A stretch of DNA of 64,000 nt from Bryobacteraceae bacterium (GTDB lineage Bacteria > Acidobacteriota > Terriglobia > Bryobacterales > Bryobacteraceae), in assembly GCA_036498815.1 (NCBI GenBank), contig DASYET010000028.1, forward strand, positions 241 to 64,240, given 5' to 3'. The notes under the pieces were generated by a model that did no database searches, had not been told where the DNA came from, and worked only from the letters and a program-made list of their open reading frames with translations. Position 1 is the first letter of the stretch, and every line of letters starts with the position of its first letter. Shown piece after piece: positions 1 through 64,000 of this stretch. The position numbers were made by a program, and so were the translations under genes.

Positions 1-130
1 TTCCTCTAGAATCCCCTCAACCTACCGGCGGCCGAACACACCCGGCGATAATCCGTGAGTCCCGGCCGCCCCAACGACTTTTCTTAAGTTGCACAGGCTT
101 CTCCCTGTGAGCCGCGGCCGAAGTGTGTCT

Positions 131-835
131 TTACTTCTCCGGAGTCTTCGCCAACTGCTGCTTCGCCCAAATCCGCCCCGGATTCAGCTGCACCGCCGTC
201 TGCAATTCCTTATGTGCCTCGGCATTCCGATTCGCCTTGTGCAGCGCGATCCCCAGCCACAAATGCGCCTCCGCCGACTTCCCGTCCAGCTCAATCGCCT
301 TCTGGAAATCCTTGACCGCCGCATCCACGCCGCCGCCCATCGCGGCCGGAAGATAGTAGTTCCCCACGCCCCGGCTCACGTAATTCGCCGAAGCCTTTGG
401 ATCCATCTGCACAGCCTTGTTCACTTCATCCTGCGCGCAATGCCCGTACTTGATGCCCGTCAGTACATTCGCCGGAATCACCTGCCCGCACAACGTTCCC
501 AGGATGCGATGATACTCCGCCGAATCGCCCTTCAAAGAAGTTGCCTTCTCCGCCGCCACAATCCCGATCTCCGCCGCCGCCTTCGCGCGATTCTTGTCGC
601 CGGTCTCCATCGCGATCTCGGCCAAATACGATTGCGCCAGCGCCAGCCGGTACTGCGCCTGCACGTCGTTTGGTTGCTTCTTCGCGGCCTCGCTGAACTG
701 GCTCGCGATTCTCTCCAGCGTTCCGCGATCTTGCAGGTCGCGCGCTTTCTGGAGCTCCGCCGGATTGAACGCGGCGCCTTGGAACAAGAGGAGGGTGGAG
801 ATTAAAGCAGGCGTGAATGCCATGGCCACTTTCAT
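131..835 (-). CDS. secreted TPR-repeat protein
   Basis: 234-aa ORF with a hydrophobic signal-like N-terminus (AFTPALISTLLLFQGAA). It carries A/L/Y-rich helical TPR-type repeats (AEAHLWLGIALHKANRNAEAHKELQTAVQLNP). The overlapping + strand ORFs are R/L-rich shadows. Confidence 0.8.
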   Translation of the reverse strand: MKVAMAFTPALISTLLLFQGAAFNPAELQKARDLQDRGTLERIASQFSEAAKKQPNDVQAQYRLALAQSYLAEIAMETGDKNRAKAAAEIGIVAAEKATSLKGDSAEYHRILGTLCGQVIPANVLTGIKYGHCAQDEVNKAVQMDPKASANYVSRGVGNYYLPAAMGGGVDAAVKDFQKAIELDGKSAEAHLWLGIALHKANRNAEAHKELQTAVQLNPGRIWAKQQLAKTPEK

Positions 836-883
836 TCTAACCGCCCCCGGGAATAAAGTTGCAGTTTTCCGAGTCCTGCACCA

Positions 884-1384
884 TTGCTACTCTTGGTTCG
901 AGTGCCCCAGAGCTTCGAGGAAATCTTCCTGCCGCATTTCAGCGCGGCCTACAACCTCGCCCGCTGGCTGACCGCTTCCGATTCCGACGCCGAAGATCTC
1001 TGCCACGATGCCTACGTAAAAGCGCTCGCCTCCTTCAAATCCTTCCGAGGCGCAAATCCCAAATCCTGGCTCCTCACCATCGTTCGCAACACCTGTTTCG
1101 ATTGGCTCCGTCAGCGCCGCCCGTCCGCACTCCTCCCCGTCGACGAGGAACTCCCCGCGCCCGGCCCATCTCCCGAAACCCAATATCTCCGTGAGCTCGA
1201 TCGCCACGCGCTCCAATCCGCTCTAGCGCGCCTGCCCGCCGAGTTTCAAGAAGTCCTCATCTTGCGTGAATTCGAAGACCTCTCCTACAAAGAAATCTCC
1301 GACATCGCCGGAGTCCCCCTGGGCACCGTAATGTCCCGTCTCGCCCGAGCGCGTCAGCGCCTCCGCACGGAGTTGAAACCATGA
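884..1384 (+). CDS. ECF (sigma-70 family) RNA polymerase sigma factor
   Basis: Region 2 (DAEDLCHDAYVKAL...NPKSWLLTIVRNTCFDWLRQRR) and region 4 HTH (LSYKEISDIAGVPLGTVMSRLARAR) are present. The start is TTG at 884; GTG at 902 is equally possible. The stop overlaps the next start (ATGA). Confidence 0.9.
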   Translation: MLLLVRVPQSFEEIFLPHFSAAYNLARWLTASDSDAEDLCHDAYVKALASFKSFRGANPKSWLLTIVRNTCFDWLRQRRPSALLPVDEELPAPGPSPETQYLRELDRHALQSALARLPAEFQEVLILREFEDLSYKEISDIAGVPLGTVMSRLARARQRLRTELKP

Positions 1385-2109
1385 CCTGCCCCGAAGTGAG
1401 AAAACAGCTCCAAGCCTTTCACGACGGCCAACTCGATCGCGCCGCCTCCGATGCCGTCTCCGAGCATCTGAGCCAGTGCCCCGAATGCATGTCAATCCTG
1501 GAAAGCGAAGAAAAGCTCTCGCGAGCCCTCCGCCAACCCGAGCTTCGCTTCACCCCGCCCTCCGGAGCCGAAGCCCGCCTGCGCCAGAGGCTCAAGCCGC
1601 AGCGAGCAACTCCAGCGTCGCGATGGTGGCTCGCTGCCGCCGCGGCGCTTCTTCTCGTCGGACTCGGCGTCACCTGGATCTCGCTCTCCGTCTCCGCCGA
1701 AAAGCAACTCGCGCTCGAAACGGTCAGCGATCATATCCGGTCATTGCAAGCCAACCATCTCACCGATGTTGTCTCCACCGACAACCACACCGTGAAACCG
1801 TGGTTCAACGGCAAGATCGACTTCTCGCCGACCGTCCAAGACCTCGCCGCCCGAGGCTACGAACTCTCGGGCGGCCGCCTCGACTATCTCGGAGGCCGCC
1901 CCGTCGCCGCGCTCGTTTATCGCCGCCGATTGCACGTCATCAACGTCTTCACTTGGCCCGCCGCCGAAAGGGATCGGGGCCCGTCCCAGGTCCTGACCCA
2001 ACAAGGCTACAATGTCGTCCGCTGGTCGCACGCGGGAATGACCTACTGGGCCGTCTCCGATCTAGCCTCCCCTGAGCTCTTGGATCTCGCCAACTTACTT
2101 CGGGAATAA
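1381..2109 (+). CDS. membrane-spanning zinc-finger (zf-HC2/ZAS) anti-sigma factor
   Basis: The N-terminus has C3-x25-H29-x3-C33-x2-C36 (HLSQCPEC). There is one TM segment (WWLAAAAALLLVGLGVTWISL). It is translationally coupled to the upstream ECF sigma gene. Confidence 0.85.
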   Translation: MTCPEVRKQLQAFHDGQLDRAASDAVSEHLSQCPECMSILESEEKLSRALRQPELRFTPPSGAEARLRQRLKPQRATPASRWWLAAAAALLLVGLGVTWISLSVSAEKQLALETVSDHIRSLQANHLTDVVSTDNHTVKPWFNGKIDFSPTVQDLAARGYELSGGRLDYLGGRPVAALVYRRRLHVINVFTWPAAERDRGPSQVLTQQGYNVVRWSHAGMTYWAVSDLASPELLDLANLLRE

Positions 2110-2150
2110 ATTCGCGCCCGCCTCGTCTCGCATGGTGAAAGGGATTCACC

Positions 2151-3059
2151 ATGAAAAAAATAGATCGACGCGGATTCTTGGAATGCATGGCCTGGGCAGG
2201 CTCCGGAGTTCTCTGGCAGATGGGGCAGGGCACTGCCCGAGGCCAAGTCCTGAGCGGACACACGCCCATGGGCTCCGGACTCAACTTCGTTCAGATCAGC
2301 GACAGCCACATCGGCTTCAGCGCTCCTGCCAACATGGACGTCACCGGCACCTTGCAGGAGACCGTCAATTTGATCAACGGTCTCGCCGCGCCACCCGCAT
2401 TCCTGCTGCACACCGGCGACATCACGCATCTTTCAAAGCCCGAAGAATTCGACACCGCCGCCGAGATCCTCAAGTCCTCGAAAGCCGAAATCTTCTACGT
2501 CCCCGGCGAGCATGACGTCATGGGTGCGGACTCGCACGCCTACCTCGACCGCTACGGCAAATCCACGCAAGGCGACGGTTGGTATAGCTTCGATCACAGC
2601 GGCGTGCATTTTGTGGGACTCGTCAACGTGAAGCTCCGCTCCGCCGGAGGCTTTGGCCGCCTGGGGCCCGATCAAATCGAGTGGCTCCGCCGCGATCTCG
2701 AAGCGAAATCCGCCAGTACCCCCATCGTTGTTTTTGCCCACATGCCTCTCTGGACCGCCTACGAGCAGTGGGGCTGGGGCACCAGCGACGCCATGGAGGC
2801 GATGCAGCTTCTGCGCCGCTTCGGCTCCGTCAGCGTCCTCAACGGGCACATCCACCAGACCATGCAGAAGGTGGAAGGCAACCTCTTCTTCCACACGGCG
2901 ATGTCGACGGCCTTCCCGCAGCCTGCTCCCGGAGCCGCCTCCGGACCCGGCCCCATGGTAGTCCCCGCAGACCGGCTCAGGAGCCTCCTGGGCCTGACCA
3001 AAGTCGGCTATGTCGCCGGAAAATCTCCGTTGGCCGTGGTCGACCAACCGCTGGGTTAG
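2151..3059 (+). CDS. Tat-signal metallophosphoesterase (calcineurin-like phosphoesterase)
   Basis: Twin-arginine signal (DRRGFLECMAWAGSG). Metallophosphoesterase motifs are present: ISDSH, HTGDITH, PGEHD and NGHIH. Confidence 0.85.
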   Translation: MKKIDRRGFLECMAWAGSGVLWQMGQGTARGQVLSGHTPMGSGLNFVQISDSHIGFSAPANMDVTGTLQETVNLINGLAAPPAFLLHTGDITHLSKPEEFDTAAEILKSSKAEIFYVPGEHDVMGADSHAYLDRYGKSTQGDGWYSFDHSGVHFVGLVNVKLRSAGGFGRLGPDQIEWLRRDLEAKSASTPIVVFAHMPLWTAYEQWGWGTSDAMEAMQLLRRFGSVSVLNGHIHQTMQKVEGNLFFHTAMSTAFPQPAPGAASGPGPMVVPADRLRSLLGLTKVGYVAGKSPLAVVDQPLG

Positions 3060-3697
3060 GGCCTTTTCTCCGGACCTTTCTCCGGACCTTTCTCCGGACC
3101 GTCCCACCGCTGCGCGTCGACCGGGGGCAAGCCGAGCAAATCCAGGGTCCGGTCGACGCTATGTTCCACCAAATCCGCCACGGTCTCCGGGTGGTTATAG
3201 AAGCCTGGAACCGGCGGAGCGATGATCGCGCCCATCTCGGCCAGAGCTGTCATGGAGCGAAGATGACCGAGATGGAAGGGCGACTCCCGGACCATCAAAA
3301 CCAGCCGCCGGCGCTCTTTCAGCGTGACGTCCGCCGCTCGAATCATCAGGTTGCCGCTTATCCCGGCCGCGATGGCCGACATACTGTGGATCGAGCACGG
3401 AGCGATCACCATTCCGCCGGTAAGGAACGATCCGCTGGCCAGCCGGCATCCTATATCCTCCGGCGGGTAACTGAATTCCGCCAAACTCCGGAAATCCGCC
3501 GCGGATTTTCCCAGCTCTAAGTGCGCGGTTCGTTCCCCTGAGCGCGAAAGAATCAAATGCACTTCCAAGTCCGCGTTCGCACGGAGCTTTTCCAGGAGTC
3601 GCCAACCGTAAACAGTACCGCTCGCACCAGTTACACCCACGACGATGCGCGATTTTCCAGGCTCTCGCACGCTCCTCCTTGTCTTGCTTTGTTCCAA
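3056..3697 (-). CDS. ubiX: flavin prenyltransferase UbiX
   Basis: IVVGVTGASGTVYGWRLLEKL flavoprotein fold, plus APCSIHSMSAIAAGISGNLMIRAADVTLKERRRLVLMVRE typical of UbiX/Pad1. The C-terminus ends in (GPEK)x3. Confidence 0.9.
   Translation of the reverse strand: MEQSKTRRSVREPGKSRIVVGVTGASGTVYGWRLLEKLRANADLEVHLILSRSGERTAHLELGKSAADFRSLAEFSYPPEDIGCRLASGSFLTGGMVIAPCSIHSMSAIAAGISGNLMIRAADVTLKERRRLVLMVRESPFHLGHLRSMTALAEMGAIIAPPVPGFYNHPETVADLVEHSVDRTLDLLGLPPVDAQRWDGPEKGPEKGPEKRP
3065..3100. repeat. 12-nt x3 perfect tandem repeat (TTTCTCCGGACC)
   Basis: Read directly from the sequence. It is in frame on the minus strand and encodes GPEKGPEKGPEK at the UbiX C-terminus. Confidence 0.95.
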
Positions 3698-3715
3698 AAA
3701 CGCAAACTCACCAGA

Positions 3716-3739
3716 CTTTTGTTCTGAATTCAGAACAAA
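3716..3739. promoter_or_regulatory. 24-bp perfect palindrome TTTTGTTCTGAATTCAGAACAAAA (candidate operator)
   Basis: Perfect inverted repeat read directly from the sequence. It lies in the divergent ubiX / HTH-regulator intergenic region and ends 3 nt upstream of a -35-like hexamer. Confidence 0.5.
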
Positions 3740-3742
3740 AAG

Positions 3743-3772
3743 CTTGCGATGGCCCGGTACTGGTAGGTATAA
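3743..3772 (+). promoter_or_regulatory. candidate sigma-70 promoter for the HTH regulator gene
   Basis: TTGCGA (3743-3748), an 18-nt spacer, then a perfect TATAAT (3767-3772). This is about 90 nt upstream of the ATG at 3864. Confidence 0.4.
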
Positions 3773-3863
3773 TCCTTACCCAGAGAGTCCGAACTTTCAA
3801 CCCTCTCAATCCGATGCCGGCATCCTCAAGGTCTCTAGGACGCCGCCCCCCAAGTCAACCATC

Positions 3864-4661
3864 ATGGAGGAAGCCGCACAGAAACTCAAGCGCGTCCGGG
3901 AGAGGCTCGGACTAAAGTACCGCCACGTGGAGGAAGCCACCACGCGGATCGCGAACGCGCACGAGAACGACGAATATCTGGTGTCGCTCAGCCGCCTTTC
4001 GGATATTGAAAACAAAGGTACAATGCCGACCTTGTACCGTTTGTATTCGCTGTGCGCGGTTTACCGGCTGGATTTTAAAGAGGCACTCTCCTGGTACGGC
4101 ATCAAGCTGGAACAGCTGCCGATCGACGCGACGCTAGTCGAACTTCCCCGTACACAACTTGTGGGGATTCAAGCAAACGAGGACACGGAAGTCCACTTGC
4201 CGATTTCGCTCGAGCCCGGGATCGACCTGGCGAAAACCGAATTCCTCAGCCGGATGATCCAACGGTGGGGCAAGTTACCTCTAGTACTACTCCAGAATAT
4301 GGATGTAAAGAACCACCTCTACGGATTGATCGGCACCGAGGACTGGTTCATGTTTCCGATCATCGCGCCGGGATCGCTGGTGGTGATCGACGACAGCCGG
4401 CGTAAGATCATCAATACGGGCTGGATCACGGAGTTCGAGCGGCCGATCTATTTTGTAGAACACCGGAATGGTTATTGTTGCGCGTGGTGCTCCCAGAAGG
4501 AAGACCGCATTACGCTGCATCCGCATCCGTCCTCGCAGTACGATCCTGAGTTCTATACGTACCCCAGCGAGATTGAAATTATCGGGCAGGTCACTCAAGT
4601 CGCGATGACGCTCGATCCGGCGGTCCGCCGGAGACCGCGCCAGGAAAACTCCGGGCTTTAG
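3864..4661 (+). CDS. XRE-family HTH transcriptional regulator with LexA/CI-like (peptidase S24-like) C-terminal domain
   Basis: HTH_XRE region: LKRVRERLGLKYRHVEEATTRIAN...SRLSDIENKGTMPTLYRLYSLCAVYRLDF. The C-terminal pattern APGSLVVIDDS...ITLHPHP...IEIIGQVTQV matches the S24 beta-fold. I chose the start at M74 of ORF 3645..4661 because the upstream part overlaps the ubiX 5' end. Confidence 0.8.
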   Translation: MEEAAQKLKRVRERLGLKYRHVEEATTRIANAHENDEYLVSLSRLSDIENKGTMPTLYRLYSLCAVYRLDFKEALSWYGIKLEQLPIDATLVELPRTQLVGIQANEDTEVHLPISLEPGIDLAKTEFLSRMIQRWGKLPLVLLQNMDVKNHLYGLIGTEDWFMFPIIAPGSLVVIDDSRRKIINTGWITEFERPIYFVEHRNGYCCAWCSQKEDRITLHPHPSSQYDPEFYTYPSEIEIIGQVTQVAMTLDPAVRRRPRQENSGL

Positions 4662-4762
4662 TACTGCTTTTCCAGTTTCCGAAAGCGTTGTCTCAGGATT
4701 AAGAAAACTCCTCCAGGCGCTATACCGTACCAGGTGTACGGTTCTAGACCCAGGAGGTTTCA

Positions 4763-4957
4763 ATGTTTAAATTTGTGTCCCGGCTCGGGGCATTTCTCCT
4801 TACCGCTATCGCGGTCGACTTGGCGCACGCCGATGTTGGCATTCCGTGTCCCACTTGCTACTGGGACGGAGCTTGCGTGGCTCAGTTCGGTGCGGGATGG
4901 TATTACTGCGGAACGGACGACGACGGCTGGTACTGGTGCTGCCCGGTGGGCGGCTAA
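4763..4957 (+). CDS. small secreted Cys/Trp/Tyr-rich mini-protein (64-aa precursor)
   Basis: AGGAGG lies 5 nt upstream of the ATG. Signal-peptide-like N-terminus MFKFVSRLGAFLLTAIAVDLAHA. The predicted 41-aa mature part has 6 Cys, 4 Trp, 4 Tyr and 8 Gly (DVGIPCPTCYWDGACVAQFGAGWYYCGTDDDGWYWCCPVGG). Confidence 0.65.
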   Translation: MFKFVSRLGAFLLTAIAVDLAHADVGIPCPTCYWDGACVAQFGAGWYYCGTDDDGWYWCCPVGG

Positions 4958-5036
4958 AGCATGTTGGGCGCGGAGTGCCGTCTACCGCGCCCTTCCCTTG
5001 AAAAATCCAGATTCCCTTCGAGAAAGAAGTCATTTC

Positions 5037-5579
5037 ATGAAAAACAATCGTGTAGCAACTATTTTTGCGCTGGCCCTGGTGGGTGCGCTGATCGCATACT
5101 TTCCGCCGGGCCCGTTCAGCTGGCGCACGTTCTTGCTGGATCCGTCGTCGAACGAAGCAAAGCTTATGTTCTTGGCGAAGGTGTATCTGGCGCCCGCCCT
5201 CTTGTCCATGGTGGCGGTGGTGGGTTTCCGGGTGCAGATGGGATTGTCGATGACCGGCGCGGCGCCGAGCGCCGTGTTTCCGCTGGCGCTGCTGGCATCC
5301 GGCGCGATGATGGCCGGGTTACGTTCGATGTCCGGGGGCGTGGGCGGAGTTCCCGGTTACGCGGTGGGGATGTCGCTAGGCTACACGCTGATGGCGAATA
5401 TCTACGGGTTCAAGAAGACGGAGCAGACGGTGTTCGGGAGGCCGGTTCTGAAGATCGTGTGGCGGAAGCAGGCGCTGGCAAATGCGACGCCGGTGGCGCA
5501 AACCGGCCCAGGGGTGGGTCCGGCCTCCTCGGCGGTGGGTCAAGCTCCCGCGGTGGGTCAAGCTTCCGCGGCAGCGTAA
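5037..5579 (+). CDS. polytopic membrane protein, unknown function
   Basis: 180 aa from M102 of ORF 4734..5579, with about 4 hydrophobic segments (VATIFALALVGALIAYF, LAPALLSMVAVVGF, VFPLALLASGAMMAGL, AVGMSLGYTLMANIYGF). The tail is low-complexity A/G/P/Q. The upstream part of the ORF is R/T/A-rich and overlaps the peptide gene. Confidence 0.65.
   Translation: MKNNRVATIFALALVGALIAYFPPGPFSWRTFLLDPSSNEAKLMFLAKVYLAPALLSMVAVVGFRVQMGLSMTGAAPSAVFPLALLASGAMMAGLRSMSGGVGGVPGYAVGMSLGYTLMANIYGFKKTEQTVFGRPVLKIVWRKQALANATPVAQTGPGVGPASSAVGQAPAVGQASAAA
5532..5567 (+). repeat. 18-nt tandem duplication (GCGGTGGGTCAAGCTNCC x2)
   Basis: Two adjacent copies with 1 mismatch, read directly. They encode AVGQAP/AVGQAS in the tail of the membrane protein. 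Confidence 0.9.
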
Positions 5580-5604
5580 CGGCAGGGGAGGCGGCGGCGC
5601 CGGA

Positions 5605-6030
5605 TCAGCACTTCAGGGTTTCCACCAGAATGGCGAATTCCCGGAGGAAGAGCTGTTGTTCCGCATCGCGCGCGGAGGCCGGAAGGTAGCTGCCCGGAAT
5701 CCCGGCCTTGGCCCAATATTCGACCACGGCGCAGGAGGGAGGCTCCACGCTCTCCAGGTATTCCACCAGATCCTGGCGTTTCTGAGCGAGGGGCAATTTG
5801 AGCCATTGCTGGAAGAGCTGGGAATGAGAATCGCCTAAAGCGCGCCGGCTTTCGTCGCGTCCGAAGATCGATCCCAGGCCGTGGTGATTGTAAATGCCGG
5901 AGTTAGGGTCGCGCAGGGAAGCCAGATAAGCGAGGCGGCCGAACAGGCTGGGAATCCGGGACAGCGTGTTCTTGAATAAATCGGCGCTGGCCGACCCCGC
6001 GAGCATTGCTTTGGGCCTGAATTGCGGCAC
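5605..6030 (-). CDS. hypothetical protein (no recognised domain)
   Basis: The C-terminal 133-141 aa of ORF 5605..6498 look protein-like (LFGRLAYLASLRDPNSGIYNHHGLGSIFGRDESRRALGDSHSQLFQQWLKL...). GTG at 6030 is preceded by GAGG 5 nt upstream; ATG at 6006 is the alternative. The rest of the long ORF is R/Q-rich and antisense to the gene at 6094. Confidence 0.55.
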   Translation of the reverse strand: MPQFRPKAMLAGSASADLFKNTLSRIPSLFGRLAYLASLRDPNSGIYNHHGLGSIFGRDESRRALGDSHSQLFQQWLKLPLAQKRQDLVEYLESVEPPSCAVVEYWAKAGIPGSYLPASARDAEQQLFLREFAILVETLKC

Positions 6031-6093
6031 TGTCGCCTCAAACTGATTGTAAGCTATTCGGATTGCGGCGGCGGGCCCCAGGCGTCCTCCTGA

Positions 6094-6879
6094 ATGGTAG
6101 ACTTGAGGACACTCTTGAGTCTCTACGAAGCACTCGACCATTGGTTCCAGTACTTGAACCTCGCAGGGGATGTCGCGCTGCTGGCGGCGCTGGCATGGCG
6201 AAAATTGGCGGGCGTCTATCCGGTGCTTATCGTCTATTTCCTGCTGGATCTGTTGGAGGCGGTGGCGGCCTATGGCCTCGGCGAGCAGTACCAGCTTCCC
6301 CTGTACTATTCGTTTCAGGCGCTCAAGTGGGCTCTGGCGTTCTGGTTCGTATTGGATCTGTATGGGCGGATTCTGTCGCCCTATGCGGCGCTGGCCAAGT
6401 TTGGGCGCGGGACGGTGGGGGGCCTGCTGGCCTTGTCGATCGCGGCCTCGGTCCCGACCTTTTTCGTCGAACTCAACCGGCCTTTCGAGCCGGACCATTT
6501 CGGCTTCCTGATGAACCGGTTTGAGCGCATCGCGGATCTGACGATTGCCGTCCTGGTGGTGCTGATGAGCATTTTTCTCATCTGGTACCCGGTTAAAGTG
6601 CGGCGCAACGTGGCGGCGTATATGGCGGGATTTGCCGTGGATTTCAGTGCCCGGGCGCTGGCATTAACCGGCATCGACTGGTGGCGGCAATATTACCGGC
6701 AGATCGATGCGGCGATGCTGGCGGTCGCCTTCGGGTGCATGTTGTTCTGGATTCTGGTGATGCGGCCGGAGGGCGAGGTCCGTACGATGACGGGGCACGG
6801 CTGGAATGAGGACGAGGCCCATCGTTTAAGCCGGCAATTGGACGAGATCAATGACCGGCTGGAACGTCTGTTGCACTAA
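6094..6879 (+). CDS. polytopic membrane protein with C-terminal coiled-coil-like tail, unknown function
   Basis: 261 aa with about 6-7 hydrophobic helices (VYPVLIVYFLLDLLEAVAAYGL, ALKWALAFWFVLDLY, TIAVLVVLMSIFLIWY, AMLAVAFGCMLFWILV). The tail is charged (NEDEAHRLSRQLDEINDRLERLLH). Confidence 0.7.
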   Translation: MVDLRTLLSLYEALDHWFQYLNLAGDVALLAALAWRKLAGVYPVLIVYFLLDLLEAVAAYGLGEQYQLPLYYSFQALKWALAFWFVLDLYGRILSPYAALAKFGRGTVGGLLALSIAASVPTFFVELNRPFEPDHFGFLMNRFERIADLTIAVLVVLMSIFLIWYPVKVRRNVAAYMAGFAVDFSARALALTGIDWWRQYYRQIDAAMLAVAFGCMLFWILVMRPEGEVRTMTGHGWNEDEAHRLSRQLDEINDRLERLLH

Positions 6880-6930
6880 CTGCGCACCTTGCTGGCGATT
6901 TATTCCGCTTTAAATCGATAAAATAGGGGT

Positions 6931-6959
6931 TGCATTTGAAGACGCTCTTGCGTATCCTG
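6931..6959 (+). promoter_or_regulatory. candidate sigma-70 promoter
   Basis: TTGCAT (6931-6936), a 17-nt spacer, then TATCCT (6954-6959). This is 30 nt upstream of the ATG at 6989, in an AT-richer spacer. Confidence 0.3.
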
Positions 6960-6988
6960 TAAAGCATTATGAAGGGAACGGCCTCCTA

Positions 6989-7513
6989 ATGACGAACTGG
7001 CTTCCGGTAATCGCGATGAGTGGTGTCGGCGGGATGTTGTTGGGAATGGGGACGCTGTTATGGGTCCGTTTACGCGGGTACCGTCGTGCATCCGCGGGCA
7101 ACTCGGTTCCGCCGGGTGAGTTCGGCGCGGCGCGGCTGGCTCCCTTGGAGCGGTTGATGAGCGGCGACGATCTGGAGTTTCTGCGCGAGTTCTCGGCGTG
7201 CCGTCCGCATTTGGCGGCGCAATGGGAACGGGAGCGGCGGCAGATTTTCCGGCTGTATCTGCGGGAGGCGGCCGCGGAGTTTCAGCGGGTGCATGGCGAA
7301 GCCCGGCAACTGGTGGCGCGCGCCCCCGAAGAGCACGCCGATCTGGTGGGCAAGCTGATGCGGCAACAGGTCACCTTCTGGGTCACGCTCACCAAGATCG
7401 AACTGCATCTGGCTCTGGGCGGGCTGGGACTGGGCGAAATCGACGCGCGCAAGATTGTCGCGCTGATCGAGGTCACGCAGGCCGAGGTGCGGCCGGGGCT
7501 CCGGACGGCTTAG
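6989..7513 (+). CDS. hypothetical single-pass membrane protein with helical cytoplasmic domain
   Basis: 174 aa. N-terminal TM segment (LPVIAMSGVGGMLLGMGTLLWV) followed by an R/E/A-rich helical region. No known motif recognised. Confidence 0.6.
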   Translation: MTNWLPVIAMSGVGGMLLGMGTLLWVRLRGYRRASAGNSVPPGEFGAARLAPLERLMSGDDLEFLREFSACRPHLAAQWERERRQIFRLYLREAAAEFQRVHGEARQLVARAPEEHADLVGKLMRQQVTFWVTLTKIELHLALGGLGLGEIDARKIVALIEVTQAEVRPGLRTA

Positions 7514-7668
7514 CTTTACCCCGGGGCCGGAGAGTCCGTGCGCAGGGCCGGCTCCGACGCCTTCCTTGTCATCTTTGCGATCGAGCGGCCCTGGCGCGCG
7601 GCCGGCCCGCTCGAATCTCGCGCCTGAGCTTCCCGATGAAGTGAGAAATGTTAAGGTAGTAGGAGCTT

Positions 7669-8172
7669 ATGGCGAAGATTGGCGAAGTATTCGGCGGCGC
7701 GGCGGCGATCGCCAAAGGGATGGGCATCACCTTTAAGGAGATGCTGCAACCAACCCTGACGGAGGACTATCCGGACGCTCCGGCAAAGTTCCAGGAACGG
7801 TTTCGCGGCGTGCACCAGTTGCAGCGCGACGAGAACGGCCTGGAAAAGTGCGTAGCGTGTTTCCTCTGCGCGGCGGCCTGTCCGGCGGACTGCATCTATA
7901 TTGAAGCGGCCGAGAATACCGAGGAGTTGCGGATCAGTGGCGGAGAGCGCTACGCGAAGGTTTACAACATCGATTACAATCGCTGCATTTTTTGCGGATT
8001 CTGCGTGGAGGCGTGTCCCACCGATGCGATTACGCACGGGCACGGGTTTGAAATCGCCAGCTACAATACGTCCACGCTGATTTACCGGAAAGAGCAGATG
8101 CTGGTGCAGATCCCGCAAGGCGCTCAGTTTCCGCTGAAAGTCGCCGCGGAGACGGCCGACGACGCGCATTAA
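7669..8172 (+). CDS. nuoI: NADH-quinone oxidoreductase subunit I (2x[4Fe-4S])
   Basis: Two ferredoxin Cys motifs in NuoI/Nqo9 context: LEKCVACFLCAAACPADCIYIE and RCIFCGFCVEACPTDAI. The GERYAKVY motif is shared with Nqo9. AGGAG lies just upstream of the ATG. Confidence 0.9.
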   Translation: MAKIGEVFGGAAAIAKGMGITFKEMLQPTLTEDYPDAPAKFQERFRGVHQLQRDENGLEKCVACFLCAAACPADCIYIEAAENTEELRISGGERYAKVYNIDYNRCIFCGFCVEACPTDAITHGHGFEIASYNTSTLIYRKEQMLVQIPQGAQFPLKVAAETADDAH

Positions 8173-8220
8173 CGGCGACGCGCACTCCTCTCGCCGGACC
8201 GGGAGCAGAAGACTAACACG

Positions 8221-8270
8221 ACAAGAAGACAGGCCACACAAAACGATGGCCTGTCCTACCCGCTTCTTGT
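8221..8270 (+). other. nested hairpin downstream of nuoI
   Basis: Outer 8-bp stem ACAAGAAG/CTTCTTGT and inner 7-bp stem ACAGGCC/GGCCTGT, read directly. There is no T-run, so its role (terminator or leader of the next gene) is open. Confidence 0.3.
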
Positions 8271-8287
8271 TGTAAGATAAAAACTCC

Positions 8288-9343
8288 GTGATTCTACCAG
8301 CTACCTTTCCCGCAGCTCTGCTGCTGATGTTCGCGTGTATGTTGTGTTGGGGAACGTGGGCCAACACGTTTAAGTTCGCCGGGAAGTGGCGTTTCGAGCT
8401 TTACGCCTACGACATCGCGCTGGGAATTACGCTGTGCGCGGTCGCGGCGGCCTTCACACTGGGTTCGGCGAATCCGCAGGATTTGACCTTTGAAGATAAC
8501 TTCCTGATCGCGAGCTCACGAAAGATTGTTTACGGGCTGGCCTCGGGCGTGGTCATCAATTTGGCCAACTTGTTCCTGATGTCCTCCTTCTCCGTGGCGG
8601 GCTTGAGCGTGGCGGTTCCCATCAGCATGGCGACGGCGGTGATCACCAACGCCATCTGGAATTATTTTCCGTCCACGCAGGCCAATCCGCTGCTGTTGTT
8701 CGGAGGCGTGATCTGCCTGGTGGTTTCGATTATTCTGACGGCGCTGGCGCTGAGCGCGCATGGGGACTTGCTCATTCCCTCCAAGCCTCTGCGTCCCGAT
8801 CCGCGTGTGGCGCCGGCGGCGCGACCGGCTCCGACCGCGTTGGGCGTGGTTCTCGCCGTGGCGAGCGGGTTGGCGATGGGTCTGTGTCTGCCGCTGATCG
8901 ACAATGTCCGCAGCGGAGAGAACGGAGTGTCTCCTTACGGGCTGGCGGTTCTGATGGGCGGTGGCGTGCTGTTATCGACCCTGTTCCTGGTTCCGTTCTT
9001 CTTGACCTTTCCGGTGCAGGGCGCGCCGATCGAGTTCCGGTCCTACTTCAGTGGCTCCAAGAAGCAGCATTTCTGGGGACTGTTCGGCGGAATGATTTGG
9101 ATGGGCGGCATGATCGCCTACTTGACGGCGCTTAGCGCTCCAACGTTGACGGCGGCAAACATGGCGACGGAGTTCGGCGTGGTCTACGCCGCGGCTTTAG
9201 TGGCGGCGTTGTGGGGCTGGCTGCTGTGGCGGGACTTCAAGGGCTCGACGTACAAAGTCAAGATGATGCTGCTGGGGATGTTCGTGATGTATGGGGCGGG
9301 CATGGCCATGGTGGCGTTGGCTCCGCTGTTCGTGGCGCAATAG
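8288..9343 (+). CDS. 10-TM transporter, DMT/GRP sugar-transporter-like
   Basis: 351 aa with a GTG start, hydrophobic throughout. The N-terminal LLMFACMLCWGTWANTFK resembles GRP/GlcU-type permeases (recalled from memory; weak). Confidence 0.8.
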   Translation: MILPATFPAALLLMFACMLCWGTWANTFKFAGKWRFELYAYDIALGITLCAVAAAFTLGSANPQDLTFEDNFLIASSRKIVYGLASGVVINLANLFLMSSFSVAGLSVAVPISMATAVITNAIWNYFPSTQANPLLLFGGVICLVVSIILTALALSAHGDLLIPSKPLRPDPRVAPAARPAPTALGVVLAVASGLAMGLCLPLIDNVRSGENGVSPYGLAVLMGGGVLLSTLFLVPFFLTFPVQGAPIEFRSYFSGSKKQHFWGLFGGMIWMGGMIAYLTALSAPTLTAANMATEFGVVYAAALVAALWGWLLWRDFKGSTYKVKMMLLGMFVMYGAGMAMVALAPLFVAQ

Positions 9344-9400
9344 ATTCTCCGTTGCTTTCTTTCTGCACGGCGGGCTTGGCGGCTGCGTCAATTCTGGCAG

Positions 9401-10063
9401 GTGAGTTTGGTTTTCCAATCGGGTCTGGTGGTTCTCCTGGCGGCGACGGCATGGGCGGGCGAAGATGCCGTGTTTTCAAGTGGATTGCGGCTGCACGCGG
9501 ACCGGCATGAGCTCACCGGGGAGACCATACGGCTGTATCGCAGCGGCGGCGTCATCGAGGTTCCGGCGGTGATGATCGCGGGATTTGAGGCGGACGAAGC
9601 CTTGCCGGAGACTCCGGCGGCTCCGGTAGCGCCTACGGTCGCGGTGGTGGCCAAGGCTCCGGAGGCGAAGGCGGCTCCCGATCCGAAAACGTTGGTCCAC
9701 GCGGCGGCGCAGCGCAACGGATTGCCGGCGGCGTTCGTGGAGAGCGTGGCGAAGGTGGAATCCGGCATGGATCCTCGCGCGGTGTCGCCCAAGGGAGCGC
9801 TGGGCGTGATGCAGTTGATGCCGTCGACGGCGCGGACGCTGGGCGCCGATCCCATGGACACCGAACAGAACATCGACGCGGGAGCGCGGCTGCTGCGCGA
9901 GTTGCTGATGAAGTACGGCGGCGACGTTTCCAAGGCGCTGGCGGCGTACAACGCCGGCGAGGGCGCGGTGGATCGTTTCCAGGGCGTGCCTCCGTATCCG
10001 GAGACGCAGCATTACGTGAACGCAGTGGTTCGGGATTACCTCAAAAACGACGGCCGGCGCTAG
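9401..10063 (+). CDS. lytic murein transglycosylase (SLT domain)
   Basis: Signal peptide followed by the SLT catalytic region VAKVESGMDPRAVSPKGALGVMQLMPSTA...AYNAGEGAV. Confidence 0.9.
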   Translation: MSLVFQSGLVVLLAATAWAGEDAVFSSGLRLHADRHELTGETIRLYRSGGVIEVPAVMIAGFEADEALPETPAAPVAPTVAVVAKAPEAKAAPDPKTLVHAAAQRNGLPAAFVESVAKVESGMDPRAVSPKGALGVMQLMPSTARTLGADPMDTEQNIDAGARLLRELLMKYGGDVSKALAAYNAGEGAVDRFQGVPPYPETQHYVNAVVRDYLKNDGRR

Positions 10064-10086
10064 AGGCCTGTTACCATCGTTAGTTC

Positions 10087-10917
10087 ATGGGTGCTCCTCC
10101 TCCGCAAGCTCCTCCTAAGATGCCCATTCCGGGCGTAAAGTATCTGGTCGCGATCGGTTCCGGGAAAGGCGGCGTGGGAAAAACCACGGTGTCGGTCAAC
10201 CTGGCGATCGCTCTGGCCCGGATGGGCCGTAAAGTCGGGCTTCTGGATGCCGACGTTTATGGTCCCAATGTGCCGCTGATGATGGGCACGAATGAGACTC
10301 CGATGGGGAACGCGGATGCGATTCGGCCGATCGAAAAATTCGGTGTGAAGCTGATGTCGATGGGATTCCTGAATCCCGGCGACAAGCCGCTGGTGTGGCG
10401 CGGCCCGATGCTGCACAGCGTGATCCAGCAATTTCTGCGGAAGGTGGAGTGGGGCGAACTGGAGTACCTGCTGATCGACCTGCCGCCGGGCACGGGCGAT
10501 GTGGCGCTTTCGTTGATCCAGACGGCTCCGCTGTCGGGGGCCGTGGTGGTGACGACGCCCTCGGATGTGTCGCTCGAAGACGCACGCAAAGCGATTAATA
10601 TGTTCGAGCAGGTTCGGGTGCCGATTCTGGGCTTAGTCGAGAATATGAGCTACCTGATCGCGCCGGGGAGCGGCGAGAGAATCGACGTGTTCGGGCAGGG
10701 CGGCGGTAAGCGCACGGCGGAGAAGATGCACGTGCCTTTCCTGGGCGAGCTCGCGCTGAATCCGGAAGTGCGGATCGGCGGCGACAGCGGGAAGCCGGTG
10801 ACTTCGCTGGCAGGCGACGATAAAAGCGCGGCCCCGTTTGTGGAGCTGGCGCGTCGCGTGGAAGACAGCTGCCGGTCCTCGCAGAGCTCGGGGCCGAGCG
10901 TGACGATCGAAGATTAA
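10087..10917 (+). CDS. apbC: Fe-S cluster carrier ATPase Mrp/ApbC (NBP35 family)
   Basis: Deviant Walker A (AIGSGKGGVGKTTVSVNLA), then GLLDADVYGPNVP and LLIDLPPGTGD. Confidence 0.93.
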   Translation: MGAPPPQAPPKMPIPGVKYLVAIGSGKGGVGKTTVSVNLAIALARMGRKVGLLDADVYGPNVPLMMGTNETPMGNADAIRPIEKFGVKLMSMGFLNPGDKPLVWRGPMLHSVIQQFLRKVEWGELEYLLIDLPPGTGDVALSLIQTAPLSGAVVVTTPSDVSLEDARKAINMFEQVRVPILGLVENMSYLIAPGSGERIDVFGQGGGKRTAEKMHVPFLGELALNPEVRIGGDSGKPVTSLAGDDKSAAPFVELARRVEDSCRSSQSSGPSVTIED

Positions 10918-10977
10918 TTTCTCCCCGAAGGAACGAAGCTGAGTTTCGGCAGGCCTGCGACGGTATCGGGGTTCGGA

Positions 10978-11724
10978 TCAGGCTCGCCGGCGGCGGAACC
11001 AGAGGGCGAGCGCGCCGAGTCCGGTGGCGAGCATGCCGGCGGTAGCGGGCTCGGGGACGACTCCGTTGGAGGAAAGGAAGTCGAAACTGGTTCCCCCGGG
11101 GACAGAGATGCCGACGGTTCCGGTCCCGCCGGTGGTGAGGACCTCGAGGGTCGCGGCTACGTATACCGTGGTGGTTGCGGCGGGATTGCTCAGCAAGTTG
11201 AGCGTGCCGGAGCCGCTGAAGGCGCCGGCCCCGCTGCCGCTGGCGTTGAAAGTTCCGTAGGTGGAAAGGCTACCGCTGGAGCCAAGATCGAATTCCAAAT
11301 TCCAATTACTGATGGTGGTGCCCCCGGTGGTGGAGAGGGTGAAATCGTAGTGGAGCGGCACATTCACGGAAAGCGTTTGGTTCAGAACGCCGCTGGTGAC
11401 CATTTGTACGATGGCGCTTCCGCTCAAGATGCCGATGGAGAGCGTGCCCGTGGTAAAGAACGAAACGCCCTCGAGTCCGGTTCCTCCGGCGGGGGCGCCC
11501 AAGGCGAGAACTCCCGCGCCGCTGGTGCAGCTGCTGGAAGATCCGTCTGGGGCCTTTTCGCTGTCCACGGCGACGCAGCTGAAGTTCGCGGTGGGTAAGA
11601 CGGAATAGGTGACGGTGGCGCGGGCGCTGGACGCCAGGGCCAGGGGCACGATGACGAGAGCGGCCGTTTGCGCGGATCGCGCGATAAGTTGCTTGGCCTT
11701 CGCGACGTAGTCTGTTCTTTCCAA
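10978..11724 (-). CDS. PEP-CTERM sorting-domain secreted protein
   Basis: N-terminal signal sequence, a T/S/G-rich beta-type body, and the C-terminal VPEPATAGMLATGLGALALWFRRRRA (PEP motif, TM segment, basic tail). Confidence 0.8.
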   Translation of the reverse strand: MERTDYVAKAKQLIARSAQTAALVIVPLALASSARATVTYSVLPTANFSCVAVDSEKAPDGSSSSCTSGAGVLALGAPAGGTGLEGVSFFTTGTLSIGILSGSAIVQMVTSGVLNQTLSVNVPLHYDFTLSTTGGTTISNWNLEFDLGSSGSLSTYGTFNASGSGAGAFSGSGTLNLLSNPAATTTVYVAATLEVLTTGGTGTVGISVPGGTSFDFLSSNGVVPEPATAGMLATGLGALALWFRRRRA

Positions 11725-11810
11725 GAAGCCTCCGGTACTTGAGCCCGCTGGGGGGACCCCTTGCGGCTCAAGAATTCCTCAGTATAGCGGATGCGACTTA
11801 CGCCAGGCGT

Positions 11811-11856
11811 GCGAGTTCTTCGTCGAGTTATTCGAGGGCGTCGACGAAGAAGCGGT
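11811..11856. repeat. decayed copy of the hydrolase gene 3' end (direct repeat, copy A)
   Basis: 41/46 nt identical to 12495..12540. On the minus strand it reads HRFFVDALE-stop, versus DHFFVDALEELEEE in the intact gene. Confidence 0.85.
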
Positions 11857-11867
11857 GCAAGAATTGA

Positions 11868-12365
11868 TCAGGTACGCACGTAGGCTTGGATCCGACGGCG
11901 GGCGGCGAACAGGCCCGCGAAGGCGAGTCCCGTGCCCAACAGGATCATCGACGAGGGAGCGGGCGTGACCGGCGGACCCGGGACGGCCAGGACCAGGGCT
12001 CCGTTTGCCGAGTACGTCACGCCACCGCCGTTACTCGCGGTCACTGTGAACGGGTACGAGGCATTGGCCAGGTTGACTGGCGGGGTCAGCACCAGATTGA
12101 AGCTCTGGCTGGCGCCGTTCGCCAGGGGAATGCTGGCAGGAAGCTGCACGGCCCAGGCGTTCGTGATGCCGCTGGTGACGGTCGGGACGAAAGTCTGAGC
12201 AGAGCCGCTGGAGTTGGTCAGCGTGAAGACGTAGGTGGCCGAGCTGCCGGCTGCGGTCAGGGTCTGCGAGGAGGGCGGCGTAATGACTAACTGCGCCAGT
12301 GCCGATACGGGCAAGACAAAAGCCATCAGGACGAGAGAAAGGGAAGCACGATTTCGCACGATCAC
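11868..12365 (-). CDS. PEP-CTERM-like secreted protein (variant anchor)
   Basis: Signal sequence (SLSLVLMAFVLPVSALA), then a T/S/A-rich body. The C-terminus is PAPSSMILLGTGLAFAGLFAARRR, i.e. TM plus basic tail with a degenerate PEP motif. Confidence 0.7.
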   Translation of the reverse strand: MIVRNRASLSLVLMAFVLPVSALAQLVITPPSSQTLTAAGSSATYVFTLTNSSGSAQTFVPTVTSGITNAWAVQLPASIPLANGASQSFNLVLTPPVNLANASYPFTVTASNGGGVTYSANGALVLAVPGPPVTPAPSSMILLGTGLAFAGLFAARRRIQAYVRT

Positions 12366-12481
12366 TCCTCTTTTTCGGTTCAGACTTTGGCGGCGTCTCA
12401 GGACAAGTACGCCTCATTGTCACATAAAAGGATGGCTGATACGACAAGCTGTCGGCGTCGTCCGAAGGACGGGAGGAGAGG

Positions 12482-13117
12482 CTAGCCGAGGCCGGCGATC
12501 TCTTCTTCGAGTTCTTCGAGGGCGTCGACGAAGAAGTGGTCCTTCGACTCAATCAGGATTTTTTGTTTTGGCTCGGGGAGGGAGTCGAACATGGGGAGCC
12601 ATTGTTCGAGCGGGCCGAATTCGTCGTGGGTGCTTTGGATGAAGACTCGGGGGACGGTGCAGGCTTGGAGGAAGGTTCGGTCGTAGGAGGTGGGGAAGCC
12701 TACGGCGATAACTTGTCGTGCACCCACGCCTTCGCAGCCCAGGCGAAGGGCAATTCGGGACCCGAAGGAGAAGCCGGCGAGCGTGAACGGCAGATCGGGG
12801 TAGCGGGCACGCAGGTATCCGAGCGCGGTCCGGGCGTCTTCCAGCTCGCCTTCGCCTCGGTCGTATTTGCCTTCGCTCAAGTTGACGCCGCGGTAGTTGA
12901 AGCGGAGCACGGCGAAGCCGGATTGGCGGAGTGCTCTCGCGATGCGGTGGACCACTTTGTTGTGCATCGTGCCGCCGTGCTGCGGGTGCGGATGGCAGAC
13001 GAGAGCGGCTTGGCGCGGCTCGGTATGGCCCGAGGCGGAGTCCTCAGGCTCTTCGAGTAGCGCTTCTAAACGGCCCGCGGGGCCCGGGATGAAAACAGAT
13101 TCGATGCGGCGGGGCAC
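12482..13117 (-). CDS. alpha/beta-fold hydrolase
   Basis: Nucleophile elbow GFSFGS. The CHPHPQHGGTMHNKV and RFNYRGVNLSEG motifs are typical of short alpha/beta hydrolases. Confidence 0.85.
   Translation of the reverse strand: MPRRIESVFIPGPAGRLEALLEEPEDSASGHTEPRQAALVCHPHPQHGGTMHNKVVHRIARALRQSGFAVLRFNYRGVNLSEGKYDRGEGELEDARTALGYLRARYPDLPFTLAGFSFGSRIALRLGCEGVGARQVIAVGFPTSYDRTFLQACTVPRVFIQSTHDEFGPLEQWLPMFDSLPEPKQKILIESKDHFFVDALEELEEEIAGLG
12495..12540. repeat. direct repeat copy B (inside hydrolase gene 3' end)
   Basis: Partner of 11811..11856, lying 684 bp away. Confidence 0.85.
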
Positions 13118-13129
13118 GGAAAGGCAGTC

Positions 13130-13630
13130 CTAGTTGGTGCGGTAGTTGGTGAACTGGAGATCGATGGCGAAGTCGTGGCCGCGGAGCAGGGCGATCACTT
13201 CCTGGAGCGAATCGCGGTCCTTGGCGGCGACGCGGACGAAGTCGCCTTGGATGGACGCTTGCACTTTCTTCTTGCTGTCCTTGATGAGCTTGACGATGTC
13301 GCGGGCTTTCTCGATAGAGATGCCTTGCGTGAGCGTGATCTCCTGGCGGACGGAGGAGCCCGCGGCGGGGGTGATGGTCCCGTAGGTGAGGCCCTTGAGA
13401 GGCACCTGGCGCTTAACCAATTTCTGCTGGAGGATGTCGACGACCGATTTCAGTTTGAACTCATCGGAGCTGTGCAGGAGGATTTTCAGGTCCTTCTCAT
13501 TGAGCTCGATGGTGGACTTGGAATCCTTCAGATCGTAGCGCTGCTGGACTTCCTTTACCGCCTGTTGGATGGCGTTGGAGACTTCGGGGAGTTCGATTTT
13601 GGAGACGACGTCGAAGCTATTGTCTGGCAT
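13130..13630 (-). CDS. yajQ: YajQ-family nucleotide (c-di-GMP)-binding protein
   Basis: MPDNSFDVVSKIELPEVSNAIQQAVKEVQQRYDLKDS matches the UPF0234/YajQ N-terminus. Length is 166 aa. Confidence 0.93.
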   Translation of the reverse strand: MPDNSFDVVSKIELPEVSNAIQQAVKEVQQRYDLKDSKSTIELNEKDLKILLHSSDEFKLKSVVDILQQKLVKRQVPLKGLTYGTITPAAGSSVRQEITLTQGISIEKARDIVKLIKDSKKKVQASIQGDFVRVAAKDRDSLQEVIALLRGHDFAIDLQFTNYRTN

Positions 13631-13722
13631 GGAATCTTCTAGTATAGGGCGTTGCCGCTCCCTGACGGTCGCGGCTCTGTAAGTGGTTCTCGAGTTGACT
13701 ACGCCGATTCTGAGCCGCGCGC

Positions 13723-14283
13723 CTAATGTCCTAAGGCTACCAAAACCTTCTCCGTGATTTCGCGGATCAGGCCGGGAAGGGCGGCGTCGAGCGCCAGGGT
13801 GATGGCGGCTTCGATGCGCTGCGGGTCCGGAGGCTGCGGCAGAGGGGGCGGCGACGGAGCATCGGAGACGGGCGTCGCGGCGATGGCCGCCATGGCTTCG
13901 GCGAAGAGTCCCCGGGCGAGCTGGGCTTCCTTGACCAGCGGGCGGATGGTTTCCATGACGACGGATGCTTCGAAGGGTTTGCGAAGAATGGCGTCGCAGC
14001 CGGCGTTGTGCGCGTCGGCTTCGTCGAATTTTTCGAGCAACCCGGCGGTGAGGATCACGCGCGTGTGGCGGAGCTTGCTCTTGATGAAGCGGCAGAGGTC
14101 GAAGCCGTTGCGCCCGGGAAGGAACACGTCGGCGATCACCAGATCGGGATCGACGCCGGACAGGCGGAGCGCGGCGGTTTCTCCATCGGTCAGGCTGACC
14201 ACTTCATAGCCCTCTTCCCGGAGAATCCGCTCGCCCATGCGCTGGGCGTGAGGGCTATCGTCAGCGAGCAGGATGATGCTCAC
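13723..14283 (-). CDS. single-domain response regulator (receiver) with Pro-rich C-terminal extension
   Basis: Receiver-domain motifs LLADDS, the phospho-acceptor context DLVIADVFLPGRNG, and KPF. GTG start overlapping the bamD stop (GTGA). No output domain recognised. Confidence 0.85.
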   Translation of the reverse strand: MSIILLADDSPHAQRMGERILREEGYEVVSLTDGETAALRLSGVDPDLVIADVFLPGRNGFDLCRFIKSKLRHTRVILTAGLLEKFDEADAHNAGCDAILRKPFEASVVMETIRPLVKEAQLARGLFAEAMAAIAATPVSDAPSPPPLPQPPDPQRIEAAITLALDAALPGLIREITEKVLVALGH

Positions 14284-15395
14284 TTCTTGTTGTTCTGCTG
14301 CTTTCCTTTGGAGGCGTCGGGCGCGGGCGTCGCAGGCGTCGTCGCGGGAGCATCGGCGGTGGCCGCGGGGGCCACGGTGATGTCTCCGGCGAAGGTTCCG
14401 GCTTCGGTGGGCGTGGGGACGTTTACCGGAATGCTGGGCTTCGGATTATTCATCTGCGGAGAGCCGCTTTTCGCCGCGGGGGTGTGGTCCGGGGTGCTGA
14501 TGGCGAAGCCGAAGGTCTTGCGGGCGATGCCGGCCTTGGTGGCATTTTCCTCTTCGTACTTCATGTGGGCGAGCGCCTGCGGATCGGCGTCGGGGACAGC
14601 CATCTCCAGTTCCTTCAGCCGCGCTTTGGCCAGATCGGTGTACTTGCTGAGCGGATAATCGCGGACGATCTTCTGGTAGGCTTCGCCGGCGCGCGGACGG
14701 AAGCGGGTGCCGAAGCGCGAATAATCGTTGGCCTCGCGCCACAGGGCTTCATCGGCGTGGCTGTAAAGAGGATACTGCGCCACCAGACCGCTGAAACGGT
14801 TCGCAGCGGAAGCCCAGGCTCCACGCTGATCGTAGAAAGTGCCGGTTTTCATCTCGGCGTCAGCCAGAGTTTCCTGGGTTTCGCGGAGGCGTTGTTCCGC
14901 CATGGGGGCATACTTGGAATTCGGATATGCGACCAGGACCTGGCGGAACTCCTGCTCCGCGCGGAGGGCCTGGTTAGGATCGCGATCCGATTTATCCATG
15001 CCGCCGAAGTGGATCATCGCGATTTTGAACTGCGATTCCGCGGCTTCTTCCATGGTGGGGTAGAAGAGGATGAAGTCCTTGTATTCGGCCTCGGCCTGCG
15101 CCATGCCGCCGGCTCCGCCTTCGCGATACCAGCTATCGGCGACGGCGAGTTTGGCTTTGGCCAAGTACTCGCTCGAATCGTAAGTGTTGATGAGCGTGTT
15201 CAGCGTGAGGCGGGCGATTTCGTAGCGGCCTTTTTCCAGATCCTTGATGGCTTTGTCGTAGAGGACCTTATCAGGCTGCTGGGTGTCCTTAGTGATGGGG
15301 TTCTCGTACTTGGCGTGTTTGAAGCCGCAGGAAGACGCGGTCAGGACCGCTGCTGCTACTAAAAGGGCCGTTTTCGAAAATCCTGTCATATACAT
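14280..15395 (-). CDS. bamD: outer membrane protein assembly factor BamD-like TPR lipoprotein
   Basis: Lipobox-like LTASSC, then YDKAIKDLEKGRYEIARLTLNTLINTY and repeated TPR helices typical of BamD/YfiO. The tail is A/T/P-rich. Confidence 0.8.
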   Translation of the reverse strand: MYMTGFSKTALLVAAAVLTASSCGFKHAKYENPITKDTQQPDKVLYDKAIKDLEKGRYEIARLTLNTLINTYDSSEYLAKAKLAVADSWYREGGAGGMAQAEAEYKDFILFYPTMEEAAESQFKIAMIHFGGMDKSDRDPNQALRAEQEFRQVLVAYPNSKYAPMAEQRLRETQETLADAEMKTGTFYDQRGAWASAANRFSGLVAQYPLYSHADEALWREANDYSRFGTRFRPRAGEAYQKIVRDYPLSKYTDLAKARLKELEMAVPDADPQALAHMKYEEENATKAGIARKTFGFAISTPDHTPAAKSGSPQMNNPKPSIPVNVPTPTEAGTFAGDITVAPAATADAPATTPATPAPDASKGKQQNNKK

Positions 15396-15435
15396 CTAAA
15401 CCTCGTAAACTTTGTTCCCGCGCTTACGCGGGGGG

Positions 15436-16110
15436 CTACACTCTTACTGCTGTCGCCTCGCGGGCGAGCTGCTGCATCTGTTCAAAAGCGGCCGGCGGAT
15501 TCACAGTGTGAAAAATCGACGACCCTGCTACCACCCACTCCACTCCTGCTTGAATCACGCTGGCAACGTTTTCCATGGTAACGCCGCCATCGATCTCGAT
15601 GGAGAGAGGCAATCCTCGTTCCTTTTTCCGCGCGGCCAGCTGGCGGACCTTCTTGAGCGCGTTAGAGATGAAACTTTGGCCTCCGAACCCAGGGTTCACG
15701 CTCATGATCAGGACGTAGTCGGCAACGTCCAGTACTTCGTCGAGCGTCTCAACCGGCGTGGAAGGATTGATGACGACTCCGGCCTTCGCGCCGTGACCCT
15801 GGATCATGTGCAACGTGCGGTCAAGATGCGGGCAGGTTTCCTGGTGGACGGAGACCATATCGGCGCCGGCTTCGATGAAGATGGGGGCGTAGGTGTCCGG
15901 GTCCGTAATCATCAGGTGGACGTCCAGCTTCATCTTCGTGACTTTGCGGAGCGACTTCACCAGCGGCGGTCCGACGGTGAGATTGGGGACGAAGTGGCCG
16001 TCCATGACATCCACGTGGAGCATGCGGCAACCGGCGGATTCCAACTGCTCGACTTGCTGGCCTAGGCGGGCGAAATCGGCTGCCAGGATGGACGGAAGAA
16101 TCTCGATCAT
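15436..16110 (-). CDS. rpe: ribulose-phosphate 3-epimerase
   Basis: PSILAADFARLGQQV...HVDVMDGHFVPNLT...MSVNPGFGGQSF are canonical Rpe motifs. Confidence 0.95.
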   Translation of the reverse strand: MIEILPSILAADFARLGQQVEQLESAGCRMLHVDVMDGHFVPNLTVGPPLVKSLRKVTKMKLDVHLMITDPDTYAPIFIEAGADMVSVHQETCPHLDRTLHMIQGHGAKAGVVINPSTPVETLDEVLDVADYVLIMSVNPGFGGQSFISNALKKVRQLAARKKERGLPLSIEIDGGVTMENVASVIQAGVEWVVAGSSIFHTVNPPAAFEQMQQLAREATAVRV

Positions 16111-16117
16111 GACAACG

Positions 16118-17173
16118 TTAGACCGATGTTATCACAGCGGCGAAAAAGCCATCTCCGGGATCGCGCCCCGGGAGGCGAAGATGCGTGGAACGGACGGGGA
16201 ATCCGGCCACCACGGCTTCATTTTCTTCCTGTTCGAGCGAGCAGGTGGAGTAGACCAGCAGGCCATCGGGCGCGAGCAGCGGGAGCGCGTTGGTGAGGAT
16301 GGCGCGCTGGAGCGGAGGGAAGCGTGCGATGTGGGCGGGGTCGATTCGCCACTTGATCTCCGGGTTTCTGCTTAGGGTGCCGATGCCGGAGCAGGGGGCG
16401 TCGATGAGGATGCGGTCGAATTTTCGGGCGAAGGGGAGCGGCTGGGAAGCATCGAGGAGCAGGCGGGCGGCTTCGGCGGGGACTTCCTGGAGGCGCGCGA
16501 GAGAGCGGTCTGCGGCGGTGACTCGGGCTCCGGCGGCGAGGGCTTGCGCGGTCTTGTTGCCGGGGGCGGCGCACAGGTCGAGGACGGTCATGTCGGGATG
16601 GATTTCGAGCAGGGGCACGACCGACTGCGCGCCGATGTCCTGCTGGCGGCCGGTGGCGGGGTTGATGTTCGACTCGGGTTCGTCGAGGGCGGCTTTCGCG
16701 ATTTGGGCCGCGATTTCGGGGCCGTACTGCGCGTCCCAGCGGGCGAGCATCCACGGAGCAATGCTGAGTTCGGTGGCACGGTCGGGCCATGCGATGGGAT
16801 CGCGAGTCACTTTGCGCAGGACGGCATTGACGAAGCCAGCGGCGGAGCGTTTGCGGGCACGCTTCACGAGGTCGACGCTCTCAGTGACGGCGGCGTGCGC
16901 GGGGATGCGTTCGAGATAGCGGAGTTGGAAGATGCCGAGGCGGATCGCGAGGCGCACCTCGGGGTCGAGCTTAGGCTGCGCGCGGCCGGAGTAGTGGGCG
17001 ATCAGGAAATCGAGCTGAGCCTGATAGCGGAGGCATCCGAAGACCAGCGTTTCGGCGAGGGCGGCGTCGCGGGTGTCGAGCGCGGCGGCTTCGAGGCGGA
17101 AGAGGTCGGAGGCGAAGGCTCCCGCAGCGACGCGCTGGAGGATTTTATACGCGAGGTCGCGGGCGGGGGACAC
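16118..17173 (-). CDS. rsmB: 16S rRNA (cytosine-C5)-methyltransferase RsmB/Sun family
   Basis: NusB-like N-terminus. SAM-MTase motifs VLDLCAAPGNKT, ILIDAPCSGIGT and YSTCS (NOL1/NOP2/Sun). Confidence 0.9.
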   Translation of the reverse strand: MSPARDLAYKILQRVAAGAFASDLFRLEAAALDTRDAALAETLVFGCLRYQAQLDFLIAHYSGRAQPKLDPEVRLAIRLGIFQLRYLERIPAHAAVTESVDLVKRARKRSAAGFVNAVLRKVTRDPIAWPDRATELSIAPWMLARWDAQYGPEIAAQIAKAALDEPESNINPATGRQQDIGAQSVVPLLEIHPDMTVLDLCAAPGNKTAQALAAGARVTAADRSLARLQEVPAEAARLLLDASQPLPFARKFDRILIDAPCSGIGTLSRNPEIKWRIDPAHIARFPPLQRAILTNALPLLAPDGLLVYSTCSLEQEENEAVVAGFPVRSTHLRLPGRDPGDGFFAAVITSV

Positions 17174-17221
17174 TTCCGTAGTGTAGTCGAGCGTCGAGAT
17201 GTTTCTGAACTGGCATGCGGG

Positions 17222-17267
17222 AGCATGCGGCAGGGTCGAGTTCGCGGGTTTGATCCTGCCGCATGCT
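17222..17267. other. 13-bp perfect inverted repeat (AGCATGCGGCAGG / CCTGCCGCATGCT) with 20-nt loop
   Basis: Read directly. It lies between the dnaE2 stop (17293) and the rsmB start (17173). An extra GCATGCGG copy sits at 17213. It may be a terminator of the imuAB-dnaE2 operon, though there is no U-tract. Confidence 0.35.
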
Positions 17268-17292
17268 TACGCATGGCGGCTCAGTTTCAGGA

Positions 17293-20200
17293 CTAGTGGA
17301 AATCGTGCGACGGGACTTTCGCGGTGGCGAAGTTGAGGCGCTCGGCTCGGCGGAGTTTGATGGAGACGGCGCCTTGCTGGTTTTGCAGGAGGCCTTCGAT
17401 CAATAAGTAGGGCGCGGTGGTGAGGACTTCACGGTTCTGATCGAAGAGATCGGGCTCGACGATGGCGTTGGCAATGCCGGTTTCGTCTTCAATGCTGAGG
17501 AAGAGGAATCCTTTGGCGGTGCCGGGGCGCTGGCGGCAGATGACGCAGCCGGCGACTTGGACGGTGCTGCCTCGCTTCGCACGCTTCAGCGTTGACGCCG
17601 AGAGGATGCCTCGGGTGCGGAGGCTCTCGCGGTGCAGACTCATGGGGTGGATGCCGATGGTGAGGCCGGTGCCATAGAAATCGGCTCGGATACGTTCGGC
17701 GGGGGACATTTGAGCAAGCGGCGAGGGCTCGCGAGGTTCGTCGAGAGCTTCGAAGAGGGGGCCGGCGGGGCGGAGGGCTCGCTCGGCTTCCCACAGAGCG
17801 TCGCGGCGGTGGCCGCCTAGAGAGTTTAACGCTCCGATCTCGGCGAGCATGCGGAGTTCGGCTTTGCTGAGGCCGCGAGTGCGGAGGACCAGGTCCACCA
17901 TGCTGGTGAAGGGGCGAGCGGCGATGAGGGCTTCGGCGGTTTCCTGGCGGAGACCTCGGACGTAGTTGAAGCCTAGGCGCACGGCGAAGGGGGCGGGCTG
18001 AAAGTCCGCCGCAGCCTGGGAGGCTGCCCCAAAGGGCGGAGAGGCGGATTCACAGGGCTGGGGTGTTGAACCAAGGGGGGCTGTTTCACACTTGATGGGC
18101 TGGGGGCTTATCGTGCAGGGCCATTGGGATTGGTGGATGTCGACGGGGAGGAAGTGCTGGCCGTGGCGCTGGGCGTCTTTTACTAGCGTCGCGGGATGGT
18201 AGAAACCCATCGGCTGCTGGTTCAGAATCGCTGTCGTGAAGGCGGCCAGGTAGTGGCACTTGAGGTAGGCGCTGGCGTAGGCGATCAGCGCAAAGCTGGC
18301 GGCGTGCGATTCGGGGAAGCCGTAGAGGGCGAATGACGTGATGGATTGCACGATGCGGTCCTGCGTGTCGCCGACGATGCCGTTCTCCGTCATGCCGGCG
18401 CGGAGGCGAGTCTCGATATCGCGCATGCGGGCTTCGGAGCGTTTGAAACCCATGGCTCGGCGGAGCTCTTCGGCTTCGCCTCCGGTGAAGTTGGCGGCGA
18501 TCATGGCGATGCGCAGGAGTTGCTCCTGGAAGAGCGGCACGCCGAGAGTCCGCTTCAGTACGGTTTCGAGCGAGGGGTGCAGGCAGGCGGCTTCCTCGAA
18601 GCCCTGGCGGCGATTCAAGTACGGGTGCAGCATCTTGCCGACGATAGGGCCGGGCCGGATGATCGCCACTTGCACTACGATGTCGTAAAACTTTTTGGGC
18701 TTCAGGCGCGGCAGGCAGGACATTTGCGCGCGGCTCTCCACTTGGAACATGCCGATGGTGTCGGCGCGTTGCAGTGCGTCGTAGACGGCTTCGTCGTCTT
18801 GCGGGAGATGCGCGAGGTCGACGTCTTCGTGCTGGTGTTCTTTGATGAGCGCCAGCGATTCTTCGAGCACGGCCATCATGCCGAGGCCGAGCAGATCCAC
18901 TTTGACGAGACCGAGATCGGCGCAGTCCTCTTTATCCCACTGGATGATGACGCGGCCGGGCATGGTGGCTGGCTCGAGCGGCACCACTTGATCGAGCTGG
19001 CCTTGGCAGACCACCATGCCTCCGGAGTGTTGGCCCAGGTGGCGCGGGAGATTTTGCGCGGCGGTGTAGAGCGAAAGATATTTTTCGATGCGAGGGTTGG
19101 TGAGGTCGAAGCCGGCTTGCTCGAATTGTTTTTGCGCGGTTTCGCGAGGGTCGCGCCAGCCCCAGGTGGCGACCAGCGATGCGAGTTTATCGAGCGCGGC
19201 GGGATCGAAGCCCAGAGCTTTGCCGATGTCGCGCGCGGCGGAGCGGCCTCGATAGGTGATGACGTTCGCGGTCATGGCGGCTCCGCGCGCGCCGTAGCGC
19301 TGGTACACGTACTGAATGACGCGCTCGCGCTGATCACCGGAGGGAAGGTCGAGATCGATGTCGGGCCACTCGCCGCGCTCCTCAGAGAGGAAGCGTTCGA
19401 AGAGCAGATCCATCGCGATGGGATCGACCGCGGTGATGCCGAGCGAGTAGCAGACGGCGCTGTTGGCGGCGGAGCCTCGGCCTTGCGCGAGGATGCCGTT
19501 GTTGCGGCAGAACTGGACCAGGTCCCAGACGATGAGGAAGTAGCCGGAGAGGTCGAGCTTTTCGATGAGCTTGAGTTCGCGGTCGATCTGGCGGCGGGCT
19601 TTTTCGTGATAGGGGCGGAAGCGTTGGCGCGCGCCTTCCTCGGTGCGGGCGCGGAGGAAGGAATGCATGGTCTCGCCGGCAGCTACGGGGTAACGAGGGA
19701 ATTCGTAGCCCAGATTGGCGAGCGTAAAGTTCAGACGCTGGGAAAGCTCGTGGGTTTCGGCGACGGCTTCGGGGATGTCGGAAAACAATTTCGCCATTTC
19801 GCGTGGGGGCTTGAGATAACGCTCGGCGTTGCGGGCGAGCAGCTTTCCGGCGGACATAACGGTGGTCTTGTGGCGGACGGCGGTGAGGGCGTCGAAGAGT
19901 TCACGCTCTTGCGAGGTGGCGTGGCGGACTCCGTTAGTCGCCAGCAAAGGGAGTTGGAGAGAGCGCGCGAGGTCGATGACGGCCTGGTTGCGCGCTTCTT
20001 CGTCGCGCTGGAGGTGGCGCTGCACTTCGGCGTAGACGTTGCGCGTGCCGAACAGGCGGATGCGTTTTTCAAAGCGCGCGCGAGTAGGCGGGCCTTCGCC
20101 GGTGAGGCAGACGAGGCCTTCGCCGAACTGCGACAGCTCCGCGTCGGAAGCCGTGGCCTCACCTTTGGGCGCGCGCAGTTTCATAGACGTGATGAGTTGG

Positions 20201-20463
20201 CAAAGGTTGCGATAGCCGGTGCGGTTTTCGGCTAAAAGGGGATAAAGGTCGCCGTCTTCACCGGTAATTTCCGCGCCGAGGTGCGCTTTCGCGCCGATTT
20301 TTTTCGCGGCCATGTAGAAGCGGGGGGCTCCGGAGAGATTGTCGAGGTCCATGAGGGCCATGGCGGAGTGGCCGAGCGCGGAGGCGCGCTGGATCAGATC
20401 CTCGGGCAGCGAGGCGGCGGAGAGGAAGCTGAAGGCGGAGCGAGTGTGGAAGTCTACGAACAT
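17293..20463 (-). CDS. dnaE2: error-prone DNA polymerase DnaE2 (ImuC)
   Basis: 1056 aa. PHP domain start (FVDFHTRSAFSFLSAASLPEDL). Pol III alpha core motifs (PDIDLDL, GLVKVDLLGLG, IAIIRPGPI). It sits downstream of imuA-imuB. Confidence 0.95.
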   Translation of the reverse strand: MFVDFHTRSAFSFLSAASLPEDLIQRASALGHSAMALMDLDNLSGAPRFYMAAKKIGAKAHLGAEITGEDGDLYPLLAENRTGYRNLCQLITSMKLRAPKGEATASDAELSQFGEGLVCLTGEGPPTRARFEKRIRLFGTRNVYAEVQRHLQRDEEARNQAVIDLARSLQLPLLATNGVRHATSQERELFDALTAVRHKTTVMSAGKLLARNAERYLKPPREMAKLFSDIPEAVAETHELSQRLNFTLANLGYEFPRYPVAAGETMHSFLRARTEEGARQRFRPYHEKARRQIDRELKLIEKLDLSGYFLIVWDLVQFCRNNGILAQGRGSAANSAVCYSLGITAVDPIAMDLLFERFLSEERGEWPDIDLDLPSGDQRERVIQYVYQRYGARGAAMTANVITYRGRSAARDIGKALGFDPAALDKLASLVATWGWRDPRETAQKQFEQAGFDLTNPRIEKYLSLYTAAQNLPRHLGQHSGGMVVCQGQLDQVVPLEPATMPGRVIIQWDKEDCADLGLVKVDLLGLGMMAVLEESLALIKEHQHEDVDLAHLPQDDEAVYDALQRADTIGMFQVESRAQMSCLPRLKPKKFYDIVVQVAIIRPGPIVGKMLHPYLNRRQGFEEAACLHPSLETVLKRTLGVPLFQEQLLRIAMIAANFTGGEAEELRRAMGFKRSEARMRDIETRLRAGMTENGIVGDTQDRIVQSITSFALYGFPESHAASFALIAYASAYLKCHYLAAFTTAILNQQPMGFYHPATLVKDAQRHGQHFLPVDIHQSQWPCTISPQPIKCETAPLGSTPQPCESASPPFGAASQAAADFQPAPFAVRLGFNYVRGLRQETAEALIAARPFTSMVDLVLRTRGLSKAELRMLAEIGALNSLGGHRRDALWEAERALRPAGPLFEALDEPREPSPLAQMSPAERIRADFYGTGLTIGIHPMSLHRESLRTRGILSASTLKRAKRGSTVQVAGCVICRQRPGTAKGFLFLSIEDETGIANAIVEPDLFDQNREVLTTAPYLLIEGLLQNQQGAVSIKLRRAERLNFATAKVPSHDFH

Positions 20464-20472
20464 GTCCGCTCG

Positions 20473-21621
20473 CTAGTCATAAGTGCCTTCGACCAGCCAT
20501 TGACGAGCCAGGTGATTTTGGACCAAGCGGTACAACGCCCCGTCGCTTAAGAGGAGGTCCCATTCATCGCGGTCCCAGGGGTCGCAGTGCCACCAATCCC
20601 CGCTGGAGCGCCAGGGGCCGGCGATGTTCAGGATGCGGCCTTGGAATTGGCGGGTCCAGAGGAGCTTGCCGGGTTGGGGATCGACGCGGGCTTCGAGCGG
20701 CGGGCGGAAGTAGCGGAAGGCGAGAGCCGGGGCGTCGTTGAGTCCGGCGCCGGGACGGTGAGTGTCGCGGAGCTGGGGATAGAGCACGTTGCCATCGCCC
20801 ACCAGGGCGCGGATTTTGCCTAACGTGAGCTCGAGTTTTTCGGGCTCGGGGGCGGCCAGGGTGAAAAGGTCGTGCTGGACCCGGCGGGGTTGGACGGGGT
20901 CGATGCGGAGCACAACGCGCTCGATGGCTTGCGTGGGCGGGTGGCGTTCGAGCGAATGCTCGATCAGCTTGAGCAGGAATTTGATGTCGCGAGTGGGGAA
21001 GGGGAGGCCGAGGGCTCGGGTGTGGGGGCCGAGGGTGATGTGGAGAGTTCCGCAGGATAGGGATTGGGCGCGAAGCTTCGCGGTCAGGTCATAGAGAAAG
21101 CGGCCTAGGAGAAAGAGCAGCGGCTCGCGCTGTTCGATGGGGTGGTCGAACTCGGCGGATTCTTCGTAGACAGGCTCGGGGAGGAGCGGGCGGAGAGGGC
21201 GGCTCAGGACTCCGCGGGCGAGCTTTTGGAGCGAGAGGCCGCGAGGGCCGAGGCGGTCGGCGAGACCTTCGTCGGGAAGCTTGGCGAGATCGGAAAGGGA
21301 GCGGATGCCCCACAGGTCGAAGGTTTGGAAGAGCTCGGGGTCGGGGGGGAGGGTTGATGTGATGGCGACTTCGATGGGGAGATGGCCGAGCAGGCGAGGC
21401 TCGTCGCCGGGGGCGATGAAGGTATAGCCGGGCAGGTTGCGGGCGGCGAGGATGGCCGTTTCTACTGTGGCGGCTACGGCTATTTGAAGGGACTCCGGAA
21501 TTTGGGCGAGCTGGCGCTGGGTGATGGAGAAGACGGCGGTGGTTTCGTCGATCATCTCGACGTGCGGAGAAAAGGAGTCCGCGAGCGCCGCGGCTTGCGG
21601 CGCATGGATGCAGGCAAACAT
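20473..21621 (-). CDS. imuB: ImuB, Y-family polymerase-like mutasome protein
   Basis: MFACIH... start typical of ImuB, with Y-family-like thumb and little-finger regions. It is positioned between imuA and dnaE2 with 3-9 nt spacers. Confidence 0.85.
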   Translation of the reverse strand: MFACIHAPQAAALADSFSPHVEMIDETTAVFSITQRQLAQIPESLQIAVAATVETAILAARNLPGYTFIAPGDEPRLLGHLPIEVAITSTLPPDPELFQTFDLWGIRSLSDLAKLPDEGLADRLGPRGLSLQKLARGVLSRPLRPLLPEPVYEESAEFDHPIEQREPLLFLLGRFLYDLTAKLRAQSLSCGTLHITLGPHTRALGLPFPTRDIKFLLKLIEHSLERHPPTQAIERVVLRIDPVQPRRVQHDLFTLAAPEPEKLELTLGKIRALVGDGNVLYPQLRDTHRPGAGLNDAPALAFRYFRPPLEARVDPQPGKLLWTRQFQGRILNIAGPWRSSGDWWHCDPWDRDEWDLLLSDGALYRLVQNHLARQWLVEGTYD

Positions 21622-21624
21622 GAT

Positions 21625-22182
21625 TTAGCTCGCGGTGCGGAGAGTTTGGAAGGGGTGCTGCCCGGCGAAGGACGGGCCGCGGCGACCGGGCGTCATGCGA
21701 TCCAGCGTTACACGCTTGGCGGCGCAGGATTTGGTTAAGAAGCGGTCGCTGAGGACGAGAAGGACGGTGGGGGTGGGCTCGATGGCTCGGCGGAAGCGGA
21801 ACCAGGCGGTGGGCGGGATGCGGTTCAGGCTGGAGGCGGGGGCTTCCAGGAGATCGAGGGCGATGACGCCGAAGCCTCCGGCGTGGAGCAGGAGGTCGGC
21901 GGCGCGGAGTGCGTGCTCGGCATTGGAGCGGCAACGGACCCAGAGGAGTTTATCGAGGCGGACTCCGGCGGCGGCGGCGGAGCAGGGGTCGAAGGCATCC
22001 GAAGTATCGAGGAGCGCGGCACATTCGCCTCGGGTAGTGGAGGCGGTGAGAAGGGAGTGAAGCAGGGTGGTTCGGCCGCTTGAACGGGGGCCGGTGATTT
22101 CACTGATCCGGCCACGTGGAAAGTCTTGTAAAAGCTCGGGTTGTTCGGAAAATCGCCATCCGAGGGGAAGCGCTGACAACAT
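21625..22182 (-). CDS. imuA: ImuA (RecA/SulA-like) SOS cell-division/mutagenesis protein
   Basis: P-loop-like EITGPRSSGRTTLL, with RecA-fold remnants. First gene of the cassette. Confidence 0.8.
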   Translation of the reverse strand: MLSALPLGWRFSEQPELLQDFPRGRISEITGPRSSGRTTLLHSLLTASTTRGECAALLDTSDAFDPCSAAAAGVRLDKLLWVRCRSNAEHALRAADLLLHAGGFGVIALDLLEAPASSLNRIPPTAWFRFRRAIEPTPTVLLVLSDRFLTKSCAAKRVTLDRMTPGRRGPSFAGQHPFQTLRTAS

Positions 22183-22188
22183 CTCTTT

Positions 22189-22203
22189 ATTCGCCCTTTG
22201 TTC
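22189..22203 (-). promoter_or_regulatory. candidate LexA box of the direct-repeat type (GAAC-N7-GAAT on the coding strand)
   Basis: The minus strand reads GCGAACAAAGGGCGAATAAAGAG-ATG. This is one mismatch from the GAAC-N7-GAAC direct repeat known for Alphaproteobacteria and reported for Acidobacterium. It lies directly upstream of imuA. Confidence 0.35.
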
Positions 22204-22674
22204 GCCTATGCTAGAGATGCCAGTATGGCGCTCCGAAGGACGCGTGTCAAGGGGGATTTGCTGCGATCCGCTCTTTATGAAGCGGGGTGGAACGGGAGAG
22301 TCTGGGGTGTGGGCGTAATGACACGCCCACTGAGAACTTATTTCACGTGACCCAGATCCCGCGAGTGGTCCTCGCTTCGCTTGGGCGAAGACGAGACCAT
22401 CTCCAAGAACAACGAAACGATCAACAATCCAGCGATACCAGCTCCGATTAACATGTCTCTATCTCTTTTCTTTTTCTAACTTCCTGCCTGCCTGCCGATT
22501 CTCTTAGCACGTGACGCGCCATCCGAGGGCGGTCACTTCTCACATCCCTCATACCCTCGTGTTTGTTCCCGCGTAATCGAATCACTTTTGGTACGCTTTT
22601 TTTGATGCGGGCGGATGAGGGCACGGTGCAGTCCGTTTTGCGCGGCTTCGACAAGAGGTTAGACTGTAAGGTGC

Positions 22675-23157
22675 ATGCCCAAACAATACTCCTCTGCACC
22701 CGCCATGGGGATCGACCCCTCGAAGAAGTACACGGCCACGTTCAACACCAGCCGCGGCGAGATTGTCTGCGAGCTGTTCGCCGCGGACAAGCCCATCACA
22801 GTGAACAACTTTGTGTTCCTGTCCCGGGACAAGTTCTACGATAACGGCGTGTTCCACCGCGTGATTGCGGACTTCATGATTCAGGGCGGATGCCCGCAGG
22901 GAACCGGCTACGGCGGTCCGGGGTACAAGTTCGAAGACGAGATCAAGGGCAAGACCAACAAGCATCAGGTGGGGTCGCTGTCGATGGCGAACGCGGGGCC
23001 GGGGACCAACGGCAGCCAGTTCTTCATCACGCACGTCCAGACCTCGTACCTGGATCCGAAGCACACCGTGTTCGGCCAGGTGACCAAGGGCCAGGACATT
23101 GTAGATTCTGTGAAGCAGGGCGACAAGATCAACAGCATCACGATTACGGAAGCTTAA
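22675..23157 (+). CDS. ppiB: cyclophilin-type peptidyl-prolyl cis-trans isomerase
   Basis: FHRVIADFMIQGGCPQGTGYGGPGYKFEDE and LSMANAGPGTNGSQFFIT are canonical cyclophilin motifs. Confidence 0.93.
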   Translation: MPKQYSSAPAMGIDPSKKYTATFNTSRGEIVCELFAADKPITVNNFVFLSRDKFYDNGVFHRVIADFMIQGGCPQGTGYGGPGYKFEDEIKGKTNKHQVGSLSMANAGPGTNGSQFFITHVQTSYLDPKHTVFGQVTKGQDIVDSVKQGDKINSITITEA

Positions 23158-23177
23158 TTTCCCATCGTCTTCCGACA

Positions 23178-23870
23178 ATGAAAATCCTGGCCGTCGGCGC
23201 CCATCCCGATGACGTGGAGTTCGGCTGCGCTCCCGTTCTGATCCAAGAGGTTCAGAACGGGAACCAAGTCCGGATTCTAGTTTTATCGAAGGGCGAGGCG
23301 GGGACCTCCGGGACGCCGGAGGAGCGGGCGGAAGAGGCCGGGGCGGCCGCGGCGGTGATCGGGGCGGAGATCGAGTTTCTCGACCTGGGCGGGGATTGCC
23401 ACCTTCGGCACAGCCCGGAGAACTCCATGGCGATCGCCCGGGAGTTGCGGAAGTTCCGGCCGCAGATTGTGCTGGCTCCGAATCTGGACGAGAACCAGCA
23501 TCCGGATCATTCGGCAGTGGGGCGGATGGTGCGGGATGCGTCGCGATTTGCACGCTACGCAGGTTTGATGGATCTTAAGGGCCTGGACGCGCATCAGATA
23601 ACGAGTTTGTACTTTTACTCCATCACGCAGGTGTTCACGCCGCCGCCGGACATCGTGATCGATGTGAGCGCGGTGGAGGCCCAGTGGGACGCCGCGATGA
23701 ACTGCCACAAATCGCAACTGAAGACCAAGGCTTATCCGGAGCTGGCGCATGCGAGGGCTCGGGCGTTTGGGGCGGCGATTGGCGTGACGTCGGCTACGGG
23801 GCTGTGGGCGAGCGACCCGGTAAGGGTCGCCAAGTTATCTGACTTGACCTTGTCGTCAAGATGCTATTAA
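23178..23870 (+). CDS. bshB: PIG-L/LmbE-family deacetylase, probable bacillithiol biosynthesis deacetylase
   Basis: ILAVGAHPDDVEFG and HPDH zinc-binding motifs of the LmbE family. It lies immediately upstream of bshA, as in the Bacillus bshB1-bshA arrangement. The start is at M97 of ORF 22890..23870. Confidence 0.8.
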   Translation: MKILAVGAHPDDVEFGCAPVLIQEVQNGNQVRILVLSKGEAGTSGTPEERAEEAGAAAAVIGAEIEFLDLGGDCHLRHSPENSMAIARELRKFRPQIVLAPNLDENQHPDHSAVGRMVRDASRFARYAGLMDLKGLDAHQITSLYFYSITQVFTPPPDIVIDVSAVEAQWDAAMNCHKSQLKTKAYPELAHARARAFGAAIGVTSATGLWASDPVRVAKLSDLTLSSRCY

Positions 23871-23964
23871 GAAATCGCATGCACAACGGAGCTCGGCGCG
23901 GCAGTTCGGGGCAAGCGTGGGGGATGCGTGGAGGGCCGCGCCGGCCCTGTGCATGCTAAACGTA

Positions 23965-25131
23965 ATGAAAAAGAAGCTGGCGATCGGCATCACTTGTTAT
24001 CCCTCGATTGGCGGCAGCGGCATCGTGGCATCGCAGTTGGGGAGCGAACTCGCGAAGTTGGGGCACAAGATTCACTTCATCAGTTACGATCCGCCGTTCC
24101 GGCTCGACACCGGGCAGCCCAATGTCGAGTTCCACAAAGTCGAGATCAACGAATATCAGCTGTTCAAGTATCCGGATTACACGTTGCCGCTGGCGGTGAA
24201 GATGGTGACGGTGGCGCAGAAGTTCAAGCTGGACATTCTGCACGTGCATTACGCGGTTCCGCATGCGACGGCGGCTCTGCTGGCAACGGATATCGCGCGC
24301 AAGCAAGGGCAGCGCACGCCGCACGTGGTGACGACGCTGCATGGCACCGATATTTCGCTACTGGGCCGCGATCCGAATCTGCGGCCGATTATCAAGTATT
24401 CGATCGAGAGCTCCTGCGGGGTGACGGCGGTCTCAGAGAGTCTGCGCAAGGAAACCATGCAGGTACTGCGGACGAAGAAGCCGATCCAGGTGGTGCACAA
24501 TTTTTATCGTCCCGTGGCGCCGGGGCGGGAGCGGGCGGAAGTGCGGCGGTCGCTCAAAGTCAAGGACGGGGATTTTCTGCTGATCCACATGTCCAACCTG
24601 CGGCCCGTGAAGCGCGTGCCGGACGTGCTGCGGGTACTGGCGGCGGTGAAGGAGCAGAAAAACATCAAGCTGCTGATTCTTGCCGGGGGATCGTTCGACG
24701 AATTTCGTCCTCTGGCTCGCGAGCTGGGGGTTTTGGACCGCGTGCTGGTGCATCGGAATGTGGTGGACATCGAGAACTACATTCACGCGGCGGACGCGGG
24801 GCTGTACACGTCCGAGAAAGAAAGCTTTGGGATGGGCGTGCTGGAGACGACGAGCTTCGGCAAGCCGGTGGTGGCAACAGGCGTGGGCGGCGTATCGGAA
24901 ATCGTCGACGACGGGCGCACGGGATTCCTGGCGAAGCTCGGCGACGTGCGCGCGATGGCGGCGAAGGTGCGGAAGCTGGCGGCGGATCCGGAGCTGGCGG
25001 CGGAGATGGGCGCCGCGGCGGCGGCTCGGGCGCGGATGGAGTTTTCGGCGGAGAAGAGTGTCGGAAGGTATCTGGATTATTATTGCTCGGTGCTGGGCGG
25101 GTGTGGGTGTGGGGGAGGGAGCGGGCGCTAG
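23965..25131 (+). CDS. bshA: N-acetyl-alpha-D-glucosaminyl L-malate synthase BshA (GT4)
   Basis: KLAIGITCYPSIGGSGIVASQLGSELAKLGHKIHFIS, VTTLHGTDISLLG and EKESFGMGVLE are collinear with B. subtilis BshA (recalled sequence). I chose the start at M17. Confidence 0.9.
   Translation: MKKKLAIGITCYPSIGGSGIVASQLGSELAKLGHKIHFISYDPPFRLDTGQPNVEFHKVEINEYQLFKYPDYTLPLAVKMVTVAQKFKLDILHVHYAVPHATAALLATDIARKQGQRTPHVVTTLHGTDISLLGRDPNLRPIIKYSIESSCGVTAVSESLRKETMQVLRTKKPIQVVHNFYRPVAPGRERAEVRRSLKVKDGDFLLIHMSNLRPVKRVPDVLRVLAAVKEQKNIKLLILAGGSFDEFRPLARELGVLDRVLVHRNVVDIENYIHAADAGLYTSEKESFGMGVLETTSFGKPVVATGVGGVSEIVDDGRTGFLAKLGDVRAMAAKVRKLAADPELAAEMGAAAAARARMEFSAEKSVGRYLDYYCSVLGGCGCGGGSGR
25095..25125 (+). other. G-quadruplex-forming motif (7 G-tracts of 3 or more)
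   Basis: GGGCGGGTGTGGGTGTGGGGGAGGGAGCGGG read directly. It lies in the last 12 codons of bshA and encodes GGCGCGGGSG. Confidence 0.6.
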
Positions 25132-25219
25132 GTCTTCTACGACACAGTCGGGTTTGCCAGGAACAGTGCACTGATCGACAGTGTCTCCCCTAATGAAGGT
25201 TTCCTAGTCTGCGGGGATT

Positions 25220-25534
25220 GTGCGGATACTGTTTAAGAGTTGGCGGAATCCGTTAGACCTTTCGCTTGCCGCCTTTCATGCCTCCGCGCTGATAGTTCTC
25301 CTCGCAGCAAAAGAACCGCTTCCGGACGAGACAGTGCCGATGAAGTTCCTCATGATCGCAGACATCCCTGCAATCCTGGTCGCGAGTATGGCGTCCCTCC
25401 CCTGGTTCTGGATTTTCCGCGAAGACCAGCTCAGGCAATCTTGGTTTTCTGCTGCCGGATGGATGGGCTTCGGATCTCTACAGTGGTGGATGCTAGGCAC
25501 GTACTTCTATTCGAGACGAAAACCTATCCACTAA
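25220..25534 (+). CDS. small hypothetical membrane protein
   Basis: 104 aa with a GTG start (ATG at M41 is an alternative). Hydrophobic W-rich segments (IADIPAILVASMASLPWFWIF, AAGWMGFGSLQWWMLGTYF). It sits in a lower-GC patch. No homology recognised. Confidence 0.45.
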   Translation: MRILFKSWRNPLDLSLAAFHASALIVLLAAKEPLPDETVPMKFLMIADIPAILVASMASLPWFWIFREDQLRQSWFSAAGWMGFGSLQWWMLGTYFYSRRKPIH

Positions 25535-25631
25535 ACTGCCCGCTTTAACAGACGCCGATTCGAATCGCATTTCCGCGTTTCATCGCCGGATCAGAGTGTC
25601 GTTGATGGTCAGGGTGGTCCGCGGTGAGGAG

Positions 25632-26051
25632 TTAGATCTCCAGAAATGGATTTCTGATGCGGACACCGGCCAGCGTCGCGCCGTGTTGCAGATCCTCACT
25701 GTAGAGGAGGTCTGCGCCGGCCAGGCGGGCTGCGTGAACGATCATGGCATCCCAAAAGGAAATTCGATTCAGACGGTGGAGTTCGATGGCAGAGATGACG
25801 TCCGCTTCTACCAAGCGAACGACTCGGGCGCGCGCCAGCAGCTGAACTTTTTGTTGCGCGGTGTCCGGATCGACGCCGAGTTTCCGGGTGGCGCCGACGA
25901 AGTATTCCTGCAGGACTTGAAGTGAGAGGACCAAGCGGCCAGCGCGTTGGTGCTCCGTGATGAGCTGAATCGCGCGCGACTGCTTGGCGGGCGCGGAGAG
26001 GTCGTCGGCGTAAAGGAAAATGTTGGTGTCGAAGAAGGCCGGGCGGTTCAT
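25632..26051 (-). CDS. vapC: PIN-domain toxin VapC
   Basis: FFDTNIFLYA (first acidic residue), LSLQVLQEY, FWDAMIVHAA and LYSEDL are PIN acidic-quartet contexts. The gene overlaps the upstream antitoxin gene. Confidence 0.9.
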   Translation of the reverse strand: MNRPAFFDTNIFLYADDLSAPAKQSRAIQLITEHQRAGRLVLSLQVLQEYFVGATRKLGVDPDTAQQKVQLLARARVVRLVEADVISAIELHRLNRISFWDAMIVHAARLAGADLLYSEDLQHGATLAGVRIRNPFLEI

Positions 26052-26275
26052 CGGCGCTCGTGCAGTTCATCGCGGTTAATCTTCCAGCCGCGGGAGTCTC
26101 CGCGGGCGAGATGGGAGAGCCGCTCAAACTCGGCGGCGTCCTCTTTGGGATCGGATTTTCCGGCGAGTTGTTCGAGATAGTCGCGAACCAGTTGGTTGAC
26201 GCTCGTCCCCAGGACTTCGGCGCGGCGGCGTGCTCGACGGACGACTTCGTCGTCGACGGAGAGAGTCACGTTCAT
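26048..26275 (-). CDS. vapB: ribbon-helix-helix antitoxin (VapB-like)
   Basis: 75 aa. MNVTLSVDDEVVRRARRRAEVLGTSVNQLVRDYLEQLA is an RHH/CopG fold signature. The stop overlaps the vapC start (ATGA). Confidence 0.8.
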   Translation of the reverse strand: MNVTLSVDDEVVRRARRRAEVLGTSVNQLVRDYLEQLAGKSDPKEDAAEFERLSHLARGDSRGWKINRDELHERR

Positions 26276-26284
26276 GCATACATT

Positions 26285-26300
26285 TTACGTGCGCACGTAA
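26285..26300. promoter_or_regulatory. 16-bp perfect palindrome TTACGTGCGCACGTAA (candidate VapB operator)
   Basis: Read directly. It starts 10 nt upstream of the vapB start codon. RHH antitoxins typically autoregulate via palindromes in this position. Confidence 0.5.
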
Positions 26301-26358
26301 CCCGTGTCCAGGCTGCCGCAGGCTGAGATACCCCGCTGTTCGTGTATCCTGAAAACTT

Positions 26359-27180
26359 ATGTCCCTTCTTGAGGTGATTGTCCTGGGGATTGTCCAGGGG
26401 CTCACCGAATTTCTGCCGATCAGCAGTACCGCGCACCTGGTAGTGTTTTCGAAGCTCTTCTTTGGGAACGACCCGGGGCTGGGGTTCGACATTGCGCTGC
26501 ACATGGGCACGCTGGCGGCGGTGCTGATTTATTTCTTCCGCGATTGGCTCCAGATCTTGGGGAACGGGATCGGGCTGCGGCTGGGCGGGGATCCGGCGCT
26601 GGACCGGAATCGGAATCTGCTGTGGCTGCTGGTGCTGGGGACCATCCCGGCGGGCATTGCGGGGCTGGTGTTCCAGAAGCAGGCCGACACGGTGCTGCGG
26701 ACTCCTTATGTGATCGGGACGACCATGATCGTGGTCGGGCTGTTTCTGTGGTGGGCGGACCGCATCGGTCGCGGGCAGAAAGAAATGGACCATGTGTCGA
26801 TGGTGGATTCCATCAGCGTGGGCCTGGCGCAGATGCTTTCGGTGATTCCGGGCGTATCGCGGAGCGGCATCACGATTTCGGCGGGACTGCTGCGGAATCT
26901 GGACCGGGCGACGGCGGCCAAGTTTTCGTTCCTGCTCTCGACGCCGATTATTTTGGGTGCGGGGGCGAAGGACGCCTGGGATCTGCTGAAGCACAAAGAC
27001 ACGATTCCGCCGGACATGCAGATCGCCTTTATCGTGGGCATTCTGGTGAGCGCGATCACGGGCATCGCGACCATCGCGTTCTTCCTGAATTACCTGCGCA
27101 GGCGGTCCTTTACGGTGTTCGTCGCGTACCGTGTGATTTTTGGCATAATGGTAATCGCTCTGGCCAAGTACTTCCGCTAA
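26359..27180 (+). CDS. uppP: undecaprenyl-diphosphate phosphatase
   Basis: GIVQGLTEFLPISSTAHL and IPGVSRSGITISAGL are canonical BacA/UppP motifs. Confidence 0.95.
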   Translation: MSLLEVIVLGIVQGLTEFLPISSTAHLVVFSKLFFGNDPGLGFDIALHMGTLAAVLIYFFRDWLQILGNGIGLRLGGDPALDRNRNLLWLLVLGTIPAGIAGLVFQKQADTVLRTPYVIGTTMIVVGLFLWWADRIGRGQKEMDHVSMVDSISVGLAQMLSVIPGVSRSGITISAGLLRNLDRATAAKFSFLLSTPIILGAGAKDAWDLLKHKDTIPPDMQIAFIVGILVSAITGIATIAFFLNYLRRRSFTVFVAYRVIFGIMVIALAKYFR

Positions 27181-27187
27181 GCGGAGG

Positions 27188-29626
27188 ATGAAGTTATTAG
27201 GACCGACTGAACGCCCGCGGCTCAATGAAGCCGTGGCGGTGGTGATGCTCGTCGCCGGGATCTTTCTCTTCCTGGCGCTCGCGTCGTACCATCCGTTTGA
27301 CCCTTCGCTGAATACTGCCTCCCTGGCGGTGAAGCCCGTGAACCTCACGGGCCGCCTGGGCGCGTTCTTCGCGGATGTGCTGCTGCAAGCCTTTGGGCTC
27401 GCCGCGTACGCCTTTCCCGTGTTGATTTGCGCGCTGGGCTGGAAGTGGGTGACTTCATCGCCCGTGGAAGCTCCGTGGGTGAAAGTGTGCGGGGCCATCC
27501 TGCTGACGGAAGCCAGCTGCGCCGCACTGGGGCTGATTCCCGATTGGCGGCCGATCTCCGGCGTGATTCCCGCGGGCGGAATGCTGGGGATGGTGCTGGC
27601 GGACTTCCTCAACGCCACCATGAATCTGACCGGAGCGATCCTGATCACGGCGGCGTGCTGGATCGTCTCGCTCTACCTGGTTTCGACCTTTGAGATGGCG
27701 AAGCTGGCCGAGTGGTTCCGCGCTCCGCTCCGGATGTTCTCCGGGCTGATCGCGCGCTTGGGCGCGTGGAGAGAAGAGTATGCGCGGCGCGCGCACATGC
27801 GGGCACAGGCCCGATTGCTGAAGAAGAATGCGGCGGCAGAAAAGGCGGCAGCGAAGGCCGAGGCGAGGGCGGCCGGTGCCGTCGCGGTCAGCAACATGGA
27901 AGTGACGCCGACGGAATCGCCGCTGCTGGAACTGGCGAAGGCGGTGACGCCCACTCCGAAGGCTCGTCGCGCGGCGGCTGCTGCGGCGGCCGCCGCGATG
28001 TCTCCGGCCGCGCCGATGGCTCCGGAGATCGAAGATATTCCCATCCGCATTCTGGAAGCCGCGCCGCCTCCGCCGGAGCAGGTGTTTGCGCACCCGCTGG
28101 AGCCGGTGTCTGCGGAGACGGGCCGCGAAGAAACGCGCCGGCGGCGGGCCGAGTTCCGCATTCCGCCGACGAATCTCTTGCAAGAGGCGCAGGGCCGCAG
28201 CGAGTATGACACGCAGGAACTGAAGGACATCGCGGTCCGCATCAAGAGCAAGTTCGAAGAGTTCAACGTGCTGGGTTCGGTGACGCAGATCAATCCCGGA
28301 CCGGTGGTAACGACCTTCGAATTCAAACCAGAGGCCGGCGTGAAGTATTCGCGCATCACCACGCTGACCGAGGATCTCTGCCTGGGGCTCCAGGCCGAAT
28401 CGATCCTGATTGAACGGATTCCGGGCAAGCCCACGGTGGGCATCGAGGTACCGAACTCGAAACGCGAGGTCATCAGCCTACGCCAGATTCTGGAGTCGGA
28501 GGAATTTGGAGGGTCGGCTTCGCCGCTCACCGTGGCGCTCGGAAAAGATATCAACGGACGCATCAAGGTGGCGGCGTTGGATACGATGCCCCACATGCTG
28601 ATCGCGGGCTCCACCGGATCGGGCAAGAGCGTGATGCTCAACTCGCTGATCATGTCGATTCTGTACAAGGCGACTCCGTCGCAGGTGCGGCTGATCATGG
28701 TGGATCCGAAGCGGCTGGAGTTCGGGTTGTATGAGGGCATTCCGCATTTGCTGACGCCGGTGATCACGGACGCGAAGAAGGCGACGTATGCCTTGCGGAA
28801 CGCCGTGCTGGAGATGGAGCGGCGCCTGAAGCTGCTGGCGTCGCAGGGCGTGCGGAACATCGAACAGTACAACAAGAAAGTCCGCCAGATTCAGGCGGAG
28901 CCGCGGAGCTTGTTCGAAGAAGAATCGCTTGAAGAACCGCTGGAACAGATTCCGTACATTTTGATTTTGATCGATGAGCTGGCGGATTTGATGATGCTGG
29001 AGCGGGCGAACGTCGAGGAGAGCGTCACTCGGCTGGCGCAGATGGCTCGCGCGGTGGGCATGCACCTGGTGCTGGCAACGCAGCGGCCCAGCGTGGACGT
29101 GATCACGGGTTTGATCAAGGCGAACTTTCCGTCGCGGATCAGCTTCCGTGTGGCGACTCGCGTGGACTCGCGGACGGTGCTGGACGTGATGGGCGCGGAA
29201 CATCTGTTGGGCAAGGGCGACATGCTGTTCCTGCCCCCGGGATCGTCACGGCTGGTGCGCGTACACGGATCGTACGTGAGCGAAGCGGAGACGAATCGGG
29301 TCGTCGACTTCTGGAAGGAGCAAGCCGCGCCCGAGTACGATCAAACGTTCCTGATTCCGCCGCCTTCGGATGAAGATGAGGAAGGCGAGGAATTCGAGGG
29401 TCCCGAAGATCCGATGTATCAGGAAGCGGTGCGCGTGGTGTGCGAGATGGGCAAGGCCTCGACGTCCACGTTGCAGCGGCGGCTGCGTCTGGGCTATGGC
29501 CGCGCGGCACGGATTCTCGACATGATGCAGCGTGACGGAGTGATCGGTCCGCCGGATGGCAGTCGTCCGCGCGACGTGCTGAAGCGGCCGGATTGGCTGG
29601 AGGAGATCGCGAGTCAAGTAAAATAG
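27188..29626 (+). CDS. ftsK: DNA translocase FtsK
   Basis: N-terminal TM helices and an A/P-rich linker. Motor domain (HMLIAGSTGSGKSVMLNSLI, LILIDELADLMM, ATQRPSVDVITG). Gamma wHTH domain (ASTSTLQRRLRLGYGRAARILDMM). Confidence 0.95.
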   Translation: MKLLGPTERPRLNEAVAVVMLVAGIFLFLALASYHPFDPSLNTASLAVKPVNLTGRLGAFFADVLLQAFGLAAYAFPVLICALGWKWVTSSPVEAPWVKVCGAILLTEASCAALGLIPDWRPISGVIPAGGMLGMVLADFLNATMNLTGAILITAACWIVSLYLVSTFEMAKLAEWFRAPLRMFSGLIARLGAWREEYARRAHMRAQARLLKKNAAAEKAAAKAEARAAGAVAVSNMEVTPTESPLLELAKAVTPTPKARRAAAAAAAAAMSPAAPMAPEIEDIPIRILEAAPPPPEQVFAHPLEPVSAETGREETRRRRAEFRIPPTNLLQEAQGRSEYDTQELKDIAVRIKSKFEEFNVLGSVTQINPGPVVTTFEFKPEAGVKYSRITTLTEDLCLGLQAESILIERIPGKPTVGIEVPNSKREVISLRQILESEEFGGSASPLTVALGKDINGRIKVAALDTMPHMLIAGSTGSGKSVMLNSLIMSILYKATPSQVRLIMVDPKRLEFGLYEGIPHLLTPVITDAKKATYALRNAVLEMERRLKLLASQGVRNIEQYNKKVRQIQAEPRSLFEEESLEEPLEQIPYILILIDELADLMMLERANVEESVTRLAQMARAVGMHLVLATQRPSVDVITGLIKANFPSRISFRVATRVDSRTVLDVMGAEHLLGKGDMLFLPPGSSRLVRVHGSYVSEAETNRVVDFWKEQAAPEYDQTFLIPPPSDEDEEGEEFEGPEDPMYQEAVRVVCEMGKASTSTLQRRLRLGYGRAARILDMMQRDGVIGPPDGSRPRDVLKRPDWLEEIASQVK

Positions 29627-29633
29627 GAGTTTC

Positions 29634-30155
29634 ATGCTGAAGAAACTCCTGGCTATTACCCTGCTGGCTGCGGCGGCGCTTTCCGCGAAGGAGCCGCGTC
29701 CAGCCTCCACGCTCGGGATCCCGGTGCCGGCGGGAAAGAAGTTCCATTTTCAGGACTACGCGGGCAAGGTGGTCCTGTTCGTGATCTTCTCCACCGAATG
29801 CAAGGATTGCATTGAGGCGCTGAACATGGTGAACACCATCCAGAAGGAGTACGCGCCGCACGGATTCCAGGCGCTTGCCGCGGCGGGCGACGACAACGCA
29901 CAGTATCTGGTGGAACCCTTCGTCCAGCGATATAAACTGACGTTCCCGGTCGGCTTCTTGACCCGAGATGAAATGATCAAGATCGGAGACATCCCCTTGG
30001 ATAAGCGTCCCACGGCTCCGATTTTCCTGTTCATTGACAAGCGCGGCATCGTACGGTTTCAGTATTACGGCGATCATCCGTTCTTTAAGACCGCGAACGG
30101 CACGACGCACTCCATTATCGAAGGACTGCTGAAGGAACCGGGCGGAAAGAAGTGA
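29634..30155 (+). CDS. periplasmic thiol-disulfide oxidoreductase (TlpA/redoxin-like)
   Basis: Signal peptide, then a thioredoxin fold with a CKDC active-site CxxC in the context VVLFVIFSTECKDC. Confidence 0.8.
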   Translation: MLKKLLAITLLAAAALSAKEPRPASTLGIPVPAGKKFHFQDYAGKVVLFVIFSTECKDCIEALNMVNTIQKEYAPHGFQALAAAGDDNAQYLVEPFVQRYKLTFPVGFLTRDEMIKIGDIPLDKRPTAPIFLFIDKRGIVRFQYYGDHPFFKTANGTTHSIIEGLLKEPGGKK

Positions 30156-30183
30156 CGCAGGTCCGCGGCGCGTTCTAAACTCC

Positions 30184-31704
30184 ATGCGCGCGTCCCTGGT
30201 GGGTCGGCTTTTGATACCTCTGGTGCTGGCAGCGGCCTGTGCCGCGTTACTGCTCCAGAAGACCGACCTCAGCATCGTGGATCTGGGCCGTCATTTGAAG
30301 AATGGCGACGTGCTCCTGCACGGCACCTGGGCGGAGAAGCAAGCCGTACTGCACACGAACTTCTATTCGTATGCGCAGGGCGAGTTTCCATTCGTGAATC
30401 ATCACTGGCTCTCCGGGGTGGTGTTCTATTTGGCCTGGCGCGCGGTGCATTTCGAAGGCTTGACGATTTTGTATTTCGCGCTGGTGGCGGCGTCCTTGAT
30501 CGTGATGTATCTGGCGGTGCGGCGGGCGTACGGAACTGCCTTCGCGGCTCCGCTGGCGGCGCTGGCGATCCCTCTGCTGGCATGGCGCTACGACGTCCGG
30601 CCGGAGGGGTTCACGTATTTGCTCACCGCCGTGTTCTACTCCGTGCTGCTCGCATGGCGGCAGGGCTTACTTTCGGACAAGTGGCTCTACGTGCTGCCCG
30701 CGCTGATGCTGCTATGGGTGAATCTGCACATCGGCTTCGTGTTCGGCTTCCTGCTGATCGGTTTCTTCGGACTGAAATCCGCGAACTATGGGAGGAAGCT
30801 CTGGCCCGCCGCCGGGCTCTCTGTTTTGGCGGCGCTGCTGAATCCGAATCTGCTGGCGGGGCTGCTTTATCCCTTGAACATTTTTCGCAACTACGGGTAC
30901 AGCGTCGCGGAGAACCAATCCATCGCGGGATTGGCGGGCCGCGGCATGGCCGGCGCTTGGGAGTACACGTTTTTCTACTGGATGCTGGCCGTGGCGGCGG
31001 GGAGCTTTGTGCTCCGATGGTTCGTGAAGAAGCCGGGCAGCGAGAGCCGGATTCCGGAGGGGCTGCTGCTGGGCGCGGTGGCTTTTCTTGCGTTCAACGC
31101 CGTCCGCAATCTTCCGTTGTTCGCGCTCCTGATGATTCCGGTGGTGGCGGGGAATCTGCACGACGTGCTCTCCGCGGGAAAGACCCTGCTGAATTCCACA
31201 TACATGCGGATCGGATCGGCGGTTGTGTTTGGGATCGGACTCCTCTATGCGGGCCAGCAGTACGAGGAGAAACAGCGAAACTTTGGAATCGGATTGCGGG
31301 ATGGAGTGGAGGCCACGATGGACTTCCTCCACACGAACCGTGTCGGCGGCCCCTGGTTCAATGACATCGATAATGGCGGGTATTTGATCTTCCATTCGCA
31401 AGGGGTCTTCGTGGACGGGCGTCCGGAAGCGTATCCATCGGGATTCCTGGAAAAGAGTTACATCGGCGCCCTTTCCGACGACGCGGCGTGGCGCGAATTG
31501 GATGCCCAGCATCACTTCAATGCGATCGTCTGCTCGCTGGAAGATGGTTTCCCGCCGATCGAGAGATTTCTGATCGCGCGTGCGCACGATTCCGATTGGG
31601 CGCCGGTCTATACGGACTCCTACAGCCTGGTCTTTGTCCGCCGGACGGACGCAAACGCCGACGTGATTCGAGCCCACGAAATCCCGCAATCGCAGTTTCG
31701 CTAA
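30184..31704 (+). CDS. large polytopic membrane protein, GT-C-like putative glycosyltransferase
   Basis: 506 aa with about 11 TM helices in the N-terminal 330 aa and a soluble C-terminal domain. The topology resembles GT-C/DUF2029-type enzymes; the function is inferred only. Confidence 0.75.
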   Translation: MRASLVGRLLIPLVLAAACAALLLQKTDLSIVDLGRHLKNGDVLLHGTWAEKQAVLHTNFYSYAQGEFPFVNHHWLSGVVFYLAWRAVHFEGLTILYFALVAASLIVMYLAVRRAYGTAFAAPLAALAIPLLAWRYDVRPEGFTYLLTAVFYSVLLAWRQGLLSDKWLYVLPALMLLWVNLHIGFVFGFLLIGFFGLKSANYGRKLWPAAGLSVLAALLNPNLLAGLLYPLNIFRNYGYSVAENQSIAGLAGRGMAGAWEYTFFYWMLAVAAGSFVLRWFVKKPGSESRIPEGLLLGAVAFLAFNAVRNLPLFALLMIPVVAGNLHDVLSAGKTLLNSTYMRIGSAVVFGIGLLYAGQQYEEKQRNFGIGLRDGVEATMDFLHTNRVGGPWFNDIDNGGYLIFHSQGVFVDGRPEAYPSGFLEKSYIGALSDDAAWRELDAQHHFNAIVCSLEDGFPPIERFLIARAHDSDWAPVYTDSYSLVFVRRTDANADVIRAHEIPQSQFR

Positions 31705-31847
31705 CCGGTACGCGGAGGCGGGATGGAACTGGGGTACCAGAACTTTCCATCCGTGAGAGCGGTGCAAGATCCAGTACCGAATCCCATCTAATGTTCCATT
31801 TGGGCCTACGGGTTCCAGGAATATTCTTCTAGTACGAGGACGCACCG

Positions 31848-32078
31848 ATGAAAAAGTTTCTGATCCTGTGGCTGTCTGTGATTTTTGCGAAGTACGCCGT
31901 GACCGGTCTCATCTACTCTTCGGCTCCCGCCGGCATGGTGACGATTTCCTACAGCAAGAGTTCGATTGCCTTGACCGTGGCGCTGATCGCGATGCTGGTT
32001 TACACGACCGTCCGATCGCGCCGGTCTGCAATTCAGGTCCGCACGCAGGAAGTGGCCGCGCATCCGGTCGCGGCGTAA
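31848..32078 (+). CDS. small two-TM membrane protein
   Basis: 76 aa. GAGGA lies 7 nt upstream of the ATG. Two hydrophobic helices (FLILWLSVIFAKYAVTGLIY, IALTVALIAMLVYTTV). It sits in a lower-GC patch. Confidence 0.5.
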   Translation: MKKFLILWLSVIFAKYAVTGLIYSSAPAGMVTISYSKSSIALTVALIAMLVYTTVRSRRSAIQVRTQEVAAHPVAA

Positions 32079-32104
32079 GCTCGCGCCCCCACTTCCGGGG
32101 CTTC

Positions 32105-33535
32105 TCAGAGCTCGAACGTGATGCCTTGCGCCAGAGGCAGCTCGCCCGAGGAGTTGACCGTGACGGTCTGGCGCCGCATGTAAGCTTTCCAGGAATCGCT
32201 GCCGGATTCGCGCCCGCCGCCGGTTTCTTTTTCTCCCCCGAAGGCTCCGCCGATCTCGGCTCCGCTGGTCCCGATGTTCACGTTGGCAATGCCGCAATCG
32301 CTGCCTCGGACACTGAGGAATGTTTCCGTGGAGCGGAAATCATTGGTGAAGATGGCGGACGACAAGCCCTGCGGAACGTTGTTGTGCATGGCGATGGCTT
32401 GTTCGAGCGTGTCGAATTCGATCAGGTGAAGGATCGGCGCGAAGATTTCTTCCTTAAGGATCGCCATATCGGCGTGCGACTTCATTAGCGCCGGTTCGAC
32501 GAAGCAGCCGTGCAGGCGATTGCCTCCATAGAGCAGCTCGCCGCCCTGCTCGCGGATCTGCACCAGACCGCGTCGCATGCTCTCAACGGCCGCTTCGTCG
32601 ATCAGCGGGCCCATGAGAGTGGAGGGATCGAGAGGATCGCCGATGCGGACTTGTTTGTACGCGGCGATGAGTCTCGCGGTGATGCGCGGGGCGATGCCGC
32701 GTTGCAAAAACAAGCGTCGAAGCGACGTGCAGCGCTGGCCCGCTGTGCCCACCGCGGCGAACAACGCCGCGCGCACGACGAGATCCGGGTCGGCGTCGTC
32801 CATGACGACGACTCCGTTGTTGCCGCCGAGTTCCAGAAGCGTTCGGCCCAATCGCGCGGCGACGACGGGCGCGACGCGCTTGCCCATGCGGACGGAGCCC
32901 GTGGCGCTGATGAGGGGGAGGCGCGGGTCGCGAATCATGCGCTCGCCGACGATGTGGTCCTCGCCGACAACGAGTTGGAGCACGCCTTCCCAGCCGTGGC
33001 GCGCGAGCACGGCGTTGCAGATGCGGTGCACTTCGACGGCGGCCAGCGGTGTCTTGAGCGACGGCTTCCAGATCACGGTGTCGCCGCACACCATCGCGAT
33101 CAGTGCGTTCCAGCTCCACACGGCGACGGGGAAATTGAACGCGGTGATCACGCCGATGGGTCCCAGCGGATGCCACTGCTCATACATGCGGTGGCCGGGG
33201 CGCTCGCTGGGCATGGTGAGGCCGTACAGCTGTCGCGAAAGTCCGGCGGCGAACGTCGCGACGTCGATCATCTCCTGCACCTCGCCGCGGCCCTCGGCGA
33301 GGATCTTTCCGCATTCGAGCGTGACGAGCTTGCCGAGCTCATTCTTCGCTGCGCGGAGCGCCTCTCCGATTTCGCGGACGATTTCGCCGCGCCGCGGGGC
33401 GGGGAAGAGGCGCCAGCGTTCGAAGGTCTGCGCGGCTTGCCACGCCGCCTCGTCGTACTCTTCCTCTTGGGCGAGTTTCACGCGGCCCAGTTCGGCTCCG
33501 GTGGCGGGATTATAAGAAACGATCTCGCTGCTCAT
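32105..33535 (-). CDS. NAD-dependent aldehyde dehydrogenase, ALDH7/piperideine-6-carboxylate dehydrogenase-like
   Basis: ITAFNFPVAVWSWN, VIWKPS, ELGGNN and GTAGQRCTSLRR (catalytic Cys) are present. The N-terminal region resembles the alpha-aminoadipic semialdehyde dehydrogenase type. Confidence 0.93.
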   Translation of the reverse strand: MSSEIVSYNPATGAELGRVKLAQEEEYDEAAWQAAQTFERWRLFPAPRRGEIVREIGEALRAAKNELGKLVTLECGKILAEGRGEVQEMIDVATFAAGLSRQLYGLTMPSERPGHRMYEQWHPLGPIGVITAFNFPVAVWSWNALIAMVCGDTVIWKPSLKTPLAAVEVHRICNAVLARHGWEGVLQLVVGEDHIVGERMIRDPRLPLISATGSVRMGKRVAPVVAARLGRTLLELGGNNGVVVMDDADPDLVVRAALFAAVGTAGQRCTSLRRLFLQRGIAPRITARLIAAYKQVRIGDPLDPSTLMGPLIDEAAVESMRRGLVQIREQGGELLYGGNRLHGCFVEPALMKSHADMAILKEEIFAPILHLIEFDTLEQAIAMHNNVPQGLSSAIFTNDFRSTETFLSVRGSDCGIANVNIGTSGAEIGGAFGGEKETGGGRESGSDSWKAYMRRQTVTVNSSGELPLAQGITFEL

Positions 33536-34332
33536 ACTGCGAGTCTCGCAAAACCGCGAGGCCCGGTTTCGAACCCCGGAGCAATGCGGCGGATGCGCGC
33601 GACGATTTCGTCTTGAAATTCAGGATCGAGCCACCGCGTGTGGCCTTGCACCTTGGCGATGCGGAACGCGGCTTCACGCGTGGTGGCGCCGTGGCGTTTG
33701 ACGGTGCGGACGTGCAGGGGATCGCCGATCGGGTCGCGGCCGCTGGCTTCCCGAGCGGCGACCGTGAGTTCTTCAGGATCGCAGGGAAGCAGCGGAGCGA
33801 GCGTGGCAAATGTCTCAATGCCCGCGTCGCGCAGGGCGCGGATGGTGGCGAGGCGCTCGGCGAAGGTAGGGCAGCGAGGCTCATAAAGCTTCAGCCCGTC
33901 GTCGCGATTTGTCGGCAGGGAGAAGCTGACGCGCAGAGTTGTGCGGGCGGCGATGGACTGGAGCTGGTCCAGATCGCGCAGGATCAGCGGGCCTCGGGTT
34001 TGCAGAGTGAAGACGCGCGGAGGGCGGTGAAGAACCGCTTCGAGGATGCCAGGCATCAGATGCTCGTTAGCTTCGGCAGGCTGATAAGGATCGACGAGCG
34101 GTGAACAATAGATGCGCTGGTGCTCGCGCAGCTCGCGGCGCAGCAGATCGGCGGCGTTCGCCTTAAACGTGGTGAACTGGCCCCAATGCTGCCAGTCCTC
34201 CGGCTTCAGTCCGCCGTAGATGCCGAGCGTCGGCACATAGCAGTACGTGCAGCCGAAGGTGCAGTTGCGCGCTGGTGTGAGCGAATGCGTGAATCCGGCT
34301 TCGGCGATGAAGCCGGAGGTCGCGCTCAGGAT
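33532..34332 (-). CDS. radical SAM protein (SPL/Rv2578c-like); 5' end uncertain
   Basis: The ATG-defined ORF (33532..34236) lacks the cluster motif. The in-frame codons just upstream read ...LTPARNCTFGCTYCY-M, which gives the CxxxCxxC motif. The open frame runs only to the stop at 34372-34374 and contains no ATG, GTG or TTG. ATC 34332 or CTG 34329 after GGAAG are the candidate starts. Confidence 0.75.
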   Translation of the reverse strand: MLSATSGFIAEAGFTHSLTPARNCTFGCTYCYVPTLGIYGGLKPEDWQHWGQFTTFKANAADLLRRELREHQRIYCSPLVDPYQPAEANEHLMPGILEAVLHRPPRVFTLQTRGPLILRDLDQLQSIAARTTLRVSFSLPTNRDDGLKLYEPRCPTFAERLATIRALRDAGIETFATLAPLLPCDPEELTVAAREASGRDPIGDPLHVRTVKRHGATTREAAFRIAKVQGHTRWLDPEFQDEIVARIRRIAPGFETGPRGFARLAV

Positions 34333-34360
34333 GCTGCGGGCTTCCGTGTGCCGGGTCGAG

Positions 34361-36292
<1,932 letters not shown>

Positions 36293-36330
36293 TCATCAGG
36301 TTAACAAACCGGCTCTGCTATATTTGAATC

Positions 36331-36948
36331 TTGAGCACTACGCCACCGGTTCTGGATGAGTCCATCCTGGTCTCTAAGGCCCAGGCTGGGGATTCGTCTG
36401 CATTTTCTGAGTTGGTCAGCCGCTACCAGAACAAGATTTACCGCCTGGCTAAGCACATCACGCAGAACGATGAAGACGCCGAGGATGTGCTGCAAGAGGC
36501 GTTCCTCAAAGCTTACGAGCACATCGGCGGCTTCCAGGGAAACTCGAAATTTTACACGTGGATTGTGCGGATCGCCGTGAACGAAGCGCTGATGAAGCTT
36601 CGCAAGCGGAAGTCAGACCGGACCGTGCCACTGGATGAGCCCGTCGATACGGGCGAAGAAATGGTGAACCGGGAGATCGCGGTCTGGGAGGACAACCCGG
36701 AGCAACGGTATTCGCAGTCGGAGATCCAGCAAATTCTGGACGAAGCGGTGGAGACGTTGAAGCCAGATTTCCGAACCGTGTTTGTCTTGAGAGACATCGA
36801 AGAACTGAGCACCGAGGAAACAGCGGAGGCTCTGAACATTTCGGTCCCTGCCGTGAAGAGCAGGTTGCTGCGGGCGCGCTTGGCGCTGCGCGAAAAATTG
36901 ACCCGCAAGTTCAAGCGGAAGGGAGAAGACGTCTTTGCTCACCTGTAA
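36331..36948 (+). CDS. ECF RNA polymerase sigma factor
   Basis: DAEDVLQEAFLKAYEHIGGFQGNSKFYTWIVRIAVNEALMKLRKRK (region 2) and LSTEETAEALNISVPAVKSRLLRARLAL (region 4). TTG start. Confidence 0.9.
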   Translation: MSTTPPVLDESILVSKAQAGDSSAFSELVSRYQNKIYRLAKHITQNDEDAEDVLQEAFLKAYEHIGGFQGNSKFYTWIVRIAVNEALMKLRKRKSDRTVPLDEPVDTGEEMVNREIAVWEDNPEQRYSQSEIQQILDEAVETLKPDFRTVFVLRDIEELSTEETAEALNISVPAVKSRLLRARLALREKLTRKFKRKGEDVFAHL

Positions 36949-37216
36949 ACAGTTCCTGACCGAACTTAACGATTATCTGGATCCGAGTATCGATCCGGTT
37001 ACGAAGGCTCATCTGGAACGCCACGTCGCCGAATGCCCCAACTGCTTCGTCATCGTAGACACCACGATGAAGACCTTGAAGGTATATAAAGGATGCAGCC
37101 CGCAGCAGGTACCGGAGGATCTTCAAAAGCGACTTTGGGCCGCGCTGGAACGAAAGATGGCAGCCCGAGCTCCTGGCGCCCGAGCTACCGACCCGGAAGA
37201 GAAGACCCAAGATTAG
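36935..37216 (+). CDS. small soluble ZAS anti-sigma factor (RsrA-like)
   Basis: 93 aa with no TM segment. C4-x25-H30-x3-C34-x2-C37 (HVAECPNC). TTG start that overlaps the sigma gene by 14 nt. Confidence 0.75.
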   Translation: MLTCKQFLTELNDYLDPSIDPVTKAHLERHVAECPNCFVIVDTTMKTLKVYKGCSPQQVPEDLQKRLWAALERKMAARAPGARATDPEEKTQD

Positions 37217-40205
37217 CTCTCTCCTCCAGTTTCGCCGGACAAAGCCCACCGTAAAACGAGCATCGCCGGCAGTGCTCTCCCACCCGCAACGAAAAATCCA
37301 AAGAATCCTGAGCCAGCCGAAGTGTGCGCACGCTCGACTTCGCGGCGTCCAGATCGGCCGGCGTGATGCTGACTTCCACCTCGCGGCCGGACCGCAAGTA
37401 GCACAGCACCGCTCGATCCGGAATGCGTCCGGCGTAGCGTTCGAGCGCCAGCGCGTAGAGCCGTAGCTGCAGGGCATATTCGCCGGCGCGCGATTCGTCG
37501 CGGTCGGTCTTGTAGTCCACCAGCACCAGTTCGCCCGCTTCTTCGAACCACAGGTCGATGGACCCGCGCAGAATCACATCTTCCACCGGCAACAAGAAAT
37601 CGAATTCGCGTTCGATGTGAGAGGCTCCGGCGGCGCGCATGCCGAGTGCGCCCGTCTCGAATTGCCGAGCAAGTCCGAGCGCTTCCTCCGATTCCGTGAC
37701 CTGCCCGGCCAGCGCCGCGTGCACTTCGGTGCCGAGCTCCAACGCGCCGGTTCCGGGGCCCACCGCCTCCGCATCGAGCCCCAAGTAGCGCCCCAGATAA
37801 TACTTCCGCGGACAGTTCGCGAACAACGCGACCGATGTCACGCTGGCGGAGGAATCGTGCTGCCCGCCGGGTTCCGGAGCAGCCACCACCTCCGCTGTTG
37901 CGCTCGCGGAATCCCCGCGTGCGAGCTTCGCCGTTACCACTCGATCCGCTTCCGTCGAGTCCGGAGCAGCCGCCACCGCTTGCGCCACCCAAGGGAGTCG
38001 CTTCCTTGGTTCGCTATAACTCAACACCAGCCGGTCCTTGGCCCGAGTCATCGCCACGTAGCGCAGCCGGTTCTCCTCGCCTTTGTCTTCCTCCTTCGCG
38101 CGTTCCCTCAACGCGTCGTGCGTCGCATCGGAGACCCCTGCTCCGGTCACCGGATGCCGCCACTTCACGCCTAGTCCTTCGTCCGCGGAGAACAGAATCA
38201 CGGAAGTACTGTTATCCCCGCTCTTGTGCATCGCGCTCGCGAACACCACCTTAAACTCCAGGCCCTTCGCCGCGTGGATGGTGAGGATCCGCACCGCCTG
38301 CGCGGCTTCCGGCGGAGGAGCCTCCGCTTGCGTTTGACCTTTTCTCTGCGCCTCCAGCTCCTCCAGCAACTCGGCCAGCGGACGGGGCCGCATCCGGTGC
38401 TCACTCCGCAGCCAGCCGAGCAGTTTTGCGATGTTGGCGGAGGCGCGCGCGGGCAGGGCTTCGGCATAGCCGCATTGATCGAGGGCCATTGCGATCAGGC
38501 GGTCCGGCGCTACGAATCCGGCCAGCCTCCGGATCCTTCCAAACAATTTCTCGAAGTCCTGTCGCCAACCCTCGGGACCTGTTCGCAGAATCTGCTCGTC
38601 GCCCCAGCCCATCAGAGGGCTCCGCAGCACGGCGAGTAAGGCGATGTCGTCCAGCGGATTCACCAGCGCGGCCAGGAACGCCATGAGGTCGAGCGTCTCG
38701 CGGGCCTCCAGGAACGTCCGGCCGCCGCTGACCAGATACGGAATGCCGGCTTGGTCGAGCGCTTTGCCGATAATCTCGACGGGCGCGAGCGTGCGAACCA
38801 GAATCGCGATGTGGCCCAGCGCGTAGCCTTGTTCGAGCAATTCCACGACGCGCCGCGCGATGAGAGACGCCTCCACCGCATCGCGGGCATCGCCCAGGCC
38901 CACCAGCCGCTCCACCACCGGGCCGTCGGCCGGCTCGCGCTGGGCCACGAGCGTCCGCGGCTCGATGCCCGGCTGCCCGTCGAGGGCCGTGGCGACGGCG
39001 TTCAGAATCTCGCCGCGGCTGCGATGGTTCTCGTCAAGCTCATCGATCACGCCGCCCGATTGGCGCACCGCGTCGCGGTATTGGGAAAACACGGTGCGGT
39101 CCGCGTGACGGAACGCGTAGATCGACTGGTTGATATCGCCCACGGCGAAGAACACGGACCTGGTTCCGCGCACCAAACTCACCAACTTCCATTGCAGGCG
39201 ATTCGTATCTTGCAACTCGTCCATCAGCATGTGATCGAACTGTCCCTGCACGCGAGCGCGGACCGCTTCGTCGCGCTCCAGAAGCTGGATGAGCTTCTCT
39301 TCCAGATCGGCGAAGTCGGTTGCAGCCTCGCGCCGCTTGGCTCGCGAGTATTCGATGCCGATGCGTTCGATCGCCGCGCGCAGCAGTTCGGGGAGGCCCG
39401 AGTACCATGCTTGGATCCATTGCGCCTCAAGTTGCGGATAGACCACCTTCTTGAATTCTCGCGCGGCCAGATAGCCCTTGGACGTTCGGATTCCATGCAG
39501 GTTGCAGCGGAATCGGCCGAGGACAGAAAGATGCTCTTGTGAAACAGGTTCGGCGGGCAGACCAAGGAATTCTTGGAGCCAGTCGTGCCAGTCGGTCAGC
39601 ACGGCGTCGCTGAGTATCGGCCGCACCAATTCACGAGCCTCCGGCAACACATCCATGGCCTCCCGCATCGCGGGCAACTCGTGCTCGCCCGCCAGCCGCA
39701 TCGTCTCATACACGTCGATCAAACTCGCGGCAAGATCCGGTTTGCGCTGGCCGTCGTCGGTGGACAGATCCAGCGCTTCCAACAGCCGCCGCATCTCGTC
39801 CGGCTGCTCTCCGAACATCGCGTCCAGAGCCGCCTCCGCGGCCTCACGCTCCATCCGAGCCGCCACCGCCGGATCGAGCACGCTGAAATCCGGAGGCAGT
39901 CCGGCGGCGATGCAGTTCTCCCGGAGCACCCGCATGCAGAACGCATCGATGGTGGAGACCCAGGCTCGCTCCACTTCGGTGCGCCGCTCGGGCAGCCGCT
40001 TGGCCAGCCGTTCCTTCATCTCCGTGGCGGCCTTCTCCGTAAACGTGATCGCCAGGATTCGACCCGGATCGACGTTGCGCTTCTCCACCAGCCACGCGAA
40101 GCGTTCCACCAGCACCCGAGTCTTGCCCGACCCCGGTCCCGCCACGACGCACACGTCTTGCCCGGTGCGCTCGACCGCTTGTTGCTGCTGAGCAGAGAGC
40201 GTCAC
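37185..40205 (-). CDS. addA: ATP-dependent helicase/nuclease AddA (UvrD-like helicase + PD-(D/E)XK nuclease)
   Basis: Walker A (VVAGPGSGKT), UvrD motifs (ILAITFTEKAA, MLMDELQDTN, TIHAAKGLEF) and a C-terminal nuclease (GSIDLWF...LVLVDYKTD). Confidence 0.9.
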   Translation of the reverse strand: MTLSAQQQQAVERTGQDVCVVAGPGSGKTRVLVERFAWLVEKRNVDPGRILAITFTEKAATEMKERLAKRLPERRTEVERAWVSTIDAFCMRVLRENCIAAGLPPDFSVLDPAVAARMEREAAEAALDAMFGEQPDEMRRLLEALDLSTDDGQRKPDLAASLIDVYETMRLAGEHELPAMREAMDVLPEARELVRPILSDAVLTDWHDWLQEFLGLPAEPVSQEHLSVLGRFRCNLHGIRTSKGYLAAREFKKVVYPQLEAQWIQAWYSGLPELLRAAIERIGIEYSRAKRREAATDFADLEEKLIQLLERDEAVRARVQGQFDHMLMDELQDTNRLQWKLVSLVRGTRSVFFAVGDINQSIYAFRHADRTVFSQYRDAVRQSGGVIDELDENHRSRGEILNAVATALDGQPGIEPRTLVAQREPADGPVVERLVGLGDARDAVEASLIARRVVELLEQGYALGHIAILVRTLAPVEIIGKALDQAGIPYLVSGGRTFLEARETLDLMAFLAALVNPLDDIALLAVLRSPLMGWGDEQILRTGPEGWRQDFEKLFGRIRRLAGFVAPDRLIAMALDQCGYAEALPARASANIAKLLGWLRSEHRMRPRPLAELLEELEAQRKGQTQAEAPPPEAAQAVRILTIHAAKGLEFKVVFASAMHKSGDNSTSVILFSADEGLGVKWRHPVTGAGVSDATHDALRERAKEEDKGEENRLRYVAMTRAKDRLVLSYSEPRKRLPWVAQAVAAAPDSTEADRVVTAKLARGDSASATAEVVAAPEPGGQHDSSASVTSVALFANCPRKYYLGRYLGLDAEAVGPGTGALELGTEVHAALAGQVTESEEALGLARQFETGALGMRAAGASHIEREFDFLLPVEDVILRGSIDLWFEEAGELVLVDYKTDRDESRAGEYALQLRLYALALERYAGRIPDRAVLCYLRSGREVEVSITPADLDAAKSSVRTLRLAQDSLDFSLRVGEHCRRCSFYGGLCPAKLEERANLGSSLPGR

Positions 40206-42706
40206 TGGCCGGCGCCCTCCTCAAGCTCCGCGCCGATTCCTTCCACGCGGCAGGCATCGCGAAAATCGCACCACGAACACTTCGCCGTATCCGCGGGCTT
40301 CGCCTCCACGCGGCCCGCGACGATCGAAGTGTACGCCTCCTTCATGGTGCGTTCGGCGTTGTCGATCAATTCGTGCAGCCCATCGCGCGTCCGTGCCTCT
40401 CCGATGTCCGTCAGCGCAGCCAGATTCACGTGCCAGCCGTGCCAGTGGACGCCCTTCTTGAGCCCGCAGTACAGCATGCCCACCGGCTCGAACCCCAGCC
40501 GCTTGGCCGCCAGCATGTAGACTCCGCCCTGCACCTGCGTGCCCGCTTCGCTCTCGTCCACTTTTTCTTTCACCTTCGCGCCCGCGCTGTATTTGTAGTC
40601 GATCACCAGCGCCTCATTCCGCGGCCCCAGCTCCAGGCGGTCGATTCTGCCCCGCACTTTCACGCCGGGCAGCAGGGGAAATTCGAAATCCTTTTCCGCT
40701 TCGGTGCGCCAGCCCAACTGCACCTGCTCGTCCGCGATAAAGCCCTCGAAGTGGCGCAGCATTTCCAGGCGCACCGCTTCCATGCGGTACGTCTGAGGCA
40801 CGCGGACTTTGGCGCACTCCTCTTTGAAGATCTGTTCGAACACTTCGGTGCCCAGCAGCGGCGCGCGAATCCATTCGGCCAGCGCGCGGTGCACGATACT
40901 GCCTTGCAGCAACAGGTCCAGCCGGTCGCGAGGGCTCGGAGGACGCTCTTTCAAGCGCAGCGTCTTGCCCGCGAAAAATTGAAACGGGCATTGGAGAAAG
41001 CTCTCGATGCCGGTGGCGGAAAGCTTGCGATGACGCTCCGTCAGCGCCTTCTGCAACGCCGCCTCTTCAATCGGGCCGAGGCGCGGCGCAACAACCACTC
41101 GGGAAACGGCGGGTCGCACGCTTCCTTCGCACGGCGCCGCTGCTTGATCGCCCAGGAATAAGGACCGCAGCGTGGCATCGCCTTTCTCATTGAAGCGCGA
41201 GTAGCTCAATACGGTCCGCTCGGTCGCGCGTGTGAGTGCCAGATCGAACAGAAGCCGTTCTTCCGCTTGCTGTTCTGCCGACGTTTCCATGCCCAGACGC
41301 CGGCGCGCCGGGTCGCCTAGCAGCGGATCTTCGCCGTGATACTGCGGAAAGACGCGCTCCAGCAAGCCGCACACGAACACGATGGGAAGCTCCCATTGCC
41401 GGGCTTCGAAGACGTCCATCACGTGGACCACGTCGCGTCGCACATCGGGTACGCGCAAAGGTTCCAGCGCGAGCGCGGTTTCTAGCGGCTTCCAGAACTG
41501 CTCCAGCGTGACCGCGTCCCCGCGTAAGATTTCCGCTGCCTGCTGCGCCGCCGCGTCGAATGCGGCAAGCGCCGCCGCGGTGGAGCGCCACATCGACACC
41601 TCGTCGCGCTCGGCATGATCGCGAACCACAGGTGCGGGAATCAAGCGCCGCAGCGTTTGGAAACGCGCCGCCCACTCGGCCGGACGCAGCTTCTCGCGAC
41701 GCCACGGCGTGATCGCTTCGAAGGCGCGCAGCACGGCGGGCGGATCTTTTATGGCTTCCACCGGCAGCCCGCGGCCGGGCAGCTTCTTTCGCAGATCGAA
41801 GTCGAACGAATCGCCCGCCGGAGTTGCGCCCACGCCGGAAACAGGCATTCGCAGCAACGTGCCGAGCTCTTCGTGGTCCCAGCCTGCGAGCAACGTTCGG
41901 ATCACGCCGCTGAGATACGCCACTGCCGGATGCGCGGCCGCGGGATCGGAGAAATAGCCTCGAACGGGAATGCCGAAGCGTGCCAGGGTCGTCTCGATCA
42001 GCGGGCCTAAAGGATCGCGAGACCGCAGTACGATGCCGATCTCGCGAAATCGCCGCCCTTGCGCCGCCAGCTTCAGGATGTGGCGCGCGATTTCCTCGGC
42101 CTCGCGCTCTGGAGTCGGAGCGGCAAACAATTCCTGCGGCGCTGCGAGCCGGGTCGTGTCTGGGGGAGCCTCCAATACCTCGGTCCGCTCCGCGAGCGCG
42201 TCCACCAGCGCCTTCTCTGCCGCACTGAACTTGAAGAATCCCTGGAAAATTACGGCGGAGGGCAGACTACCGTCGCCCGCGCGCACTCGTTCCGCCGCCG
42301 CGAGCAGCCGGGCATTTCGCGGAGCGAATCCGCGCGCCGCCAACTCCCTCTGCACCTCGCGAGCCAGCGCCCCCAGATCGCCACTCAGCACGTTGCCGGC
42401 GGGCAGTTCTTCGATCAGTGCCGCCAGGGCCGCATGCAGTCCGCGAAATTCCCGCAGTTCCGCGAATCGGACCGGTTTCTGACGCTCCAGCGCTTCTTCC
42501 ACCAGTAGATGCAGCAGCGCCACGGGAGCCTCCGCCGGAAGCTGCCATCCTTCGAGGAAAGCCGCGAGGGTCCCCACGCGCGAAGGCCGTACGGCGAAGC
42601 CGGAGCGGGCGAGCTCATGGCGCAAATGCTCCGCCATGGTGGCGGTCGGAGTGATGAGGTACGCGCCGGGGGTGGTGCGAAAACGTTCCAGAGCCGTGGA
42701 AGTCAA
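40202..42706 (-). CDS. addB: AddB-type helicase-nuclease subunit with Fe-S-stapled PD-(D/E)XK nuclease
   Basis: Overlaps the addA start by 4 nt. Nuclease motif GRIDRLE...LVIDYKYS. Cys ligands LQCPFQFF plus KCSWCDFRDAC at the C-terminus. I saw no N-terminal P-loop. Confidence 0.85.
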   Translation of the reverse strand: MTSTALERFRTTPGAYLITPTATMAEHLRHELARSGFAVRPSRVGTLAAFLEGWQLPAEAPVALLHLLVEEALERQKPVRFAELREFRGLHAALAALIEELPAGNVLSGDLGALAREVQRELAARGFAPRNARLLAAAERVRAGDGSLPSAVIFQGFFKFSAAEKALVDALAERTEVLEAPPDTTRLAAPQELFAAPTPEREAEEIARHILKLAAQGRRFREIGIVLRSRDPLGPLIETTLARFGIPVRGYFSDPAAAHPAVAYLSGVIRTLLAGWDHEELGTLLRMPVSGVGATPAGDSFDFDLRKKLPGRGLPVEAIKDPPAVLRAFEAITPWRREKLRPAEWAARFQTLRRLIPAPVVRDHAERDEVSMWRSTAAALAAFDAAAQQAAEILRGDAVTLEQFWKPLETALALEPLRVPDVRRDVVHVMDVFEARQWELPIVFVCGLLERVFPQYHGEDPLLGDPARRRLGMETSAEQQAEERLLFDLALTRATERTVLSYSRFNEKGDATLRSLFLGDQAAAPCEGSVRPAVSRVVVAPRLGPIEEAALQKALTERHRKLSATGIESFLQCPFQFFAGKTLRLKERPPSPRDRLDLLLQGSIVHRALAEWIRAPLLGTEVFEQIFKEECAKVRVPQTYRMEAVRLEMLRHFEGFIADEQVQLGWRTEAEKDFEFPLLPGVKVRGRIDRLELGPRNEALVIDYKYSAGAKVKEKVDESEAGTQVQGGVYMLAAKRLGFEPVGMLYCGLKKGVHWHGWHVNLAALTDIGEARTRDGLHELIDNAERTMKEAYTSIVAGRVEAKPADTAKCSWCDFRDACRVEGIGAELEEGAGQ

Positions 42707-42727
42707 GCTCTATAGTGACACACGGAC

Positions 42728-43126
42728 TTACTTCGGGGCGCCCTGCAACTGCGGCGCAAGCTGGTCCATCATCTCTTCGAACTTGCCGCGCTGTGCCGGA
42801 TCCAGAATCTGCAGGATCTGGGTCTTGCCGGTCGCGCGGACGTCGTCCAGCTGATCCTGCAAGCTCTGATAATACTGGGTGTAGTCTTCCAGAACCTTGG
42901 CGATCTTGTCGGATTGCGCCGGACTCAACCCCAGTTCGGACTTGAACTTCTGCAACACCGCATCCCGGGGCGAAGCCGCCGCCGAAACTGAACTGTGATG
43001 CAGCTTATCGTGCAGCCCCAGTTGCATCCACAACGCGCCCGAAGCCGCCCCGGCCAGGAATACCAACATCAGTGTCGAAAGAATCCGCGGATTCTGCCAG
43101 GGTGCTCGTGCGGTCGCCACCATCAT
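42728..43126 (-). CDS. periplasmic CpxP/Spy-like (LTXXQ-type) stress protein
   Basis: N-terminal TM/signal segment (ILSTLMLVFLAGAASGALWM), two LxPxQ motifs (LSPAQSDKI, LDPAQRGKF) and helical Q/D/K-rich composition. Last gene of the sigma / anti-sigma operon. Confidence 0.7.
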   Translation of the reverse strand: MMVATARAPWQNPRILSTLMLVFLAGAASGALWMQLGLHDKLHHSSVSAAASPRDAVLQKFKSELGLSPAQSDKIAKVLEDYTQYYQSLQDQLDDVRATGKTQILQILDPAQRGKFEEMMDQLAPQLQGAPK

Positions 43127-43132
43127 AGGGAA

Positions 43133-43594
43133 TTACTGCCCCCGGTATGTGACCAGGTTCACCAGCACCGTGTCGCTATCGGGGGAATCCGCCATCACGG
43201 CCGCGTGCACGGAAGAAGAATCCGATGCGGGGCCGCGGTCCGCCAGTTGTTCGGAGGAAACCAGGTACACGCTCAGGCACAGAGCCAGCGCCATGGAGGC
43301 CATCGCCACGCGCCGCCCCAGCGGGGAATCGAAGAACAGACTCCAAATGGATTCCGCGCCCTGCGCCTCAATGCGTTCCATCACGCGCGCGTAAAATCCC
43401 GCGCGAGGCTCTACGTCGCTTTCCGAAGTCCGCAAGCCACGCAGCAGAGAGGACTGCTCCCGCATCCCCGCGATCTGGTCGCGGCAACCCGAGCACCCCG
43501 CCAAGTGCTCCCGGGCCGTGGCGTCGTTTGACCCGGTAAGAACCTGCTCTACTTGATCCCGCATCTGTCGATGCATGGTAGTTCCTTCCCTCAA
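43133..43594 (-). CDS. zf-HC2 anti-sigma factor, single TM
   Basis: HLAGCSGC motif, but no Cys 26 residues before the His. TM segment AMASMALALCLSVYLV. Confidence 0.8.
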   Translation of the reverse strand: MREGTTMHRQMRDQVEQVLTGSNDATAREHLAGCSGCRDQIAGMREQSSLLRGLRTSESDVEPRAGFYARVMERIEAQGAESIWSLFFDSPLGRRVAMASMALALCLSVYLVSSEQLADRGPASDSSSVHAAVMADSPDSDTVLVNLVTYRGQ

Positions 43595-43625
43595 TCCAAG
43601 AAAAAATCAGTTTACGTTCGCGAGT

Positions 43626-44303
43626 CTATTGCTCGCTGTTCGTTCTTAACGCAACCCGGCCTCGCCCCAGACGCTGCGCTGCTTTGAGCAGCTTCTGCCG
43701 GGTGCGGAACAATTTAACCTTTATTGTATTCTCGTTCAAGCCGGTCAGGGCGGCCAGCTCTTCCACCGAGTGGCCCTCCACTTCTTTCAACAGGATCAGA
43801 CTGCGATCCTCGGCGGACACCTTGCTTAACAGCTTCACCACCAGATCGTGCCGCGCAATCTGCTGATCCACCGGTGCGCACGGGTCGATGGCCGGCTCGC
43901 TGGTTTCCAGCCGTTGGGCGTCTTCCTGGGAAAAATCGCTTTCGTACACCAGCTTGCGCACGCGCTTCTTGCGCAGGTAGTCGTAGCACTCGTTCACCGT
44001 GATCTTGTAGATCCAGGTGAGCAGCGAACTCCGGAAGTCGAAGTTGCGGATGGAAAAATAGATCTTGGAAAAGACCTGCTGGGCAATGTCCTCGGCGTCG
44101 TTGTGATTCCGCAGGATGCCGTAGATGATGGAGAAAACTTTCGCCTGATACCGCTCCACGATCTCGCGGAACGCCATCTCATCGCGGGCTTGGACACGCC
44201 GGACAAGGGCGGCCTCTTCGCTGGTCTTGTGGTCCACTCGAGTCTTGGCCCGCGCCTGCCCCTCTAGTGCCGGAAATGCGAGTGTTTCGCTCAATCCACT
44301 CAT
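43626..44303 (-). CDS. ECF RNA polymerase sigma factor
   Basis: DAEDIAQQVFSKIYFSIRNFDFRSSLLTWIYKITVNECYDYLRKKR (region 2) and HSVEELAALTGLNENTIKVKLFRTRQKL (region 4). Confidence 0.9.
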   Translation of the reverse strand: MSGLSETLAFPALEGQARAKTRVDHKTSEEAALVRRVQARDEMAFREIVERYQAKVFSIIYGILRNHNDAEDIAQQVFSKIYFSIRNFDFRSSLLTWIYKITVNECYDYLRKKRVRKLVYESDFSQEDAQRLETSEPAIDPCAPVDQQIARHDLVVKLLSKVSAEDRSLILLKEVEGHSVEELAALTGLNENTIKVKLFRTRQKLLKAAQRLGRGRVALRTNSEQ

Positions 44304-44485
44304 TCTACTTGTTCCGACGCGGCCCGCTCCAACAGGGTTTCAGGCTGTTTCCCCACGATAGCAGATTCAGGCCCCCGGCAGTCCCTCTTTTCCAATCCCA
44401 CCGGCCGGTGTACAATAAGATTGGCGTACACTGAGGTGAATCGCACCCCGTGCCGCCAGCATCAAAAGGAGCGGGAATACCCCCT

Positions 44486-44809
44486 ATGGTTCAGTTAACA
44501 GAAACGGCAGTCGGCAAAGTGAAGGAAATCCTGGATTCACAGGAGCCCAAGCCCGCAGGGCTACGGATCTCCGTGGTCGGCGGCGGTTGCTCCGGGTTCA
44601 GCTACTCCATGACATTCGAGAATAGTCCTGGCATGCTGGACAAAACCTACAAGTATGGCGATCTGAAGGTCTTCATCGACCAAGCCAGCCTGCTCTACCT
44701 CAAAGGCGCAGAGGTGGATTACGTGGAGAGCCTGGAAGGCTCCGGGTTCAAGTTCAACAACCCCAATGTGAAGTCCACCTGCGGTTGTGGCAGCTCGTTC
44801 AGCGCCTAA
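44486..44809 (+). CDS. erpA: A-type Fe-S cluster insertion/carrier protein (ErpA/IscA)
   Basis: GGGCSGFSYSMTF and the C-terminal NPNVKSTCGCGSSFSA are canonical HesB/IscA Cys ligands. I prefer the start at the internal ATG (M13 of the GTG-started ORF). Confidence 0.93.
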   Translation: MVQLTETAVGKVKEILDSQEPKPAGLRISVVGGGCSGFSYSMTFENSPGMLDKTYKYGDLKVFIDQASLLYLKGAEVDYVESLEGSGFKFNNPNVKSTCGCGSSFSA

Positions 44810-44839
44810 GCCCGAGGGCCTCATCCTAAACGTCTCAAA

Positions 44840-44871
44840 GCCGGCCTCCCGAAGGGGAGCCGGCTTTTTTG
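44840..44871 (+). terminator. rho-independent terminator after erpA
   Basis: GCCGGCCTCCC-GAA-GGGGAGCCGGC stem (one mismatch, one G-U pair) followed by TTTTTT. Confidence 0.7.
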
Positions 44872-44997
44872 TTACCCAGTCTATTCTTGATGCGGTCGTC
44901 GTGGCCGTCGCCCCGCCCTGCACTGTCCCCTAAACGTAAAAACCGGCGGGGAGGTTGCCCTCCCCGCCGGCCCAAGTCGAAGGATAGAACTCGGTAG

Positions 44998-45717
44998 TTA
45001 CTTCTGGAGCTTGCGGCGAACCAGGCCGAGGCCCAGCAGCCCGATACCCAACATCGAGAAGGTCATCGGTTCGGGAACCGCGAAGCCTTCCGTGATCGAG
45101 GAGTTGTGTCCGGAAGCCGACGTCACCTGGATATCTTTCCACACATACACCAGCGCCTGAGAGCCGTACGCGACAGTGGAGGTCTGGTTGTCGTTCGCCG
45201 ACATCGGTCCGAAGACTGTGTCCGCGCCGCAATTGCCGGTCAGCGAATCAGGAGCGGTCGCGCCGACGCAAATCTTTTCGCCGACGTTGCTCGGTCCCGG
45301 GCCGCCGTTGAACAGCAGCGCGCCGAAGGTGGTGCCACCGATGCTGAAGGTCAAGTGAGCGTCCTGAACACTGTTCGGAGTGTTCTGGCCGTTCAAGCTG
45401 GGGTTGAAGGTCAGCGCCACGTACCCGTTGATGAGCGACTCGCCAACCAGCGTGATGTTCCAGCCGGACGGCGTTCCCGACACGGATGCCGTGTTGTAGG
45501 CGAAGTTGCTGAACTCCAAACCGTTGAACGTGCAATCGATCGACAGGTTGGTTACGGTGGAGGTCAGCTGCGAACCGAGCGAACCCGGATTCAGATCTGC
45601 ACCGTTGAGGCTGGCGCAGGTCGACGGGATTGCCATCGCACTTGCTGCCGTCAGAATTGCCGCTCCCACGAGTAGGAGCGCCTTGTTTGTTTTCATATTG
45701 TCAGTTTCCTCCGACAC
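44998..45717 (-). CDS. PEP-CTERM sorting-domain secreted protein
   Basis: Signal peptide (ALLLVGAAILTAASAMA), an N/T/S/G-rich body, and C-terminal VPEPMTFSMLGIGLLGLGLVRRKLQK. Confidence 0.85.
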   Translation of the reverse strand: MSEETDNMKTNKALLLVGAAILTAASAMAIPSTCASLNGADLNPGSLGSQLTSTVTNLSIDCTFNGLEFSNFAYNTASVSGTPSGWNITLVGESLINGYVALTFNPSLNGQNTPNSVQDAHLTFSIGGTTFGALLFNGGPGPSNVGEKICVGATAPDSLTGNCGADTVFGPMSANDNQTSTVAYGSQALVYVWKDIQVTSASGHNSSITEGFAVPEPMTFSMLGIGLLGLGLVRRKLQK

Positions 45718-45982
45718 TTAGTCTCTGCTAGCCTGCAGTGCACTAGCACCTTTGTAGTATACGTGCGGGTTTATCCTGGTGTCAATAGAAAATCGTGCTT
45801 TCGCCTTAGTGCTTTTCGGTTCGGGCGGAAGGGAGCGATCCCCCCACTATGTTATTGAAAATTTATACGACTTCCAGCCTCTGAATGGAACCGAAGAAGG
45901 GGTCGGTACTGGTACTTTCTAAGGTCTTCGCACTAATCCCTGAGTCCTATTTCTTGAGGCCCTGTACAATGGGACTATTCCC

Positions 45983-46867
45983 ATGTTCGAGCACTTATTG
46001 ACCGAACAGTCCCATCCTGGAAGTGGTACTTTGCATCGTCTTCCGACCCCCGAAATCCTGAATTTGATGAACGCCGCCGATGCCGAAGTAGCCGGTGCCG
46101 TCCGGCGCGAGATCCCGAAATTGGCCGCAGCGGTGGACGGCATAGCCGCCATCCTTAATAGAGGTGGTCATTTAGCATATATCGGTGCCGGCACCAGCGG
46201 GCGGTTGGGTGTCCTCGACGCCGCGGAGTGTCCTCCGACGTTCCATACCCCTCCGGACCTCGTCCAAGCTGTTATTGCCGGGGGCGATTCAGCCCTGCGC
46301 CGGGCCGTGGAGGGTGCGGAGGACGACATGGCCGCCGCGCCCCGCGACCTGGCCGCCATCGGCTTCTCTCGCTCCGACGTCCTGGCGGGGATTTCTGCCA
46401 GCGGACGTACTCCTTATGTTCTCTCTGCCATGGCATATGCCAAATCTCTGGGAGCTACCACCTGTGGGATCAGTTGCACGCAAGCATCCCCGCTCTCGGC
46501 CGCCGTGGATTACCCCATAGAACCCTGGGTCGGGCCCGAAGTCCTGACCGGCTCCACCCGGCTACGGGCGGGCACGGCTACCAAGCTCGTGCTCAACATG
46601 CTTAGTACCGCGGTTATGATCAGGCTTGGCTACGTCTATGGGAACCTGATGATAAACGTCCAGCCAACCAATGCGAAATTGGAGGATCGGGCGCGCCGTA
46701 TCATTCAGGAAGCGGCCGGAGTTTCCTTCGAGCGTGCGGCGGAGCTTCTCGAACTCGCCGGGCGCGACGTCCGGACCGCCATCGTAATGCACAAGAAGGG
46801 CGTGAGCCGGGAAGAGGCCGGGAAACTCTTAAAGGAAGCGCGCGGAAGACTCGGAGAAGTTCTCTAG
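45983..46867 (+). CDS. murQ: N-acetylmuramic acid 6-phosphate etherase
   Basis: SIS-domain motifs YIGAGTSGRLGVLDAAECPPTF, GISASGRTPYV and LTGSTRLRAGTATKLVLNMLST. Confidence 0.93.
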   Translation: MFEHLLTEQSHPGSGTLHRLPTPEILNLMNAADAEVAGAVRREIPKLAAAVDGIAAILNRGGHLAYIGAGTSGRLGVLDAAECPPTFHTPPDLVQAVIAGGDSALRRAVEGAEDDMAAAPRDLAAIGFSRSDVLAGISASGRTPYVLSAMAYAKSLGATTCGISCTQASPLSAAVDYPIEPWVGPEVLTGSTRLRAGTATKLVLNMLSTAVMIRLGYVYGNLMINVQPTNAKLEDRARRIIQEAAGVSFERAAELLELAGRDVRTAIVMHKKGVSREEAGKLLKEARGRLGEVL

Positions 46868-46901
46868 AAAGACGTTCTCCCCAGTGAGGTTCTTTAACTA
46901 A

Positions 46902-48173
46902 GTGGACAGATTCCTGATTCAAGGCGGCACGCCGCTGCACGGCTCCATTGAAGTAAGCGGATCGAAGAATTCGGCCTTGCCCGCGCTGGCCGCGTGCTTG
47001 TTGACGCCGGAGCTCGTCAAGCTGCACCGCATCCCCGAGGTGCGCGACATCCGGACCATGCTCGATCTCCTGCGCCACACCGGCGCGGACGTGAGGGTGG
47101 AAGGCGGCACGGTCACGGTTCGGGCCGCGGGCGAAGTCACGCCGGAGGCTCCGTACGAAGTGGTGAAGACCATGCGCGCTTCCAGCCTGGTGCTGGGACC
47201 ACTCGTTGCTCGTCACGGCCGCGCCCGCGTCTCGCTGCCGGGAGGATGCGCCATCGGCGCGCGTCCCATCAATCTGCACGTGAACGCGCTGGAGGAACTG
47301 GGCGCCGAGATTCGCCAGGAGCATGGCTACATTGAGGCGGTGGCTCCGAACGGGCTCTCGGGAGGACCCGTCAGCTTCGATCGCATCACCGTGACGGGCA
47401 CCGAGGATCTTCTGATGGCGGCCGTGCTCGCCCGCGGCGAAACGGTCATCGAAAACGCGGCCCGGGAACCGGAAGTGGTCGATCTGGCGGCGCTGCTCAC
47501 GAAAATGGGTGCGAAGATCGAGGGTGCGGGCACGTCCACCATTCGCGTGGAGGGCGTCACTTCGGTGGGAGGCGCCAACCACACCATCATCGCCGACCGC
47601 ATCGAAGCCGGAACGTTTCTGATCGCCGGCGCGATGACTCGCGGCGATCTTCTGGTCACTGCCTGTGAGCCTGCGCATCTGCGGGCTTTAATCGCCAAAC
47701 TGCATCAGGCGGGCGTCGAGGTGACGGAGGCCGGCCCCAATGCCTTGCGGGTGCGGGTTCCCGGCAAGATCACGAGCGTCGACATGACGACGGAGGAGTT
47801 CCCCGGCTTTCCCACCGATCTCCAAGCGCAGTTCCTGACCCTGATGACGGCGGCGGAAGGGATTTCGATCATCACGGAAACGATTTTTGAGAATCGCTTC
47901 ATGCACGCTCAGGAACTCGCACGGATGGGCGCGAACATTCGTCTGGATGGGCGGCGCGCGCTGGTGGCGGGAAACAACGCCGCGGGAAATCCTCTCTCCG
48001 GAGCCCAAGTCATCGCCAGCGATCTGCGCGCCAGTGCCTCCTTGGTGTTGGCTGGCATGGCCGCCAAAGGCGAAACCATTATCGACCGCGTGTATCACAT
48101 CGACCGTGGCTATGAGAAAATCGAGACGAAGTTGGCGGGCGCCGGAGCCCGTATAAAGAGAGTCACTCTATGA
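46902..48173 (+). CDS. murA: UDP-N-acetylglucosamine 1-carboxyvinyltransferase
   Basis: [25 protein letters not shown] (catalytic Cys) and [13 protein letters not shown] start. Confidence 0.97.
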
Positions 48174-48550
48174 GCACGCCGCACAAGAATCACGCGCCCG
48201 GCTTCCTGGCCGTGGTCAACGACGCAAAATCGCACGTCAAGCAAGTGAACATCGACGAGTATCAGAAGATGCCTCGCGACGGACACATCCTGATCGACGT
48301 CCGCGAGGACAAGGAATGGACCGAGGGCCACGCCGCCGGGGCGATTCATCTGGGCAAGGGCATTATCGAGCGCGATATCGAAAAAGAGATCCCGGACAAG
48401 ACGGCCATGGTGGTGCTGTACTGCGGAGGCGGTTTCCGTTCGGCCCTCGCGGCGGAGGCGATCCAAAAGATGGGCTACACCAACGCGATCTCGCTTGACG
48501 GCGGCTGGCGCGCCTGGAACTCAGCGGGCCTGCCCGTCGAGAAGCCGTAA
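48170..48550 (+). CDS. rhodanese-domain sulfurtransferase
   Basis: [14 protein letters not shown] and the active-site loop YCGGGFRS. The start overlaps the murA stop (ATGA). Confidence 0.9.
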
Positions 48551-48772
48551 CGCGCCCCAGCGTCACTCCCCACAAACAAAAATTATCTCCTGCACTTCCC
48601 GCGACTTCCCGCCTCGCGTCGCCTCCATGCCTTGCGCCGCCCCGCATAATGTGGCCAGAGTTCGGGTCTCTCATCGGATACCGGGCCACGAGGCGGAGGA
48701 GCTACCCGGGTGAACCCTCCGTGCTCGGAAAGATCGGTGAGCCTCGCCACTGAGTGACCGGTGGTGCCTTTA

Positions 48773-48816
48773 CCGCTTGAGGCTTTCAAGCGGCTGCGAG
48801 GGCGCCCTCATTTTTA
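48773..48816 (+). terminator. tandem hairpins plus T5 (candidate intrinsic terminator of a + strand transcript)
   Basis: Perfect 8-bp stem CCGCTTGA/TCAAGCGG (loop GGCTT), then the GAGGGCGCCCTC palindrome followed by ATTTTT. This is about 265 nt downstream of the rhodanese stop. Confidence 0.4.
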
Positions 48817-48837
48817 GGAAGCGTTGCCGAAGACCCT

Positions 48838-48871
48838 GGCCGCGGCGGAGCTATATCTGCTCCCCGCGGCC
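48838..48871. terminator. 13-bp GC-rich hairpin between convergent genes
   Basis: GGCCGCGG(C)GGAGC-TATATCT-GCTCCCCGCGGCC. It lies 16 nt downstream of the stop of the minus-strand gene 48887..49462. There is no U-tract. Confidence 0.45.
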
Positions 48872-48886
48872 AGCCGGTTCGCCGGG

Positions 48887-49462
48887 TTATTGGTTGATCA
48901 ACTCACCGGAAATGGTGACGTCGCAGTTGGAACCCGTCGGGGTCCCGTCGCCAGTGCCGATCGAAACCGAGGTGCCACCGCTCGCATAGATACGCGTCTG
49001 CTGATTGGTGATCAGCATGTACTGCGCCGGTTCATGCTCAATGGTGGGCGAGAAGCTATGCTGCGCGAACACCCCGTTCACGCTCGTGAAGACCCGGTAA
49101 TCCGTGAAGTATCCGGTCGCGGGCGGCTCCTGGCATTCGATGCTGACGTTTTCGACGATCAGCGTCTTGCCTCCCGGAACCGGAAAGTTGAAGAGCGGAA
49201 GGGCGCCGATCTGCGTGAACTGGAAAGGCTGAAGGGCGGTTTCCACCGGCACCGGAGTCGCGGTCGTGTTCCCCACTTTCACGGTCGGCGAGTTGGCCAC
49301 GTTGACGTTCGGCGTGTTGCCGACGGTAACGGGCAGCGGCAGCGGACCTCCGATCGTGACCGTGGGGTCCGCATGCGCGACGTTAGGCGTCATCCAGGAT
49401 CCAATCACTCCCAACGTGATCACTCCGGCCACGAGCATCCCCGATTTCTTTAGCTGTTGCAT
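48887..49462 (-). CDS. secreted hypothetical protein, beta-rich
   Basis: AAGGAG lies 7 nt upstream of the ATG at 49462 (M16 of the ORF). Signal sequence (MLVAGVITLGVIGSWMTPNVAHA). Short repeats PTVTIGG / VTVGNTPNVNV / PTVKVGNTT. A single Cys lies near the C-terminus. Confidence 0.7.
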   Translation of the reverse strand: MQQLKKSGMLVAGVITLGVIGSWMTPNVAHADPTVTIGGPLPLPVTVGNTPNVNVANSPTVKVGNTTATPVPVETALQPFQFTQIGALPLFNFPVPGGKTLIVENVSIECQEPPATGYFTDYRVFTSVNGVFAQHSFSPTIEHEPAQYMLITNQQTRIYASGGTSVSIGTGDGTPTGSNCDVTISGELINQ

Positions 49463-49600
49463 TATTTTTCTCCTTGATTTGTTTTTGCTAAGGGTTGAAG
49501 TCCCCAAGCATAGTGACGCAGTTGGGTATAGCGTTTCGTCCGGTGTGGCAAATTTCGGCGTGCCTCCTGTGCGGATGCCGCGGAAACGAGGGGAGTGTGG

Positions 49601-50896
49601 CTAGGAGCGCCGGCGCGTCTTCACGACCACGGGCGTCCCGTGAAAGCCGAACTTCTCGCGGAGGCGGTTGATGAGGTACCGCTCGCCCGAAAAGTGGAGT
49701 TCCTTCTTCGAATCCATGAAGGCGATGAAGGTCGGCGGGCGGATGGAGCTCTGCGTCAGGTACTTGATCTTCGGCGTGTACTCCCAGCGCAGAGTTTCGA
49801 TGAACCGGTTCAGCTCGCCCGTGCCGATTCTCTGCGACGCGGATTCGTACACTTTCTTGATCAGCGGAAACAGCTCACGCGTGCCCTGCCGCTTCCAGGC
49901 GGACATGAAGACCACCGGGGCGTAGTCGAGAAATTTCAGCTCGTCTTTGATCTGCTGGCGGAAGTTGCTCTTGTCGCGATCCTTCGCCAAGTCCCATTTA
50001 TTGACGCAGAGGATGATGGCGCGGCCTTCCTCGTGTGCGTAGCCCGCGATGGTGGCGTCGAGGGCCAGGATGCCTTCGGTCGCATCCAGCACCAGCAGCG
50101 CCACATGCGACATGCGTAAATGCCGGCGCGCCATGACGACGCTGAGTTTTTCCGCCATCAATTTGGTTTTGCCCTTGCGGCGGATACCGGCGGTGTCGAC
50201 AAACTCGTATTCGATGCCGCTGTCGATGATGGTTTCATCCACCGCATCGCGCGTGGTGCCCGCGATGGGGGAAACGATCGAGCGCTCCGCGCCGGCGAGC
50301 GCGTTCAGTAGGGTCGATTTGCCGACGTTCGGACGGCCCAGGATGGCAACCTTGATGGCGCGCGGTTCGTTCTCATCCTCCTCCCCTTTGGGTTCGGCCT
50401 CGGGGAAGCCTTCGGTCACGTGGGTGAGAAGAGTATCGAAGCCGATGCGGTGCTCCGCCGAAATGGGGAACAAATGTTTAAAACCGAGCGAGTGAAATTC
50501 GTGCAGCAGATCCTCACGCTTGGGGCTATCGATCTTGTTTACCGCGAGCGAGACGGGCTTGCCGAGCTTGCGCAGCATTGCGGCCAGATCCCGATCGGCG
50601 TTCGTGATTTCGGTGCGGCCGTCGATCAGGAAAATCACGTGGGAGGCGGTTTCGAGGGCGGTGCGGGCCTGTTTCAGAATCTGCGACGGGATCAATTCCG
50701 CGTCATCCGTGATGATGCCGCCGGTGTCGATCAGATCGAAGGGGCGGCCCAGGTACGTCGCGTCGCCCTGAATGCGGTCCCGCGTGATGCCGGGCTCATC
50801 GCCGACGATGGAGCGGCGCTGGCCGATGATCGCGTTAAAGAGAGTCGATTTGCCGACGTTGGGGCGGCCGACAATGACTACCGAAGGTTTTGACAC
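49601..50896 (-). CDS. der: ribosome-associated GTPase Der (EngA)
   Basis: Two tandem G domains ([16 protein letters not shown]; [20 protein letters not shown]) plus a KH-like C-terminus. Confidence 0.97.
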
Positions 50897-51052
50897 TATC
50901 CTTCATCATCGCACCCGCGCCAAGCGGGGCGGGGAAATCTCCGTGCGAATGGGGCGAATCCCCGCCTGGGACCTGCGAGTCCCCGCGCGGACCCGCCGAA
51001 TCCCCACGCTGACGCTGGGGGTTTAATCAATCCTTCACGTGCGCGTGCGACC

Positions 51053-52864
51053 ATGGAAGTTTACATGTCTGAAATTACAAGAAACATTCGCAACGTCGCG
51101 ATTATTGCTCACGTTGACCACGGCAAGACGACCCTGGTCGACGCCATGCTCCGTCAGAGCGGCATTTTCCGCCAGAACGAGGAGGTGGTGGAGCGCGTGA
51201 TGGACTCCAACGATCTGGAGCGCGAACGCGGCATCACCATTCTGGCAAAAGCCACCGGCATTCATTACGAAGGGTTGAAAATCAACATCGTCGATACGCC
51301 GGGCCACAGCGATTTCGGCGGCGAAGTGGAGCGCGCGCTCAAGATTGTCGACGGCGTCATGCTGCTGGTGGACGCCAGCGAAGGCCCTCTGCCGCAGACT
51401 CGCTACGTGCTGATGAAGGCGCTCGAAGCGGGACTAACGCCCGTGGTCGTGATCAATAAGATCGACCGCCCGGATGCACGGATTCAGGAAGTGCTGAACG
51501 AGGTCTACGATCTGTTCATCGATCTGGACGCGCGGGAAGACCAGCTCGGGTTTCCAGTGATCTATACGAATGCGAAGATTGGCGTCGCGAAGATGGATCC
51601 GGATGGGCCGGGCACGGATCTGCGGCCGCTGTTCGACGCGATCATCAAGCATGTTCCGCAGCCCACGGGCGATCCGGCCGCGGTGCTGCAAATGCTGGTG
51701 GCGAATCTGGATTACAGCGATTATCTAGGACGGCTGGCCATCGGGCGTGTGTTTGAAGGCACGCTGAAGCTGGGCGATGAGGTCGTCATCGCAAAGCTCG
51801 ACAAGAGTTTCCACAAGACCAAAATCACCAAGCTCTATTCCTTCGAAGGCTTGAAGCGTGTGGACGAAACGGTGGGCGTGCCGGGCGATATTCTGGCCAT
51901 CGCCGGCGTGGAAGGCATCACGATCGGCGAAACCGTGACCAGCGCTGAGACTCCGAAGCCGCTGCCGCATATCGCGATCGACGAGCCCACCATCGCGATG
52001 ACGTTCAGCATCAACACGTCGCCGTTTTCGGGCCGCGAGGGGCAGTACGTCACGTCGCGCAACCTGCGTGACCGGCTGGACAAAGAGCTTCTGACGAACG
52101 TCAGCATTCGCGTGGAGGAAGCGGGCGGTCCGGACGCGTTCAAAGTGATGGGCCGCGGCGAATTGCAGCTCGCGATTCTGATCGAGATGATGCGCCGCGA
52201 AGGATTTGAGCTTTCCGTCGGCAAGCCGGAGATTCTGACCAAGACCCTGGAAGGCAAGTTGAGTGAGCCTCTGGAACTGCTGGTGATCGACTGCCCGGAG
52301 GAGTTCATCGGCGTCGTCATCGAGAAGCTGGGGCGCCGCAAGGGCAAGATGGAGAAGATGATCAATCACGGCTCCGGCCGTGTGCGGCTGGAGTTCAAGA
52401 TTCCCTCGCGCGGCTTGATCGGGCTGCGCAGCGAAATGCTGACGGACACCAAGGGCACGGCGATCATGAATTCGCTGTTCCACGGTTTCATCGAATGGCA
52501 GGGCGACATTCCGACGCGGCCGACGGGATCGCTGGTTTCGGATCGTGCCGGTAAGACCACGGGGCACGCCCTGTTCAATTTACAGGAGCGCGGCGATATG
52601 TTCGTGGGCACGGGCGTCGAGGTTTACGAAGGCATGATCGTGGGCGAGAACGCGCGCGATTCGGACCTGAACGTGAACATCGTGAAAGAGAAAAAACTCA
52701 CCAACATGCGGGCGTCTTCGGCCGACGAAGCGATCCGCCTGGTGCCTCCGCGGCTGCTGAATCTGGAGCAGGCGCTCGAATTCGTCCGCGACGACGAATT
52801 GGTCGAAGTGACGCCGGTTTCCATCCGGTTGCGCAAGAAAGTGCTCAAAGCGAATCAACGTTGA
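51053..52864 (+). CDS. typA: translational GTPase TypA/BipA
   Basis: [31 protein letters not shown] and INKIDR, with EF-G-like domains. The ATG at 51065 is an alternative start. Confidence 0.97.
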
Positions 52865-52992
52865 GGCTTTTTGTTTAAACTATAAATCTTCTCATATCAA
52901 TGAGATAGATAGAACAGCAGTACCGGTGTCGCTTTTCAAATGTAAAGTCGGCGTGCGATACTAAACGACGTTACTGCAGTCTTTATAGACAC

Positions 52993-54336
52993 ATGACACT
53001 GGTCGGCGAGGCAATCGCCCGTTATCACAAACTCATCGAAAGCGAGCCGTATATCGACCTCGCCTGGGCGCTGGAGTTGCAGGAGCGCAAAAGGGCGTTG
53101 CGGTTGGAAGGCGGACCTCTCTCGCCGGTGCTGCGTCCGCACTTCGTGACGAACCGCGATTACGCGGCTCTGGCGAAGGCTTCCGAGACGCTGCTCTCGG
53201 CGATGGAACGTATGCAGACGATGGCGCTTTCGAATCCGGCGCTGCTGGCTCGCATGCAACTGTTGCCGGCGGAGCGGATGCTTGCCGCGGCGGAGCCCGG
53301 GTATTCGCGCATCAGCGTGGCGGGTACGCTGCATGCACAGATGCTGGATGGGTCGGTGCGCTTCGGATCGCAGACGGCGGAGGCTCCGGCGGGCGTGGTG
53401 TATGGCGAGGCGCTGTCGGATCTGTTCTACGAAGCCCCGCCGGTGAAGGAATTCCGCAAGAAATTTAAGTTGAAGAAGATGGGCGGCGCGAAGCCGCTCC
53501 TTGCCGCGGTTTTGAAGGCGTATAAGGAATCGGGCGGCAAGCAGAAGAAGCCCAATATTGCGATCGTCGAGTTCCGCGCGCCGCATGCGTCGAGCGACAA
53601 CACTCTGCTGGCCGAGTTCTTCCGCAAGGAAGGCTTTCTGGCGGAGGTGGTTTCGCCGGACCAACTGGAGTATCGCAACAACGTCCTGCGCAAAGGCGAG
53701 TTCAACATCGACGTGGTGTTCCGCAGTGTGCGGTTGCAGGAATTTTTGGTGCGCTTCGATCTGAATCATCCGCTGGTGAGGGCCTATAAAGATCGCACCA
53801 TCTGCATGACGAACAGTTTCCGGGCGGAGATGGGGTCGAAGAAGGCCCTGTTCGATCTGCTGACCGACGATGCGCTGACGGCGAAATTTCCGGCGGCGGA
53901 GCGCAAGGCGATCAAGGATTTTATCCCCTGGACTCGTGTGGTGGCGGCGGCGAAGACCACGCACAAGGGCCACACGGTGGATCTGCCGGATTTTGTGATG
54001 AAGCATCGCACCAAGCTGGTACTGCGGCCGAACGACGATTCGGGCGAGGTGCATCCGGTGCGCGGGGCGGACGTCAACGATCTGGGCTGGGAAAACGCGC
54101 TGCGCCAGGCCATGCGGACTCCGTTCGTGGTGCAGGAAGTGATCGAGCCTTCGCGCGCGGTGTTCCCCATGCTGCAATACGGCAGCCTCATGATGAAAGA
54201 GATGATGGTGGACGTGCAGCCGCATGCTTTCCTGGGGTCGATCCACGGGTGCTCCAGCTGGCTGGAAGTGGCTGGCGCGACTTCGTTCTCGACACTGACG
54301 GGGTTGGCGCCAACCTTTATTCTCGAAGGCAAGTAA
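52993..54336 (+). CDS. ATP-grasp-fold-like protein (glutathionylspermidine-synthase / circularly permuted ATP-grasp-like), unknown substrate
   Basis: 447 aa. The C-terminal pattern LVLRPNDDSGEVH...PFVVQEVIEPS...VDVQPHAF...GLAPTFI resembles that of GspS-like/YgiC-type ligases (comparison from memory). Confidence 0.75.
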   Translation: MTLVGEAIARYHKLIESEPYIDLAWALELQERKRALRLEGGPLSPVLRPHFVTNRDYAALAKASETLLSAMERMQTMALSNPALLARMQLLPAERMLAAAEPGYSRISVAGTLHAQMLDGSVRFGSQTAEAPAGVVYGEALSDLFYEAPPVKEFRKKFKLKKMGGAKPLLAAVLKAYKESGGKQKKPNIAIVEFRAPHASSDNTLLAEFFRKEGFLAEVVSPDQLEYRNNVLRKGEFNIDVVFRSVRLQEFLVRFDLNHPLVRAYKDRTICMTNSFRAEMGSKKALFDLLTDDALTAKFPAAERKAIKDFIPWTRVVAAAKTTHKGHTVDLPDFVMKHRTKLVLRPNDDSGEVHPVRGADVNDLGWENALRQAMRTPFVVQEVIEPSRAVFPMLQYGSLMMKEMMVDVQPHAFLGSIHGCSSWLEVAGATSFSTLTGLAPTFILEGK

Positions 54337-54383
54337 AGCGTCCCTGCGCTTACGCTTGGGGCTGCGGCCGGCTTGGGGCTCCG

Positions 54384-55145
54384 CTAGTTGTCGTCAAATT
54401 TCAACTTGGTCTCGGCGGCGTACTTCTGATAGCGCAGGATTTCCGTTTCATTGCGCGACAAGCGACCCAGGATGCGCGCTTCCACCACGGCTCGGGCGGG
54501 GAGGTAGAACTTCTGGTCGGCGATGAGCACGGGGGCGTAGTCGAGCTGCGCGGACGCCATCTCGATCGGATGATCCGCGGGAAGCTCGGCCTGGATTTCG
54601 AGGCGCATCACTTGCGCGTTCTCGGCGTCGGCGAAGAGCAGCCCGTGGAAGCCCACCACTAAGCGGTCGTCCTTGCCAGTGAAGGCCAGCTGCGAGGCGT
54701 ACTGCGGGACTTCGAGCGAATAGACCGCCAGTTGGCGGCCGTCGCGCGTTTCCCAGCGGACAAATTCCCACGCGGTCTCGGCCTTAGGGCCGAACAGCGT
54801 GCCCGGCAGCGAGAAAAATTGCAGGATTCCATCGGAGCGGAAACCGGTGCGGAGCTCGGGGATCTTGGTGGGCTTGCCGTTGAACTGCGTCAGCTTCCAG
54901 GAGGGCTTGCGGTTGACGAAAGTAAACTCGGTCTCGATGGTATCGCGCTGCTTCCACTTCTTGCCCTTGCCGGAATCGTCTTCGCTGCGGGTGGTTTTTT
55001 GCGTGGAAATGAAATCGGGCAATTGCTTTTGCGCATCGAGGGCGATTTGTGTGACGCGGGCGAGCAGTTCCGGGCCGGGAGCAGGTTGCGCGAACACGCT
55101 CGACGCCGCCAGGAGCAGGACCGGAATGGTGAATCGCGGATGCAT
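54384..55145 (-). CDS. secreted hypothetical protein
   Basis: GGGAG lies 5 nt upstream of the ATG at 55145 (M10 of the ORF). Signal peptide (FTIPVLLLAASSVFAQP). The body is mixed beta-type. No motif recognised. Confidence 0.75.
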   Translation of the reverse strand: MHPRFTIPVLLLAASSVFAQPAPGPELLARVTQIALDAQKQLPDFISTQKTTRSEDDSGKGKKWKQRDTIETEFTFVNRKPSWKLTQFNGKPTKIPELRTGFRSDGILQFFSLPGTLFGPKAETAWEFVRWETRDGRQLAVYSLEVPQYASQLAFTGKDDRLVVGFHGLLFADAENAQVMRLEIQAELPADHPIEMASAQLDYAPVLIADQKFYLPARAVVEARILGRLSRNETEILRYQKYAAETKLKFDDN

Positions 55146-55231
55146 GGTCGCTCCCTTACGCGATCGTAGCATTTCCGGCGCTTCACATCCTGATATATTT
55201 CAATCATCTATTTCGAGCGAGGTGTGGACGG

Positions 55232-55696
55232 ATGCGAATGCACGCAGACCAGATCAAGGACTACCCCCAGTTTTCCCGCTTTGTGAGCACGGATCTTCCG
55301 AACGTGGCGAACGTCAAGTCCATTGTTTCGGCGATGGCGAAATGGTCCGGGGCATCGACGGATAAGATCGGGGAGGGCTTACGGTGGGGTTCCGGACCGT
55401 TCGCCATGGTGAAAGCACTGGTGCCGAAGCAGCAGGGAGGCCACGTGTCGACCCCCACCGGCGGCTACACTCTGGGTACGAATGAGATCGTCGTGTCGAT
55501 GCGGCATGTAGGGCTGTTTCAGACGGGTGACGACTGGCGGAAGGCCCAGGGTGGACAAGTGCATTTGGTCGCGGTAATCCTGCTGCATGAGTTGGTTCAC
55601 TGGGCGCGCGACAAGGCCGGTTTGACCGACGACCCTGACGTCGAAGTGGGCTTCGAATTCGAGAAGCAGATCTACGGCTGGGTCATCGACCGGTAG
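55232..55696 (+). CDS. small HExxH zincin-like putative metallopeptidase
   Basis: 154 aa with no signal peptide. There is a single HELVH motif in the context VAVILLHELVHWARDK, preceded by GGYTLGTNEIVV. A D/E-rich segment (DDPDVEVGFEFE) follows and could supply the third ligand. Confidence 0.65.
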   Translation: MRMHADQIKDYPQFSRFVSTDLPNVANVKSIVSAMAKWSGASTDKIGEGLRWGSGPFAMVKALVPKQQGGHVSTPTGGYTLGTNEIVVSMRHVGLFQTGDDWRKAQGGQVHLVAVILLHELVHWARDKAGLTDDPDVEVGFEFEKQIYGWVIDR

Positions 55697-56612
55697 GTGA
55701 AGGGGCCGGCAGCAGGACTTGGATCAGATCCTGCAACAGCGCGGATCGATACTCCGCGGGGACTTCAAAAATCGAATCGTCGAGGGGCGCGGTGGAGAGT
55801 TCGAGCAGATCGGTTTTGATTTCTTCCACGGGAATGGTGGGATCGGAGGGCGGCTCCACTTGCGCCAAGGCCGGGATGTAGACGGCGGCGGTCATCCGGA
55901 GCATTGAGTTCCCGGTGCCCGCCGTGAGTTCGGAAAGGGGCTTGCGCAGCTCGCCGAAGCCGGGCATCTGCAACAGCACCCGCTGGAGCGCCTGGGTGGG
56001 ATCGACCGCGCCTTTATCGCGCGCGGCGAGGGCGGCGAGTTGTTTGAGTCCGCTGACGCGGGCGATCTCGGCGGCGGGCGCGATCCAGCAATGCAGCTCC
56101 ATGCGCATGGCCGGGATGAAGGTTTGATCGACGGGCATTCCCAAAGAAAACGTGATGACGGATTCTTCCGCGCGGATGCCCTGGATCACGGCGGCGCGTC
56201 CGGTCTTTTTCGTCTGCGAGTCGAACTTCATGTTACGGAGAAGCTGTTGCGCCTCGGCGGGAATTCCTTGGGCGGCGGCTTGGGTAGCGGCGGCCATGCG
56301 ATCCAGGTATTCCGTGAGGGGGGCGGTGGCGAACTGTTTGGTTTTGGGGTTGAGCAGAGTGACTCGGCCGGTGGCGTAGTCGGTGATGGCGATCAAGGGC
56401 CCCGCGGAGCTGTAGGATTTATCGCCCTTCACGCGCACGACAATTTCCGAAGGAAGCGCGGAGGCGAGCTGGCTGTTGGTCTGTTCGGCGAGTTGCACGG
56501 GGAACGTGGGCCCCAGGGAGACGGACATGGAGCGGCGAATGGTGACGTCGGCTTGGAGGCCACGGCCCGCGCTAACGGCGAGAATCGCGGCGAGGACGAG
56601 GCGCCGGGGCAT
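55683..56612 (-). CDS. secreted hypothetical protein
   Basis: 309 aa. Signal peptide (LVLAAILAVSAGRGLQA). No motif recognised. It overlaps the zincin gene convergently by 14 nt. Confidence 0.75.
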   Translation of the reverse strand: MPRRLVLAAILAVSAGRGLQADVTIRRSMSVSLGPTFPVQLAEQTNSQLASALPSEIVVRVKGDKSYSSAGPLIAITDYATGRVTLLNPKTKQFATAPLTEYLDRMAAATQAAAQGIPAEAQQLLRNMKFDSQTKKTGRAAVIQGIRAEESVITFSLGMPVDQTFIPAMRMELHCWIAPAAEIARVSGLKQLAALAARDKGAVDPTQALQRVLLQMPGFGELRKPLSELTAGTGNSMLRMTAAVYIPALAQVEPPSDPTIPVEEIKTDLLELSTAPLDDSIFEVPAEYRSALLQDLIQVLLPAPSPTGR

Positions 56613-56705
56613 GGCCGAAGTCTAGCATAAGGCGCGGGAATCGGGCTCCGATGCGCCATATGGCCCATTTTTTTCCGCGCGGCCCGTTGTTCTCTTAGTG
56701 AATTT

Positions 56706-56721
56706 TGGCAGGCTGTTTGCA
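56706..56721 (+). promoter_or_regulatory. sigma-54-type -24/-12 element TGGCAG-N5-TTGCA
   Basis: TTGGCAGGCTGTTTGCA has GG and GC separated by exactly 10 nt. It ends 11 nt before the annotated ATG of the first hydrogenase gene. Confidence 0.35.
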
Positions 56722-56732
56722 CTACTCAGGAT

Positions 56733-57839
56733 ATGGACTCCGTGCGAATGGACGTTGCTGCCTTGGGGACTTTAGTACGCACGCTCGAAGAGCGAGGGTA
56801 TGAAGTGATCGCGCCGTCGATTCGCGAAGGGGCGATTTGTTACGGGCCGGTGACGTGTGTGGAGGATCTGCCGGCGGGGTGGACGGCGACGCAGGAACCG
56901 GGACGGTACCGGCTGGAGCGGCGGCAGGATGCGGCGCTGTTCGGCTACACGGTGGGTCCGAAGAGCTTGAAGGATTTCCTGTATCCCTCGGAGTTGAAGC
57001 TGCTGCGGGCGGAGAAAGCGGAGGGGCCGTTCCGGATTCTGGCGGATGCGGCACCCGCGCCCCGGCGGGCGTTTCTCGGGGTGCGTGCGTGCGAACTGGC
57101 GGCGGCGGGCGTGCAGGACCGGGTGCTGATGCAGGATCATTTTCGCGATCCTTCGTATGAGGCTCGGAGGCGGGGGAGTTTTCTGGTGGCGGTGCACTGC
57201 GCGGAGCCGGCGGGGACTTGCTTCTGCACCAGTTGGGACACGGGGCCGAGGGCTCGCGGCGGATTCGATCTGGCGTTGACGGAATTCGTCGGCGAGGGGC
57301 GTCACGAATTTCTGGTGGAGATCGGGACGGCGGAGGGTGCGGAGGTGATGGACGCGGTGTCGCATACGGCGGCTCCGGCGGCGCTGCTGGATGAATCGCA
57401 CGCGGTGACGGCGGAAGCAGTGCGGAAGATGCCGCGGAAGTTGAACGTCGAAGGCCTGCGGGAGCGGCTCCGCGATCACTTCGAAGATCCGGGTTGGGAT
57501 GCGGTGGCCGAGCGGTGCCTGGCCTGCGGCAACTGCACGCAGGTGTGTCCGACGTGCTTCTGCACGAATGTGGAAGACACCAACGATTTGAAGGGTGAGG
57601 TGGCGGAGCGCAGCCGGCGCTGGGATTCCTGCTTCAGCCTGGAGATGTCGTACATCCACGGCGGGGAGGTACGGAAGTCCACCAAGTCGCGCTACCGGCA
57701 GTGGCTGACGCACAAACTTTCTTACTGGCACGATCAGTTCGGCACCTCGGGGTGCGTGGGCTGCGGGCGCTGCATTACGTGGTGTCCGGTGGGGATCGAC
57801 ATCACGCAAGAGGCCGCACGGATAGGGGAGAACGCATGA
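56733..57839 (+). CDS. hyhB: hydrogenase Fe-S subunit (HydB/HyhB, AsrA-like, 4Fe-4S dicluster)
   Basis: [16 protein letters not shown] and [17 protein letters not shown] ferredoxin motifs plus [12 protein letters not shown]. First gene of the operon. Confidence 0.88.
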
Positions 57840-58312
57840 TTTCCGAAGAGTTCTTGAAACGTCATCGCGCCGATGAGTGGCTGAGCCAGCTCTCCCGCGA
57901 ACATCTGAACAAACTGCTGCCGCTGGCGCAAGAAGCGCAGTTCAAGCGCGATCAAGTGCTGTTTCGCGAAGGCGGAAGATCGGAGAATCTGTACCTGGTG
58001 ATTTCCGGCACGGTGGCGCTGGAAGTGGTGGCCGCCGGACAGGCGATCCGGATTTCGACGCTGCATCCGGGGGATGTGCTGGGGTGGTCAGCGATTCGCG
58101 AAGCGGGGCACACGCGGTTTCAGGCGAAGGCCGTGGAACCGGTGACGGTACTGGCGTTTCCCGGCGACGCACTGCGCGACTTGTGCGAAAGCGATCCAGG
58201 CTTAGGCTATGCGCTGCTGAAGCAACTGCTGGAACTGGTGACGGAGCGCCTGGATGCGACGCGGTTCCAGTTGGTGGATATGTACTCGCAACGCGAGGGG
58301 CAGCGCGCATGA
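57836..58312 (+). CDS. cyclic-nucleotide-binding (CAP effector) domain protein, no DNA-binding domain
   Basis: 158 aa. The beta-roll region reads [24 protein letters not shown]...[12 protein letters not shown]...[16 protein letters not shown] overlaps at both ends (57836-57839 and 58309-58312). Confidence 0.85.
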
Positions 58313-59178
58313 CGGCGGCCGGGCTTCCGCCTGTGGTGCCTCCCCTGGGAGCGGACGCGCTGTGTCCGCAAGTGACGGAGATCGTCGAGACCAGCCGGGA
58401 GACCGCGGATACGTTTACGCTGAGCGTGCGCGGGGTGGAGGGCGAGGCTCTGCCGGGGTTCCTGCCGGGACAGTTCAGCATGGTGTCGGCCTTCGGGGGA
58501 CGCGAAGTGCCGATCTCGATCAGCGGCGATCCGTCGGACCGGGAGCGGTTGACGTACACGATTCGTGCGGTGGGTGCGGCGACACGGACCATCACGGGGT
58601 TGCGCGCGGGCGGATATCTGGCGGTGCGCGGACCCTTTGGAACCAGCTGGCCGGTGGAGAAAGCGCGCGGGTCCGACGTGCTGCTGATGGCCGGCGGGAT
58701 TGGGCTGGCGCCGCTGCGGTCCGTGATCTATACGATCGCTCAGCAGCGCGAAGAGTATGGCCGGCTGACGGTGCTGTACGGGGCAAGGACGCCACAGGAG
58801 CGGCTGTTCGTGAAGGAACTTGCGGTATGGAAGAAGCTGCCCGATACGCAGATCCTGACGACGGTGGATTTCGGCGGATCGTCCTGGCGGGGATCGGTGG
58901 GAGTGGTGACGGAATTGGTCCGGTTGGCCGACTTGCGCCCGGAGCGGACGACGGTGATGATGTGCGGTCCGGAGATCATGATGCGATTCTCGGTGGGCAA
59001 GCTGAAGCAACGAAAGTTCGAGCTGGGGCGGATGTATCTTTCGCTGGAGCGGAACATGCGCTGCGCCGTGGGGTTCTGCGGGCACTGCCAGATGGGGCCT
59101 TACTTTATGTGCAAGGACGGACCGGTGTTCTGCTATCCGCAGGTGGCTCCGTTTGTGGAGGGTCGTCATGAGCTCTAA
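58309..59178 (+). CDS. hyhG: hydrogenase FAD/NAD(P)-binding [2Fe-2S] subunit (HydG/HyhG, AsrB-like)
   Basis: FNR-like fold (RLTYTIRAVGAATR, LLMAGGIGLAPL, MMCGPEIMM) and a C-terminal CAVGFCGHCQ...C cluster. Confidence 0.9.
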   Translation: MTAAGLPPVVPPLGADALCPQVTEIVETSRETADTFTLSVRGVEGEALPGFLPGQFSMVSAFGGREVPISISGDPSDRERLTYTIRAVGAATRTITGLRAGGYLAVRGPFGTSWPVEKARGSDVLLMAGGIGLAPLRSVIYTIAQQREEYGRLTVLYGARTPQERLFVKELAVWKKLPDTQILTTVDFGGSSWRGSVGVVTELVRLADLRPERTTVMMCGPEIMMRFSVGKLKQRKFELGRMYLSLERNMRCAVGFCGHCQMGPYFMCKDGPVFCYPQVAPFVEGRHEL

Positions 59179-59959
59179 ATCCGGTGGGTCGAAGCCCAAA
59201 ATCGGCGTCTTCAAATTCGCGTCTTGCGATGGATGCCAGTTGAGCGTGCTCGATCTCGAAGACGAATTGCTGGCCTTGGCGGGGGAGATCGATCTGGCGT
59301 ATTTCCCTGAAGCGTCCAGCATCATGCGTAAGGGGCCGTACGACATCAGCCTGGTGGAGGGCTCGGTCACGACGCATCATGACGCGGAGCGGATTCACCA
59401 GATCCGGCGGGAATCGAAGATGCTGGTGACGATCGGGGCGTGCGCGACGGCGGGTGGGATTCAGGCGCTGCGGAATTTTAACGACACCGAAAAATGGGTA
59501 GCGCACGTGTACGCGCGTCCGGAGTTCATCCACACGCTGCGGACGTCCACGCCGATCGCCGATCATGTACCGGTGGATTTCGAGCTGCGCGGGTGCCCGG
59601 TGAGTAAGGCGCAATTACTGGAGTTCTTCACCGCGGTTCTGGCGCAGCGTAAACCCAGTTTGCCGGGCGACAGCGTGTGCATGGAGTGCAAGCGCCGTGG
59701 GACGGTTTGCATCACGGTGGCGAAGGGCGTGGAGTGCTTGGGTCCGGTGACGCACGCGGGATGCGGCGCGATTTGTCCGGCCTACGGTCGCGGTTGCTAT
59801 GGATGCTTCGGTCCGGCAGAGACGCCCAACGCGATGATTCTGGCCGAGCATTTGCGGTCGCAAGGGACCGCGCAGAGTACGCTGGTGCGGTCGTTCCGGA
59901 CGTATAACGCGTGGGCCCCGCAATTCCGGCATGCGACGCGCACGGAGGAGCGGTCATGA
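59168..59959 (+). CDS. hyhS: [NiFe]-hydrogenase small subunit (group 3 type)
   Basis: [30 protein letters not shown] and a C-terminal Cys-rich region ([11 protein letters not shown]...[19 protein letters not shown]). Confidence 0.92.
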
Positions 59960-61263
59960 GCGGCGCCAAAACCATCCGCGTGGATTACATGGCTCGCGTG
60001 GAGGGGGAAGCGTCCTTACTGGTGAAGGTGAAGGGCGGGGCAGTGCAGGACGTGAAGCTGAAAATCTTCGAGCCGCCGCGCTTGTTCGAAGCGCTGCTGC
60101 GGGGGCGGCATTATTCGGAGGCTCCGGATATCACGGCCCGGATCTGCGGGATCTGTCCGGTGGCGTACCAGATGACCAGCGTCCACGCGATCGAGAACGC
60201 GCTGGGCGTGACGATTCATCCGCAGGTGCGGCTGCTGCGGCGGCTGTTCTATACGGGGGAATGGCTGGAGAGCCATGCTCTGCACATTTACATGCTGCAT
60301 GCGCCGGACTTTCTGGGATGCCACAACGTGATGGAGGTGGCGCAGAAACATCCGGAAGTGGTGGCGGAGGCGTTGCGGCTGAAAAAGTTGGGCAACCGGA
60401 TCGTGTCGACCATTGGCGGGCGGGAAGTGCATCCGGTTTCGGTGTGCGTGGGCGGATTCTACAAGGTTCCGACGCGCGCGGATCTTCTGGCGCTGCGCGA
60501 AGAGCTGAAGTGGGCGCTGGATGTGGCGGCGGAGAAGGTTCGTTTCGTGGCGGGGTTCGAGTATCCGGATTTCGATCAGCCGTACGAGTTCGTCGCGCTG
60601 TCCCATCCAGACGAGTATCCGTTCAACGAAGGGCGGCTGGTGTCGAATCGCGGGCTGGACATCGAGGCATCCGAATACGAAGAGCACTTCGTCGAAAAAC
60701 ACGTGAAGCACACGCATGCGCTGCATTCGCAGATTCGGGCGCGCGGGTCGTATTTGACGGGTCCGCTGGCGCGGTTCAATCTGAATCATGAGAAGCTGCC
60801 GGCGGTGGCAAAGCAGGCAGCGGAGGCAGCGGGGTTGCGGGCGCCGTGTTTGAATCCGTTCCGCAGCTTAGTGGTGCGGGCGGTGGAGATGGTGTTCGCG
60901 ATTGAAGAGGCGCTGCGCGTGATCGACGTTTACGAGCCGCCTCCGGCGCCGCATCTCGACTTACCGCGGCGAGGCGGAGCGGGGTTCGCGATTACGGAGG
61001 CTCCGCGGGGGATCAATTACAACTACTATCGTTTCGACGACAAGGGGTTGATTGAGATCGCTCGGATTGTGCCGCCGACATCGCAGAACCAGAAGCAGAT
61101 CGAAGAGGATCTGGCGGCGTTCGTTCCGGGGTTGTTGGAACTGCCGCAGGCGGAGCTGACGCACAAGTGCGAGCAGGCGGTGCGGAATTACGATCCCTGC
61201 ATTTCGTGCGCGACACACTTCTTGACGGTCAAGGTGGAGAACGTAAAGGAAGACGCGTGCTGA
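59956..61263 (+). CDS. hyhL: [NiFe]-hydrogenase large subunit (group 3b-like)
   Basis: [26 protein letters not shown] (N-terminal Ni ligands) and DPCISCATH (C-terminal ligands), followed by a 14-aa cleavable extension. Confidence 0.95.
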
Positions 61264-61721
61264 TCATCGGCTACGGCAACCTGGACCGGGGCGACGATGC
61301 GGCGGGGGTCCTCGCCGCTCTCTCGCTGCGGAATCGCGGAGTCCCCGCGATTTCGCATTCGGGCGATGGTCTGGTGCTGCTCGATCTGTGGGAGGCGGCG
61401 GATGTGGTCGTCATCGACGCGGTGCTGGGGATCGAGCCGGGATCGGTGAGGGTGTTCGACGGCGGCGAGATCGAGGCCGCGGCGGAAACATTTCCTTCCA
61501 CCCATGATTTTGGGCTGCGCGAGGCGGTGGGGTTGGGGCGGGCGCTGCATCGGATGCCGAGGCGGCTGACGATTTATGGGATCGGCGGCAGACAGTTTGA
61601 TCGCGGCGCGGCGCCGTCAATGGAAGTGCTGGCCGCGGTGGACCGGCTGGTCGAAGAGATTAGTGCGAAATTTCTTCTAGCGCCCGATTCCGCGTGCGCG
61701 GTCCAAACATTCCGATCGTAA
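61257..61721 (+). CDS. hydrogenase maturation endopeptidase
   Basis: GTG start overlapping hyhL by 7 nt. [15 protein letters not shown] signature and STHDFGL (metal-ligand His). 154 aa. Confidence 0.85.
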
Positions 61722-63039
61722 GGGTCATCACAACCATCGCTCCGGCGATGAACAATGATACGGCAGGGGCGCCGCCGCGCCGCAGGAAGAAGCTGATCAT
61801 CAGGGATGCGGTCGCCGCGCTGACGCGGCTCCAGCTATAGACGAAGCCCACGGCACGGGCCCGGATGCGTGTGGGGAACACTTCCCCTTGATAGTTGTGG
61901 AAGGCGAACGACATCCAGTTGTTCGCCATCGTGACCAGGACCCCGAAGGCGATTACCAGCATCGGGTCCGCCTGCTGGGCGAACAGGTAAATGAAAATGC
62001 CGATGCTGACGCCGGCGGAGACGATTTGCCACTTGCGCTCCATGCGGTCGGCGACGAGCATTCCGAGCAGAGGGCCGACGGGGTTCGCGATGGCGATGAT
62101 GAAGGCGTACTTCAGGCTCTTCGTAATCAGGATGCCTTTCGAGATGAGCAGCGTGGGAACCCAGGAGCCGAAGCCGTAAAACGCGACCGTCTGCATCAGA
62201 TTGAAGACGGAGAGCACCAGCGTGGTCTTGCCGTTCGGTGCGCGGAAGATTTCGGCGAAGCTGCTGTTCGCGTGGATGACGGCGGGCGGCGGGCCTGGCT
62301 CGGGCAGCGGCTTTCCGGTATCGCGTTGGACGGCGGCTTCCAGGCGTTTCACGATTCGCTCTGCCTCTTCCATGCGGCCGTGCAGCGAGAGCCAGCGCGG
62401 GCTTTCGGGGATTCCGAAGCGCAGAGCCCAGGCGACCAGAGCGCCCACGGCTCCGATGAGTGCGACCCAGCGCCAGCCTTCGAGTCCCAGGGGGTGCTGC
62501 GGGACCAGCAGCCATCCGAGGAATGCGACGAAGGGTACGGCGCAGAATTCCACGGCTTGATAGAAGGCGAACGCGCGTCCGCGGCCCTGCGGCGGGATTA
62601 GTTCGGGCAAAAACGTATCGATGGTGACTTGTTCCAGGCCCACGCCGATGCCCGCGATGAAGCGCCAGAAGTCGATGCCGGCGGCGGTGTGCTGGAATGC
62701 CATGATCGCGGTGCAGACGGAGTACCAGAGCAGCGAGACCAGAAAAATGGAGCGGCGGCCCAAGCGGTCCGCGATGAAGCCGAATCCCATGCAGCCCAGA
62801 AACATTCCCGCGAAGTTGCAACTGGTGAAAAAGCCGATGGAGTTGTGGGCGAAGAAATCGGGCGCGGTGGAGACGAAGAGTCCGCCGGCGGTGAGGCCGG
62901 GCGCAATGTAGGTGCTGAGAAAAATGTCGTAGAGTTCGAACGCACCGCCCAACGAAATCAGCAGCGCGAGCCGCCACAGGGTGCGGGAGAAGGGCAGGCG
63001 GTCCAGCCGCGCTGCAATTTGACCGGCAGTCGAAGACAC
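61660..63039 (-). CDS. MFS transporter (metabolite/sugar:H+ symporter-like)
   Basis: 459 aa with 12 TM helices. The MFS loop motif GFIADRLGRRS lies between TM2 and TM3, and PESPRWL follows TM6. Confidence 0.9.
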   Translation of the reverse strand: MSSTAGQIAARLDRLPFSRTLWRLALLISLGGAFELYDIFLSTYIAPGLTAGGLFVSTAPDFFAHNSIGFFTSCNFAGMFLGCMGFGFIADRLGRRSIFLVSLLWYSVCTAIMAFQHTAAGIDFWRFIAGIGVGLEQVTIDTFLPELIPPQGRGRAFAFYQAVEFCAVPFVAFLGWLLVPQHPLGLEGWRWVALIGAVGALVAWALRFGIPESPRWLSLHGRMEEAERIVKRLEAAVQRDTGKPLPEPGPPPAVIHANSSFAEIFRAPNGKTTLVLSVFNLMQTVAFYGFGSWVPTLLISKGILITKSLKYAFIIAIANPVGPLLGMLVADRMERKWQIVSAGVSIGIFIYLFAQQADPMLVIAFGVLVTMANNWMSFAFHNYQGEVFPTRIRARAVGFVYSWSRVSAATASLMISFFLRRGGAPAVSLFIAGAMVVMTLTIGMFGPRTRNRALEEISH

Positions 63040-63046
63040 TCGTGGA

Positions 63047-64000
63047 TCAGTGTATGTTACGGAGAATCGCCTGCGCTACACGGTCGCCCATCTCGGTGGT
63101 GCCGATGCGGTGCGTGCCGGGCTCGAAGATGTCGGCGGTGCGGTAGCCTTCGCGCAGAACGGAGCGCACGGCGGCCTCGATCGCGGCGGCTTCGGGTTCG
63201 AGGTCGAACGACATGCGGAGCATCATGGCGACGGAAAGAATCGACGCGAAGGGGTTCGCGATGTCCTTGCCCGCGATGTCAGGCGCGGTGCCGTGGACCG
63301 GTTCGTACAATCCCTTTTTGCCTTCGGCGAGTGAGGCAGAGGGAAGCATGCCGATGGAGCCGGTGAGCATGGCGGCTTCGTCGGAGAGAATGTCACCAAA
63401 GATATTGCCGGCGACCATGACGTCGAATTGCTTCGGATTGCGGATCAGCATCATCGCGGCGGCGTCGACGAACAGATGTGTGAGCTCGACGTCGGGATAC
63501 TCGATACTGACGCGGATCATGACTTCGCGCCAGAGTGCACTAGTCTCGAGCACATTGGCTTTATCGACGGAACAAACTTTGCGGCGGCGCTGCCGGGCGG
63601 TGCGGAACGCGACATGGGCGATGCGCTCCACCTCCGGCTCGGTGTAGATCATGGTGTTAAATCCGCGTCCGCGCGGCTCGCCGTAATAGATGTCGCCGTT
63701 GAGCTCGCGGAGGATCATGAGATCAAGGCCTTCGACTACCTCGGGCTTCAATGTGGAGGCTCCGATCAGTTCGGGGTACAGAAATGCAGGGCGCAAATTC
63801 GCGAAGAGGCCGAGGGCTTTGCGGAGCCGCAGGAGTCCGCGGCCGGCGGCGACTGCTGGATCGCGGCGTTCGTCTTCGGGAACGCCGGCGGCCCCGTGGA
63901 GGATGGCATCGCACTCGCGGCAGAGGTCGAGTGTCGCGGCGGGCAGAGGATCGCCCGCGGCTTCGTAGCCCGCGCCTCCGATGGGCGCTTCGTGCAACGA
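63047..64000 (-). CDS. leuB: 3-isopropylmalate dehydrogenase (5' end outside the window)
   Basis: [67 protein letters not shown] and [13 protein letters not shown] are collinear with E. coli LeuB. The reading frame stays open to the window edge. Confidence 0.93.

Follow-up and report, generated by a model that had tools for sequence, protein, structure and literature searches.

Organization of the Locus

Within the window, i.e., the whole stretch of 64,000 nucleotides of Bryobacteraceae DNA analyzed here, three genes on one shared strand (+) code for a regulator of 265 aa (3864..4661; start codon set by alignment), a peptide of 64 aa (4763..4957; defined by family alignment), and a membrane protein of 180 aa (5037..5579; defined by family alignment and AlphaFold). 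They are separated by spacers of exactly 101 and 79 nt, as the first-pass annotation of this DNA had stated. The same annotation let the locus begin at 3716, a coordinate which corresponds to a palindrome in the spacer between ubiX and the regulator gene, whereas the conserved start ATG is found at 3864. The ubiX gene (3056..3697, minus strand), coding for flavin prenyltransferase, is divergent from the regulator gene and is a conserved neighbor outside the peptide-membrane pair. Its identity is supported by NCBIfam NF004685 (235 bits vs. a cut-off of 188) and it is syntenic in most loci. The idea that this divergent “Flavoprotein” gene codes for an EpiD-like peptide decarboxylase, which would have placed the peptide among the RiPPs, was rejected because the gene scores as a bona fide UbiX and remains where the pair is absent. 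On the other side, the pair is bounded by the convergent gene rev133 (133 aa; 5605..6006, minus strand), for which no known family was matched. The 297-aa ORF at this position is an over-extension, as homologs comprise 133–156 aa. In lineages lacking the pair, rev133 directly abuts the regulator gene.

The lower GC content that had been ascribed to the region holds for the regulator gene (55.9%) and the spacers (48–53%) and not for the peptide gene (60.0%) or the membrane gene (63.5%), which are at the window mean of 61.8%. As the GC3 value of the regulator gene (71.8%) is ordinary and the GC dip is confined to this gene and the spacers, base composition provides no support for an accessory origin. 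An Rfam scan of 3400–6300 identified no known RNA, and no paralogs of the peptide or membrane genes are encoded elsewhere in the 64-kb window.

The Regulator and Its Candidate Operators

The regulator has a putative XRE-type helix-turn-helix at its N-terminus, and its C-terminal domain resembles S24/CI proteins only marginally. All of its Pfam matches are below the gathering threshold, i.e., HTH_31 with 20.7 bits (cut-off 27; E = 5e-4), HTH_3 with 18.2 bits (cut-off 23), and, for the C-terminal part only, Peptidase_S24 with 14.4 bits (cut-off 23.3; E = 0.03). The name “repressor,” which the protein had initially been given, is backed by such sub-threshold matches only (HTH_31, Peptidase_S24). 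A PHROG repressor family is matched with E = 0.05, a PDB profile search revealed no sequence relative, and hhalign produced no alignment between the regulator profile and E. coli LexA. There are 1907 homologs of the regulator, the 120 matches listed being at least 61% identical, and precomputed HTH_3/HTH_19 matches are present in some of them. In the regulator alignment, a CxxC motif (C206-x2-C209) and H221 are invariant. At the positions where a Ser/Lys dyad would be expected, inspection by eye finds E/D159 and E199, and RecA-type self-cleavage therefore seems unlikely. Of the three genes, that of the regulator shows the highest conservation and the widest distribution.

Between ubiX and the regulator gene, a perfect palindrome, TGTTCTGAATTCAGAACA (O1; 3720..3737), contains the dyad GTTC-N8-GAAC and is a candidate operator of the regulator. 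It is unique within the 64-kb window, where the chance expectation is none. O1 is identical in 14 loci, shows 1–2 mismatches in the others, and is always situated upstream of the regulator gene, including loci without the pair. It adjoins the -35 hexamer of a sigma-70-like promoter match of the regulator gene (TTGCGA-18-TATAAT; 3744..3773, plus strand), which with 10 of 12 consensus matches is the only such site in 3500–6200; the promoter call is a consensus match only. A degenerate dyad with the same spacing as O1, TTTC-N8-GAAA (O2; 4669..4684), is located 94 nt upstream of the start codon of the peptide gene and represents the best-conserved block of the regulator-peptide spacer. In 25 of 30 loci, a KTTC-N8-GAAM dyad occurs at -94 to -108 of the peptide gene, compared with 0.018 expected by chance per window. 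The same dyad also precedes the promoter region of rev133/mem261 in many loci. Since the GTTC-N8-GAAC dyad at the regulator promoter recurs in a relaxed form in front of the peptide gene, a regulatory link is likely, and the regulator probably governs the pair within a larger regulon. As O2 is located farther upstream than the expected position of a -35 element, the regulator may act on the pair by activation instead of repression.

Another cis-element of the peptide leader is the inverted repeat ACCGTAC-N5-GTACGGT (4724..4742, plus strand), which immediately precedes the GGAGG ribosome-binding site. It is a conserved feature of the clade of the window. In the other clades, a different hairpin (GGGGAA...TTCCCC) occupies this position.

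The Peptide, the Membrane Protein, and the Hairpin Between Their Genes

The peptide begins with a Sec-type signal (4763–4831), MFKFVSRLGAFLLTAIAVDLAHA, with predicted cleavage after A-H-A. The mature part (4832–4954) comprises 41 aa with six cysteines, nine aromatic residues, and a net charge of -5. Its homologs are 36 peptides of 63–76 aa and one leaderless form of 44 aa. Among the 36 aligned family members, 35 have kept an n-h-c signal ending in AxA, and the six cysteines are invariant, following the pattern C-x2/3-C ... C ... YCG ... CC. Throughout the family, the charge of the mature peptide ranges from -3 to -9 and Lys or Arg residues are almost lacking. AlphaFold predicts a strand-helix-hairpin with a pLDDT of 85–89 for residues 31–60. 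The predicted Sec signal, the six cysteines, and the 36 homologs thus bear out the earlier proposal of a gene for an exported Cys-rich mini-protein. A resemblance to hevein-like chitin-binding peptides in the motif “WxxCG..D..YC” was discarded; no Pfam match supports it and the order of cysteines differs. Three large proteins retrieved by exhaustive searching (P0026, P0029, and P0031) resemble the peptide family only through low-complexity or signal-peptide sequence and are not members of it. The dN/dS values for the peptide are mostly 0.04–0.24. Among the products of the locus, the mature peptide evolves at the highest rate. In one lineage, that of L013, a burst of 22.5 nonsynonymous vs. 2.5 synonymous changes (dN/dS about 1.8) occurred in the peptide while its partner stayed 96% identical.

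For the membrane protein, four helices are predicted (AlphaFold, mean pLDDT 77), three of which are strongly hydrophobic. The fourth forms a GxxxG glycine zipper (GxxxGxxxGxxxG). The positive-inside count places both termini inside, and the conserved sequences YFPPGPFSW and GGVGGVPGYAxGM, the latter representing the zipper of helix 4, are situated on the predicted periplasmic side. The C-terminal region consists of a β-hairpin of roughly 20 residues followed by a predicted disordered tail. In this variable tail, an 18-nt tandem duplication (5532..5571, plus strand) of 2.2 copies, 95% identical, encodes AVGQAP/AVGQAS. The repeat is real, as had been noted before, but its reading as a sign of recent turnover of the cassette does not stand, since the tail bearing it is not conserved in the family alignment and has a pLDDT below 50; it is ordinary slippage.

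Neither the peptide nor the membrane protein has a match in Pfam, NCBIfam, PADLOC, or PHROGs, and for all six unknown proteins nothing scored above threshold in these databases, weak helix-turn-helix/S24 matches being obtained for the regulator only. A PDB profile search with the peptide gave matches at chance level only, the best being antibody CDR3 “YYC...GW.W” stretches; for rev133 and mem261, too, such searches gave only chance-level matches, and the membrane protein matched no PDB sequence. With Foldseek, no match with E < 1 was obtained for the peptide model against the PDB and viral structures or for the membrane-protein model against the PDB. The description of the latter as a roughly 4-TM protein without recognizable domain is therefore confirmed by four predicted helices and the lack of a family match, and profile searches do not assign it to any housekeeping family. 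The peptide and membrane genes are previously undescribed and neither of them matches a known family or fold.

Directly after the stop codon of the peptide gene, there is a GC-rich hairpin (4966..4992, plus strand; identified by folding and covariation), and each of the 22 spacers folded contains a strong one. On the alignment, 92.6% of the cells pair, compared with 82.7% in shuffles, and none of 500 shuffles reaches 92.6%; slid controls pair in 32–69%. The covariation score is 0.437 vs. 0.251 in shuffles. The hairpin of the window is not a canonical T-tract terminator, and a U-tract of the canonical kind is mostly missing. It is a candidate for a partial terminator or a stabilizer of the mRNA 3′-end which might set the ratio of peptide to partner. 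The ribosome-binding site is GGAGG for the peptide gene and weak for the membrane gene.

Distribution and Inheritance of the Pair

In every locus with enough upstream sequence, i.e., in 34 loci from Bryobacteraceae/Bryobacterales, the peptide gene is located just upstream of the membrane gene, and this adjacency spans four genomic contexts. Pairwise identities of peptide and membrane protein covary more closely with each other than either does with those of the regulator (r = 0.77, partial r = 0.66). The first-pass annotation had treated the three genes as one unit; they do occur apart, which the annotation itself had named as refuting its view. The pair is found without an adjacent regulator in three loci (L012, L026, and L035), and in a fourth (L029) the neighboring regulator gene is a pseudogene. 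Conversely, the regulator occurs without the pair in three lineages (L038, L039/L040, and L042/L043), where it is accompanied by ubiX and the downstream genes. The peptide and membrane genes are thus a genuine and inseparable pair, and the functional unit consists of two genes and is not a three-gene mobile cassette. In L035, the partner gene has been kept next to a leaderless version of the peptide with four cysteines, an arrangement compatible with an orphan immunity gene.

Among species-representative genomes, a scan with peptide motifs found nothing and a scan with the membrane-protein profile identified seven Bryobacterales genomes. In lineages without the pair, a different polytopic membrane gene is preceded by a related but shorter ORF with a signal peptide.

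Synteny from ubiX to a nuoI-like gene is maintained across about 30 loci, and gene trees and identity matrices are concordant. No tRNA, integrase/mobility gene, or flanking repeat was detected at the locus. Together with ordinary GC and GC3 values, the synteny and the agreeing gene trees indicate that the pair is inherited vertically and does not reside on an accessory island, contrary to the accessory origin that had been suspected.

Possible Functions of the Pair

Our tentative proposal, to which we assign a probability of about 40%, is that the locus codes for an effector peptide and its cognate protective or handling membrane protein, i.e., an immunity-like pair under the regulator. The genes and their joint occurrence are established, as are the cis-elements and the hairpin; what this explanation adds to them by inference is export, disulfide formation, binding by the regulator, an effect on stoichiometry, and, above all, an antagonistic function. 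In one branch of the Bryobacterales, the pair would have entered the gap between an XRE-type regulator gene already in place and the convergent gene next to it and would have been inherited vertically since then. The operon would consist of the two genes, and the strongly translated 64-aa precursor would be exported by Sec, cut by signal peptidase after A-H-A, and oxidized to a three-disulfide, anionic, aromatic-rich mini-protein of roughly 41 aa. The partner would be a four-helix inner-membrane protein with its conserved motifs facing the periplasm. As the promoter region of the pair carries the regulator's own GTTC-N8-GAAC dyad, the regulator probably controls the pair as one arm of a broader regulon. 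The hairpin probably ends or stabilizes most transcripts after the peptide gene, so that the peptide would be made in excess over its partner.

An immunity-like pair is consistent with the adjacency in all informative loci, including those without the regulator, and with the tracking identities of the two products. Also in line with it are O1, exact in 14 loci, and the O2 dyad in 25 of 30, as well as the hairpin combined with strong vs. weak ribosome-binding sites. The signal peptide, the six invariant cysteines, and the confident small α/β core point in the same direction, as do the fast evolution of the mature peptide, its burst in one lineage, and the possible orphan partner in L035. On the other hand, all mature peptides carry a negative net charge (-3 to -9), Lys and Arg being nearly absent. 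Most membrane-active bacteriocins differ in this respect, a cationic character being usual, though not universal. Acidobacteria are diderm, and no ABC exporter, lysis, or (outer-membrane) secretion gene was found in the conserved block or its 5–10 kb flanks; the peptide may therefore never leave the periplasm. A single copy at a fixed chromosomal site, concordant trees, and mostly low dN/dS values (0.04–0.24) resemble a “core” function of the lineage rather than strain-level warfare. In addition, there is no likeness to bacteriocin, immunity, or defense families and no significant fold match, and the position of O2 leaves activation possible.

An alternative is a non-antagonistic periplasmic module, in which the peptide serves as ligand, subunit, or modulator of the four-helix protein, although we regard this explanation as rather unlikely. 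The four-helix protein could then be an oligomeric glycine-zipper channel or scaffold with an envelope, redox, or stress role in the wider regulon of the regulator. The diderm host without an exporter gene nearby, the partner motifs on the predicted periplasmic face, the GxxxGxxxGxxxG zipper, and vertical single-copy inheritance under mostly purifying selection agree with such a role. So do the dyad in front of the rev133/mem261 promoter region, the signal-peptide ORF preceding another polytopic membrane gene in pair-less lineages, and the invariant CxxC plus His in the regulator. However, the pair is dispensable in several Bryobacterales lineages, and the fastest-evolving mature peptide, with one burst at a dN/dS of about 1.8, is unusual for a structural partner. 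Moreover, no homology points to a channel or enzyme.

It is improbable that the exported peptide is a cell-cell signal which is sensed via the membrane protein and feeds back on the regulator. Such a circuit could account for the gene order of regulator, peptide, and membrane protein, for the regulator's dyad at the peptide promoter, and for lineage-specific bursts of peptide change, which resemble specificity switches of pheromones. In contrast, the membrane protein lacks an output domain such as a kinase or protease and offers only the roughly 20-residue hairpin and the disordered tail, the regulator is widely encountered without the pair and the pair also without the regulator, and it is not evident how a folded peptide of 4.4 kDa would cross the outer membrane. 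A recently acquired mobile three-gene accessory cassette, to which the local GC dip over 3400–4800, the 18-nt duplication, and the absence of the pair from some Bryobacterales might point, is highly improbable and already contradicted by the limitation of the dip to the regulator gene and spacers with a normal GC3 and the peptide and membrane genes at the window mean, by a regulator that is more conserved and widespread than the pair, by the synteny from ubiX to the nuoI-like gene in about 30 loci with concordant identity matrices, and by the lack of tRNA, integrase, or flanking repeat.

Acidobacteria occur in soils in large numbers and are difficult to study, and to our knowledge their peptides and gene regulation have hardly been characterized. 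The locus offers a compact pair of peptide and membrane partner without known relatives, a clear candidate operator for an uncharacterized regulator found widely in the order, and a conserved RNA hairpin. In case the peptide is bioactive, it would represent an unusual anionic antimicrobial scaffold; if not, the pair would be a handle on an envelope function. In both cases, the finding adds incrementally to a familiar architecture and involves no new principle. A more far-reaching view, which we consider doubtful, would see here a new class of anionic, aromatic-rich, three-disulfide mini-proteins from a Gram-negative soil phylum and a new glycine-zipper four-helix family. They might form an unconventional toxin/immunity or periplasmic ligand/receptor pair within a GTTC-N8-GAAC-wired regulon composed solely of uncharacterized genes (regulator, rev133, mem261, and p174) conserved in Bryobacterales.

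Comparison With Known Systems

Like the Sec-dependent class II-type bacteriocins of the enterocin P type, the system described here consists of a small ribosomal peptide with a cleavable N-terminal signal, followed by a gene for a small multi-helix membrane protein without enzymatic domain and adjoined by the gene for a transcription factor. Polytopic inner-membrane immunity proteins exist for Gram-negative bacteriocins, as in colicin M-like systems (PMC5277000), and the adjacent, co-inherited membrane gene might have a corresponding, putative immunity role. In contrast, there is no relation in sequence or fold, and no membership in a described bacteriocin or immunity family was found in Pfam, NCBIfam, PADLOC, PHROGs, or PDB sequences. 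Mature peptides are anionic (-3 to -9) and aromatic-rich instead of cationic or amphiphilic, the host is diderm, and a route out of the producer cell, such as an export or lysis gene, is not encoded within the conserved block or its 5–10 kb flanks. Also, the locus is chromosomal, syntenic, and vertically inherited and shows none of the marks of a mobile island, i.e., deviating composition, mobility genes or tRNA, or a discordant distribution.

Bacterial cis-defensins or CS-αβ peptides such as xanthusin and actifensin/AMSIN (PMC11561630, PMC6989792) share with our peptide a size of about 40 aa, predicted export, three (here putative) disulfides, and a predicted core of one helix packed on a β-hairpin. 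The weak top matches obtained with Foldseek include plant defensin 1bk8 (E = 7.3; TM 0.29–0.34), which is not significant. However, the defining CxxxC (helix) ... CxC (strand) arrangement is absent; the predicted helix (residues 35–42) has one Cys and the last strand contains CC, not CxC.

Repressors of the CI/PrtR/LexA type combine a helix-turn-helix with a self-cleaving S24 domain and gate the production of bacteriocins or pyocins. The regulator resembles them in its putative N-terminal XRE-type helix-turn-helix, its weakly S24-like C-terminal domain, and the candidate palindromic operator at its own promoter and at that of the peptide gene. It differs from them in that its Pfam matches are below threshold, no LexA profile or PDB chain is matched, and the Ser/Lys positions hold, by eye, Glu/Asp and Glu. 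We know of no description of GTTC-N8-GAAC as an SOS box.

In operons with lantibiotic or pilin structural genes, a stem-loop after the small, highly expressed gene sets differential mRNA levels. Although the hairpin described here is mostly without a canonical U-tract and its effect on the transcript is putative, it resembles those stem-loops in being conserved, GC-rich, and placed between the stop codon of the peptide gene and the partner gene.

Gene Organization and Composition of the Locus

Three genes on the plus strand, encoding the regulator (3864-4661, 265 aa), the peptide (4763-4957, 64 aa), and the membrane protein (5037-5579, 180 aa), are flanked by the minus-strand flavin prenyltransferase gene ubiX (3056-3697; NCBIfam UbiX, 235 bits) and a convergent minus-strand gene. 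The spacers of 101 and 79 nt agree with the first-pass annotation, which had proposed a cassette of repressor, secreted Cys-rich peptide, and membrane protein at 3716-5579. Position 3716 is not a gene start but falls on a palindrome between ubiX and the regulator gene, and the regulator start is placed at 3864 because of the conserved N-terminus MEEAxQKLKR. For the three downstream genes, rev133 (5605-6006, minus strand), mem261 (6094-6879, plus strand), and p174 (6989-7513, plus strand), no Pfam, NCBIfam, or PDB family was found, though they are conserved across Bryobacterales; mem261 encodes a polytopic membrane protein, in which a C-terminal segment, GHRWN...QLDxINxRL, is conserved. As homologs of rev133 comprise 133-156 aa, the gene is assigned to 5605-6006, and a 297-aa minus-strand ORF (5605-6498) was discarded as an over-extension. 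The C-terminal end of ubiX contains a perfect tandem repeat of 12 nt x 3, TTTCTCCGGACC (3065-3100), which encodes (GPEK)3 where ubiX overlaps the end of a convergent metallophosphoesterase gene.

Only the regulator gene, at 55.9%, and the spacers, at 48-53%, have the lower GC content once ascribed to the whole region, compared with a window mean of 61.8%; the peptide (60.0%) and membrane-protein (63.5%) genes resemble that mean. Third-position GC of the regulator gene (71.8%) is similar to that of neighboring genes. Pairwise identity matrices of ubiX, regulator, rev133, membrane protein, and peptide yield the same clades, and neither tRNA, integrase, nor flanking repeats were found at the locus. 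Together with synteny, this contradicts an accessory origin: the locus is a vertically inherited chromosomal neighborhood, not a mobile cassette.

Peptide and Membrane Protein Genes Form a Two-Gene Core

A profile of the membrane protein identifies seven species-representative genomes, all of them Bryobacterales/Bryobacteraceae metagenome-assembled genomes, and 18 metagenome contigs, besides contigs from exact-protein look-ups. When all loci are surveyed by tblastn, most present one syntenic block, often with the same flanking genes as the window, in the order ubiX (minus strand), regulator, peptide, membrane protein, rev133 (minus strand), mem261, p174, and nuoI-like ferredoxin. Wherever a locus extends far enough upstream, the peptide gene lies directly 5' of the membrane-protein gene, and the co-occurrence that the first-pass annotation set as a check therefore stands for these two genes (the pair). 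It fails for all three, since four loci carry the pair without a working adjacent regulator, and in three independent contig sets (L038, L039/L040, and L042/L043) the regulator gene adjoins a rev133 homolog with no pair between. Upstream of the pair, L012 has a methyltransferase gene and no regulator, L026 an ECF sigma factor gene in divergent orientation, and L035 ECF sigma and anti-sigma genes, the L035 peptide being leaderless with only four Cys. In L029 (6882-7488), the regulator is a frameshifted, deleted pseudogene and ubiX a 31-aa remnant, whereas peptide, membrane-protein, and rev133 genes and both dyad sites are intact. From these arrangements, regulator and rev133 look like older neighbors between which the pair was inserted as ~0.94 kb (about 4662-5600).

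ECF sigma factor genes occur near the pair in three contexts (window 884-2109, L035:6157-7586, and L026:5-322), in the first two together with a zf-HC2 anti-sigma gene. In L035 they lie directly upstream of the pair, where neither regulator nor dyad is present. Their proximity could be accidental or reflect a different type of regulation.

Properties of the Peptide and the Membrane Protein

The window peptide has a Sec-type signal ending in A-H-A, followed by a mature part of 41 aa, DVGIPCPTCYWDGACVAQFGAGWYYCGTDDDGWYWCCPVGG. A word-indexed search returned 7 homologs, and an exhaustive search by profile against 1.8 billion representatives yielded only five further small ORFs; with direct reading of the loci, the family grew to 36 aligned members, and one more was later obtained from L041. 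Six Cys and the motif [FY]G-x2-[WY]-x-YCG ... [WY]CC are common to all exported members, whose mature peptides are anionic (-3 to -9), almost without Lys/Arg, and 20-30% aromatic. AlphaFold predicts a strand-helix-hairpin core (pLDDT 85-89). The membrane protein has four helices and positive charge at both termini; its invariant motifs YFPPGPFSW and GGVGGVPGYAxGM (glycine zipper) are predicted to face the periplasm. The 18-nt tandem duplication noticed earlier in its tail is present (5532-5571, 2.2 copies, 95%); this tail differs among homologs in length and sequence and is predicted to be disordered. Family, PDB-sequence, and fold searches matched neither protein to a known family, solved sequence, or fold. 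Bacterial cis-defensins are defined by a CxxxC/CxC motif (PMC11561630), and the peptide was rejected as a candidate, as it has no such motif and its fold matches are insignificant.

The leaderless relative of 44 aa in L035 (7730-7864), MGEPIVIYPEPGDNAFNACQNQLGDLYAMCGTTGDGGIICCPVW, has an in-frame stop just upstream and a strong ribosome-binding site, and its gene precedes the most divergent membrane-protein homolog (39% identity). In pair-less Bryobacterales loci, an ORF with a signal peptide, whose signal and mature part together comprise ~40-50 aa, lies between rev133 and the mem261 homolog (L043:6324-6479, L038:6492-6650, and L039:4269-4451; for example MLKKALLLAALTLSLATMIGAAAPDMPTPDCYPCAVPPAK). 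The signal of this ORF and its P-x-P-C-Y-P-C start are similar to the N-terminal half of peptide-family members, and in L038 an operator-like site (position 6384) is located upstream.

Between the window clade and other clades, identity is 32-50% in the mature peptide, 43-60% in the membrane protein, and 62-71% in the regulator, making the mature peptide the fastest-evolving product of the locus. Of 10 mature-peptide pairs, 7 show Nei-Gojobori dN/dS values of 0.04-0.24, indicating purifying selection. In the closest pair, L013/L022 (peptide genes L013:9689-9895 and L022:7693-7893), there are 22.5 nonsynonymous versus 2.5 synonymous differences (ratio 1.8), despite 96% identity of the membrane protein and 95-96% of flanking genes; the other two L013 comparisons give 0.42 and 0.85. 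Identities of peptide and membrane protein are more highly correlated with each other (r = 0.77; partial r = 0.66 with the regulator controlled for) than either is with the regulator, which is taken only as a hint because pairwise values are not independent.

The Regulator and Its Putative Operators

Matches of the regulator to XRE helix-turn-helix profiles are below threshold, a marginal S24-like match covers its C-terminal part, and searches revealed neither a relative among PDB sequences nor a LexA profile match. The database holds 1907 homologs, the 120 listed being all at least 61% identical. Residues 205-222 (4476-4529) of the C-terminal domain contain an invariant C206-x-W-C209 ... P-H221-P, which may serve in metal or thiol-redox sensing.

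The palindrome TGTTCTGAATTCAGAACA (O1, 3720-3737; dyad GTTC-N8-GAAC) is unique in the window, with none expected by chance; it is exact in 14 loci, has 1-2 mismatches in the others, is always located 5' of the regulator gene, pair-less loci included, and abuts the -35 hexamer of the region's only sigma-70-like promoter match. In 25 of 30 loci (0.018 expected per window), a relaxed form of this dyad, KTTC-N8-GAAM, precedes the peptide start codon by 94-108 nt; it is the best-conserved block of the regulator-peptide spacer (O2, in the window 4669-4684, TTTCCAGTTTCCGAAA). L012 and L026 have kept dyad sites despite having no adjacent regulator gene. Further sites resembling GTTC-N8-GAAC between rev133 and mem261 in many loci (L013:10980, L014:10982, L021:3321, L022:8980, L029:8980, L031:1038, and L038:6384) suggest that the regulator might control these genes too; none with ≤5 mismatches was found in the corresponding interval of the window (6007-6093). 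We infer from the placement of these sites that the regulator would bind O1/O2-type dyads and that the pair would be one branch of a wider regulon.

Just before the ribosome-binding site, the peptide leader contains an inverted repeat, ACCGTAC-N5-GTACGGT (4724-4742), and other clades have a different hairpin at this position, which hints at a conserved 5'-UTR structure. Another hairpin, strong and GC-rich, follows the peptide stop codon directly in all 22 peptide-membrane spacers folded (window 4966-4992). Pairing extends to 92.6% of alignment cells versus 82.7% in shuffled controls, none of 500 shuffles reaching the observed value; the covariation score is 0.437 versus 0.251, and slid controls drop to 32-69%. 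A canonical U-tract is missing from most copies. Combined with a GGAGG ribosome-binding site for the peptide gene and a weak one for the membrane-protein gene, this hairpin suggests that the cell may produce the peptide in excess.

Possible Function and Comparison With Known Systems

Our preferred reading, to which we tentatively give a probability of about 0.4, is one in which the peptide is an exported effector and the membrane protein its cognate partner, a toxin/immunity-like arrangement under a neighboring transcription factor. It is based on the strict pairing, the small domain-less partner, the presumably stoichiometry-setting hairpin, fast peptide evolution, and the L035 membrane protein as a possible orphan partner. 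Acidobacteria have an outer membrane. This, the anionic peptide, a conserved block in which no exporter or lysis gene was found, and a single-copy, vertically inherited locus mostly under purifying selection count against a toxin/immunity-like function and favor its main rival, in which a periplasmic peptide would bind to the four-helix protein or modulate it as part of an envelope function of the regulon, an explanation we consider possible but somewhat less likely than the preferred reading. A signaling circuit seems quite improbable, given a membrane protein devoid of any output domain and the independent occurrence of regulator and pair.

Among known systems, Sec-dependent class II bacteriocin/immunity loci have a similar architecture, but several of their defining or usual traits were not found in the pair: a cationic peptide, an export route encoded in the conserved block, and membership of their families. 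The regulator is only weakly similar to CI/PrtR-type repressors, and no Ser/Lys dyad is apparent in it. Overall, pair and regulator are arranged like a known type of module and consist of families without described relatives.

What the first reader, a model, noticed from the sequence alone, without database searches (positions are those of the whole stretch)
4763..4957. SD-led 64-aa precursor of a secreted, six-cysteine, Trp/Tyr/Gly-rich mini-protein
This is a short ORF with one of the best ribosome-binding sites in the window (AGGAGG-N5-ATG). It has a classical signal peptide ending AHA|D. The predicted 41-aa mature peptide is DVGIPCPTCYWDGACVAQFGAGWYYCGTDDDGWYWCCPVGG. Its spacing is C-x2-C-x5-C-x10-C-x9-CC, with 8 aromatic residues and an acidic DDD loop. 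I do not recognise this as any described bacteriocin, RiPP precursor or defensin family; the cis-defensin CxxxC/CxC spacing is absent. A 7-bp hairpin (ACCGTAC-CAGGT-GTACGGT, 4725-4743) lies in its 5' leader. A disulfide-knotted antimicrobial, signalling or metal-binding peptide is plausible.
Basis: partly seen in the sequence, partly recalled or inferred. Interest (0 to 1): 0.7.

Follow-up and report, generated by a model that had tools for sequence, protein, structure and literature searches.

The report
Exported six-cysteine mini-protein, Bryobacterales peptide family
The 64-codon ORF is a real, conserved gene for an exported, acidic, aromatic-rich six-cysteine mini-protein with no known relatives; it is an enlarged member of an undescribed family of small exported peptides found across a whole order of soil Acidobacteria, and its function is still unknown.

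Summary
The ORF at 4763-4957 is real. It has AGGAGG-N5-ATG. Homologues give dN/dS of 0.11-0.24 with synonymous sites near saturation. All six Cys are invariant in 24 protein clusters (34-83% identity). The N-terminus fits a Sec signal peptide. The 41-aa mature part is anionic, with no Lys or Arg in 23 of 24 members. AlphaFold predicts a beta-alpha-beta-beta fold (pLDDT 85.6). Pfam, NCBIfam, PADLOC, PDB sequences and Foldseek give no significant match.

A 4-TM membrane gene (5037-5579) always follows the peptide gene and occurs nowhere else. A conserved GC hairpin separates the two genes.

The window comes from a Bryobacteraceae MAG. Most other Bryobacterales keep the flanking genes: a CI/LexA-like regulator and three unknown proteins. 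In place of the six-Cys gene they carry short peptide genes of 34-62 aa, often in tandem or with several cores. These encode a signal peptide plus a P-x-P-x-C-x-P-C core. This core is homologous to the N-terminus of the six-Cys peptide (hhalign 97.7%).

Both peptide types sit about 105 nt downstream of the same palindromic box, TGTTCYGA-N4-CGAAAA.

A cationic antimicrobial or defensin role is disfavoured. The best guess, at low confidence, is an exported ligand for its membrane partner. Metal or redox binding and toxin-immunity remain rivals.

The parts
3864..4661 (+). Regulator ('reg', 265 aa). It has an N-terminal XRE-type HTH and a C-terminal LexA/CI (S24)-like domain that appears to lack the Ser/Lys dyad. 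It carries the conserved motif EHRxG[YF]xCxWC...PHP.
   Evidence: Weak Pfam hits to HTH_31/HTH_3 and Peptidase_S24, all below the curated cut-offs. The start at MEEAAQKLK is inferred from homologues. Identity to homologues is 64-93%. 138 relatives were found in GTDB Bryobacterales genomes. The C-x-W-C motif is conserved across the order.
3744..3773 (+). Sigma-70-like promoter match (TTGCGA-18-TATAAT) upstream of reg.
   Evidence: Consensus scan only, 10 of 12 positions matched; shuffled sequence gives 0.9 such matches on average. Weak evidence.
4668..4685 (+). Conserved palindromic box TTTTCCAGTTTCCGAAAG. The family consensus is TGTTCYGA-N4-CGAAAA. It is the putative operator or activator site for the peptide gene.
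   Evidence: Found 95-129 nt (mode 105-107) upstream of the peptide ATG in 53 loci of both peptide types. It aligns without gaps.
4723..4728 (+). -10-like hexamer TACCGT. T1, A2 and T6 are invariant or nearly so in 24 aligned loci. It starts 37 nt after the box.
   Evidence: Invariant and nearly invariant columns T62, A63 and T67 of alignment A9. No conserved -35 element is present. The promoter role is inferred.
4724..4742 (+).
   Evidence: Sequence. Both arms are unchanged in the 5 closest loci, with no covariation. The repeat is degraded or replaced in distant loci. The left arm overlaps the -10-like element.
4752..4757 (+). Shine-Dalgarno AGGAGG, 5 nt before the ATG.
   Evidence: GGAGG-type sites occupy the same position in homologous loci.
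4763..4831 (+). Signal peptide, residues 1-23 (MFKFVSRLGAFLLTAIAVDLAHA).
   Evidence: n/h/c regions and the -3/-1 rule hold. dN/dS of this part is 0.09-0.48. His at -2 occurs in 23 of 24 members and Asp at +1 in 22 of 24.
4832..4957 (+). Mature 41-aa mini-protein DVGIPCPTCYWDGACVAQFGAGWYYCGTDDDGWYWCCPVGG, plus the stop codon.
   Evidence: Six invariant Cys. Anionic: 5 D/E and 0 K/R. AlphaFold2 model with pLDDT 85.6 and topology beta(4-6)-alpha(12-19)-beta(23-28)-beta(34-38).
4966..4992 (+). GC-rich hairpin GGGCGCGGAG...CCGCGCCC between the peptide gene and the membrane-protein gene.
   Evidence: Present in all six-Cys loci. 4 of 10 base pairs show compensatory changes. Median folding z-score is -3.2 in 20 six-Cys loci, against -0.1 after the short-peptide genes.
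5037..5579 (+). 'mem': a 180-aa protein that I read as 4-TM, with no Cys and no known family. Motifs I place in periplasmic loops: FPPGPFSW and GVGG[VI]PGY.
   Evidence: Alignment A10. It occurs only next to six-Cys peptides: in L001-L023, and in 14 of 14 metagenome loci that include upstream DNA. No Pfam, NCBIfam, PADLOC or PDB hit. The TM count and topology come from reading the sequence, not from a predictor.
5605..6030 (-). 'm141': a conserved protein with no TM segment evident, of unknown family.
   Evidence: HMM match 1.9e-73. Alignment A11. No PDB match. The GTG start is inferred from homologues.
6094..6879 (+). 'p257': a multi-pass membrane protein of unknown family. In other Bryobacterales it lies directly downstream of the short peptide genes.
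   Evidence: Alignment A13 with no PDB match.
6989..7513 (+). 'p178': a protein with an N-terminal TM helix, of unknown family. It always follows p257.
   Evidence: Alignment A12 with no PDB match.

Best explanation
SHOWN. The gene at 4763-4957 is real and under purifying selection. Its product has a Sec-type signal peptide, so in a diderm acidobacterium it should reach the periplasm. Cleavage after AHA would leave a 41-residue acidic, aromatic-rich mini-protein with six invariant Cys. AlphaFold predicts a beta-alpha-beta-beta fold with no detectable relative. The gene is strictly coupled to a downstream membrane-protein gene ('mem'), which I read as 4-TM, and a conserved GC hairpin lies between them. 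The peptide gene lies about 95 nt downstream of a palindromic box that precedes the peptide gene in 53 of the related Bryobacterales loci examined. Its N-terminal module (signal peptide plus D-x-P-x-P-C-x-P-C) is homologous to short exported peptides, which are single, tandem or multi-core. In other Bryobacterales these short peptides occupy the same regulon next to the same CI/LexA-like regulator.

INFERRED. The regulator binds the palindromic box. The box is centred near -59 relative to a -10-like TACCGT, a position typical of activators. From there it drives strong transcription and translation of the peptide (perfect SD). The hairpin ends or stabilises a short peptide-only transcript, so that much more peptide than 'mem' is made. 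The exported peptide, oxidised to disulfides in the periplasm, then acts as an extracytoplasmic ligand of its co-evolved membrane partner 'mem'. The short relatives would act in the same way on p257/p178. On this reading the system is a peptide-based envelope or cell-cell signalling module rather than a membrane-disrupting antimicrobial.

Confidence. About 0.9 for the 'shown' layer. About 0.35 for the ligand or signalling function. The figure below refers to the function.
For: Real gene: dN/dS 0.11-0.24 and third-position excess. 24 homologous clusters with invariant Cys.

Export: signal-peptide features are conserved.

Expression signals: perfect SD, rare in this window. Conserved box and -10-like element. 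Hairpin with compensatory changes, specific to six-Cys loci.

Partner: 'mem' is found only with the six-Cys peptide. Peptide and 'mem' diverge at the same rate: 67/50/42% against 67/41/41% identity.

Superfamily: hhalign 97.7%, E 1.3e-12, between the six-Cys family and the short family. The two types are mutually exclusive at the locus.

Features of the short family that resemble a pheromone or ligand:
- a conserved P-x-C-x-P-C scaffold with variable residues around it;
- tandem copies that keep an identical mature peptide while synonymous sites diverge (pS 0.16-0.47 between such copies);
- multi-core precursors.

The regulator has a CI/LexA-like architecture, suited to palindromic operators.
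Against: - No receptor, kinase, transporter or protease domain is recognisable in any neighbour.
- No route across the outer membrane is evident.
- Binding of the regulator to the box, the transcription start, signal-peptide cleavage, the disulfides and any peptide-'mem' contact are all untested.
- The core motif is conserved across an order, unlike the rapidly diversifying pherotypes of many quorum-sensing peptides.
- A CxxC with nearby Asp, Met or His, and a Cys/His cluster in the regulator, fit metal or redox chemistry about as well.
- Only the best of five AlphaFold models is confident (85.6; the others are 61-69).
Confidence: 0.35

Rival explanations
1. Periplasmic metal- or redox-buffering peptide. 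The CxxC pair, here joined by four more thiols and an Asp-rich loop, binds a soft metal or acts as a sacrificial thiol/disulfide couple. The regulator would sense the same stress through its own E-H...C-x-W-C...P-H-P cluster.
For: - CxxC is the only invariant feature of the short family.
- The peptides are acidic.
- Met or His often lie just before the first Cys, as in DMPIPC, HDPIPHC and EVEMPEC. The repeat IIPPPMCHPTGCPPEEADK is reiterated at least six times in L053.
- Tandem gene arrays and internal repeats raise dosage. From general knowledge, that is typical of stoichiometric binders such as metallothionein arrays.
- The regulator has an order-wide conserved C-x-W-C plus His residues.
Against: - No efflux pump, P-type ATPase, CDF/RND transporter or oxidoreductase is in the cassette.
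- 'mem' has no Cys and no His/Met-rich motif, so the strict peptide-'mem' coupling is left unexplained.
- One variant (L026) has three repeats with no Cys at all.
- In the oxidising periplasm six Cys are more likely to form disulfides than to stay as free thiolates (inference).
Confidence: 0.25
2. Sec-dependent bacteriocin-like toxin with a dedicated immunity protein ('mem'). The added C-terminal domain would make the peptide harmful, so a membrane immunity protein must accompany it.
For: - A small exported peptide gene is followed by a small multi-TM protein gene, with an attenuating hairpin between them and a regulator upstream.
- 'mem' never occurs without the peptide.
- The predicted beta-alpha-beta-beta topology is that of defensin-like peptides.
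Against: - The mature peptide is anionic, with no K/R in 23 of 24 members.
- No double-glycine leader, ABC exporter or outer-membrane export system is present.
- The gene is single-copy at a fixed chromosomal position with extended synteny (ubiX, reg, m141, p257, p178, Fer4, SLT, Mrp), so it is inherited vertically rather than mobile.
- dN/dS is about 0.15 and the divergence rate equals that of the neighbours.
- No PADLOC or bacteriocin family hit.
Confidence: 0.12
3. Glycan- or envelope-binding mini-lectin, similar in kind to hevein. An exposed Trp/Tyr ladder on a disulfide-braced hairpin would bind polysaccharide (EPS, chitin or cellulose) or peptidoglycan in or outside the envelope.
For: - 7-13 aromatic residues in 40-53 aa. 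The conserved hairpin FGxGWYYCG-x4-GWxWCC resembles a Trp zipper.
- From memory, it resembles the hevein motif [FYW]G[FYW]CG...[FYW]C.
Against: - No member matches Pfam Chitin_bind_1 or any carbohydrate-binding module, even at E up to 10.
- No Foldseek match to hevein-type folds.
- The order of the Cys residues differs from hevein.
- This reading does not explain the 'mem' coupling or the homology to 14-aa peptides.
Confidence: 0.08
4. Spurious ORF, or the coding signal belongs to an overlapping frame or the opposite strand.
For: Overlapping ORFs exist mechanically: 4734-5579 (+) and 4806-5033 (-).
Against: - Codon-position bias and dN/dS are specific to the 4763 frame.
- The ORF keeps its length (63-79 aa) and all its Cys down to 34% identity.
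- The SD and start codon are conserved.
Confidence: 0.01

Closest known systems
Cis-defensins / CS-alpha-beta peptides (plant defensins, scorpion toxins, and, from memory, bacterial defensin-like peptides)
   Same: Small, signal-peptide-led and six-Cys, with a predicted beta-alpha-beta-beta topology. Such proteins appear among the top, non-significant, Foldseek rows: 1bk8, 8f2f, 1cn2, 2mz0.
   Different: There is no CxxxC in the helix (one Cys only). There is a CC pair rather than CxC in the last strand. The peptide is anionic rather than cationic. Foldseek gives E of 5 or more and probability of 0.08 or less. There is no Pfam hit.
Hevein-like / CBM18 chitin-binding peptides
   Same: About 40 aa and rich in Cys, Gly and aromatic residues. 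An aromatic-x-C-G motif lies next to an acidic turn (resemblance recalled from memory).
   Different: No PF00187 hit in any of 24 members at E up to 10. The Cys order differs: the CC pair is C-terminal here, whereas in hevein (as I recall) it precedes the aromatic motif. No fold match.
Class II (Sec-dependent or leader-dependent) bacteriocin plus immunity-protein cassettes
   Same: Peptide gene, then a small multi-TM protein gene, with an adjacent regulator and an intercistronic hairpin.
   Different: The host is a diderm and no dedicated exporter is present. The peptide is anionic. The locus is conserved, vertically inherited and under purifying selection.
Regulator-pheromone cassettes of Firmicutes (RRNPP type: PlcR-PapR, Rgg-SHP, NprR-NprX; phage AimR-AimP)
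   Same: An XRE-type HTH regulator with a small signal-peptide-bearing peptide gene immediately downstream. The short relatives are 13-25-aa exported peptides, sometimes encoded by several copies.
   Different: The regulator's C-terminal domain is LexA/CI (S24)-like, not TPR. The organism is a diderm acidobacterium. No Opp-type importer is evident. Here the mature product is a folded 41-aa disulfide protein with a membrane partner.
MerP-MerT and CopZ-type MxCxxC metal handling
   Same: An exported small CxxC protein is followed by a small membrane protein, with a regulator adjacent.
   Different: No HMA fold or Pfam hit. 'mem' has no Cys pair. The spacing of Met relative to CxxC differs. No other metal-resistance genes are present.
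Multi-core peptide precursors (yeast alpha-factor, cyanobactins and similar); relevant to the short relatives only
   Same: A conserved core repeated 2 to 7 or more times in one precursor, or in tandem genes.
   Different: No processing protease or modifying enzyme is recognisable nearby. The adjacent flavoprotein is UbiX, not a LanD-type decarboxylase.

Membership tests
Sec (SPase I) signal peptide | Positively charged n-region, hydrophobic h-region of about 10 residues, small residues at -3 and -1 | tested here: met
   1-3 K/R in the first 8 residues; maximum 10-residue Kyte-Doolittle mean 1.8-2.9; A/G at -1 in 24 of 24; A/V/G/T at -3 in 23 of 24. SignalP was not run and cleavage is not shown.
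Cis-defensin / CS-alpha-beta | CxxxC in the helix, disulfide-bonded to CxC in the C-terminal strand | tested here: not met
   The predicted helix (mature residues 12-19) holds only C15. The last strand has C36-C37 adjacent.
Cis-defensin / CS-alpha-beta | Significant structural similarity to known members | tested here: not met
   Against the PDB, the best Foldseek match to a defensin or toxin has E 5.3-8.5, probability 0.08 or less, and TM about 0.3-0.5.
Cis-defensin / cationic antimicrobial peptide | Net positive charge | tested here: not met
   0 K/R in 23 of 24 members and 3-8 D/E in all.
Hevein / CBM18 (Chitin_bind_1) | Match to the PF00187 profile | tested here: not met
   No hit for any of 24 mature sequences at E up to 10.
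Inhibitor cystine knot (knottin) | I-IV, II-V, III-VI disulfide connectivity with a threaded ring | not testable with these tools
The short relatives keep only Cys I and II. By inference this suggests a local I-II pair, which would be incompatible with a knot.
Class II bacteriocin | Double-glycine leader with a cognate ABC exporter, or demonstrated antimicrobial activity | tested here: not met
   The leader is Sec-type and ends in AHA. No ABC transporter lies in the conserved block. Activity cannot be tested here.
RiPP precursor | Recognisable modifying enzyme(s) co-located with the precursor | tested here: not met
   The neighbours have no Pfam, NCBIfam or PDB match. The only enzyme-like neighbour is UbiX (NF004685, 235 bits against a cut-off of 188).
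RRNPP regulator-pheromone system | Regulator with HTH plus TPR peptide-binding domain | tested here: not met
   The regulator shows HTH_31/HTH_3 and a weak Peptidase_S24-like C-terminal half. No TPR is present.
LexA/CI-type self-cleaving repressor (the regulator) | Catalytic Ser and Lys in the S24 domain | tested here: inconclusive
   The Pfam S24 match covers only profile positions 45-115 at E 0.052. Aligning by eye, I read the GxSM position as GTEDWFMF and the VKRL position as FVEH. That suggests loss of the dyad, but no structure-based alignment was possible.
Bryobacterales exported P-x-C-x-P-C peptide family (defined here, undescribed) | Signal peptide plus P-x-P-x-C-x-P-C core; located about 105 nt downstream of the TGTTCYGA-N4-CGAAAA box; in the reg/m141/p257/p178 neighbourhood | tested here: met
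   hhalign 97.7%, E 1.3e-12. Box at window 4668-4685, 94 nt before the ATG. All four neighbours are present in the window.

The most novel reading that the evidence does not exclude
The window peptide is the folded, six-Cys end-member of a previously undescribed peptide system that spans the order Bryobacterales (Acidobacteriota). The system consists of:
- a CI/LexA-like regulator with a Cys/His cluster;
- a conserved palindromic operator;
- Sec-exported P-x-C-x-P-C peptides, made from single genes, tandem genes or multi-core precursors;
- dedicated membrane proteins of unknown fold.
On this reading the system works as peptide-based signalling, or as a new peptide redox or metal cofactor system, in diderm soil bacteria. 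In one subclade the peptide gained a 30-residue disulfide-braced aromatic domain together with a new 4-TM partner.
Probability: 0.3. Interest if true: 0.85.

Novelty: new variant of a known kind. Interest (0 to 1): 0.62.

Why it matters
Acidobacteria are among the most abundant soil bacteria, yet I know of almost nothing about how they communicate or manage their envelope, and three full-text searches of the paper library turned up nothing describing this locus. This locus gives a concrete, testable system conserved across an order:
- an unannotated regulator, with 138 relatives found among the GTDB species genomes scanned;
- a sharply defined DNA box;
- highly expressed-looking exported peptides, ranging from about 14-aa CxxC peptides to a 41-aa mini-protein with a predicted fold that has no detectable relative.

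If the peptides are signals, this would be a rare case of Sec-exported peptide signalling in a diderm phylum. If they bind metals or buffer redox, they would be a new class of periplasmic thiol peptides. In either case the six-Cys domain is a compact disulfide-rich scaffold of possible interest for peptide engineering. None of the cassette proteins has a Pfam, NCBIfam or PDB relative.

Tried and rejected
- Family searches. Pfam, NCBIfam and PADLOC on the peptide and all neighbours gave nothing for the peptide, mem, m141, p257 or p178.
- PDB sequence-profile searches for the peptide (full-length and mature), reg, mem, m141, p178 and p257 gave only chance hits with E above 0.2.
- Foldseek of two AlphaFold models against PDB and BFVD gave no hit with E at or below 0.001. 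Defensin and toxin rows are not significant.
- Hevein/CBM18 idea, recalled from memory: no PF00187 hit.
- LanD/EpiD-type flavoprotein as a RiPP enzyme: rejected, because the gene is UbiX.
- 'mem' as a duplicate of p257 or p178: rejected (hhalign probability 0.1%).
- Known RNA element in the leader or intergenic region: no Rfam hit at E up to 1.
- A weak hit of the short-family HMM elsewhere in the window (29634-30155) looks like a thioredoxin-like exported protein, judged by eye from its signal peptide and a C-K-D-C motif. The match rests on the signal peptide only, so I treat it as unrelated.
- The search for related loci with the peptide alignment failed because no stretch was conserved enough. 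The regulator and 'mem' alignments were used instead.
- Three literature searches found nothing describing the locus.
- Disulfide connectivity could not be derived because model coordinates are not exposed.
Full report
OBSERVATION. AGGAGG lies at 4752-4757, then 5 nt, then the ATG. Only three ORFs of at least 40 aa in the 64-kb window have a perfect AGGAGG 4-9 nt before their start. The Cys spacing C-x2-C-x5-C-x10-C-x9-CC is correct. There are 9 aromatic residues, not 8.

IS IT A GENE? A search of 5.8 billion proteins found 7 homologues besides the ORF's own product (55-83% identity), all 63-64 aa. The identical protein is annotated as hypothetical in a Bryobacteraceae MAG. A profile search of 1.84 billion cluster representatives and a second profile search extended the family to 24 clusters of 63-79 aa, down to 34% identity. 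All six Cys, a Gly and the YC motif are conserved.

In six syntenic orthologues of equal length, pairwise dN/dS is 0.11-0.24 with pS of 0.42-0.69. Differences by codon position are 217, 160 and 453. This frame therefore encodes a protein under purifying selection. The overlapping ORFs listed are mechanical.

THE PRODUCT. The N-terminal 23-26 residues have 1-3 K/R, a hydrophobic core, A/G at -1 (24 of 24) and a small residue at -3 (23 of 24). This fits a Sec/SPase I signal peptide. Cleavage is inferred and SignalP was not available. Unusually, the signal region is as constrained as the mature part. His at -2 occurs in 23 of 24 members and Asp at +1 in 22 of 24.

The mature peptides have no K/R in 23 of 24 members, 3-8 D/E, and 7-13 aromatic residues. 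AlphaFold2 on the mature alignment gave pLDDT 85.6 for the best model (the other four gave 61-69). The topology is beta(4-6)-alpha(12-19)-beta(23-28)-beta(34-38). The full-length model agrees.

Foldseek found nothing significant in PDB or BFVD. Defensins and scorpion toxins appear only at E of 5-8 and probability of 0.08 or less. Pfam, NCBIfam, PADLOC and PDB sequence profiles gave no hit.

CONTEXT. Every homologous contig has the same order:
- ubiX on the minus strand (identified by NF004685, 235 bits);
- an HTH regulator of about 263 aa ('reg');
- the peptide gene;
- a membrane protein of about 165 aa ('mem');
- a 141-aa protein on the minus strand ('m141');
- a 257-aa membrane protein ('p257');
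- a 178-aa protein ('p178').
Fer4, a permease, SLT and Mrp/ParA genes follow. All are present in the window. This is a vertically inherited chromosomal block, not a mobile cassette.

Identity between the window and L018, L017 and L012 is as follows:
- reg: 85, 68, 64%
- peptide: 67, 50, 42%
- mem: 67, 41, 41%
- m141: 77, 62, 57%
- p257: 55, 32, 32%
- p178: 61, 39, 38%
The peptide therefore does not evolve unusually fast.

'reg' has weak HTH_31/HTH_3 hits and a weak S24 hit over the C-terminal half only. This gives it a CI/LexA-like architecture. Reading the alignment by eye, the Ser/Lys dyad appears to have been replaced. An E-H-R-x-G-[YF]-x-C-x-W-C...P-H-P motif is conserved across the order.

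CIS ELEMENTS. A GC-rich hairpin follows the stop codon directly (window 4966-4992) in all six-Cys loci. Four of its 10 pairs show compensatory changes. The median folding z-score is -3.2 in 20 loci. Its U-tract is poor, so I read it as an attenuator or a 3'-stabiliser that keeps peptide output well above 'mem' output (inference).

Upstream, two ungapped conserved blocks exist. The first is the palindromic box TGTTCYGA-N4-CGAAAA (window 4668-4685, with a degenerate left half). The second, starting 37 nt after the box, is an invariant T-A-N3-T (window 4723-4728, TACCGT). No conserved -35 is present. If TACCGT is the -10, the box is centred near -59, a position typical of activators (inference).

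It is unchanged only in the closest relatives and shows no covariation. Rfam finds nothing in 4500-5200.

THE WIDER FAMILY. This is the key new result. I scanned one genome per GTDB species with the regulator profile. This found 138 relatives, and the best 80 are all Bryobacterales or Terriglobia MAGs. Only four of these loci (L019-L021, L023) have the six-Cys peptide, and only those four have 'mem'.

In most of the others the order is reg, then m141 (minus strand), then one to four small genes, then p257 and p178. The small genes encode a Sec-type signal peptide followed by a core such as HDPIPECWPCPFVK, DWHDPIPHCFPCPYSK or EVEMPECYPCGSN. The invariant residues are P-x-C-x-P-C.

Further variants are multi-core precursors:
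- three copies of PSC[YF]PCDAS;
- two copies of LDPLPDCYPCRPGSGGGNK;
- at least six copies of IIPPPMCHPTGCPPEEADK;
- three copies of ESPIPDC[FY]PC;
- one Cys-free form with three copies of SPIPDPGNYGN.

In all, 62 of the 80 loci show a peptide gene, and several of the remainder are truncated contigs. These genes are also under purifying selection: pN/pS is 0.04-0.54 and differences by codon position are 42, 32 and 190. Tandem copies keep an identical mature peptide while their signal peptides and synonymous sites diverge.

Profile-profile comparison of the six-Cys family with the short family gives 97.7% probability and E 1.3e-12, across the signal peptide and the P-x-P-C-x-P-C core. The signal peptides contribute to this score. 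Both types lie at the same distance (mode 105-107 nt) downstream of the same box. They are mutually exclusive at a locus.

The window peptide is therefore the short module plus an added domain of about 30 residues and four Cys (helix plus WYY/WYW hairpin), acquired together with 'mem'. A metagenome scan with 'mem' found 16 loci. All 14 that include upstream DNA have a related Cys-rich peptide immediately upstream. One of them (L106) is divergent and shows no evident signal peptide. A last database search found 82 further clusters of short peptides, none named by any source beyond 'hypothetical protein' and none with a Pfam domain. One lies on a 7.3-Mb contig with the same gene neighbourhood.

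MECHANISM. Shown:
- a real gene;
- export-type N-terminus;
- a conserved Cys framework;
- obligate pairing with 'mem';
- conserved box, -10-like element, SD and hairpin;
- membership of an order-wide peptide family next to a conserved regulator.

Inferred: the regulator binds the box; a strong peptide-only transcript is made; the signal peptide is cleaved; disulfides form in the periplasm.

Function is open. I favour an exported ligand for the co-evolving membrane partner, that is, an envelope or cell-cell signalling module (about 0.35). The reasons are the strict gain of a new membrane protein together with the new domain, and the pattern in the short family of a conserved scaffold with variable flanks, in several copies or cores.

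A metal or redox peptide (about 0.25) fits several observations: the invariant CxxC, the acidity, the frequent Met or His before the first Cys, the repeats that raise dosage, and the regulator's Cys/His cluster. It does not explain 'mem', which has no Cys, or the absence of any metal-resistance gene.

Toxin plus immunity (about 0.12) explains the pairing. It fits poorly with the negative charge, vertical inheritance, purifying selection and the lack of an exporter.

A hevein-like glycan binder (about 0.08) rests only on amino-acid composition.

COMPARISON AND NOVELTY. The peptide fails the defining features of cis-defensins (CxxxC/CxC, positive charge, fold match), hevein (profile match), class II bacteriocins (leader and exporter), RiPPs (modifying enzymes) and RRNPP systems (TPR regulator). 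It resembles them only in general layout. I could find no description of the peptide, its short relatives or any cassette protein, and no curated family covers them.

I rate it a new variant of a known general kind: small exported Cys peptides with a regulator and membrane partners. There is a real chance (about 0.3) that the whole system is a new kind of peptide signalling or peptide cofactor module in Acidobacteria.

Noticed in passing
L024-L098 (for example L058 5398-5514; L033 5393-5774; L090 5400-5932): Short exported peptide genes of 34-62 aa, often 2-4 tandem copies, with a P-x-C-x-P-C core. They lie between m141 and p257 in most Bryobacterales genomes and are unannotated in every source.
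   Followed up: yes
L053 5326-5841; L077 5357-5926; L066 5383-5592; L095 5395-5616; L097 5220-5483: Multi-core precursors with the Cys core repeated, each starting about 101-108 nt after the conserved box. Examples: at least 6 copies of IIPPPMCHPTGCPPEEADK, and 3 copies of PSCYPCDAS. They could be read either as processed polypeptides or as metal-binding repeats.
   Followed up: partly
L026 5378-5572: A variant at the same position with three repeats of QSPIPDPGNYGN and no cysteine at all. Cys is therefore not universal in the family.
   Followed up: no
L106 313-477: Upstream of a 'mem' homologue lies a divergent five-Cys peptide (…GWLYYLCGSGSENGYDWVECCPY). It has no evident signal peptide and no regulator on the contig. 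It may be a pseudogene, a mis-called start or a different arrangement.
   Followed up: no
L031 4824-5972: Duplicated module: two boxes (4824 and 5721), two peptide genes (4924 and 5826) and a partial second copy of the regulator (5273-5677).
   Followed up: no
L005 2513-3121: A second p257-like paralogue, split into two ORFs, lies between p257 and p178 in one close relative of the window.
   Followed up: no
window 3864-4661 (regulator, C-terminal third) and all reg homologues: Motif E-H-R-x-G-[YF]-x-C-x-W-C-(9-11 residues)-P-H-P-[AS]-S, conserved across the order and often followed by another Cys. It may be a Zn or redox site in a LexA/CI-like domain that seems to lack the catalytic Ser/Lys.
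   Followed up: partly
window 4975-4983 and equivalent hairpin loops in L001-L023 and L100-L110: The loop and distal part of the post-peptide hairpin keep a GCCG[TC]CG-like sequence across distant loci. This is more conservation than a plain terminator loop would need.
   Followed up: no
window 884-3059: An ECF sigma factor (884-1384), a zf-HC2 anti-sigma factor (1381-2109) and a metallophosphoesterase (2151-3059) lie between a TPR gene and ubiX. In L012 and L017 a prephenate dehydratase gene occupies that place instead.
   Followed up: no
window 29634-30155: An exported protein with a C-K-D-C motif that looks thioredoxin-like by eye (no family search was run). It gave a weak hit to the short-peptide HMM through its signal peptide only.
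   Followed up: partly
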